A DNA stretch of 28,321 nucleotides from Oscillospiraceae bacterium (GTDB lineage: Bacteria > Bacillota > Clostridia > Oscillospirales > UBA929). Of the stretch, positions 1 to 28,321 are shown in pieces. Where the stretch lies: NCBI GenBank assembly GCA_031282535.1, contig JAITDM010000246.1, positions 1 to 28,321 on the forward strand. Direction: 5' to 3'. Within the stretch, counting starts at the first letter, position 1; every line of letters starts with the position of its first letter. The position numbers and the translations under genes are program-made. The notes below the pieces were generated by a model. It ran no database searches and was not told where the DNA came from. It saw only the letters and a program-made list of their open reading frames with translations.

Positions 1-465
1 CCCTCGCCGGATGGTAGGCAAATACCCCGCCGTGGGGACCTGCTGCTGTCCGGTGCTCTTGTCTTGCTGCCAGCGCGCCCGCAGCGCGCGCGTGTCGACG
101 TGAGTGAAGGTGTCATACAAACCGACACCACCGGCGATATGCAGCGCCGCCAGCGCGATTTCGGCCTGCTCACAGACGGCGGCCGGAGATACCCCAGCGA
201 TTGCGATATCTGCGGCACGCCCCTCCATGTGCTGGCTCTTCGCCGCGCCGCCGATCTTGCTGTTGTAACTCGGCGTCCTGTACCCGCTGTTGACGGTGAC
301 AGCTTTGCCGCCGCACCCCGCCCGGATCTTCTCCAGCACGTCAATCAGCTGTTCGCCGATCAACACAGTATCGGACCCATCGTGACACGCGAACTCACGC
401 ACCTTGAAATGCGCGCTCAGATTCTTGCCGCCGTCCGCGGCGTTGCTGTAAGCCTTTACGCCCAA
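1..465 (-). CDS. Peptidase M15-family (Zn D-Ala-D-Ala carboxypeptidase fold) lysin, possible independent product from an internal TTG start; 3' truncated
   Basis: GGAGG (478-474) lies 8 nt before an in-frame TTG (465): MGVKAYSNAADGGKNLSAHFKVREF. Motifs SGYR, SQH, AADI and THVD are present. Confidence 0.6.
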   Translation of the reverse strand, partial: MGVKAYSNAADGGKNLSAHFKVREFACHDGSDTVLIGEQLIDVLEKIRAGCGGKAVTVNSGYRTPSYNSKIGGAAKSQHMEGRAADIAIAGVSPAAVCEQAEIALAALHIAGGVGLYDTFTHVDTRALRARWQQDKSTGQQQVPTAGYLPTIRRG

Positions 466-1078
466 AAGTGACCCCTCCGTCAACCACAGCCCCAGGAAGC
501 TGTCGAGCTTCCGGGCCGTGTATAAAATAGGCTTGTCCGGGCCGATGTAGCCCGAACTCCCCCCGCCGTCAAGGTTGACGGCATAGACGCACTGCTGGCC
601 GAGCATGCGTTCCGCCAGTTGTTGCCCCGTCAGGCCCTCATTGTCCTGCGTGACCAGCACAACAACGGTCCCGTCGATCTGCGTGCCCACCGCGGTCCGG
701 CCGCGCTTGGCGGTCAACACCGCCGCGTCGTTGGTGTCGATCTTGATCTTGCCACCCAGGACCAAGGTGCAGTAGGCCCCCCACGAACCCGTCATAGTTG
801 GGCACGTCGCCGGTCGCGGGCAGATACTCAATCGACACCTTCCGGCCATTCGGGCCGCCCGTGGCGACGCCCCACACGTCGCGCCCTGTCCGGAGCCACT
901 TGCCGCCGATCTTCAGCGCACAAGCGGTTTCGCCGGAGGCCATGTTGAACAACCCGGCGTTGATCAGCACATCAGCACCCACGCGCCCGCGCGCGTCAGA
1001 GATCAGCTCTGCCGGCTGTACCCCCAGCACCGGCGCCGCCTCGCGCAGCTCCCATTGTTTGAACGCTCTAACAATCAT
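1..1078 (-). pseudogene. Endolysin (phosphodiester glycosidase/NAGPA-like domain + Peptidase M15 + start of probable PG-binding domain), interrupted by a +1 frameshift; truncated by window edge
   Basis: ATG at 1078 overlaps the upstream TGA, with GGAGG nearby. The first frame gives ADVLINAGLFNM...PNYDGFVG and then degenerates after the G6 run (777-782). The frame starting at 774 is open to position 1: YCTLVLGG...KRGRTAVG...AVNLDGGGSS...FKVREFACHDGSD...VNSGYRTPSYNSKIGGAAKSQHMEGRAADI...GGVGLYDTFTHVDTR...YLPTIRRG. Confidence 0.85.
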
Positions 1079-1410
1079 ACCTTTGCCCCCTCCGCCTGAT
1101 ACGAGACGCCGCGATGGGCGCGGTCCTCGGCCATTTGATCCAGCGTGTCCAGCGCCTGCCGGACTTCGCCGTTTGCCCCCTCGCTGACGAGGTGGCGCAG
1201 GATGATTTTCTCGCCCTTGTACAGGCGATGAAGCTCATCCTTTGCGTCGTCAAGATCCCTCTGCTGGTTCTCCAACCAGCGCCGCACGCTGTAGAGCTCG
1301 GCGTGGACGATGCCCTCCACGCTCTTCTTCATGCGCGCGGTCAGGGTCAGCATGGCGACAATCGCGCCCGCCACGCTGCCCAAGGTGATGATGGTGCTCA
1401 GGTCGATCAT
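1075..1410 (-). CDS. Putative holin-like membrane protein (111 aa)
   Basis: One N-terminal hydrophobic helix (IITLGSVAGAIVAMLTL), RBS GAGGGGGG, and position immediately upstream of the lysin with an ATGA overlap. Confidence 0.55.
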   Translation of the reverse strand: MIDLSTIITLGSVAGAIVAMLTLTARMKKSVEGIVHAELYSVRRWLENQQRDLDDAKDELHRLYKGEKIILRHLVSEGANGEVRQALDTLDQMAEDRAHRGVSYQAEGAKV

Positions 1411-1425
1411 GTAGATCTACCCCCC

Positions 1426-4400
1426 TCAATACGGATTGTTCGGACTATCTTTGTAAGACGTACCGAAAAGGTACGCCTTTTCAGCGTCCGTCAGCCACGA
1501 CATGCCATTCAGCGCGTCGATGACTTTGGCCTGCTTGCTGCCCGGAATGCTCTCACCGTCGGCGTTCTTGTCGGCCGTGGCCATGTCGTAGGCCAGGTCG
1601 TAGAGTATGTACTCCGCTGGAGAAATCCCCACCGGCCGCCCCGCCTCGATCTTTTCTACGAAAGCATACTGCCCCTTGAACTCATAGTCCGGGTTCGCCT
1701 TGTCCATCGCCTTGGCGTAGGCGTAATCCGACGCCATCTCCAGCGCCTTGTCCTTCTGCTGCGCCGGCAGCTTTTTGAACGCGGCGCGCCCCTGCAGGTC
1801 CTTCGTCACACCGCTCTCGGCCTTGTCCGACGCCGCGCCGAAGTCGCCCGACTTCTTGATGCGCGCCCGGAGTCCGGACTCGATCTTGCTGTCTTCGAGG
1901 CCGTCCCGGATGAGGTTCCGGCGGATCTGCTCATACTGCCACTTGTCGGTCTGCCAAGCGGCGTACAGGGTGTCGTAGTACCGCCCCGGTGCGGCCGTGG
2001 GCGGGTAGAGCAGTTTCTCATACTCGTACATACCCACCCAGTTGTCGGAGGCCGCCAGGCCGGTGCTCACGCCACTCATGACGTCGCGCTTGATGTTTGC
2101 CACCGGCAGGCCCAGTACCCCGGACGCCTGCGCCAGGAAGTCCGCCAGCCACGCGCCGAAGGTCATTTTGCCGCTGCCGCCAATCACGCCGATGCCGCGG
2201 CTGCCGGTCTGCACAAGCCTCGCAATGGCCGACATGTCCATGCGCTCGATGTCGTACCCCTGGAAGATCGAAAAGAGATCGTTGAAATACGGCAGCTTCG
2301 CCACCACATTGAGCTCCGAGCCGAGGTTGCCGAACAGCGCGGCGCCCAGATAGTCCATCGCGCCCTGCTCGTCCCCGGAGAAGCCCGTGAACGAGGCCAG
2401 CCACTTCTCCCAGTACGCGCGCTTCTTATCGTCGTCCCGCGCCGCGTCCGACAGCGCGCGCGCCGCCGCGTTGGCGACGCCCGCCAGCACAAGCCCCACA
2501 ATCGTCCGCGCCATCTGCCGCTTCGCCCCCGGCGCGCCTATGACAAGATCGTCGTGCGCGCGCGCCAGCATGCTGTAGGCTGTGATCGGCTCGGACATGA
2601 AGCTCGTCGCCATGCGCACTAGGCTGTTTGTGCTCCGACGCATCTGGTCGCGCTGGAGCAGAGAGTCGACCACCTGCGTGCGGTCAATGATCTCGTTGAA
2701 CCGCTCCGCCACGGCTTCATAAAAGGCTTCGCTGCGCCGCGTGAGGTCGCGCCGCTTGTGCCGGATCTCAGCCTCCGCGGCCCGCCACAGCGCGCTCCAC
2801 GTGATGCTATCGGCTTTCGCCGCCGGCGCCATCGCCGCCTCTTTCAGCTTGTCGAGATTGCTGTCGGTGCTCAGCAGCACGTCCCGGACGCTGCGCCCGG
2901 CGTCTCTGTCGAAGTAGCCCCAGTCCTTCCAGGTGGCAATCGGCGCATATTTCTTGATCAGATCCCACGTCCCCTTGCGGCGCCCAGGCCGCAGCGCGGC
3001 CAGCAAATACCGGTTGTCAATCACCGCGCCGGCCCGGAAGAACGCCGTGGGCTGTTGCAGGATCACGCGAACGTTCGCCCCCACGGCCGCCGCCTTGTAG
3101 TTGGACGTGAGCTTGCCGAGGCTCGTGGCGTCGCGCTCGCCGCCAGTCCCCTGATCGATGTCTTTGATCAGCAGGTCGAGATATGCCTTCCCGCGGTCGC
3201 CGAACACGCGCCCCAAGTCCTCCCGGACGCTCCCGACCACTTGGCCCTCCTCGTCCCTATACAGATAGTTATAAACGCGTTGCGTGTCTTCAATCGTGGT
3301 CAACCACGCCGAATACCACGCCATTTGCGCGGTGTGCTGCGCAAAAACCGAAAAAGCGTCTTCGAGGACAATGGCGTTCTTCGCCTTCGGAACCGTCTCT
3401 TTCGTAAAGCCCATGTTCTTCGTCGCGACCGCCTGCAACTTTCCAGTTTCGCCCGGCACGCCGCCGCGCCGGCGGTTCGGGTCGGTGTTAATGGGCCAGT
3501 AGTTCTCCTCCGTGAACTTCTCGTAACCGTAGGCGTCCATGGATGCCTTGTTGCCCCACGACGCCAGCGTGGTGGAGGCGTATTTGCCCATGTGGTCCGC
3601 CAGAATCTTTTGTTCGGCGGTCAAGCTGTTCACGATCCGCGTCACGTCTTCTTCCGTCACGTGGACGGGTTCGGTAGCGCGGGTCACGTTGCCGTCCTTG
3701 CCGAGAATCGGCGCGGGCCGAATGCCGTCGCCCAGAACATGGCCTTGGGCCTGCGGGCGCTTCATGAGCAGGTACAGATCCATGATCTGCCCCGTCGTCA
3801 GCTGGAGCGTCTTGCCGCCGACTTCGAATGTCTTCGGCGCCGCCTCCATGATCTTCCTGACATTCACGCCCTTGAATGCCTCCGCGTTCGCCTGCTGGGC
3901 CTCGCTGAGCAGGCGGATATTCTGGTCTTCCGCGCGGCGCATGGCCAGGAACATCGCGTCCCCGCCATCGCCAAGCCGGTGCATGAAGTCCACCGGCCTA
4001 AGTGACTGGAACATGAGGTCCTGCGTCAGCTTCACAGGGTACTTCCAGCCCCCATGCTCCTGCTTCGTCTTCCGCGCTTCCAGCGCGCCGCGGATCTCGT
4101 TCGCGGCCTCCGCCACGCTCTCGTAGCGCGACATCGCCAGCAGCTTGTTCGCATTTGAGACAGACGCCTCAATCGCCTTCAACGCCTGCCAGACCGTCGT
4201 CAGCTGCTGAGAGTTCATTTCCGCAATCCGGACGTCGCCCATGGCAATCACGGCCTCGATGTTTTCCATCAGGTCGGGGTCGATCACGAGCGTGTCCGGC
4301 GCCTCGGACGCGATCTTGCGGTACTGTTGTCGCACGGCGTTGAATGCCTCCGTGCGCTGGGTGTTGAGTGGCCGCAGCTTGGTCTTCCTGCCGAGCTGTT

Positions 4401-7400
4401 TCGCGCCCACAGACTTGGGGAGATTTGTCCGTCTGGGGGCCGCGCTTTCGAGGTTTATGGCGCCCATCAGTGTGGCCACCGCCGTCCGAAGCTCCTGCGG
4501 GATGTGCTTCTTGTCCGAGGGCTTTAGCAGTTTCTGCGACAGTGCCGAGGCGTGCCGCATGATCTGCCCGCGCAGACGCTGCGCCGTTCGCGCTTCTCGG
4601 TCGGCGGCCTTCTCTGCCGTATACTTCTTCTTGAGCCGGTCCACGGCGTCAATGCGCCGCTGCCGCTCCTGTTTCATGGCGCTCTGGAACTTCTCCTTCG
4701 CCGCCTGCCGGATCTCCTTGATCCGGGCATTTTTCTCGGCACGCACCCGCGCCGTGCGCGCGTTGGCCGCATCGGTCTTCTGCCGCTCTCTTTGCACCGC
4801 GCTGGCCCGCGACTGCTCGGCTTTGTCCAGCGCCGTGGCGGCGCGGTCACGCTCTTTCAGCACGGCGCTGGCCCGCGACTGCTCCGCCCGGTCCAGCGCC
4901 GCAGCCGCGCGGTCACGCTCCCTCAACACCGCAGAAGCCCGCGACTGCTCCGCCTTGTCCATGGCCGTGGCGGGCAGCTGACGCACCTCGTCGCCGATCA
5001 GCCGGTCAATGATCTCGTTGCTGACGAACCCCACCGTCTCGCGCATCGCGCCGCGGTACGGATTTTCCCGCACGGGCCGCAGCGTCCCGGCCAGCTCGGC
5101 CAGATATTGCAACTGGTCCGACTCTGCCGTGATGCTGCTGGGGAAGTACGCCTCCCCAAACATGCCGCGCAGGTCTTCAAAGGCCGAATCAATGCTCTGG
5201 CCGTCGCGCGCCAGCACGAACCGGCCGAAGTTGGCCTTGCGGAAATCTTTATAGTCCGGAATGTCGGCCTGCAACTCCGTCGGGACTTTGATCCGGAGTT
5301 TCCGGATCCATTTCCGCATCTCGTCACGGAATTCCTGCCCAGACGGGTCTTGCAGCGCTGACGCGTTTTCCACGATGGTCGACGCGATGGCGTCCGCGCG
5401 CTCGCGGATCTCGGTCCAACTGCCGTCGTTCGCGATGAGCTCGCCCAACGTCTTCAAGTCCGCCGACAGCTCGTCCGTGGCGGCGGTGCTCTCGTACTCT
5501 TTCCGCAACGAATTTGCCAGCTTCCTCACGTCCGCCGGCCGGAGCTCCGCGCGCTCGGTGAGCTTCGACTCGCGCTTCCAGTATTCAACCTTCTCCGCCA
5601 GCAACTCGTTCTCCTCGCGCAGCGCCCACACTTCGGGCCGCTCTTCACGGGAGAACTGCGCTCCCTCCACGGAGTTTATGGCGTCCAGTCGATCCGCCTC
5701 AAAGTTATGCGCGTACATGATCAAGGGAATGCCAGCAGCCTCAAGGTCCGCTTCCAACTTGCGGTCGATGTTGTCGGGGATAACCGCCGCAAGCACCTCT
5801 GAGAACGGAACGGCCCGCGCCGGTTTCGCCTCGAAGTAGTCCCGCGGAGTCTCCGCGATTTCGCGCGCCAGTGTGGCGATTTCCTCCGCGGTCTCCGTCG
5901 TCACGGTGAACATGTCGGGCCACTTCTTCAAATACCTGTAGATACCGGCCACACTCTTCGACTTTTGGACAGCCTCCGCCATGGCCTCGGCGGCATCGGA
6001 TATCGTTCTAAAATCATTCGGATCCGGACGGTTGGAGACGAGCTTGCGCGCAAGTTCATCGATCCGGTTGCCGAATTCATCCCTGATATTCGACATACCA
6101 TACTCGGAGAGCCTCTGCAGGCGCGCCCTGTCAGCGCGGGCGTCCTCAATGCTTTTGTATGTCTTGGCCGCCGCTCCAGCGAACGAAGCTACATCGCCCC
6201 ATCCGCCCGTTCCGGCCGGCCTCTCGCGGGCCATCATGGCCACGGCGTTGTCTATCGTATAGTCGTTGTAAAGCTGCTCGAAGGATCGCCGGCGCCCGGA
6301 CGGCGTGTAAGGATCATTCTTGTTCCGAAGGCCGCGCTTTAACACAAGGCCGTCGGCTTTTTCCGCCAACCACGCCTCGTATGCTTCCTGTTCGATCTTT
6401 GATTTTATGTCGGCCTGCGTGGCATAGTGGTCATATTTCCCATCTTCGCGCAAAACCGGATCAAAGTCAGGGATCGTGTCCGCAGCGTACAAAAGGCGCA
6501 TGTCGTTGTGGTCGCGGTACGCCTTGATAAAATCGCCGCCATGCCACTCCAGTCTGTCGGTAATGTTGGTGTCGTAGAGAAAAGTCCAGGTTTCGCTGGG
6601 AAGACCGTGTTCCTTCGCGACGTCTCGCCCCCAGCGGTAGAGCGCTTGCGTTTTCTTTTCGTCCAGTTTGTATCCGACCTCGGGAAATATGGGCGTGTAT
6701 GCGTCGCCCCCATAGAGCCTGTTGCGCTTGTCCGCAGAAGGGTCAACAGTGTTGCGCCCGAAGATCAACGAGATCGGCCCGAAGTTCGGCTGGCCCAGCT
6801 CGGCCCGCGTCACAGCGATGGAGGGCATGGCGAGGCCGCCCAGTTCCAGGGCGTCCCTCAGATTCGTGGGGGTCAGGTTGTGCACGGCGATGAGGTCCCG
6901 CGTCGACTCCACAGGCTCTTCAAGGGAAAATTGCTCTTTTTCTGTAAAGTCCTTGACAGATGATTCTTCTTGTGGTACTCTGGACTTAGAACGAACATCG
7001 GCGGCTTTGCCGCTAACCCCCGACTGTATTTCGGGGGGGTGTTCGTTCGTTTTTTGTTTTTCTGCAGAAAAGCTGTACACAAAGTGTCCGTCCGTACGTT
7101 CTTTCACGTTGACCGTCACGCGGTATGGGGTTGTGTTATCTCCCTCATATTCCCGAAACAGGATGTCGTTGATGAAATAGTGCCACTGCCGAACGCCCCT
7201 GTGTGTCGCTGAGGTCTTCCCCTCTTCCCCCTTTGAGTAATTGTAAACAGACTCGCTCGCGATCTGATAATAATCATCTGCCAGATCAAGCGTTACGCGC
7301 TGATCAGAGTAAGACCCGTGCCGGTTTCCAATCATCAATTTTGTCGCGTCGCTCGCAACCTTTGGATCATAGGCAGGATCGAACTGCGCGTAGATCACGC

Positions 7401-10400
7401 GGTCCGCTCCGTTTTCGTGGAGCACAAGGCGGATCGGCTTTTGGGACCAAACATCTTGGATGTATTGCAGGATTTTCTCGGATTTTGCCAATTTTGGAGT
7501 GCCTTTGGGGAAGTTGCTTCGGTATATGCCGCGCCCAGTCTCTGGATCGCGCCCCTCATAGGAGAACTGCTCCGCCGCGCCCCTCTCCACCTGCGCCGCG
7601 CGCTCGCGCGCGACCTCCGAAAACTGCAACGTGGGGATATTCACCTCGATCCCGGCGTACGCGTCCGCCAGAATCTCTTCCAGAATTTCATCGTCGGACT
7701 TGTTGAAAAGCCCATATTCGTCCATATACACGCCAATAAGCGCGTTCAAATCCTCGTTTGAGAACTTGGTGAGAAGCATCTTCCGAGTCTCTTGAACGAG
7801 GTTTTTGTCTGTCCGGGCCAAAAGATGGTACTCTTCATGGGCCGCTATCTGTTCCACCGTCAGGAACGGATGGTCGGCCTTGATCCACATGCGCTTGCCG
7901 TCGGCAGACACCGCGCCGCGCGCCGTGCCCACCACGCCGTTCTCGCGAATCTCCATGTCGCCGGTGAAGTAAATCACCTGCACGCCCAGCTTCGCCATCT
8001 TGCGGCTCACTGCGCGCTCGGTATCGCTCCAGAGCTTCGCTGGCGTGATGTACATGCCCTTGCGCGTCGTGCCTGCGCTTATGCCCTGCGCGGCGGTGCT
8101 CTCGGCTACAACGCCAGCAGCTTTGACCGCACGGCGGAGATCCTCCGCTCGCGCTCTTTGGGCTCCATTCTCAGGCCCTGTTCTTTGGCCTGTTGATACT
8201 TCGGAAGCTGGTCCACCGGCAGCCACACCAGATTTCCGTGCTTGCCGTCCAGCGCCACCCGCATTTGCTTCTTCGCCGCCATTTGTCTCGCTCCCTTCAA
8301 TGCTGTTTGCATCGTCCCATCCGGCCTCGTAGGCCGACAGGGCTTGTTCCTCCGTGATCATGTCGTCCGTGCCCGGCGCGTACGTGGCGCGCGCCAAGCC
8401 GGCCTCGTAGTACCGCGTCATCTCATCTATGTACGTGCCGGCATCCTGCGCCGGATCATACTGCTCGTACAGCGCCACAGCGCCGCGCGAGTCCTCGCCC
8501 AGCGCCCGCGCCGCCTCGAACACCGCCGCTTTGCCCGTGGGCGCCGGCACGCTCTCGTCACGCTCCGTCACGCGGACGTCACGCGTGACATCCGCATCAG
8601 CCGCGCCAGCTTCCCGCGCCGCCTCGATCTGTGGCGGCGTCAGCACCGAATCCGCCGGCGCCTCGCGGCCATTGCGCGCCGCCTCGTACTGCTGCACAAA
8701 CGCCGGATAATAGTCCGCCGCCGCCACGTCCGGATTATACATCCGCTGCAGCGTGCGGCCGCCCACCGGCCCCAGCGTGTCGGCCATGTCCGCCATCGCC
8801 TGCGTGTCGCTGGCCGCCAGATCCGGCGTGCGCAGGTCTGCAACCGACAAGGAATCCTTGACGGTTGGGACGGCGCGCGCCATCCCCGCCTCCCCTACGA
8901 GGGGAGGTGACGCCGCAGCGGCGGAGGGGTTCGCCAACCCCTGCACCGACGCGCGCACCTGTGAAATCGGCGCGTCAGTGTTGATCTCCTGCCCGGTGTA
9001 CCGCGACAGAACCGCCAGCGCCTCTGGGGACCGCGCCAGCTCCGCCGCCTTGTTGCCGGACGGCGTTTCCCCGCGCAGGATTGTGGCGATGGTCTGCGCC
9101 TGCCTGCGCGCCTCGTAGACCGGCATCCCGGCCTCTGTAAGCTGCGCGACAATCGAAGACTGCTCAGGGGCCACCGGCGCCGGCTCAACCTGTGCCGGAC
9201 CAGCCTGCGCCTCCTGCTGAGGCGCCGCATACAGGAACGACAGGTCCCCGCCGGACTCTTTATACATCTGCGCCAGGCGCCCGATCTGGGCGTCCGTCGG
9301 CTCTGCATTTTGCAGGCTGTTTGCAAAATTGTACACAACGGTGCTCTGGTCAAAGCTCAACGCGCGACTCATGAGCGCCTCATATTTACCGGATTCCCGG
9401 ATCCCCACGCCGACCCTAGGCGCGCTCGCCTCTGTGTGAATCGCGCCGGGCAGCTCCAGCATTCCGGCCGTGACCGCGCCCAGAATGCCAGCGTAGAGTG
9501 CCTCGTCGGTGAAGATCTTGAATTCGTTGTTCTCGCCGAGCACGAGATTGCGCCACACAGGATCAAGAATTTCCTGCATGTACTCTTCCGAGAACTCCCC
9601 GGCGCCTTTCACGCCCAGCGTGAGCGCCGTGCGAAGAATCGCGTTGTCAATCTTGGCGATCGTGTTCTTCGCAATATTGCCCGTGAGCATTCCGCCCACC
9701 TTGCCGATGCCGCCGAGCAGGTAGGACAATCCGGCCTCCGACGCGCCCACCAGTACGCCGTACATCCGAGCCTGCTCCGGACTATATCCCTCCCGCAGCT
9801 GCTCGCCATACGCGCCGCCGTACGCCTGCACGCCCATCAAGCCCGCGCCGACGCCGGGCCCATACAGCGCGCCCGCCGCGATGGAAGGGGCCATGTTCGC
9901 CACGGTGCTCGTGATGTCGAAGACCGTGCCCATGGCGCCGTCGATGTTTTCCCGCGTGGCGGACTGCATGGCTGCGGCGCGGCTCAAGGGAAGCTGCTCG
10001 CCGGTGAGTGCCTGACGAAGGTTCGCTCCGGCGGTCCCGAGGCCGCCCTCCACGGCCACAGAAAGTTGCTTGAGCGCGCTGTCGCCCGCCCATTCGGCCT
10101 TTTTTTCGCCGCTGCGCATCGCAAATTGATCCCGCAGAATGTCGAGATACTTCTCGGCCTCTTCCTGGCCCTTTGTCTGGTACACGTAGTTGTACATCTG
10201 CCGCTCTTCCGGCGTGATGTAGTCCTGCGCTAAGGTCTTCCGTTCGAGTCCGCCCTGGATGTCGCTGGTGTAGTCCCAGACATTCGGCCGAGGTAACTCC
10301 GCCTCCGGCGCGTCGGCGAAACCCGGCGCGCTCCTGTAGGGTTCATACCGCAACGGCGCCTGCACGGCCTCCGCCTTCCTAATCTGGGACTGCTGCTCCC

Positions 10401-10983
10401 AAACGGCATCCTGCGCCGCCTTGACGCGCTGGGACGCACTCTGCGCCTGCGCGCCCGACGAGGGCATCCCGGTCAGGCCCGAGATGGTGGGCGTGGCGTT
10501 TTTCCGCGCCGCGTCAAGCGTGGCCTGCCGGTCCGCCTCCACGCGCCGCCCCGCCGGTATGTCGTAGTCGCGCAGGCGAAGATACTCCTGCGCCTCCGGC
10601 TTTGCCAACTGGTTTTGCGCGGCCCGCTGGTTGCGCTGCTGCTGCCGCAGGCCGCCCAGCGCCTGCGAATTTTTGAAAATGGTGTCTATGATCTTATCCG
10701 TAGTGCCCGCACCGTACACTTTGTCGGTGCGGGCTTTTGTCGCCATGAAGTGATCCCTGAGCCGCGACCCGGCGTCGAGATACTGGCTGATCTGCGACTC
10801 AGATGCCGGCTGTTTCGCCAGCTTTTGCCCCTGCTCCAACCATGCGTTGAACTCGTCGTCGCGGGACGCCTCATCGCCGTACTTTTCGGGGTTCATCCGC
10901 GCGCGGTAGAGCGCCATGGCGGATGTGGTTTTCTTTTCGTCTTTTTCTTTGGTCCTTGTGCGATATAGGCCCATTGCGCTCAT
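1426..10983 (-). CDS. Giant internal virion / DNA-ejection polyvalent protein (3185 aa)
   Basis: 9.5-kb open frame with RBS AAGGAGG. It has a Gly/Ala hydrophobic segment, a HExxH motif (HEEYH, 7825-7839), two lower-GC inserted domains, a coiled-coil repeat and a long helical C-terminus, and lies between the tail genes and the lysis module. Confidence 0.9.
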   Translation of the reverse strand: MSAMGLYRTRTKEKDEKKTTSAMALYRARMNPEKYGDEASRDDEFNAWLEQGQKLAKQPASESQISQYLDAGSRLRDHFMATKARTDKVYGAGTTDKIIDTIFKNSQALGGLRQQQRNQRAAQNQLAKPEAQEYLRLRDYDIPAGRRVEADRQATLDAARKNATPTISGLTGMPSSGAQAQSASQRVKAAQDAVWEQQSQIRKAEAVQAPLRYEPYRSAPGFADAPEAELPRPNVWDYTSDIQGGLERKTLAQDYITPEERQMYNYVYQTKGQEEAEKYLDILRDQFAMRSGEKKAEWAGDSALKQLSVAVEGGLGTAGANLRQALTGEQLPLSRAAAMQSATRENIDGAMGTVFDITSTVANMAPSIAAGALYGPGVGAGLMGVQAYGGAYGEQLREGYSPEQARMYGVLVGASEAGLSYLLGGIGKVGGMLTGNIAKNTIAKIDNAILRTALTLGVKGAGEFSEEYMQEILDPVWRNLVLGENNEFKIFTDEALYAGILGAVTAGMLELPGAIHTEASAPRVGVGIRESGKYEALMSRALSFDQSTVVYNFANSLQNAEPTDAQIGRLAQMYKESGGDLSFLYAAPQQEAQAGPAQVEPAPVAPEQSSIVAQLTEAGMPVYEARRQAQTIATILRGETPSGNKAAELARSPEALAVLSRYTGQEINTDAPISQVRASVQGLANPSAAAASPPLVGEAGMARAVPTVKDSLSVADLRTPDLAASDTQAMADMADTLGPVGGRTLQRMYNPDVAAADYYPAFVQQYEAARNGREAPADSVLTPPQIEAAREAGAADADVTRDVRVTERDESVPAPTGKAAVFEAARALGEDSRGAVALYEQYDPAQDAGTYIDEMTRYYEAGLARATYAPGTDDMITEEQALSAYEAGWDDANSIEGSETNGGEEANAGGAGRQARKSGVAAGGPASEVSTGQRTGPENGAQRARAEDLRRAVKAAGVVAESTAAQGISAGTTRKGMYITPAKLWSDTERAVSRKMAKLGVQVIYFTGDMEIRENGVVGTARGAVSADGKRMWIKADHPFLTVEQIAAHEEYHLLARTDKNLVQETRKMLLTKFSNEDLNALIGVYMDEYGLFNKSDDEILEEILADAYAGIEVNIPTLQFSEVARERAAQVERGAAEQFSYEGRDPETGRGIYRSNFPKGTPKLAKSEKILQYIQDVWSQKPIRLVLHENGADRVIYAQFDPAYDPKVASDATKLMIGNRHGSYSDQRVTLDLADDYYQIASESVYNYSKGEEGKTSATHRGVRQWHYFINDILFREYEGDNTTPYRVTVNVKERTDGHFVYSFSAEKQKTNEHPPEIQSGVSGKAADVRSKSRVPQEESSVKDFTEKEQFSLEEPVESTRDLIAVHNLTPTNLRDALELGGLAMPSIAVTRAELGQPNFGPISLIFGRNTVDPSADKRNRLYGGDAYTPIFPEVGYKLDEKKTQALYRWGRDVAKEHGLPSETWTFLYDTNITDRLEWHGGDFIKAYRDHNDMRLLYAADTIPDFDPVLREDGKYDHYATQADIKSKIEQEAYEAWLAEKADGLVLKRGLRNKNDPYTPSGRRRSFEQLYNDYTIDNAVAMMARERPAGTGGWGDVASFAGAAAKTYKSIEDARADRARLQRLSEYGMSNIRDEFGNRIDELARKLVSNRPDPNDFRTISDAAEAMAEAVQKSKSVAGIYRYLKKWPDMFTVTTETAEEIATLAREIAETPRDYFEAKPARAVPFSEVLAAVIPDNIDRKLEADLEAAGIPLIMYAHNFEADRLDAINSVEGAQFSREERPEVWALREENELLAEKVEYWKRESKLTERAELRPADVRKLANSLRKEYESTAATDELSADLKTLGELIANDGSWTEIRERADAIASTIVENASALQDPSGQEFRDEMRKWIRKLRIKVPTELQADIPDYKDFRKANFGRFVLARDGQSIDSAFEDLRGMFGEAYFPSSITAESDQLQYLAELAGTLRPVRENPYRGAMRETVGFVSNEIIDRLIGDEVRQLPATAMDKAEQSRASAVLRERDRAAAALDRAEQSRASAVLKERDRAATALDKAEQSRASAVQRERQKTDAANARTARVRAEKNARIKEIRQAAKEKFQSAMKQERQRRIDAVDRLKKKYTAEKAADREARTAQRLRGQIMRHASALSQKLLKPSDKKHIPQELRTAVATLMGAINLESAAPRRTNLPKSVGAKQLGRKTKLRPLNTQRTEAFNAVRQQYRKIASEAPDTLVIDPDLMENIEAVIAMGDVRIAEMNSQQLTTVWQALKAIEASVSNANKLLAMSRYESVAEAANEIRGALEARKTKQEHGGWKYPVKLTQDLMFQSLRPVDFMHRLGDGGDAMFLAMRRAEDQNIRLLSEAQQANAEAFKGVNVRKIMEAAPKTFEVGGKTLQLTTGQIMDLYLLMKRPQAQGHVLGDGIRPAPILGKDGNVTRATEPVHVTEEDVTRIVNSLTAEQKILADHMGKYASTTLASWGNKASMDAYGYEKFTEENYWPINTDPNRRRGGVPGETGKLQAVATKNMGFTKETVPKAKNAIVLEDAFSVFAQHTAQMAWYSAWLTTIEDTQRVYNYLYRDEEGQVVGSVREDLGRVFGDRGKAYLDLLIKDIDQGTGGERDATSLGKLTSNYKAAAVGANVRVILQQPTAFFRAGAVIDNRYLLAALRPGRRKGTWDLIKKYAPIATWKDWGYFDRDAGRSVRDVLLSTDSNLDKLKEAAMAPAAKADSITWSALWRAAEAEIRHKRRDLTRRSEAFYEAVAERFNEIIDRTQVVDSLLQRDQMRRSTNSLVRMATSFMSEPITAYSMLARAHDDLVIGAPGAKRQMARTIVGLVLAGVANAAARALSDAARDDDKKRAYWEKWLASFTGFSGDEQGAMDYLGAALFGNLGSELNVVAKLPYFNDLFSIFQGYDIERMDMSAIARLVQTGSRGIGVIGGSGKMTFGAWLADFLAQASGVLGLPVANIKRDVMSGVSTGLAASDNWVGMYEYEKLLYPPTAAPGRYYDTLYAAWQTDKWQYEQIRRNLIRDGLEDSKIESGLRARIKKSGDFGAASDKAESGVTKDLQGRAAFKKLPAQQKDKALEMASDYAYAKAMDKANPDYEFKGQYAFVEKIEAGRPVGISPAEYILYDLAYDMATADKNADGESIPGSKQAKVIDALNGMSWLTDAEKAYLFGTSYKDSPNNPY
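4780..4966 (-). repeat. Three 66-bp (22-aa) tandem repeats, D(K/R)AEQSRASAV(L/Q)(R/K)ER...
   Basis: The core GCCCGCGACTGCTC recurs at 4805, 4871 and 4937. Confidence 0.9.
6953..6981 (+). promoter_or_regulatory. Sigma-A-type promoter, antisense and internal to the giant gene
   Basis: TTGACA (6953-6958), 17-bp spacer, TGn extended -10, TACTCT (6976-6981). Confidence 0.75.
6988..7055 (+). ncRNA. Candidate ~68-nt three-way-junction small RNA with intrinsic terminator and tRNA-Tyr-like anticodon arm
   Basis: P1 pairs 6989-6997 with 7040-7048 (9 bp perfect, extendable by 2). P2 is GCGGC/GCCGC (7001-7013). P3 is CCCCCGA/TCGGGGG with the 7-nt loop CTGTATT (7017-7037). A T6 run follows (7050-7055), and the unit starts ~7 nt after the -10 box. 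Confidence 0.65.
8106..8282 (-). CDS. Nested 58-aa protein in the +1 frame of the giant gene (MAAKKQMRVALDGKHGNLVWLPVDQLPKYQQAKEQGLRMEPKERERRISAVRSKLLAL)
   Basis: SD AAGGGAG lies 8 nt before the ATG. By hand count GC3 is 47/58 in this frame versus 21/59 in the host frame. Confidence 0.7.
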   Translation of the reverse strand: MAAKKQMRVALDGKHGNLVWLPVDQLPKYQQAKEQGLRMEPKERERRISAVRSKLLAL

Positions 10984-11002
10984 CTGAACCCCTCCTTCCC
11001 GA

Positions 11003-12958
11003 CTACTTCTTTACGAGAGACGTGGACCCCGTCCACGCCGCCGGCGCGAGCGACTTGAGGTTGACGGGACTCATGTTGATCGTCTTCTCGGCCGCAGCCA
11101 CCGTCGCGCTGTACTTGGCGGACAAGTACTGCTGATAGTTCGCGTAGTTCTTCACGTCGGCCGCCGCGGCCTTTTTGCGCGCGTTGAACTCGCTCTCCGT
11201 CATGATGCCGCTGTTCCCCGTCAAGGCAACGTACTCTGAGTATGTCTTCGGAGTTGGGTCGGAGAGGCCAAGGGCCGTATTGTAGAGATAATCCGCCTGG
11301 TCTTGCGCGAGATCCGTGGTCGCGACATACTTGAACACATCTATGTCGCTCTTGCCGGACTTCACCATATCCTGCGCGTGTGACAGGACGGTTTTGTAGT
11401 TGGCATCATTCGTGAACTGATTCGCGCCCGCGGCGGACCCCTTGAACATGCTCCACACCTGGCCCGTCTTGCTCTCGGTTAGGCCGGCGGAGAGCAACAT
11501 CTCATAGGCCGCCTCATCGCTGCCGGCGCCCCGCATGGCGGTAAGCAGGCCCGTGTAGTCTGTGCTGCCGCCGGCGCCCGTGCCGCCGCCGGACCCGCTG
11601 GACAGCGACTTCTGGCCGAGCGCCATTTGCAGCGCCCTGTCCTCGTCGTACTGCGCCTGCGCGGCGGCGATTTGGCTGTCTGTCCAGCCCATCGCCCTGT
11701 AGCCCGAGAAGTCGCCAACGGCGGCCAGCTGCTGAGCCTGCGCCTGCTGCTTGGCGTAGTCGTCGGTGCTCACGCCATAGTCAAACGTCTGGTTCCACTG
11801 GCTGTCGGCCACCTGGTCGCGGCCGACGGTGTAGTCATACGCCCGGTCGGTCTCGTAGACGTCGCGGTCGAACGACTGCTGCCACTGGTTGTCCGCCGCC
11901 GCCGCGCGGTCGACGGAGAAGTTCCGGTCCCAATCGTCAGAGAACACGCCGTAATCAAACGCGCGGTCAGTGTTGTACTGCCCCAGCTGGTCTTGATACT
12001 GGCCGTACTGCCGCGCGTAGTCGTCGGCAAACACGCCATAGTCGAAGCTGCGGTCCTGATTGTACTGCCCAAGATCGCTCTGATACTGTCCGAACTGGCG
12101 GCTGTAGTCGTCGGCGAACACGCCGTAATCAAACGCGCGGTTTTGGTTGTACTGGTTCAAGAGGGACTGGTACTTGGCGAAGTCCCCCTCTTCGAGGGCC
12201 ATCAGCAGTTGCGCGTTGTTGCGCTGGGTATTCCCCTCGTCCATATACATGCCATATGCCAGCTGCTGGAGTTCCGGGATCTTCCCAGCCAACTGGCTCA
12301 TATAGTTGTCGTACGATTGCTGGGCCGCGCTGCCGGCGTAGGAGCTTGCCAGGCCGCCGGTCCGGGCCGAAACCTGCCCAAGCGTGTCCTGCATGGCGCG
12401 CTGGCCCAGATTGGTGTACTCCTTTGAGTACTGCTGATAGAGCGGATCTTCCTCGTGATTATACGAGAAAGCCTCTCTGCCAAGGATCGCCTCTGTGAGC
12501 GCGTCAATCTGCGCCTGACGCTGGCTCACATACTCCGGCGCGGCGTCATACGAAAACTCTGGAATCGTGGGCGCAGTAGGCGCCACGCCGTCGTACGAAT
12601 ACTGCGGTATATCGGGCGCATTCGGCGCAGTGCCATTGTACGAATACTCCGGCACTGGCGTCTTCGAGGAAGAAGACGAAGACGAAGAGCTTGACGAAGA
12701 AGATCCAGACCCCGGCTTGGTGGCGCTCATCGTCGCGCCGCCGGCGATTGCCGTCTGAATCGGTCCGCTGCTCCCCGACAGGGAATCCGTATAATACTTG
12801 ATGTAATCGGTCGTGTGTGGTGCGTCTATTCCCTCAGTGTCGATCTTCTCATTGCGGAGGACTTGATACTGACCCGCCGCCGCATAGTCGCCCTTCGCCA
12901 CGGACTCATCAATGAGCTTTTGATAATCTTTCTCGTACCCGTACTGGTCGAGCGCCAT
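11003..12958 (-). CDS. Internal virion / ejection-type protein (651 aa) with repeats
   Basis: RBS GAGGGGG; Gln/Tyr-rich segment FSYNHEEDPLYQQY...RAMQDTLG...TGGLASSYA; located just before the giant ejection gene. Confidence 0.75.
   Translation of the reverse strand: MALDQYGYEKDYQKLIDESVAKGDYAAAGQYQVLRNEKIDTEGIDAPHTTDYIKYYTDSLSGSSGPIQTAIAGGATMSATKPGSGSSSSSSSSSSSSSKTPVPEYSYNGTAPNAPDIPQYSYDGVAPTAPTIPEFSYDAAPEYVSQRQAQIDALTEAILGREAFSYNHEEDPLYQQYSKEYTNLGQRAMQDTLGQVSARTGGLASSYAGSAAQQSYDNYMSQLAGKIPELQQLAYGMYMDEGNTQRNNAQLLMALEEGDFAKYQSLLNQYNQNRAFDYGVFADDYSRQFGQYQSDLGQYNQDRSFDYGVFADDYARQYGQYQDQLGQYNTDRAFDYGVFSDDWDRNFSVDRAAAADNQWQQSFDRDVYETDRAYDYTVGRDQVADSQWNQTFDYGVSTDDYAKQQAQAQQLAAVGDFSGYRAMGWTDSQIAAAQAQYDEDRALQMALGQKSLSSGSGGGTGAGGSTDYTGLLTAMRGAGSDEAAYEMLLSAGLTESKTGQVWSMFKGSAAGANQFTNDANYKTVLSHAQDMVKSGKSDIDVFKYVATTDLAQDQADYLYNTALGLSDPTPKTYSEYVALTGNSGIMTESEFNARKKAAAADVKNYANYQQYLSAKYSATVAAAEKTINMSPVNLKSLAPAAWTGSTSLVKK
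11920..12154 (-). repeat. About 2.7 copies of an 87-bp (29-aa) repeat, QYNxxRxFDYGVFxDD
   Basis: TTGTACTG recurs at 11973, 12060 and 12147. Confidence 0.9.
12530..12710 (-). repeat. Poly-Ser tract followed by about three 15-aa repeats, P(E/Q)(Y/F)SY(N/D)GxAPxAPxI
   Basis: Translation SGSSSSSSSSSSSSKTPVPEYSYNGTAPNAPDIPQYSYDGVAPTAPTIPEFSYDAAPEY. Confidence 0.8.
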
Positions 12959-12960
12959 CT

Positions 12961-13125
12961 TTAAGACCCCCTCTTTTCGAGCGCCGCCACGCGCCGCTCC
13001 AAGCCCTGCAACTCAAACGTCAACCTCTCGTAGAGGTAGTACATGTACTTATCAATCTCCACCATAGCCTCCCGCGTGGGCAGGCCCTCTGTCCTGGGCG
13101 GCGGTGTAGGAAGATGAATCGCCAT
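12961..13125 (-). CDS. Small hypothetical protein (54 aa, below the ORF-track cutoff): MAIHLPTPPPRTEGLPTREAMVEIDKYMYYLYERLTFELQGLERRVAALEKRGS
   Basis: The ATG overlaps the upstream stop (TGATG). The ORF fills the gap exactly and contains the RBS of the next gene. Confidence 0.8.
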   Translation of the reverse strand: MAIHLPTPPPRTEGLPTREAMVEIDKYMYYLYERLTFELQGLERRVAALEKRGS

Positions 13126-14930
13126 CAATACTCACTCCCGACTCTGAACTCTCTGACGAAACTGCGCAACATGCACCGGCCCAGCCCGCTGATCCGGACC
13201 ACAAACCGGTCGCACCGCGTGGGCACAATCGGCACCATGGCGGTCTTTGCGTGCTCATCGTGCGACAAAAACACCTGCCGGAACGGCTCGTTGTCGCCGC
13301 GAACCTCGACCTTGAACCACGCCCCCGGATCCAAGTCCACACGCAACATCAGGCGCGAATACGACTTCCTCCCATGCGTGGTTTCCGTGAAGGGGCAGAA
13401 CGTCATGCCCCACTCGATGCGGCCCTCTTCTGAGTCGTCCTGGCCGGTCCGATAAATCCGGCCTGTCTCCCAGTCGAGATAGTACAGAACGCCATCCAGC
13501 GCCGCGAAATCGAGCGCCCTGGTGGCGTCTTCTCGCAACCACATACCGCGAAGTGTGTCAAAGACATACAGCTCCGGCGAAAGCCCATCGCGCACCATGG
13601 ATATGTAATAACGCTGCCCATCTGTCCCCGCCACAGCGCCGCCATACTCCCGCGTGCCGAACACGCCAGAGATCAGCGACGGCGCGCCGCCGGTGTAGGC
13701 ATAGACGCCCTTGCGGCCTTTATAATACAGCACCTCATTGATGATACTCAGACTCTTTGAACTGCCCATCTGCACGCCTGGAATCGTGTAGGTGTACACA
13801 GTATAGTTCTCCGGCAGATTGCCCAGCACCTTGTGCAGGCAGTCTTCCTTAAAGAACAAAATCGCCGACGAAAACGCGGCGCATCCGGTGAAATCGCCGT
13901 CGGTCCCCACCGCCACGGCGTAGCTGTCTGTCGCCAGCCCGTCGTACACGAAGAAGTTCCGCGGATCCCCCAGCGCCGAGGCGTAGATGGTGTTTCCCTC
14001 GCATCCCCAGAGGCGATTGTCCGCCTCGCAGATGAAGTCAAGGTCGGGGATCTTCCTGGCCACCGTCACGGCCCCGGACTCTACGCCCTCAGTGAATGTG
14101 CCCTCTGCAAATGTCAGCGTTCCCGCTGACACCTCTTTGATGATTCTAGTGCCGTTATTGTCGGGGAGAGCCTCACACCCCGAAATCTCTACAGCACTGC
14201 CAACCTCGAAAATCTTTGTGAAGTCACTGCCGGTGTATGCGGCAGTATGCCGCGTGATAATCAGTTGCACTTGAAGGGTATATGCATATTTTTGAAAGAC
14301 AACCCCGTACGATTTATCCGATCTTTTGATAATGTCGCCAATCATTACGTTTTGCACGGGGATTTTATGCCCTCCGCCCAACACGACGTTCCCTGTATCT
14401 TTGTCTATTGATGCAGTTTCGTACACCATTATAATTGTGTCAGTGTTATAAGGGAGGCCCATAGAACCGGGTTGCGAAAAGTCTATGTATCCGGACATGC
14501 TGTCCGTGAGGGTACTATCGGCGAACTCCGCATAGCCCTCCAAGATCGTCGCCGACGCGCCGAGCGACCCGAAGTCGCCAGTCGCAGTGTCGTAGTAGAC
14601 CTTATCGGGGAAGATCACAATCTTGGTGTTGATGGTGGCGAACTGCTTCTCCCCCGGCGTCACAGTCCCGACGGACATGCCGCCGTAAATGAACTCTGTG
14701 CCCTTCACAAAGCACAGATTTCCGCGCGCATACAGCGCACTCACGCCCTCCAAGGCCCCCTCGCGCTTGCGTCCTGCGCGCTGGGACATGCATGGATAAT
14801 GCGCCGAAGACAGGTTGTGCGACTCGGCCAACTCGCCGTCGCGATACCCCTGCCCATAGTTGATTCCGCCGAAGGCGATAATCTGCGGCTTTTCCTTGGG
14901 CGGGAGCGTCTTGATCTGAGGCAGTCTCAC
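13125..14930 (-). CDS. Tail stabilization / nozzle-like protein
   Basis: Likely GTG start at 14930 overlapping the upstream TGA (MRLPQIK). Beta-propeller-like content (DLDFICEADNRLWGC...IYASALGDPRNF...GDFTGC) and typical position before the ejection genes. Confidence 0.7.
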   Translation of the reverse strand: MRLPQIKTLPPKEKPQIIAFGGINYGQGYRDGELAESHNLSSAHYPCMSQRAGRKREGALEGVSALYARGNLCFVKGTEFIYGGMSVGTVTPGEKQFATINTKIVIFPDKVYYDTATGDFGSLGASATILEGYAEFADSTLTDSMSGYIDFSQPGSMGLPYNTDTIIMVYETASIDKDTGNVVLGGGHKIPVQNVMIGDIIKRSDKSYGVVFQKYAYTLQVQLIITRHTAAYTGSDFTKIFEVGSAVEISGCEALPDNNGTRIIKEVSAGTLTFAEGTFTEGVESGAVTVARKIPDLDFICEADNRLWGCEGNTIYASALGDPRNFFVYDGLATDSYAVAVGTDGDFTGCAAFSSAILFFKEDCLHKVLGNLPENYTVYTYTIPGVQMGSSKSLSIINEVLYYKGRKGVYAYTGGAPSLISGVFGTREYGGAVAGTDGQRYYISMVRDGLSPELYVFDTLRGMWLREDATRALDFAALDGVLYYLDWETGRIYRTGQDDSEEGRIEWGMTFCPFTETTHGRKSYSRLMLRVDLDPGAWFKVEVRGDNEPFRQVFLSHDEHAKTAMVPIVPTRCDRFVVRISGLGRCMLRSFVREFRVGSEY

Positions 14931-15298
14931 CACCACACCCCCCGCAAAGAAGGCCGCCGCGGCATGTGCGTGCGTTGAAGGTGCTTGCACAGCGCGTCAT
15001 ACTCGACATTGAACGCCGTCGCGGTGTTTTGATACTCCGCCGTCTCGCCCCGATGTGACTCCATCTGGGCGCGCAGGTAGGTATCATACAGGCCGTCATA
15101 CGGCGAATGCGTCAACAGGGGCTTGTCCCCATCACGCGGATACTCCCGCGGAGGGTTCCCCGGAATGCAGAGTCGGAGGAACACTTCGCGCCACAACTGC
15201 CCGTCGAGCTGAATTAGCCAACGGGCCTTATCCTCATCCGGGTACGCGTTGGGCGAAAGCCGGTCAACGCGCGCGATGACTTCGTTGATTGTGGGCAT
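14927..15298 (-). CDS. Hypothetical virion protein, possible head-tail adaptor (123 aa)
   Basis: Good RBS, helical protein (MPTINEVIARVDRLSPNAY...PYDGLYDTYL), immediately upstream of the tail protein. Confidence 0.55.
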   Translation of the reverse strand: MPTINEVIARVDRLSPNAYPDEDKARWLIQLDGQLWREVFLRLCIPGNPPREYPRDGDKPLLTHSPYDGLYDTYLRAQMESHRGETAEYQNTATAFNVEYDALCKHLQRTHMPRRPSLRGVWW

Positions 15299-15310
15299 GC
15301 AGATACCCCC

Positions 15311-16120
15311 TTATGCCTGATTCCAGGATCCGCTTTGTTTTGCATACATCCCGGACGCCTGTGTCCAGGATCCAGACTGCTTGACATACAGCCCAATCGC
15401 CCCCGGCGTGGGCGCGGTAGACGTGTAAGTGTAACACCCGTCGGAGTCAACTGTGTCGGACACTTGGAGGTTGTACGGCAGGTTGAACATGGGGCGGATG
15501 CCGCGAAAATTTTCAGGCAGTCTTGCGCTACTGTCCGCAGAATTGATCACGTAGTTTCCGCTAGAATCATTCTCTTTCCTTTTGCGAAAGAACTGCCAGC
15601 CATTTGAGCCGGTCCCACTGCCGTATACTGTACGCGTCCACCAGTCTATAGTTTCCCCAGTGGACTCCAGGACAGGCTCCCACAAGTGATCTAGGGCTGG
15701 ACCAGCAAATATCTGAAGCCTAGGGCCGTCAGTCCGGTTGGCCACAGACGTCGTCCCGTCAAGCTCGTATGCGGACGGGATGTAAACCTTCTTATCAAGT
15801 GCCATCTGATAATAGTATGAGTCCCCGGACGTGATTCTGCCCCACGTGTTCGGCTGCACCGTGATCAGCGCGGCGCGAATGTCAGCATCCAACAATTGCG
15901 GATAGTGATCTTTAAGGTAATAATCAATCCGCGTCTCGTGGTAACACGCGCATTGCCCGTATATGTTCATGCCATCAGTGCGCGCGATATCACGGCGCAT
16001 CATCGTAATCGCGGTAACGCCGTATATGCCGGACTTATCGGCGACAAAGAACTGCTTTTGCACGCCGTCTTCGCGCAACTTTAGGCGCGCGCCCACTGGC
16101 AAATTGTTGAGAGCCTGCAT
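15311..16120 (-). CDS. DUF6273-like / C-type-lectin-fold fibre-tip (receptor-binding) protein
   Basis: LNNLPVGARLKL start, KVYIPSAYEL, WWTRT and GIRPMFNL motifs; C-terminal doubled YxKQSGSWxQ. Confidence 0.65.
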   Translation of the reverse strand: MQALNNLPVGARLKLREDGVQKQFFVADKSGIYGVTAITMMRRDIARTDGMNIYGQCACYHETRIDYYLKDHYPQLLDADIRAALITVQPNTWGRITSGDSYYYQMALDKKVYIPSAYELDGTTSVANRTDGPRLQIFAGPALDHLWEPVLESTGETIDWWTRTVYGSGTGSNGWQFFRKRKENDSSGNYVINSADSSARLPENFRGIRPMFNLPYNLQVSDTVDSDGCYTYTSTAPTPGAIGLYVKQSGSWTQASGMYAKQSGSWNQA

Positions 16121-16133
16121 AGTCTCACCACCC

Positions 16134-16556
16134 CTACCCGATCATGATATAAATATCCCCATTCGCGCCCAGCGAAGACGACGGCGCGTTTGCACCGAAG
16201 TAGATGTTCCTGACGCCCTTGGTCGACCCGGACGTGGGCGACACCACTGACACCGTGCCGGTGAATGCGGACCCGGCCAGCGCCGCCTTCAACGCAATCT
16301 GTGCGAAGACGTCCGTGTTTTTGCCCTGCGGATCATACACGGACTTCATCATGTCGCCGCCGCCCGGCCCAGCGGGCCCCTGAATCCCCTGCGGGCCCTG
16401 CGGCCCTGCGGGACCCTGCGCCCCGGTTGCCCCCGTCGCACCCTTTGCCCCTGTGGCCCCCGTGGCGCCTGTTGCGCCTGTCGGCCCTTGCGGACCCGCC
16501 GGCCCTTGCGCCCCCGGCGGCCCGATGATCGGTCCCAAGTTGTAACTCGGCATCAT
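16134..16556 (-). CDS. Short collagen-like fibre protein
   Basis: True start ATG at 16556 or 16553 after GGAGG. It has Gly-X-Y repeats, [13 protein letters not shown], and the C-terminal [14 protein letters not shown]. Confidence 0.85.
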
Positions 16557-17161
16557 TGCACCTCCGCTGTCGCGAGAATTCCCCAGATTTTTATGTACGT
16601 TTCCGTCATAAAGCTTCCGTAATCCGGGATGATCTGGATGGTTTCGATCCCGGAGATCACCTGTTGCAAGTTGCAATATGACCCCCAGTACGTGTCACTC
16701 CGAGGCGAGTCTTCTGAAACATAGGTGGACACATGGTTGCAGAAAGCCATGTGTGAATTTACCGAGCCAAGCAAGCCAAATTCCCCGCGCGTAACGACGC
16801 CGAATGAGTGGCTAACGCTTTCCGGATAACAGAGTTCAATCCAATTTGTTCCCGGGAACCTGTCCCCGAGGGACCAGGCCCAGAAATAACTATAGTTCTC
16901 ATCTTCGTTCATTCTTAGGTATAGGGGCTGCGAAAAAGAAGAATTTGTTCCGTGCTGTGTGATTTCAAACACGTACTTTTCATATACGTACCCTTCAGGT
17001 GGTGGTGCGCAATCATAGAGGTATATCGAGAACCATCCGGACTCGCCACTTGCAACCATGTCGTCATAAATCAGCACCTCACCGCCACCGCCGCCGCCTT
17101 TGGCGTCGCCGACGATGGGCAATAGTGTCCCGTTGGGTTGCTTTACATACATTGCGCCCAT
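16553..17161 (-). CDS. Hypothetical fibre-associated protein (lower GC)
   Basis: GGAGG lies 8 nt before ATG 17161 ([15 protein letters not shown], then a Gly linker); ATGA overlap with the next gene. Confidence 0.75.
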
Positions 17162-17175
17162 AACGGGCACCTCCT

Positions 17176-17568
17176 TTATGAAACTCTGACCTGTATCGTG
17201 GGCGACGACGGCCCGTCTATTGAAAAAACTTGTAGCGTCGTCTGCCCAGTCACGTTCAAGGATCGGATCACGAGCGACGTGACGTAGCCACTCTGAATTA
17301 CCTGCGCGATAGAGGTGTTCCCGGTTTGCCCGCGGACGCGCTTGTCGCTGCAGTTAGTCGGGTTGTAAAATACCGTCACATTCATCGTGGAATTCTTAGG
17401 CATGCTGAGGATGGTGGACGGAAAGCTTAATGATAGGCATCTTATGTAGGGGTTTCCGTCACATACCTTTACACCGTTTAGGTACAACCCCTTTATACGT
17501 GTCATATTGAGAATCAGAAAGCTCACATTTTTGGGTAGAATGATCCCGCCATCTCTTACAAGTGACAT
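17176..17568 (-). CDS. Ig-like (Big_2-type) domain protein
   Basis: LSMPKNSTMNVTVFYNPTNCSDKRV...TGNTSIAQV...GQTTLQVFSIDG...IQVRV follows the bacterial Ig group-2 pattern. Confidence 0.7.
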   Translation of the reverse strand: MSLVRDGGIILPKNVSFLILNMTRIKGLYLNGVKVCDGNPYIRCLSLSFPSTILSMPKNSTMNVTVFYNPTNCSDKRVRGQTGNTSIAQVIQSGYVTSLVIRSLNVTGQTTLQVFSIDGPSSPTIQVRVS

Positions 17569-17583
17569 CCTGCACCACTCCCA

Positions 17584-18417
17584 TCACATCGGAACATATA
17601 TTAACACCCCCGGATTCTGCTGGGACAGCGCTATGGCCGCCGGATCACTGGCGGCCGCCAGCGGAGTAGTCGGCGTGCCGTTTGAGAGGATATAGACCGC
17701 CGCGCCAGACGGAACGGTGTCGGCCACGGCCAGATAGGCTTCCGGCGTCTGGAACAACCACGACACCTGTCCCATATCGCCCTTTGGCCCCTGAGCCCCC
17801 TGGACGCCCTGGGGACCCTGGATACCCTGAGACCCGGCATCGCCTTTGTCCCCTTTGTCGCCCTTGTCGCCCTTCTGGCCCTGGATTCCCTGGGCACCCT
17901 GGGCGCCGTCCGCACCGGTCGCGCCGGTGTCGCCGGTGTCGCCTTTATCGCCCTTATCGCCTTTTTCCCCCTTATCGCCCTTGGCGCCTGGGGGACCTTG
18001 CAACGGCCCGGAATTCTCCCAGTTGTTGAGTCCGACGTCCCAGATCTGGACGTCTCCCTCAACGAGATACGCCTCGCCGAGAGTACCGGTAGGATGGTCA
18101 GTGATAAAGGCAGCATAGCTACTGTACACGCCGTAGATCAAGAAATCGTTGCCAGAGTCGCCCTTGTCACCCTTGTCGCCCTTGTCACCCTTGTCGCCCT
18201 GAGCGCCCGTCGCGCCTTGGGCGCCCGTCGCACCGGTCTGTCCGGTCGCGCCCTGCGGCCCTTCGGGACCCTCCGGCCCTTCGGGACCGGTGTCGCCCTT
18301 GTCTCCTTTGGCGCCGGGCGCGCCGGCAGTGCCCTGGATCCCCTGGAGTCCCTGCGGCCCCTGGAGCCCTTGCGGACCCGCCGGACCGACGACCTTGCCC
18401 AAATCCCATGTCGGCAT
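17584..18417 (-). CDS. Collagen-like fibre protein (277 aa)
   Basis: Two Gly-X-Y tracts (including GDK repeats) flank a small HPTGTLGEAYLV...WENSGPLQGP domain; TAATG-type overlap with the upstream gene. Confidence 0.9.
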   Translation of the reverse strand: MPTWDLGKVVGPAGPQGLQGPQGLQGIQGTAGAPGAKGDKGDTGPEGPEGPEGPQGATGQTGATGAQGATGAQGDKGDKGDKGDKGDSGNDFLIYGVYSSYAAFITDHPTGTLGEAYLVEGDVQIWDVGLNNWENSGPLQGPPGAKGDKGEKGDKGDKGDTGDTGATGADGAQGAQGIQGQKGDKGDKGDKGDAGSQGIQGPQGVQGAQGPKGDMGQVSWLFQTPEAYLAVADTVPSGAAVYILSNGTPTTPLAAASDPAAIALSQQNPGVLIYVPM

Positions 18418-19406
18418 TACGTTCCACCCCCGTCCTCGACTTCGATGGTCAGATACAGGTGACCATCGTCCTCGTTGATCTCATATCCGGGTTCCTCGGA
18501 GCCGGCGTAGTGGCACCAGAGGTACCCCTCCTTATCGATCGTGAAGGCCACGATTCCGTTGGCCGCGAAGGCCAGTCCGGAATCGCCCTTTGGCCCCTCG
18601 GGACCATCGGGACCTTGCGGGCCTTGCGGGCCCTGACTGCCCGTGGCCCCTGTGAGGCCCTGGGGACCTTGAATGCCCTGGATACCCTGCTCGCCCTGCG
18701 GCCCCTGGATCCCCTGGTCGCCCTTGTCGCCCTTTTTGGCGATGAGGAGCCAGTAGTTGCCGATGACCCCGCCGCCGCCCTGCGTGTCGATGTAGGGATC
18801 GACCCCCGCATTGGGCTGGATGCAGATGTAGGAAGAGCCCTGCCAGCTGACCTTTTGCAGGGGCAGCCACACCGTGACAGGATCCCAAGGCGCCCACACC
18901 TTGATGGCCTCCTCGGCCGCGGCCAGCGCGTCCATGGCCTCCTGGACCTTCTCCGCAGTCTGATCGATGACGTCCTCCATCATCGACTGCAATTGCTGGG
19001 CCTGTGTGGGCGTAGGCTCTGCAGGCTTGTAAAACGTATCAGACACCTTGACTTCCAGCGGCGCGCGGATCGTGTACGCGATGGCAGCCGGATCACTGCC
19101 TCGGTATCCCTCAAGCGTAAACTCACACCACCCCGGAAGGATCAGCGGTTCACGCGGGATCGGCGTCTCAAAGTGCAGCGGATCTTTGCCGCTCAGAATG
19201 TCAACTACAGAATCGTACAGCAGGATCGCCACGGGGTTGCCGCCCTGCGCGTCGCGCCAGATAAGTCTTTTGGACAGCTGCTGCCACTCTGCAGAGCAGT
19301 CGATCACCAGCGTCGTGATATTGCCCTCGCCCTGGACGCCGGCGTTTTTGCTGGACAAGTCGACAAACTCCCCGGTGACTTGGGCGTGGACCTCTCTCAC
19401 CGCCAT
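18417..19406 (-). CDS. Fibre anchor protein: BppU-like N-terminal domain, CBM5/12-like Trp-rich module, collagen segment
   Basis: Likely start ATG 19406 after AGGGGGG. Motifs [37 protein letters not shown]...YWLLIAKKG and Gly-X-Y. Confidence 0.75.
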
Positions 19407-19433
19407 GATAATCGCCCCCCTGAAATGGAGTGA

Positions 19434-19510
19434 GGCGCGGCGGAGGGAATGGATGTGGGAAGCCATCCAAACACTCCGCCGCGCCGTGTCGCGGCTGCCA
19501 TGGGAACCGC
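19434..19510. other. Intergenic double stem-loop
   Basis: 12-bp perfect inverted repeat GGCGCGGCGGAG/CTCCGCCGCGCC (19434-19445/19474-19485) with an inner 6-bp stem, plus an adjacent GCGG...CCGC hairpin. Confidence 0.7.
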
Positions 19511-19553
19511 GGATAAAAAGCGTATTATATAAGGTATGTCTTGCGAAAAAATA

Positions 19554-19838
19554 CTACAGCAGGCCGGCGCTCTGCGCGGCGTCGAACTCTGCCCGCGCGG
19601 CCTCCTTCAAGTCCATGACGTACTCTCCCTGCTCCTGGGAGAAGTCGAGCACGCGTGCGAACTTGCGCTTGATCTTGACGGTCGCCCCCCGCTGGAGGCG
19701 GATGGTCTCGCCGTTGACCATCACCGTCACAGGCGCCGGGTCAACCCCGGGCCCCTTGTAGAGCCTGTAAGAAACAAGCTCCTCCTCACAGGCCTTCGCG
19801 GCGGCCAGCTGGGCCGCCAGATCATTGGTCTTGCTCAT
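19554..19838 (-). CDS. Hypothetical capsid-associated protein (94 aa)
   Basis: RBS GGAGGG; directly after the capsid gene; VTVMVNGETIRLQRGATV. Confidence 0.8.
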   Translation of the reverse strand: MSKTNDLAAQLAAAKACEEELVSYRLYKGPGVDPAPVTVMVNGETIRLQRGATVKIKRKFARVLDFSQEQGEYVMDLKEAARAEFDAAQSAGLL

Positions 19839-19849
19839 AAAAGCCCTCC

Positions 19850-21094
19850 TTAGTTGGCGCCGATCTCGAAGGTTGACGTGGTCTCGATTCGGACCATATA
19901 CTCTTCCACAAGACGCTCCGCGGTCTTGGTCGCCTTCCAGCCGGCGGTCGCGCGCTGGTTCAGCGGATCGGTCGTTCCGCCGCTCCCCAGCTGCTTGATG
20001 ATATGCTGCAGGCCGCCGCCGGACAGCTCCGTGACGCCGTACGCGTCGGAGCCGAGGACGAGGGTGCTGTAGATGTCGCGGCCGCCAAAGCCCGCCTCGC
20101 CGGGATAGACCGGCGTCGCGGCGCCAAGCACGCCGACGGGCCTGTCCACCGTTATGGTAGTTGCCGTGGCGCTCTGGACGGTATACTGTGCGCCTGCGAT
20201 CAGGATCTTTCTTCCGACGATCTTGGCCTGGTCGTCGGCCGTGAGGCTCTGCTGCACGCCAAACGTGGCGCTGCTTGTGCTCAGGGCCGAAGACGAAAGG
20301 ACGCGCTGTTGGGCCGACAGATCTTCCGCGTGGAAGACCTTTGCCTCTGTCGTCTCTACGAACCGAACACCGTACATCCGGCCGAGCTCGCCCTCGTAGA
20401 TCCCCTCAGGATCGCTGTAGGTTTTGACGTCCACCCAGTTTTTGTCCGACCAGAAGTCGAACGTGCAGTCCGGGTGGATGATTGCCACGTAACTCCCATT
20501 GATCCTAGGCGCGTTCATTGATTTCAGCGTCCTGACTGCCCTCTTGATTGCCGGGACGTCAAGATAGTCGTCGAGAGTCGGGTCGCCGTCGCCGCCGAGA
20601 AGCTGATACCGCGCCGTCTTACCCTTGCTGCCGTACTGGACGTTGGTGCCGCCGTTGAGAACCTCTCTCGTGATGGTGTCGAGGGTGCGGCCCGCCTGCG
20701 AGCCGAGAAGGCGCGTCGCCTGCACAAGGTTGTCGTCGATGGCCGTCAAAAGCAGGATGTCCGACAGCTCGATGTAGCCGCCGTACTGAGATACTTCGGC
20801 GCGCAGGATGCTCATGACCAGCTTCTGCCCGGACGGCGTGACGCCCTCCTGGAGCGGTACAAGCATCTTGGGCAGAGGGCTGTACTTGCGGAACTCGATA
20901 ATCTTGCCCTTGTCTTGTGGAATCGGCCGCTTCTGCCCGAACTGGTCATGGACCAGCAAAGGCTCGGCCAAGTCGATGAGATAATCACTGTAATAGATCT
21001 TCATCTCATCCGACAAGCCGGGATCTGTGGTCACGTTGGTGTTGTCAAACAGCCACAACACCGGGAAAAGGACCATATCTTTGAACTTTTTCAT
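19850..21094 (-). CDS. Major capsid protein, N4-gp56-like
   Basis: LVHDQFGQKRPIP...IEFRKYSPL, LQEGVTP, QYGGYIELSD, GGTNVQY, YVAIIHPD, GELGRMYGVRFVET, DPLNQRATAGWKA. Confidence 0.92.
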   Translation of the reverse strand: MKKFKDMVLFPVLWLFDNTNVTTDPGLSDEMKIYYSDYLIDLAEPLLVHDQFGQKRPIPQDKGKIIEFRKYSPLPKMLVPLQEGVTPSGQKLVMSILRAEVSQYGGYIELSDILLLTAIDDNLVQATRLLGSQAGRTLDTITREVLNGGTNVQYGSKGKTARYQLLGGDGDPTLDDYLDVPAIKRAVRTLKSMNAPRINGSYVAIIHPDCTFDFWSDKNWVDVKTYSDPEGIYEGELGRMYGVRFVETTEAKVFHAEDLSAQQRVLSSSALSTSSATFGVQQSLTADDQAKIVGRKILIAGAQYTVQSATATTITVDRPVGVLGAATPVYPGEAGFGGRDIYSTLVLGSDAYGVTELSGGGLQHIIKQLGSGGTTDPLNQRATAGWKATKTAERLVEEYMVRIETTSTFEIGAN

Positions 21095-21147
21095 GGTGGT
21101 AAAATCCCCTTTCTTGGTCGGGGGAAGTGCTTACAAATCGTAAGCAC

Positions 21148-22086
21148 TTAGAACCTGATCTGTTCCCCCCGCAACGCCCTCCGCGCGATTTCCGCGCGGT
21201 CGGCCTTTGTCAACTTGCTCACATCGCTCTTGACGATGAAAGCACTCTGAGGGGACGCGCCGGCCTCTGCCGGCCTCTGCCCGCGTGTCTGGACCTGTTT
21301 GGCGACCTGAGCTTGTGTGGCCTGCACCGTCCGCGCCATGATCTCCTCCCTGTGGAGGACCTCGTAGGCATGCTGGACTGGTATGCCACTGCGCAGCATA
21401 CGGGTGAACTCGGGATTTTTGGTCTCCGTCGCCAGGTCAAAGTCGGGGTATGTGCTCTTGACCTGCTGCGCGTCGGCCTCCCATTGCTGAACCTGCTGCT
21501 GGGCCTGCATCTGGGCTTGCAGCGTGCGGACCTGTCTCTCATACTGCGCCTTCTCGGCCTCAAGCCGCTGCTGCGTGCGGTACTGCTGCACCGTCATGCC
21601 CGCCGCCTCAGCCGCCGCCGACCAGTACGAGTCGTCTTGGTCAACGGCCTTTTGGAGCGCCTGCATGTCGGCAACGCCGTAGCGCTGCATGAGCGCCTGA
21701 ATCACTGGCGCCTGCGCCTGAAGCCGCTCGGCGGTCTCTTTTGTCTCGCGGAACCGCCGGTCAATGATGGTCTGCACGCTCGCCTCGAAGTCGGCCTTGT
21801 ACTCGCCCCTTATCAAGTCCTGGAACGCGGGCTTTTGCCCCTCTTTTGCCTGCTGAGTCTGCTGTGTCTCCCCGGCGTCGGGAGCTTGCGTGTCGGCCTC
21901 GCCGGCCCCGTCAGGGGCCTGCTTGCCGTACACGACGGTCGCGAGTGTCCCGCCCGATTTGCCGCCCTTGGCCGCCGGAGCGGCCGGCGCAGCAGGAGGT
22001 GCCGCAGGCGCGGCCGCAGCCGCTGTCCCGCCACCCTCGCCGCCGCCGTCAAACAGCGTCAGAACGGCTCTAAAAAGCTTGATCAT
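21148..22086 (-). CDS. Capsid scaffolding protein
   Basis: True start ATG 22086 after GGAGGAGG. N-terminal LTLF-DG motif, Ala/Pro linker, coiled-coil body, and position between protease and capsid. Confidence 0.85.
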   Translation of the reverse strand: MIKLFRAVLTLFDGGGEGGGTAAAAAPAAPPAAPAAPAAKGGKSGGTLATVVYGKQAPDGAGEADTQAPDAGETQQTQQAKEGQKPAFQDLIRGEYKADFEASVQTIIDRRFRETKETAERLQAQAPVIQALMQRYGVADMQALQKAVDQDDSYWSAAAEAAGMTVQQYRTQQRLEAEKAQYERQVRTLQAQMQAQQQVQQWEADAQQVKSTYPDFDLATETKNPEFTRMLRSGIPVQHAYEVLHREEIMARTVQATQAQVAKQVQTRGQRPAEAGASPQSAFIVKSDVSKLTKADRAEIARRALRGEQIRF

Positions 22087-22165
22087 GTGTACCTCCTCCG
22101 CGGGTCTCACGCGCCCGTGTGACGGCCCGCGCCCCCGGCCGGGAGGCGGGCATATGTGATCACGT

Positions 22166-22507
22166 CTACTTAGACGCAAGATCGTCTGTACGAGTGATAG
22201 TGATGCGGTCCGGGTGTGACATGCGGATCTGCTCGACGCCCATGCAAAACACATCGAGCACGCCGCCCGGCTCACGATCCGGCTTCGTCATGGCCCAATC
22301 GAGCCACGCGAAGCCCTCTCGCAGGGTCACATTGGTCGTCTCCTGCGGCCGGAAGTTTTTCACGGCGGCCGCCAGCGCGTACACCAGCGCAGATACGCCG
22401 GCGCAGACGCGGGAGCCATCAATGTCGCCGCCATCACCGCCATGGCCCTGGACGATCACAGAGCAGATGCCCGGATCGCTGAAACGCGCAACGCCCACGT
22501 CAATCAT
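22166..22507 (-). CDS. prp: Phage-encoded Prp-family (DUF464) cysteine protease
   Basis: His/Cys dyad motifs VQGHG and VCAGVSAL, 113 aa, located between portal and scaffold. Confidence 0.85.
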   Translation of the reverse strand: MIDVGVARFSDPGICSVIVQGHGGDGGDIDGSRVCAGVSALVYALAAAVKNFRPQETTNVTLREGFAWLDWAMTKPDREPGGVLDVFCMGVEQIRMSHPDRITITRTDDLASK

Positions 22508-24510
22508 CCTGCCGCCGTCCTTTCGCCGCCGCTGCCAGCGCGCGGAACCGAGCGCGCCGCCAGCCTCTCAGAATACCCCTGCTGCGGCGTCTGCGCTCTG
22601 GCCTGCGCGGCATTGACGCCACCACCGCCGCCCTGCTGCGGTCCCGCAGGCGCGCCGCCCGGACCTGCCGGCGCCATTCCGGCGCCCACGTCGATGCCGG
22701 TAGACGCCTGCACAATGGCCATAAGCTGGTCCATCTGTGCCGCCATCTGGTTTAGCAAGTTGAGGAGGGTTTGTCCCTGCTGCACGTAGCGCAGGACCTC
22801 GTCCTTGCCCTCGAAGTCCATCAGCTGGAGCGCCCCGAGGGTTTCTTGGGCCCTTTCGGGATTGAAAAAGCCCAATCCGTATAGCTCTTTCGCGAGCTCG
22901 TTTTGGCTCATGCGATTGAAGGGGTTCTTCCGCTGCGCCCGGGCTTTCACGTCGAACACCGGGCGCCGGAACAACGGCTCCTGACCGGCATACAGCGGCG
23001 CCATGGGCTGGTCCTGCAAGCCGCCGTTTGAGAACTCGACGAACTCGAACTCCGCCGGCGTCTTGCCGGTGATGCGGAAGCTGCGCGCCTCATCGTAGAA
23101 TTGCCGCATGAGCTCGATGCAGAGATAGACGATCTGGATGTAGGCCCGGTACGACGCCGCGATGGCGTCGCGCGACGCCTTATTGCCCGCCTCTTGAAGC
23201 GCCGCAATGGCCGCCGCCGCCGTCACACCCGACGGCACGCCGCCCGACGTGACGTCGCGCGCGCCCGTGGTCTCGCGCATCTCGGCAACCTTGCTGTCCT
23301 TGATCGCCACCACGCTCGCCGGCGCGGGGTCGACCTTGATCTGCTGTATGCGGCGGTCGTCAAGCTCGCCCTCTACGTGTACCAGCGGGCGCGACCAGTC
23401 GAGGAACTCTTGCTCGTTGATCCCGGTGCTATTGCTGACGAAGAACCTGGCCTTACCCGCCATCTTGGCAGTCTCAAGGATAGTCCCGTCGAGGCTGTCG
23501 ACATACAGCTGCGGGTCCTTGGCGATGGCGATCATGCCAAAGCCGGCCGGCGTGCCCTTGACCGGGTACATGACGTCGAAAATCACCGGGTACTGGCCGT
23601 GATTGTACCAGCCGCCAGCGTATGTCGGGTCGTTCTCGCTCGCGTACAGGAGCGCGCGCCCGCAGAATTTCGCATAGTGCAGGATTGTGCGCCCGTCTGC
23701 GCCGCGCCGCCTGTAGTACCAGTCGACCACGACCGACTTTTTGGTCTGGTCGATGCTCTCGTCGTAGATGTACTGCCGGACGTCGATCCCGCCGGTCCCG
23801 CGCATCTTGCCGCGGAGCTGAGGGTACTGCTCGTCCAAAATGTCCTCGTCAACCAAGTCGACGATGAAGAGATTCCTGGACCGCTGCACGTCCTCGATAC
23901 CCGGCTCCCAGAAGATCTTGAGCAGATCAATCGGCCGGATCTCGATGTCGCCCAAGCCGTTCTCCTTCTCGGAGTTCCAGAAGACGCCATACACGGCGGT
24001 CCCGTGTTTCAGCTTCTCCCACCAGGCGTCTGAGTACGCCTGTTCGAAATCGTTCTGCTCCAGGACCACCGGCAAGATGCTCGACAGCATCTCGGCATTG
24101 CCGCGGTCGCTGCGCTCGCGCGGCAAGACAATCGGCTCGGGGCTGTTGTCCATAGCATCGGCGTGTTTTTGCGTGAGTGCGTTGACCAGCCAGCCGGACG
24201 TCGGATCCGGATGCACCTCATCCGGGTGCGACTTGCGGCGGCGGCGGCGCAGGTACTCCCAGTGCCGAAGCTCGTACCACATCTCGTCGGCCACAACGCG
24301 CTCCTCCAAAGCCGCTTTGCCCTGCTTGTACTCTTGCAGGATCCGCGCCGCCTCCTCGATGTCTTTCTCCCCGATCTGCCGCCTGGGCGCGGCCATCACG
24401 GCCGCACTCGCCTCGGGTGTCATGACCTCGGGAGGCCGGACGCCGGGCACGCCACCCGCCGCGGGCAGCTGCTGAGTCTGGGGCCGCGGGAAGATCGGCA
24501 CGCCTGTCAC
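22504..24510 (-). CDS. Portal protein (P22-like, 668 aa)
   Basis: Follows terL with a GTGA overlap; KLKHGTAVYGVFW, IFWEP, YPVIFDVMYP, SGVTAAAAIAALQEAG. Confidence 0.9.
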   Translation of the reverse strand: MTGVPIFPRPQTQQLPAAGGVPGVRPPEVMTPEASAAVMAAPRRQIGEKDIEEAARILQEYKQGKAALEERVVADEMWYELRHWEYLRRRRRKSHPDEVHPDPTSGWLVNALTQKHADAMDNSPEPIVLPRERSDRGNAEMLSSILPVVLEQNDFEQAYSDAWWEKLKHGTAVYGVFWNSEKENGLGDIEIRPIDLLKIFWEPGIEDVQRSRNLFIVDLVDEDILDEQYPQLRGKMRGTGGIDVRQYIYDESIDQTKKSVVVDWYYRRRGADGRTILHYAKFCGRALLYASENDPTYAGGWYNHGQYPVIFDVMYPVKGTPAGFGMIAIAKDPQLYVDSLDGTILETAKMAGKARFFVSNSTGINEQEFLDWSRPLVHVEGELDDRRIQQIKVDPAPASVVAIKDSKVAEMRETTGARDVTSGGVPSGVTAAAAIAALQEAGNKASRDAIAASYRAYIQIVYLCIELMRQFYDEARSFRITGKTPAEFEFVEFSNGGLQDQPMAPLYAGQEPLFRRPVFDVKARAQRKNPFNRMSQNELAKELYGLGFFNPERAQETLGALQLMDFEGKDEVLRYVQQGQTLLNLLNQMAAQMDQLMAIVQASTGIDVGAGMAPAGPGGAPAGPQQGGGGGVNAAQARAQTPQQGYSERLAARSVPRAGSGGERTAAG

Positions 24511-25949
24511 CTCCTGAAGTATGCGTAGTGGTCGTATCCGACATCTGTGTCGGTATCAAGTGGGCTGTATGGCCGGATCACCTCCACCGGCCGCTCTGGC
24601 GGCGCGATGGGATTGGCCATGCAGATGTATCTCAGCTCGTCGTAGGCGTGGTCCTCGCCGTCTGTGTCGACGTCCTCCACATCGCTCTCGTCGTACACGA
24701 GCGCCGGGAACGTCCTGATGAAATGCCTGCACGTGTCGAAGACGTAGAGCATTGGGAAGCCGTCGGGATCGAACGCGAGCCTATAGTGCACCTGCATCTT
24801 GCCACTGATGCGCGCGTGGTCGCCTCGCTCGAAGTATACGTGGGCCCGCTCGAAGATGCTGCCGATGCTCTCTGTGCCGTCTGACTGCCAGATCGCTGGG
24901 TCCGCGATGCCGTGTATCTGCCTGCCGCGGAGGTTTGGGTCGTCGCGCTCGATCTCCCTGATCGCCCGCGCGACGCGCGAGGGCTCCCACTTGGTGCCCT
25001 CATTGGGCCGTCCCGTACAGCCGTACAGCTCGCGTATACGATACAGGCGCCGGTCGCGGTCTACCGCGTACCAGCCGACAGAGAAAGGCCGGGAGTAGCC
25101 CCAGTCTAGGCCGCGCCACACGCCCCAGCTCTCTGGGATGCGGAACGGCTCGATCACGTGGGTATGCGACCTGTCGGGGTTGGGCGCGTTGCGCCACTCC
25201 GCGAAGACCTGTCCGCTGAAGCTGTCCCAGTCGCCATACAGCAGCGCGCGCCGCTCGGCGTCAGGGAGGCTTGCGAGGCGATGGACGTAAGCCGGATCGT
25301 GCTCAAGAAGCAGGCGATTGTCAAAAACCGTGGCCGGCACGAAGATCCTACTGGTTGTCGATGTGTGCCGCGTGCCCTCTGGATCTACCCACTCCACCGG
25401 CTCGCGCACCGTGGTCATGGGAGGCGCGGCCGTGACGAAGCGGTCTTTAACCCACACATGCCCGACACCCCCGGGATTTGCGGTGCTGCGCATGTACACT
25501 CTGGTCCCCGGACCGGTCGCCCGGTTTCGTGAGCGCAGGTACACGTACTCGTCGTAGGCGAAATGCGTCAACTCGTCGAAGCCCATGAAGTCATACGCAT
25601 GCCCCTGGTATTTGTGCCGGTCTTGCGTGCGATGCAGATCCCCGAAAATGATCCGCGCTCCGCTCGGGAAGCGCCATGAGTGCGACGACGAATTATACTT
25701 GACACCCGGGAAGGCCCTCGGGTAGTAGCGCTCTGCCTTGTCTATCAGCTCTGTCAGCTGTGGGTATGTCTTGCGCAGTATCAGCGCCCGGTAGTGCGGT
25801 ATATGCACCTGCCGCAGCGCCTCGATCACCAGAGCCTCGCTTTTCCCCCCGCCGGCGGCCCCGCCATACAGGGCCTCATCCTCGCCGCGGGCCATGAAAG
25901 CTGCCTGCCGCTCTTGCGGCTCCCAGACCACACCGGCCGCCTCACTCAT
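24507..25949 (-). CDS. terL: Terminase large subunit
   Basis: Walker A YGGAAGGGKS, Walker B FMGFDELTHF, TANPGG, and nuclease motifs GLDWGYSRPF and DHAYDELRY. Confidence 0.96.
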   Translation of the reverse strand: MSEAAGVVWEPQERQAAFMARGEDEALYGGAAGGGKSEALVIEALRQVHIPHYRALILRKTYPQLTELIDKAERYYPRAFPGVKYNSSSHSWRFPSGARIIFGDLHRTQDRHKYQGHAYDFMGFDELTHFAYDEYVYLRSRNRATGPGTRVYMRSTANPGGVGHVWVKDRFVTAAPPMTTVREPVEWVDPEGTRHTSTTSRIFVPATVFDNRLLLEHDPAYVHRLASLPDAERRALLYGDWDSFSGQVFAEWRNAPNPDRSHTHVIEPFRIPESWGVWRGLDWGYSRPFSVGWYAVDRDRRLYRIRELYGCTGRPNEGTKWEPSRVARAIREIERDDPNLRGRQIHGIADPAIWQSDGTESIGSIFERAHVYFERGDHARISGKMQVHYRLAFDPDGFPMLYVFDTCRHFIRTFPALVYDESDVEDVDTDGEDHAYDELRYICMANPIAPPERPVEVIRPYSPLDTDTDVGYDHYAYFRR

Positions 25950-26496
25950 CGGCCCTCTGCTCTGTGACCGGCGGCGGCGACTCGATGGCAGCGACGCCCG
26001 GCATGATCACGACACCGACGGCCGGCCCGCCCTCGGCCGCGTCCCCGCGGTCTTTGGCGTAGGCGCCGACGTGACGCATGAGCATGTCCAGCGCCTTGTT
26101 TTTGTCGGCCAATTTCACCTCACGCTCGAACGTTACGCTTCCATCAGGCGCGCGAGTCTCTTTGACTCTCACGGCCTGTATTGCAGCCTTGTCATAGCGC
26201 TGCGCGTCACCCTTGACCGTGGCCGTGTCCAGGTTGAGCAGATCTTCCGGGTTGATGAGGGCGATTTTAGCCAGCTCCTCGACCACCCTATCGGCACAAA
26301 TTCCAGTGCGTTTTGAGCGCTCTGCGAGGGCTTTGTCTACCCCCGCGCGCACGCACGTATTTGGATTACTCTTACTTAGTAGCTTAGATGCAGTAACAAA
26401 GGCAGCCTTGGGCGCGTAGCCGGCGCGGATCGCTGCCGCAGTGCCGTTGAGGTCTATCAGATACTCCTCGACAAAACGCTGTTGCTTCGCCGTCAC
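25942..26496 (-). CDS. terS: Terminase small subunit
   Basis: KQQRFVEEYLIDLNGTAAAIRAGY N-terminus and EVKLADKNKALDML. Confidence 0.93.
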   Translation of the reverse strand: MTAKQQRFVEEYLIDLNGTAAAIRAGYAPKAAFVTASKLLSKSNPNTCVRAGVDKALAERSKRTGICADRVVEELAKIALINPEDLLNLDTATVKGDAQRYDKAAIQAVRVKETRAPDGSVTFEREVKLADKNKALDMLMRHVGAYAKDRGDAAEGGPAVGVVIMPGVAAIESPPPVTEQRADE

Positions 26497-26549
26497 GCCC
26501 CCTCACGCCCTCTCCATCTCAAGTGTTTTAACGCTCAAACTTTGTTTCA

Positions 26550-26578
26550 AACATACACCATTTGCTCAAACATGTCAA
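26550..26578 (-). promoter_or_regulatory. Putative promoter of the packaging/structural operon
   Basis: TTGACA (26578-26573), 17-bp spacer, TATGTT (26555-26550), about 55 bp upstream of terS. Confidence 0.6.
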
Positions 26579-26599
26579 GCCCTGCAAAATTTTTGCAAC

Positions 26600-26635
26600 A
26601 AAAAAAGGCCTCCCTGGCCATGTGGGAGGCCTTTT
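26600..26635 (-). terminator. Intrinsic terminator of the HTH gene
   Basis: AAAAGGCCTCCC/GGGAGGCCTTTT inverted repeat followed by a T7 run on the minus strand. Confidence 0.85.
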
Positions 26636-26647
26636 GAGTACCGCGCG

Positions 26648-26857
26648 TCAGATCTCAGTCCCGTCGGGGAAGCGGAAGAGGCACACAAACTCCGCGCCGA
26701 GCGCGCGCGCGATGTTTTCAAGATCCTGTGACGAGAATTTTCCAACTCTCATCCGCTGGCCCAGATTTTGCGGCGTTGTTCCCAGGCGCCGCGCCAGCTC
26801 TGACTCGCTGACTTTTGCGTACGTCTCTGACAGTCTGATTTTCGTTGGTATATCCAT
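26648..26857 (-). CDS. XRE-type helix-turn-helix regulator (69 aa)
   Basis: ATG 26857 after GAGGAGG; SESELARRLGTTPQNLGQRM...DLENIARALG. Confidence 0.9.
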   Translation of the reverse strand: MDIPTKIRLSETYAKVSESELARRLGTTPQNLGQRMRVGKFSSQDLENIARALGAEFVCLFRFPDGTEI

Positions 26858-26876
26858 GGCACACCTCCTCGCTCTT

Positions 26877-26905
26877 ATTATAAATCGTACGCTTTCCAAT
26901 GTCAA
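26877..26905 (-). promoter_or_regulatory. Perfect consensus sigma-A promoter of the HTH gene
   Basis: TTGACA-17 bp-TATAAT. Confidence 0.9.
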
Positions 26906-26948
26906 GCAAAATATTTTCAAAAAAAATTAAAAACTTTCAATTTGCCCC

Positions 26949-26977
26949 TTGACATATTAAAGTTTTTCCTTTACAAT
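26949..26977 (+). promoter_or_regulatory. Near-consensus sigma-A promoter of the rightward operon
   Basis: TTGACA-17 bp-TACAAT. Confidence 0.88.
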
Positions 26978-27026
26978 ATAAATGTAAGGTAAATCGAAAC
27001 CTCGAAAACTGAAAGGTGGAAAAATC

Positions 27027-27287
27027 ATGGGCATGAAGATGTATCAGATCACGATCCAGCCCGGCGAGGGCGCCATCTACCACCATACCGGGGTGTACAA
27101 ATCTCGGTACGCGGCCCTCGAAGAGGGCCGGCGGAACGGGGAAGTCGTGGGCACCGCCGATGTCACTGACGCGCACCCGATACATGTCCTTGGACTCAAG
27201 CAAGATCTCATCGCGGCCGGCTATGCAGAGTATCTTGCCCACGCGATCAGTGGCCTTGTGGCTACGTACTACGACGGCGCGCGGTGA
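27027..27287 (+). CDS. Hypothetical protein (86 aa)
   Basis: First gene after the promoter, with RBS AAAGGTGG; no recognised family. Confidence 0.8.
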   Translation: MGMKMYQITIQPGEGAIYHHTGVYKSRYAALEEGRRNGEVVGTADVTDAHPIHVLGLKQDLIAAGYAEYLAHAISGLVATYYDGAR

Positions 27288-27341
27288 GCTCACAACGCCG
27301 AGCGGGGGCGGCTAAAGTCCCCCGCAGAAAGGGATGATTTT

Positions 27342-27932
27342 ATGACATACCGTGTAAGCGCGCAAGCATACCACGACTTCGCCTTGAGTTCCTGGCCCAC
27401 GGAAGACCCCCACGCCCTGCCGGGCGCGCGCCGGCGGGACATGGATGCGACCATCGAGCCCACTGTTTGCTACGACACCTGGTGGGACCTCATCGCCGAG
27501 TCGTGCGCGGAGGAGTGGGGCTGCGACGTGGGCCGCGCCCACCAGATCCTCGCCGCAGACAACACCGAGGAGCTCCCCGTGGAGCAGAGCGACAATGACC
27601 CAATCCCCAGCAAGTGGCAGCTCTGGATTTCGGAGGCCGATCTCTCCGAGGGACTCTTGCGCGAGGTTGACGAGGCAGAGTGCGCGGTGTCGATCCCGGC
27701 CCCTCAGCACCTTATTATCAGCAGTGACCGCGATTTTGAGGAAGACTTCCTCACCGCTCTCGATGCCGTGCCCGTCGAGTACAAAGACGGCGTCGCGTAC
27801 CTGCAAGTCAACTACGACTTTGCCGGCCACGCCGGCACGGCCGCCGTCCAGATGGACGCCGATCCCGCCGTTGAGCGGAGGCTCATCGCCGAGAGACTGC
27901 GGGAGATCCGCAGCACGTGGGAGGTGGTGTAA
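27342..27932 (+). CDS. Acidic hypothetical protein (196 aa)
   Basis: RBS AAAGGGA; 40 D+E versus 14 K+R by hand count. Confidence 0.85.
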   Translation: MTYRVSAQAYHDFALSSWPTEDPHALPGARRRDMDATIEPTVCYDTWWDLIAESCAEEWGCDVGRAHQILAADNTEELPVEQSDNDPIPSKWQLWISEADLSEGLLREVDEAECAVSIPAPQHLIISSDRDFEEDFLTALDAVPVEYKDGVAYLQVNYDFAGHAGTAAVQMDADPAVERRLIAERLREIRSTWEVV

Positions 27933-28219
27933 TGGGCGCGTATAATAATGTTTGCGTATTCTGCGGGGTTGAGCGCTGCGATTGTTTTACAATCGAGTGC
28001 GAGTATTTCCTTTCCCCGCGCGGAGACGAATTGCCTTTTGACCGGGAGTACGAGGCTCTGTCCTCGTACAAGCAGGCGGAAAAGATGGACGCCGCTTGGG
28101 CCAAAAAGCACGGCAAGCCGACCTTCTATTACCGCAACCGCGTGGTAAGGGCTGCGAAAAGAGCGCGCGCGCATGGGTGGTCGCGTCTCCTGAAAGAAGG
28201 TGACTGCGCCCATGACTAG
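27932..28219 (+). CDS. Hypothetical protein with Cys-rich N-terminus (95 aa)
   Basis: TAATG overlap with GGAGG upstream; CVFC...CDC motif. Confidence 0.8.
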   Translation: MGAYNNVCVFCGVERCDCFTIECEYFLSPRGDELPFDREYEALSSYKQAEKMDAAWAKKHGKPTFYYRNRVVRAAKRARAHGWSRLLKEGDCAHD

Positions 28220-28269
28220 AGAGCGCCGACTCGCCACCGACGAGCCCTCCTCCGCCTCCCAGAGGAATG

Positions 28270-28301
28270 AAAAAAAGAGACCGGATGTCCGGTCTCTTTT
28301 T
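28270..28301 (+). terminator. Intrinsic, probably bidirectional, terminator
   Basis: GAGACCGG/CCGGTCTC stem with a 4-nt loop, flanked by A7 and T5. Confidence 0.85.
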
Positions 28302-28321
28302 CATGTTCGGCACTTCTTCCA

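Follow-up and report, generated by a model that had tools for sequence, protein, structure and literature searches.

Among the closest described systems, the OOP RNA of phage lambda, 77 nt in length, is antisense to the 3' part of cII, and type I toxin-antitoxin pairs of Bacillus prophages, such as txpA/RatA and bsrG/SR4, possess a 3'-overlapping antitoxin RNA. In type III systems, the ToxI RNA forms a tandem repeat array positioned upstream of the toxin gene on the same strand and is processed by the toxin. The gene in which the present locus resides belongs to yet another described group, the polyvalent proteins of phages and conjugative elements (Iyer et al., 2017, PMC5512222). It encodes a typical representative of these proteins, i.e., giant, modular and composed of LPD and PBECR domains (PMC5512222). 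In the text of that study, LPD3 is a domain of no known function, and the words "antisense" and "small RNA" are absent (PMC5512222).

The window, i.e., the whole stretch of 28,321 nucleotides analyzed here, originates from a termite-gut metagenome. Its minus strand carries a gene for a giant polyvalent virion protein of 3185 aa (1426-10983), in which a predicted LPD3-like domain (aa 1140-1306; 7066-7566, minus strand; AF2 model with a pLDDT of 86) is followed by a linker (aa ~1308-1344) and by the PBECR5 predicted RNase domain (aa 1350-1532; 6388-6936, minus strand; Pfam PF18814, E 1.7e-44). Positions 6953-7055 of the plus strand, located in this linker directly behind the LPD3-like domain and thus opposite to the giant virion gene, very probably constitute a self-standing small-RNA gene, with a predicted sigma-A-type promoter, a three-way junction of ~68 nt and a U-tract. 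We likewise have little doubt that this RNA is a divergent member of an RNA family from gut (pro)phages of Clostridia. The element is present in a single copy in the MAG.

All parts of the unit are read on the plus strand. The -35 hexamer TTGACA (6953-6958) is followed, with a 17-nt spacer, by an extended -10 element, TG-n-TACTCT (6973-6981, with TG at 6973-6974 and TACTCT at 6976-6981), and A6988, 7 nt downstream of TACTCT, is the putative +1. The predicted transcript of ~68 nt (6988-7055) is delimited by this start and the end of the U-run and is recognized by covariance model R1. According to RNAfold, the 11 bp of P1 are formed by its 5' strand (6989-6999) and 3' strand (7038-7048); they enclose a first hairpin of 6 bp (7000-7014; 7000-7005 with 7009-7014), whose sequence varies in the family alignment while its pairing is constant, and a second hairpin of 7 bp (7017-7037; 7017-7023 with 7031-7037) with the 7-nt loop CUGUAUU. 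These helices are the P1, P2 and P3 that an earlier note, made from the sequence alone, had proposed. The T6 run at 7050-7055, which on the opposite strand codes for the tail of a conserved AEKQ motif, is a likely intrinsic termination tract. The complete antisense unit claimed in the earlier note, namely TTGACA-17-TGnTACTCT, the three-way junction at 6989-7048 (plus strand) and T6, is borne out both by direct reading and by conservation in homologues.

The -10 sequence of the window is weak by consensus, TACTCT and TATAAT being identical at 3 of 6 positions only, which explains why a simple promoter scan of the window did not list the site; for both reasons, the window alone cannot show that the promoter is genuine. 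That the site is a probable promoter is supported by homologues, which conserve it. When 72 distinct regions upstream of the RNA are compared, the -35 element is most often TTGACA (28), TTGACT (20) or TTGCTT (12) and the -10 element TATACT (34), TATAAT (12) or, as in the window, TACTCT (4). The spacer measures 17 nt in 57 of the 72 regions, and 56 have the RNA at one fixed distance, an arrangement shared by the window (TTGACA-17-TGgTACTCT, 7 nt before A6988). A strict promoter test was passed by 48 of the 72 regions versus 60 of 3000 random sites (2%). Moreover, the promoter is kept in intergenic copies (L009, L072), in out-of-frame copies and in a CRISPR-adjacent host copy. At the other end of the unit, most family members possess a U-rich tract after P1, expected to overlap the last LPD3-like codons; in the window, this tract is the T6 run at 7050-7055 and the domain ends at 7066. 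The efficiency of termination is uncertain, since the base of P1 is A/U/G-rich and not G+C-rich. No RNA run was found to contain the window, and contigs of four RNA runs on a relative (L025) are of low depth, give no direction and do not delimit the sRNA.

The three-way junction predicted by RNAfold for 6988-7060 (plus strand) has a free energy of -38.1 kcal/mol (z = -6.1), a stability that none of 200 shuffled sequences reaches. Since the complementary strand is predicted to fold almost equally well (-31.8 kcal/mol, z = -6.3), folding alone does not decide the strand. Covariance model R1, built from 39 homologues (alignment A3) with the window sequence left out, matches 6987-7060 (plus strand) over the full model length with 34.9 bits (E 2.7e-7), and this is its sole full-length significant match in the 28-kb window. 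Since members of the main clade score 60-96 bits against R1, the window copy is a divergent one. In the larger alignment A5 (102 hits, 77 distinct copies), in which sequences are related and were fitted to the model, 97.6% of the cells of the distinct copies are paired versus 78.4% in shuffles, and both-sided changes are found in 18 of 23 pairs and in 12 of the 14 P1 pairs. Two further measures are independent of model fitting and of sequence kinship: slid controls, which reach 39-51% pairing, and the asymmetry of 349 G·U versus 9 A·C cells in the 77 distinct copies. Owing to this asymmetry, the RNA is assigned to the strand antisense to the giant gene, on which pairing amounts to 97.6%, compared with 78.2% on the mRNA strand. 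Each homologous copy folds individually to the same antisense-oriented three-way junction. The junction is invariant, two tandem U·G pairs close P1 and, outside the divergent members, the loop is conserved. The structure is under selection.

The same counts bear on the reading that there is no RNA product at all and that these nucleotides serve the sense mRNA, as a frameshift or pausing signal, or the DNA, as a recombination linker in domain shuffling. On the mRNA strand, an A6 run (CAA AAA ACG) does lie 1 nt before the structure, with a -1 frame that stops after 12 codons, and the module marks the borders of exchanged segments. However, the numbers of G·U and A·C cells are incompatible with selection on the mRNA strand, conservation does not extend to the A-run (which is missing, for example, from L041) and a conserved promoter at a fixed distance would be left unexplained, while a role as recombination anchor may be a by-product that is compatible with an RNA. 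We therefore consider this reading very improbable. A frameshift signal for the giant gene, in particular, was rejected because the A-run is not conserved and the selected structure is on the opposite strand.

Selection on the RNA also accounts for an apparent protein motif. The domain N-terminal to the linker recurs with ~65% identity in over 100 giant proteins from uncultivated phages of the gut, and nearly all of these proteins carry behind it the "conserved peptide" STRRTLHADV...NAQPS. This conserved linker peptide is a shadow of the RNA constraints. It is at the nucleotide level that the core CGGACTTTACATGCCG is invariant among homologues, and in some loci the RNA core is read in each of the frames or placed after a stop codon (L022, L052, L054). 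In the 36 distinct copies that are in frame, Thr is encoded by ACT without exception (36/36; background 19%), Leu by TTA in 34 (background 6%) and His by CAT in 35. The change CGG to CAG, which replaces Arg with Gln, goes together with a synonymous replacement of GCC by GCT (22 and 14 copies), and the pair that joins these codons (56-77, CGG/CAG with GCC/GCT) shows zero unpaired cells in 77 sequences. The linker peptide of the window, HPPEIQSGVSGKAADV, is unrelated to that of the main clade, from which it follows that the structure is conserved and the protein is not.

The RNA family is uncatalogued: it comprises more than 100 loci in gut phages and is absent from Rfam 15, in which neither the window region (E up to 10) nor five homologous loci (E up to 1) had a match. 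Our literature searches yielded no description of this RNA, and neither the window region nor a main-clade RNA matched the DNA of isolated phages in blastn. The family escapes gene callers and Rfam because it is encoded backwards inside a protein linker.

The constant neighbor of the RNA is the domain encoded at 7066-7566. Its assignment to an LPD3-like type is a prediction, to which several lines of evidence point. Pfam LPD3 (PF18798) yields no match for the window domain, whereas 15 of its 34 relatives have sub-threshold matches at E up to 1, the best being 0.0033; a Foldseek comparison with LPD3 proteins of BFVD gives a probability of 1.0 (TM ~0.5, E 2e-4), and neighbors of the domain in the Atlas carry LPD3. 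The association with the RNA is tight, as 36 of the 38 loci found via the peptides of the domain alone carry the RNA according to R1; one of the two remaining loci ends at the domain, and in the other (L048) folding reveals the three-way junction together with a promoter and a U-run. Even divergent domains, with 44-55% identity, keep a divergent promoter together with the three-way junction and the U-run, e.g., L050 (46% domain identity) and P0029/L130 (44%), in which the loops are different.

In the earlier note this neighbor was termed BECR/LPD3-like, and while the second half of the name agrees with the sub-threshold Pfam matches and with Foldseek, the first half is not supported. Foldseek against the PDB returned no fold match for the domain (best E 0.02, TM ~0.2), a PDB profile search gave 0 hits and hhalign against PBECR5 a probability of 0.7%, i.e., no profile similarity. 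A BECR-fold RNase at 7066-7566 is thus not supported, with no likeness in fold or profile to barnase, EndoU, colicin E5/D or RelE. The one clear predicted RNase nearby is PBECR5, on the promoter side of the RNA, and it follows the RNA in just 7 of 120 related proteins.

It was in the second hairpin that the earlier note had seen a tRNA-Tyr mimic. The segment GA-CUGUAUU-UC with its 7-nt loop is indeed read at 7022-7032 (plus strand), and it agrees at 9 of 11 positions with the bacterial tRNA-Tyr anticodon arm, so the likeness is genuine in the window. As a trait of the family it does not hold, given that the loop is lost in L051 (AUGCAAA), L046 (GAGCAAA), L048 (GAGCAUG), L050 (8 nt, AGCGACCC) and L130 (UGAUU). 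The main clade, whose second hairpin has the loop AUGUAAA and a bulged U, is nearer to the tRNA-Tyr loop in its 3' half than the window copy; the latter has no bulge, and only UGUA is common to both. Behind homologous domains, the promoter and the structure are conserved and the peptide is not, a comparison that the earlier note had called for; the constancy of the loop, about which it had also asked, is not observed. Its statement that the RNA is not a functional tRNA is correct: ARAGORN detects none in the window, and the RNA consists of just three helices, with no acceptor or T arm and no CCA. A tRNA or tRNA-like RNA was rejected on the same grounds, there being no Rfam match at E up to 10 either. 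The MAG, which is 68% complete, has 25 tRNAs, none of them for Tyr.

The full model of the earlier note was that the RNA is a tRNA-Tyr pseudo-substrate that neutralizes the phage's own adjacent BECR-type tRNase. The 9/11 likeness speaks for this model, as does the PBECR5 domain that adjoins the promoter. Yet, the domain named in it is LPD3-like and has no fold or profile link to BECR nucleases, PBECR5 comes after the RNA in only 7 of 120 relatives, and the loop differs between lineages. An antidote tied to an adjacent tRNase is further at odds with the RNA being present also in loci of 8-15 kb that have neither domain. We find the model scarcely credible.

Somewhat better placed, though still improbable in our view, is an anti-defence decoy, either one that mimics a tRNA anticodon arm or a sponge of another kind, which would be made early and absorb a host anticodon nuclease or an RNA-targeting defence. 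Its arguments are the 7-nt hairpin loop with U-G-U-A in both the window (CUGUAUU) and the main clade (AUGUAAA), a promoter of strong constitutive type and a precedent in phage tRNAs known to counter tRNA-cleaving defences (PMC11464382). On the other hand, divergent members have GCA-type, 8-nt or 5-nt loops, the acceptor arm, T arm and CCA are missing, and a chance likeness of some 7-nt loop to some anticodon loop is likely. Moreover, a decoy would not need the tight linkage to an LPD3-like domain.

The RNA-plus-promoter module is autonomous. A metagenome scan for the loop core retrieved 64 loci, ~24 of which are located behind a full or partial LPD3-like domain, while in ~23 the locus, of up to 15 kb, is devoid of this domain and 19 correspond to a captured piece of ~255 bp. 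Domain-free copies occur in linkers of other giant ORFs (L083, L077, L109), between tail genes (L009/L014) and in tandem (L072/L114). What unrelated contexts have in common is the RNA with or without its promoter alone, a unit of 77-258 bp. In three clear intergenic cases the RNA is still opposed to the flanking operon. The fact that some copies, namely intergenic ones and those adjoining a CRISPR array, overlap no mRNA speaks against an antisense reading.

The captured copies are found in 19 contigs, in which the RNA, its promoter and 23 domain codons are placed at the cas-distal (old) end of a type II-C array, in the gene order cas9-cas1-cas2, array, captured cassette, host genes. The captured piece begins after the first 8 nt of a repeat, and the adjoining repeats are degenerate. 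Two alleles of the variable hairpin are common to host and phage copies. Spacers of the arrays gave no real match to the fetched phage loci. A tracrRNA or CRISPR-repeat mimic was also considered and rejected, as the true anti-repeat precedes cas9 and the repeat is not complementary to the sRNA. It is conceivable, albeit rather unlikely, that the sRNA and the LPD3-like domain are an antidote pair within a virion effector gene, and that the RNA half, together with its promoter, is taken up by bacteria at the old end of type II-C arrays and kept as a heritable, non-CRISPR immunity against phages which inject or express the module.

As for its function, the best mechanism we can offer is that the RNA regulates the giant late mRNA in cis as an antisense RNA, or serves as its antidote, which we put forward tentatively as a plausible reading that falls somewhat short of probable. 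The anatomy is that of a cis-antisense RNA, with a promoter and predicted terminator of its own opposite an overlapped mRNA, and a search of the window for a trans target of the loop found the cis site alone. We infer that the constitutive-type promoter would produce the RNA when the late operon is off or barely starting. The giant mRNA, directly 3' of the part that codes for LPD3, is fully complementary to the RNA, a geometry like that of lambda OOP with cII or of the type I pairs with a 3' overlap. The RNA would pair with that mRNA, and the pairing may reduce the stability or translation of the mRNA. Copies that are free, whether in other phages or captured where a host CRISPR array ends, could do likewise in trans against incoming relatives.

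Still, the invariant junction, the tandem U·G pairs and the conserved loop exceed the needs of simple antisense pairing, which suggests a protein partner. Accordingly, the RNA might bind the LPD3-like domain as an inhibitor (antitoxin) or cofactor, both forming a two-part module in which orphan RNAs would be comparable to orphan immunity genes. Nearly each copy of the domain is followed by the RNA and the reverse is not so; the RNA and the domain diverge together across 44-100% identity, with lineage-specific loops; the junction and the U·G pairs resemble a recognition surface; and a captured copy with an intact promoter resides in a host beside cas9-cas1-cas2. Nevertheless, both toxicity and RNA binding of the LPD3 domain are putative, the phage loci of 8-15 kb have the RNA and not the domain, and the orientation and single copy of the RNA are unlike known type III RNA antitoxins. 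This makes protein binding the next candidate, though an unlikely one, and we retain the cis-antisense role as the preferred one.

The locus adds to phage biology a structured sRNA family with more than 100 loci in gut and rumen phages of Clostridia, offers a first functional handle on the LPD3-like module and connects phage sRNA genes with phage fragments captured at the ends of CRISPR arrays. If the RNA silences or neutralizes an injected effector, it would represent a new level at which conflicts of phages with their hosts and with one another are controlled.

Compared with the known systems, the likeness to type III toxin-antitoxin modules, to which the earlier note had appealed, is limited to a structured RNA proposed to neutralize a neighboring protein; unlike ToxI, the RNA described here is a single antisense copy, and no RNase fold was found for its neighbor. 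With type I pairs it shares the convergent orientation of an sRNA whose gene overlaps the sequence directly 3' of a module possibly in need of silencing, as well as the existence of orphan copies. In L022, the LPD3-like domain even ends the protein, with a stop codon just ahead of the RNA region. In contrast to type I toxins, though, the partner is a 167-aa domain of a 2000-3800-aa protein and not a small membrane peptide, and its toxicity is putative. Lambda OOP provides another parallel, as this short phage-encoded RNA likewise has a promoter and a terminator of its own and is transcribed opposite to a coding region to whose mRNA it is fully complementary. What distinguishes the present family from OOP is a covarying three-way junction with an invariant junction, its position in the linker of a late virion gene, its linkage to one domain and its nature as a movable module.

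The sRNA gene recurs in settings other than the linker behind an LPD3-like domain. At the homologous metagenomic locus L018 (805-891), it lies behind a different domain (...KKYLYDLIKIKEN...) and a longer linker, and therefore the sRNA module is not bound to one domain sequence. A further copy, at L009:1739-1825 and likewise at L014, is situated inside a 165-bp gap between tail-region genes, to which the L009 sRNA gene is opposed in orientation; the contig carrying this L009 copy has no LPD3-like domain. The gene also occurs as a tandem duplicate with a spacing of about 790 bp, at L072 (2932-3021 and 3723-3812) and at L114. Each of the L072 copies possesses a TTGAC(T/C)-17-TATACT promoter, a third promoter of similar type, devoid of an RNA, is located between them, and both lack the U-run 3' of the base helix P1.

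Within the window, a PBECR5 domain is clearly recognisable at 6388-6936 (-), with a Pfam E-value of 1.7e-44. An A6 run (CAA AAA ACG) is present at 7049-7062 on the minus strand, 1 nt ahead of the structure as read on the mRNA strand, and a -1 slip at this site would reach a stop after 12 codons. Programmed frameshifting here is unlikely, because relatives do not conserve the run. Elsewhere in the window, a perfect hairpin with T-runs on both strands (28266-28307) resembles a bidirectional terminator; the RNA covariance model matched it as a bare stem only (19 and 18 bits).

Among public runs, the window sequence is contained only in one, a termite-gut metagenome, and no close relative of its RNA variant was found. 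Main-clade relatives derive from Oscillospirales MAGs of human, ruminant and other animal gut.

A phage-derived fragment, some 255 bp long, occurs in 19 contigs at the end of a type II-C CRISPR array that is degenerate and distal to cas (L105:6980-7310; also L056, L066, L073-L076, L080-L082, L086, L098, L101, L106, L107, L112, L122, L125 and L128). Its start lies 8 nt into a repeat, and besides the sRNA gene and the promoter of that gene it includes 23 LPD3-like domain codons. At the variable hairpin, CRISPR-end and phage copies have two alleles in common.

Follow-up and report, generated by a model that had tools for sequence, protein, structure and literature searches.

Long overlapping genes on the same strand are seldom met in bacteria or in large dsDNA phages, and the evidence for them is usually poor. 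The window analysed here, the whole stretch of 28,321 nucleotides, raises the question of whether a giant phage gene on its minus strand (P0001 in the ORF listing, 1426..10983, 3,185 codons) encloses a second, complete gene. The candidate (P0002, 8106..8282, minus strand) lies in the +1 frame of the giant gene and consists of 58 codons followed by TAG. Its ATG (8280-8282) is buried within the host codons AAT GGC, its stop occupies 8106-8108, and a Shine-Dalgarno (SD) sequence, AAGGGAG, can be read directly at 8291..8297 on the same strand, 8 nt ahead of the ATG. All of these elements had been described by the initial annotation, and all are present, in an arrangement far outside what chance would give.

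Codon composition changes frame over exactly this stretch. At codon positions 1/2/3 of the overlap, the host frame has GC contents of 0.81/0.66/0.36 and the nested frame 0.66/0.36/0.81. The entire giant gene displays 0.63/0.45/0.79, indicating that the nested frame is the one with the gene-like signature and confirming the frame switch in codon bias (GC3 0.81 nested vs 0.36 host) noticed earlier. A sliding scan of the 9,558-nt gene showed that the nested stretch is the sole sustained region in which a non-host frame is ahead in GC3. The initial annotation had generalised that effector modules carry hidden regulators of their own; no second frame flip was found in the giant gene, and the generalisation is not supported there. 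Over the overlap the host frame encodes a low-complexity linker of Gly, Ala, Arg, Ser, Glu and Gln (residues 901-960, 8104..8283, minus strand, GC3 0.36), 80% of which consists of G/A/S/R/E/Q/P/T, in line with its previous description as a linker. The HExxH domain of the giant protein starts where the nested gene stops, again as described. The nested SD is unpaired in the predicted local RNA MFE fold, and the fold around the nested start is ordinary (z -0.67). An internal promoter or terminator was looked for and none was found. The only public sequencing run that contains the window sequence is a DNA metagenome from termite gut.

Related loci were gathered by the HExxH domain only, and giant ORFs were not used as a criterion. 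In 31 of the 32 loci collected via this downstream domain alone, a homologous +1 ORF occupies the same position, ending between 81 nt inside the HExxH match and 108 nt before its start. Likewise, when 400 genomes of the order were searched with a profile in six frames, 11 non-self places came up, 8 of them nested directly before the HExxH domain; outside the order, none of 400 phylum-wide genomes held a match. The same layout is kept in more than 40 related phages of gut Clostridia, indicating that both reading frames are real. One carrier of the module is a prophage of the cultured strain Pseudoflavonifractor sp. An85 (contig NZ_NFHE01000004.1, locus L031). An ATG with an SD core of 5-7 nt at a distance of 5-11 nt marks 32 of 33 nested starts; a comparable SD precedes 5% of the other ATGs in those homologous loci. 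Several loci have a nested-frame stop at most 2 codons upstream of the nested ATG, and the N-terminal tail, which is the stretch between the ATG and the conserved core, differs in length and sequence among homologues. The frame-specific GC3 pattern recurs in 34 of 34 loci, which form 26 clusters at 60% identity, with a mean GC3 in the overlap of 0.74 in the nested frame vs 0.38 in the host frame. Identity among the lineages compared is only about 32%. Stops in the +1 frame of homologous regions, or a missing translation signal, had been named beforehand as findings that would speak against a nested gene. No such stop occurs in more than 40 loci, and the SD and ATG are instead conserved.

A divergent HExxH homologue (L041) has no nested ORF within the 204 nt of available upstream sequence, and one locus (L053) is a decayed remnant. 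Calls of the small gene as 'free-standing' on long contigs were considered as a non-overlapping ancestral layout. All proved to be artefacts, caused by a gap in the scaffold, by the ends of contigs or by the gene caller's choice, with the host frame still open.

Selection on the two frames was estimated by an OLGenie-style site classification (own script) of 14 independent pairs and 52 codons. With uncorrected or Jukes-Cantor distances and partly saturated pairs, pNN was 0.27, pNS 0.48 and pSN 0.28. The NN/NS ratio of 0.57 (CI 0.49-0.65) reveals purifying selection on the nested protein; NS exceeded NN in 13 of the 14 pairs, and the HExxH domain yielded a close value in the same pairs (pN/pS 0.50). 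The NN/SN ratio of 0.97 (CI 0.84-1.11) indicates that the host frame in the overlap is free of amino-acid constraint. Thus the comparison of dN/dS in both frames, proposed as a check by the initial annotation, finds purifying selection on the nested frame and not on the host frame. Where the linker seems similar to relatives in its host-frame reading, constraint on the nested frame accounts for it. Upon recoding of the nested protein with synonymous codons, 108 host-frame stops were expected and none was seen in the 34 loci. The same recoding gave an expectation of 94 stops in the third frame, where 124 were seen. By these comparisons of related sequences, the host frame in the overlap is selected only for openness.

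Across about 26 diverged lineages, the start signals are conserved, purifying selection is specific to one frame, and the second frame is kept open. Together these results support the overlap as a real dual-coding stretch, with a conserved small protein in one frame and a low-complexity linker in the other. We consider it highly probable that positions 8106-8282 of the window are a genuine small gene, translated separately and lying in the +1 frame inside the giant polyvalent gene.

The product is the founding member of an unannotated small alpha/beta family. An AlphaFold2 (AF2) model built from 35 homologues (pLDDT 80) predicts a beta-hairpin (residues 8-12 and 18-22) followed by helices at 23-35 and 41-57, bearing out the hairpin and helix that had been guessed from the sequence, with a second helix added. 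No family for the small protein was found in Pfam or PHROGs; of the 22 weak Pfam matches listed (E<=1) for the 35 members of the family alignment (A2), none was convincing. A profile search of the PDB gave a best E of 0.036, to an unrelated coiled coil, and a feature search of the ESM Atlas found no relatives. Foldseek and shape searches of the PDB, AFDB clusters, BFVD and the Atlas returned nothing at E<=0.001, with TM about 0.5 or below. The tblastn search against phage genomes that had been suggested, run along with blastn on 50,697 phage records, came back without relatives. Using phmmer, the single peptide had only one true match among 1.84 billion representatives, and the other three matches were eukaryote-like tandem-repeat junk.

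The true match is a free-standing 187-aa protein in which the domain forms the C-terminus in frame, with the stop at the equivalent position. Its gene lies in an early operon beside XRE regulators, and the protein has no zincin. The domain also occurs in frame mid-way in a 523-aa Mrr-type endonuclease protein that has a membrane segment and, again, no zincin; a search for larger proteins with the domain in frame found the Mrr-type protein itself only. Since these proteins have the domain and no zincin, its role is not necessarily tied to a peptidase.

Two known families were weighed and rejected. A relation to MazE/AbrB (SpoVT-AbrB, PF04014) was suggested by the motif D-G-x-x-V-R-V-P-x-x-x-L, which resembles G-x-x-x-V-R-I-P-x-x-L. 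Alignment of A2 by hhalign with 20 PF04014 domains from related genomes gave a probability of 0.3%, no A2 member matched PF04014 at E<=1, and AbrB-like models were weak fold neighbours only (E 0.66-0.75, TM below 0.35). TnpV is absent among the 22 weak Pfam matches listed, and the nested protein is half its length (58 vs about 117 aa).

The giant protein, encoded in a phage late region, unites unrelated effector domains, as do the polyvalent proteins known from phages and conjugative elements (Iyer et al. 2017, PMC5512222). Besides the HExxH domain it carries a Pfam PBECR5 nuclease domain (aa 1350-1532, E 1.7e-44), and its C-terminal part matches phrog_22978. Genes for an internal virion protein, portal, major head protein and terminase are its neighbours; the internal virion protein gene (phrog_511) lies two genes upstream, with a 651-aa gene (11006-12958) between. 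The giant protein is a polyvalent phage protein that is probably internal to the virion.

The HExxH domain spans aa 955-1130 (7594..8121, minus strand; HEEYH at 7825-7839) and resembles a zincin metallopeptidase in having an HExxH helix and a downstream acidic third ligand. In an alignment of 28 sequences (A3), H95, E96 and H99 are invariant. A later helix holds an invariant E149 and a nearly invariant E148 (at least 90%), and there is a downstream EE..ADAYA motif. A conserved His at a strand end (ADH) agrees with the phage-type clade of PMC5512222. The domain has no sequence match in Pfam or the PDB, and Foldseek gave none at E<=0.001. For its AF2 model (pLDDT 94), the nearest solved folds by VIA-align are PprI/IrrE and an ImmA-like regulator (Z 6.2), followed by lethal factor, PPEP, Wss1 and ArdC; zincin matches at Z 6.2 or below are in the middling range. 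Termination-reinitiation, which would yield a separate peptidase product, was also considered, and no conserved host-frame start was found near the nested stop.

How, then, might the two frames be used, and how did they come to overlap? We propose that ribosomes would start at the nested SD and ATG on the late mRNA and make a protein of roughly 58 aa that folds into the predicted beta-hairpin and pair of helices. For ribosomes on the giant gene, whose frame is one base earlier, the same DNA would encode a flexible and unconstrained linker between the N-terminal part of the giant protein and its zincin-like HExxH peptidase domain. Alignments with relatives of the giant protein extend from the linker onward only, with differing sequences upstream; nested ORF and HExxH domain appear to travel as one module behind these. 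The nested gene would mark a module of two constant parts, the small protein and the zincin-like domain, within polyvalent and probably virion proteins. Modules may have been fused across an older small gene, with the linker formed as the overprint. The initial annotation had described the small gene as overprinted on the giant one. Its view of a separately initiated gene in the +1 frame stands, and the direction is probably the reverse: the small gene is probably the older reading and the linker the younger one laid over it. The linker looks younger because the small gene has genome-like codons and because its domain is found in frame in ordinary proteins. We regard this explanation as a whole, a nested gene that is older than the linker and genetically linked to the peptidase, as likely. 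A route by which giant proteins can grow is suggested as well: a small gene is read through, and its alternative frame turns into a linker.

Could the nested frame be a fossil instead, a separate small gene swallowed by fusion, its frame still recognisable and its translation lost? The ancestral look of the frame, with its genome-like codons, the presence of the domain in ordinary proteins and the decayed locus L053 would all suit a fossil. However, an untranslated frame would neither stay open nor keep its ATG and SD in 32 of 33 loci, nor would it give an NN/NS of 0.57 across lineages at about 32% identity; we therefore find a fossil very improbable. We give hardly any credence to recoding, by which ribosomes would shift +1 near the SD-like sequence and stop at the TAG, releasing a truncated N-terminal product that ends in the domain. 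Internal SD-like sequences can indeed stimulate frameshifting, as in prfB and dnaX, and the domain can form part of larger proteins. Yet the element that stays invariant is an ATG spaced from the SD as for initiation, rather than a slippery site, and the tails between ATG and core vary in length and sequence. Where a nested-frame stop lies within 2 codons upstream of the ATG, there is no room for a conserved shift window. A programmed frameshift calls for an open alternative frame upstream and a conserved shift site in place of a start codon, and this combination was not seen. Finally, the MAG is fragmented (68% complete, 311 contigs) and stems from a termite-gut metagenome, where two compensating indels could in principle imitate a change of frame. 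The same frame relation, start and stop recur across more than 40 assemblies made independently in different studies, an isolate genome included, leaving an assembly or sequencing artefact with practically no chance.

If the nested gene is translated, as we consider highly probable, the function of its product allows two readings. The small protein may be a partner or regulator of the neighbouring peptidase, acting as an inhibitor, chaperone or activity switch, a reading that we see as possible rather than probable. The initial annotation had proposed an immunity protein, inhibitor or chaperone for the neighbouring effector, and what speaks for such a role is the strict genetic linkage to the zincin-like domain. 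Since the nested ORF and the HExxH domain seem to travel together, the small protein may work with or on that peptidase; with one mRNA as the source of both, it could encounter the peptidase domain while the latter is still being synthesised. Alternatively, its product is unrelated to the peptidase, an independent effector or regulator (for instance in host takeover or anti-defence) lodged in a tolerant linker; to this we give the same weight. Consistent with such independence, the domain is also found in the Mrr-type and early-operon proteins without a zincin, and the absence of constraint on the host frame makes the overlap a permissive site. Against it, two independent samplings place the nested ORF immediately upstream of one HExxH clade (31/32 and 8/11), and a free rider ought to turn up in further linkers as well. 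The 9.5-kb gene has no other flip. A complex prediction for the small protein (A2) and the HExxH domain (A3) gave a median score of 0.02, which weighs neither way.

The processing and activation of polyvalent proteins is an open question (PMC5512222). A bolder, joint proposition is that the small protein is a dedicated switch of a processing peptidase and that the linkers of polyvalent genes are a regular, overlooked habitat for complete hidden genes; we consider the two together doubtful. Being encoded in the linker that precedes the peptidase, the small protein would come from the same mRNA and could dock on the nascent domain. If the switch reading were true, the protease would stay inactive in the producing cell up to packaging or ejection. 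If linkers were such a habitat, many 'linkers' in the giant proteins of mobile elements would be older genes read through after fusion.

Several known systems share parts of this arrangement. In Bacillus subtilis, comS is a gene of 46 codons in an enzymatic module of the NRPS gene srfAB, and its product protects ComK from degradation. Like the gene described here, it is a small peptide gene with its own start, out of frame in a giant multi-module gene of a Firmicute. Unlike it, comS lies in an enzymatic module rather than a linker and is known only from a narrow Bacillus group. The COG2856-type zincins of ImmA/ImmR, IrrE(PprI)/DdrO and CapP/CapH have an adjacent small partner that is their substrate. 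There too the sequence directly ahead of a zincin with a similar fold encodes a small protein, the similarity to our HExxH domain being modest (Z 6.2, predicted structure); their partners, however, are HTH repressors from separate, non-overlapping genes, and the nested protein has no HTH.

The Rz/Rz1 pair of phage lambda likewise has a complete small gene with its own start enclosed by a larger phage gene, on the same strand and in the +1 frame, and both products come from one late mRNA and act together (PMC5295617, PMC6139136). Rz and Rz1 are lysis proteins of phages of Gram-negative hosts, and Rz1 is a lipoprotein. In contrast, the gene described here lies in a 3,185-codon polyvalent, probably virion gene of a Clostridia phage, overlaps an unconstrained linker and founds a new family without a signal peptide; no sequence relationship connects the two. 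Overprinted genes of the Microviridae type (PMC3494269, PMC9865509) resemble the overlap in that one frame has ancestral-like codons and the other is skewed and disordered. There the novel frame is usually a short accessory gene. In the present overlap it is the short gene that looks ancestral and the long gene's linker that looks novel, in a large dsDNA phage with no obvious size pressure.

For annotation, these results argue for scanning the giant genes of mobile elements for frame-specific codon signals. Standard annotation misses the small gene, as gene callers cannot report it because it lies inside a longer ORF. In databases, the small family appears only as orphan ORFs on broken contigs (at least 213 clusters).

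ORF listing shows that the longest ORF of the window is a giant gene of 3,185 codons (1426-10983, minus strand). Direct reading of its +1 frame reveals a nested small gene: AAGGGAG (8291-8297) stands 8 nt before an ATG (8280-8282) that lies inside the host codons AAT GGC, and after 58 codons the frame closes with TAG (8106-8108), all on the minus strand. GC content by codon position is 0.63/0.45/0.79 over the whole giant gene. Over the nested stretch the host frame gives 0.81/0.66/0.36 and the nested frame 0.66/0.36/0.81, indicating that for ~180 nt the nested frame bears the gene-like signature. The host-frame product over the nested gene (aa 901-960) is 80% G/A/S/R/E/Q/P/T. The initial annotation had described the Shine-Dalgarno sequence, spacer, ATG, 58 codons, TAG and GC3 flip correctly in every element. 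It had also claimed that effector modules carry hidden regulators; a sliding scan of the 9.5-kb giant gene gave no second example, the flip at the nested gene being the only sustained one. We found no internal promoter or terminator for the nested gene; thus its translation presumably uses the mRNA of the giant gene itself. Among public runs, a termite-gut DNA metagenome alone held the window sequence (share of words 0.71), and no RNA run with it was found.

All three full-length relatives of the giant protein (32-44% identity within the HExxH domain, a predicted zincin-like metallopeptidase domain at 7594-8121, minus strand) have a stop-terminated +1 ORF in this position, and GC3 flips there in the same way. 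To avoid the bias of searching with giant ORFs only, loci were gathered via the HExxH domain alone, from 9 IMG/VR contigs and 23 GTDB genomes (Oscillospiraceae, Acutalibacteraceae, Faecousia, Pseudoflavonifractor, Agathobaculum and one Lachnospiraceae MAG). A homologous +1 ORF lies just upstream of the domain in 31 of these 32 loci, with the host frame open. The sole domain homologue without a nested ORF (L041; contig URWG01000095.1, 1-645) has just 204 nt upstream of the domain, with stops in all three frames; this stretch looks non-coding, and the domain seems to begin its own gene there. Furthermore, a six-frame profile search with the alignment of small-protein homologues (A2) located 11 non-self places in 400 genomes of the order, 8 of them +1-nested directly before an HExxH domain; 400 genomes sampled from elsewhere in the phylum gave no match. 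At 60% identity the 34 aligned nested proteins form 26 clusters (median pairwise identity 32%). Their common core motif is Y-L-M-E-x-x-D/N-G-x-x-V-R/W-V/L-P-x-S-K-L-E-x-W-x-x-A-Q; after it comes a helix that usually ends in I-Y/F-G. At L053:1217-2326 (minus strand, genome G190), a 163-aa ORF with a degenerate small domain shares DNA with a 369-aa ORF, which in its own frame reads as the usual G/R/E-rich linker. The locus looks like a decayed remnant of the small-domain/HExxH module; downstream of it, no intact HExxH domain was detected.

At every nested locus an ATG stands before the conserved core. A 5-7 nt core of AAGGAGGTG precedes this ATG by 5-11 nt at 32 of 33 loci, an arrangement shared by just 5% of the other 2,606 ATGs in the same loci. 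At several loci a nested-frame stop lies at most 2 codons upstream of the ATG, which points to initiation rather than to a frameshift into the nested frame.

The initial annotation had proposed comparing selection in the two frames, and the comparison reveals constraint on the nested frame, not on the host. Possible and observed substitutions were classed by their effect in both frames (OLGenie logic, custom script) over 52 gap-free codons and 14 phylogenetically separate pairs. Divergence was 0.27 where both frames change (NN), 0.48 for host nonsynonymous/nested synonymous substitutions (NS) and 0.28 for host synonymous/nested nonsynonymous ones (SN). NN/NS is 0.57 for the nested protein (bootstrap CI 0.49-0.65), indicating purifying selection about as strong as that on the HExxH domain, whose pN/pS in the same pairs is 0.50. 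NN/SN for the host frame is 0.97 (CI 0.84-1.11), showing no detectable constraint on its amino-acid sequence. When the nested proteins were recoded with synonymous codons drawn from each locus's own usage, 108 host-frame stops were expected over 34 loci and none was observed; the third frame, as control, held 124 against 94 expected. The host frame is protected from stops. Together, selection and stop counts show that both readings matter, the nested one as protein sequence and the host one only as a linker that stays open. The weak similarity that BLASTP finds in the host frame across the linker is a by-product of nested constraint.

The small domain also occurs in frame within ordinary genes. 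In G005, a genome of the window's genus, it makes up the last 50 residues of a 187-aa protein encoded by a free-standing gene (L002:892-1455, plus strand), with 40% identity to the nested protein (E 1.3e-11) and a stop at the same position. Two XRE regulators precede this gene in a lysogeny-like module, and downstream of it are a paralogous-looking 154-aa ORF and a 63-aa HExxH-motif ORF (L002:1935-2126); none of the three has a Pfam match. Likewise, the domain sits mid-protein in a 523-aa protein (L055:928-2496, minus strand). This protein begins with an Mrr-type endonuclease domain and also has a membrane helix and a Cys/His-rich C-terminus; its gene adjoins an XRE-type regulator. On the same contig (C6 of genome G012), ~25 kb apart, another copy (L046) is nested before a giant-gene HExxH domain; the two copies have diverged and are therefore not a recent duplication.

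The window DNA originates from a termite-gut metagenome, assembled as a fragmented MAG, and belongs to the late region of a phage. Upstream of the giant gene are those for the large terminase, portal, major head protein and an 'internal virion protein'. The last of these (13128-14990, minus strand; phrog_511, E 4e-61) and a gene for a 651-aa protein without assigned function (11006-12958, minus strand) lie just upstream, which suggests that the giant protein is part of a set of ejection or internal proteins. With a Pfam PBECR5 nuclease domain, and the HExxH domain just after the nested gene, it fits the description of 'polyvalent proteins' by Iyer et al. (PMC5512222). In their survey the most frequent hub domain is a zincin-like peptidase, proposed to process the polyprotein. 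The HExxH domain has a predicted fold with pLDDT 94, and its HExxH and later EE..ADAYA motifs are invariant among 28 homologues. Its best structural neighbours, at modest scores, are zincins: PprI/IrrE and an ImmA-like regulator (Z 6.2), and further lethal factor, PPEP, Wss1 and ArdC. Elsewhere in the giant protein, aa 2009-2070 (window ~4770-4960, minus strand) comprise three tandem A/E/Q/R-rich units of ~21-22 aa (D-K-A-E-Q-S-R-A-S-A-V...). The unit resembles the relatives' host-frame linker at the nested gene (..S-E-Q-S-R-A-A-S..), which may be chance in low-complexity helices.

Comparison across loci shows the nested stretch to be conserved dual-coding DNA, in which a putative small gene with its own start lies within the linker of a polyvalent gene, immediately before the zincin-like domain. 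That the ORF is an untranslated fossil, the product of a programmed frameshift or an assembly artefact is very improbable even for the three taken together; each is contradicted by the comparative data. By the reasoning usually applied to the age of overlapping reading frames (PMC3494269), the small gene would be the older reading, because it has a genome-like codon signature, amino-acid constraint and a domain found in ordinary proteins; the linker would be the newer, its frame being compositionally skewed and unconstrained. The arrangement probably arose when a module fusion read across a small gene upstream of a peptidase gene.

The nested ORF and HExxH domain recur as a pair although the sequences upstream of them are unrelated, and thus behave as one module. 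The most economical reading of this linkage would be a partnership, and on that basis the small protein may, tentatively, work with the peptidase, inhibiting it, chaperoning it or acting as its switch; being made from the same mRNA, it would emerge beside the nascent HExxH domain. The main rival, that it is an independent small effector merely exploiting a permissive linker, is about equally likely.

Embedded +1 genes are known, comS in srfAB among them. Others are lambda Rz/Rz1 (PMC5295617, PMC6139136) and the overprinted genes of small viruses (PMC3494269, PMC9865509). Our literature searches returned no described case of nesting within the polyvalent-protein gene of a phage, and Iyer et al. 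(PMC5512222) do not mention overlaps or frameshifts.

AlphaFold2 on A2 predicts a beta-hairpin and two helices (pLDDT 80), in line with the folded hairpin-and-helix product suggested by the initial annotation. Sequence, profile and structure searches matched the small protein to no known family or fold; a MazE/AbrB likeness of its hairpin motif was rejected by hhalign. The family is new and effectively invisible to annotation, a systematic blind spot. In a 5.8-billion-protein collection its members are orphan ORFs of 50-100 aa in 213 clusters, most of them on short contigs; on the long contigs inspected, the small-ORF calls are due to a scaffold gap, to contig ends or to the choice made by the gene caller, and the small ORF is still nested. 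At L057, L058, L061 and L059/L060, public small-ORF calls occur only where a scaffold gap or contig end breaks the giant ORF, or by caller choice. At L059/L060 the caller took the small ORF and a truncated downstream gene, though the host frame is open upstream.
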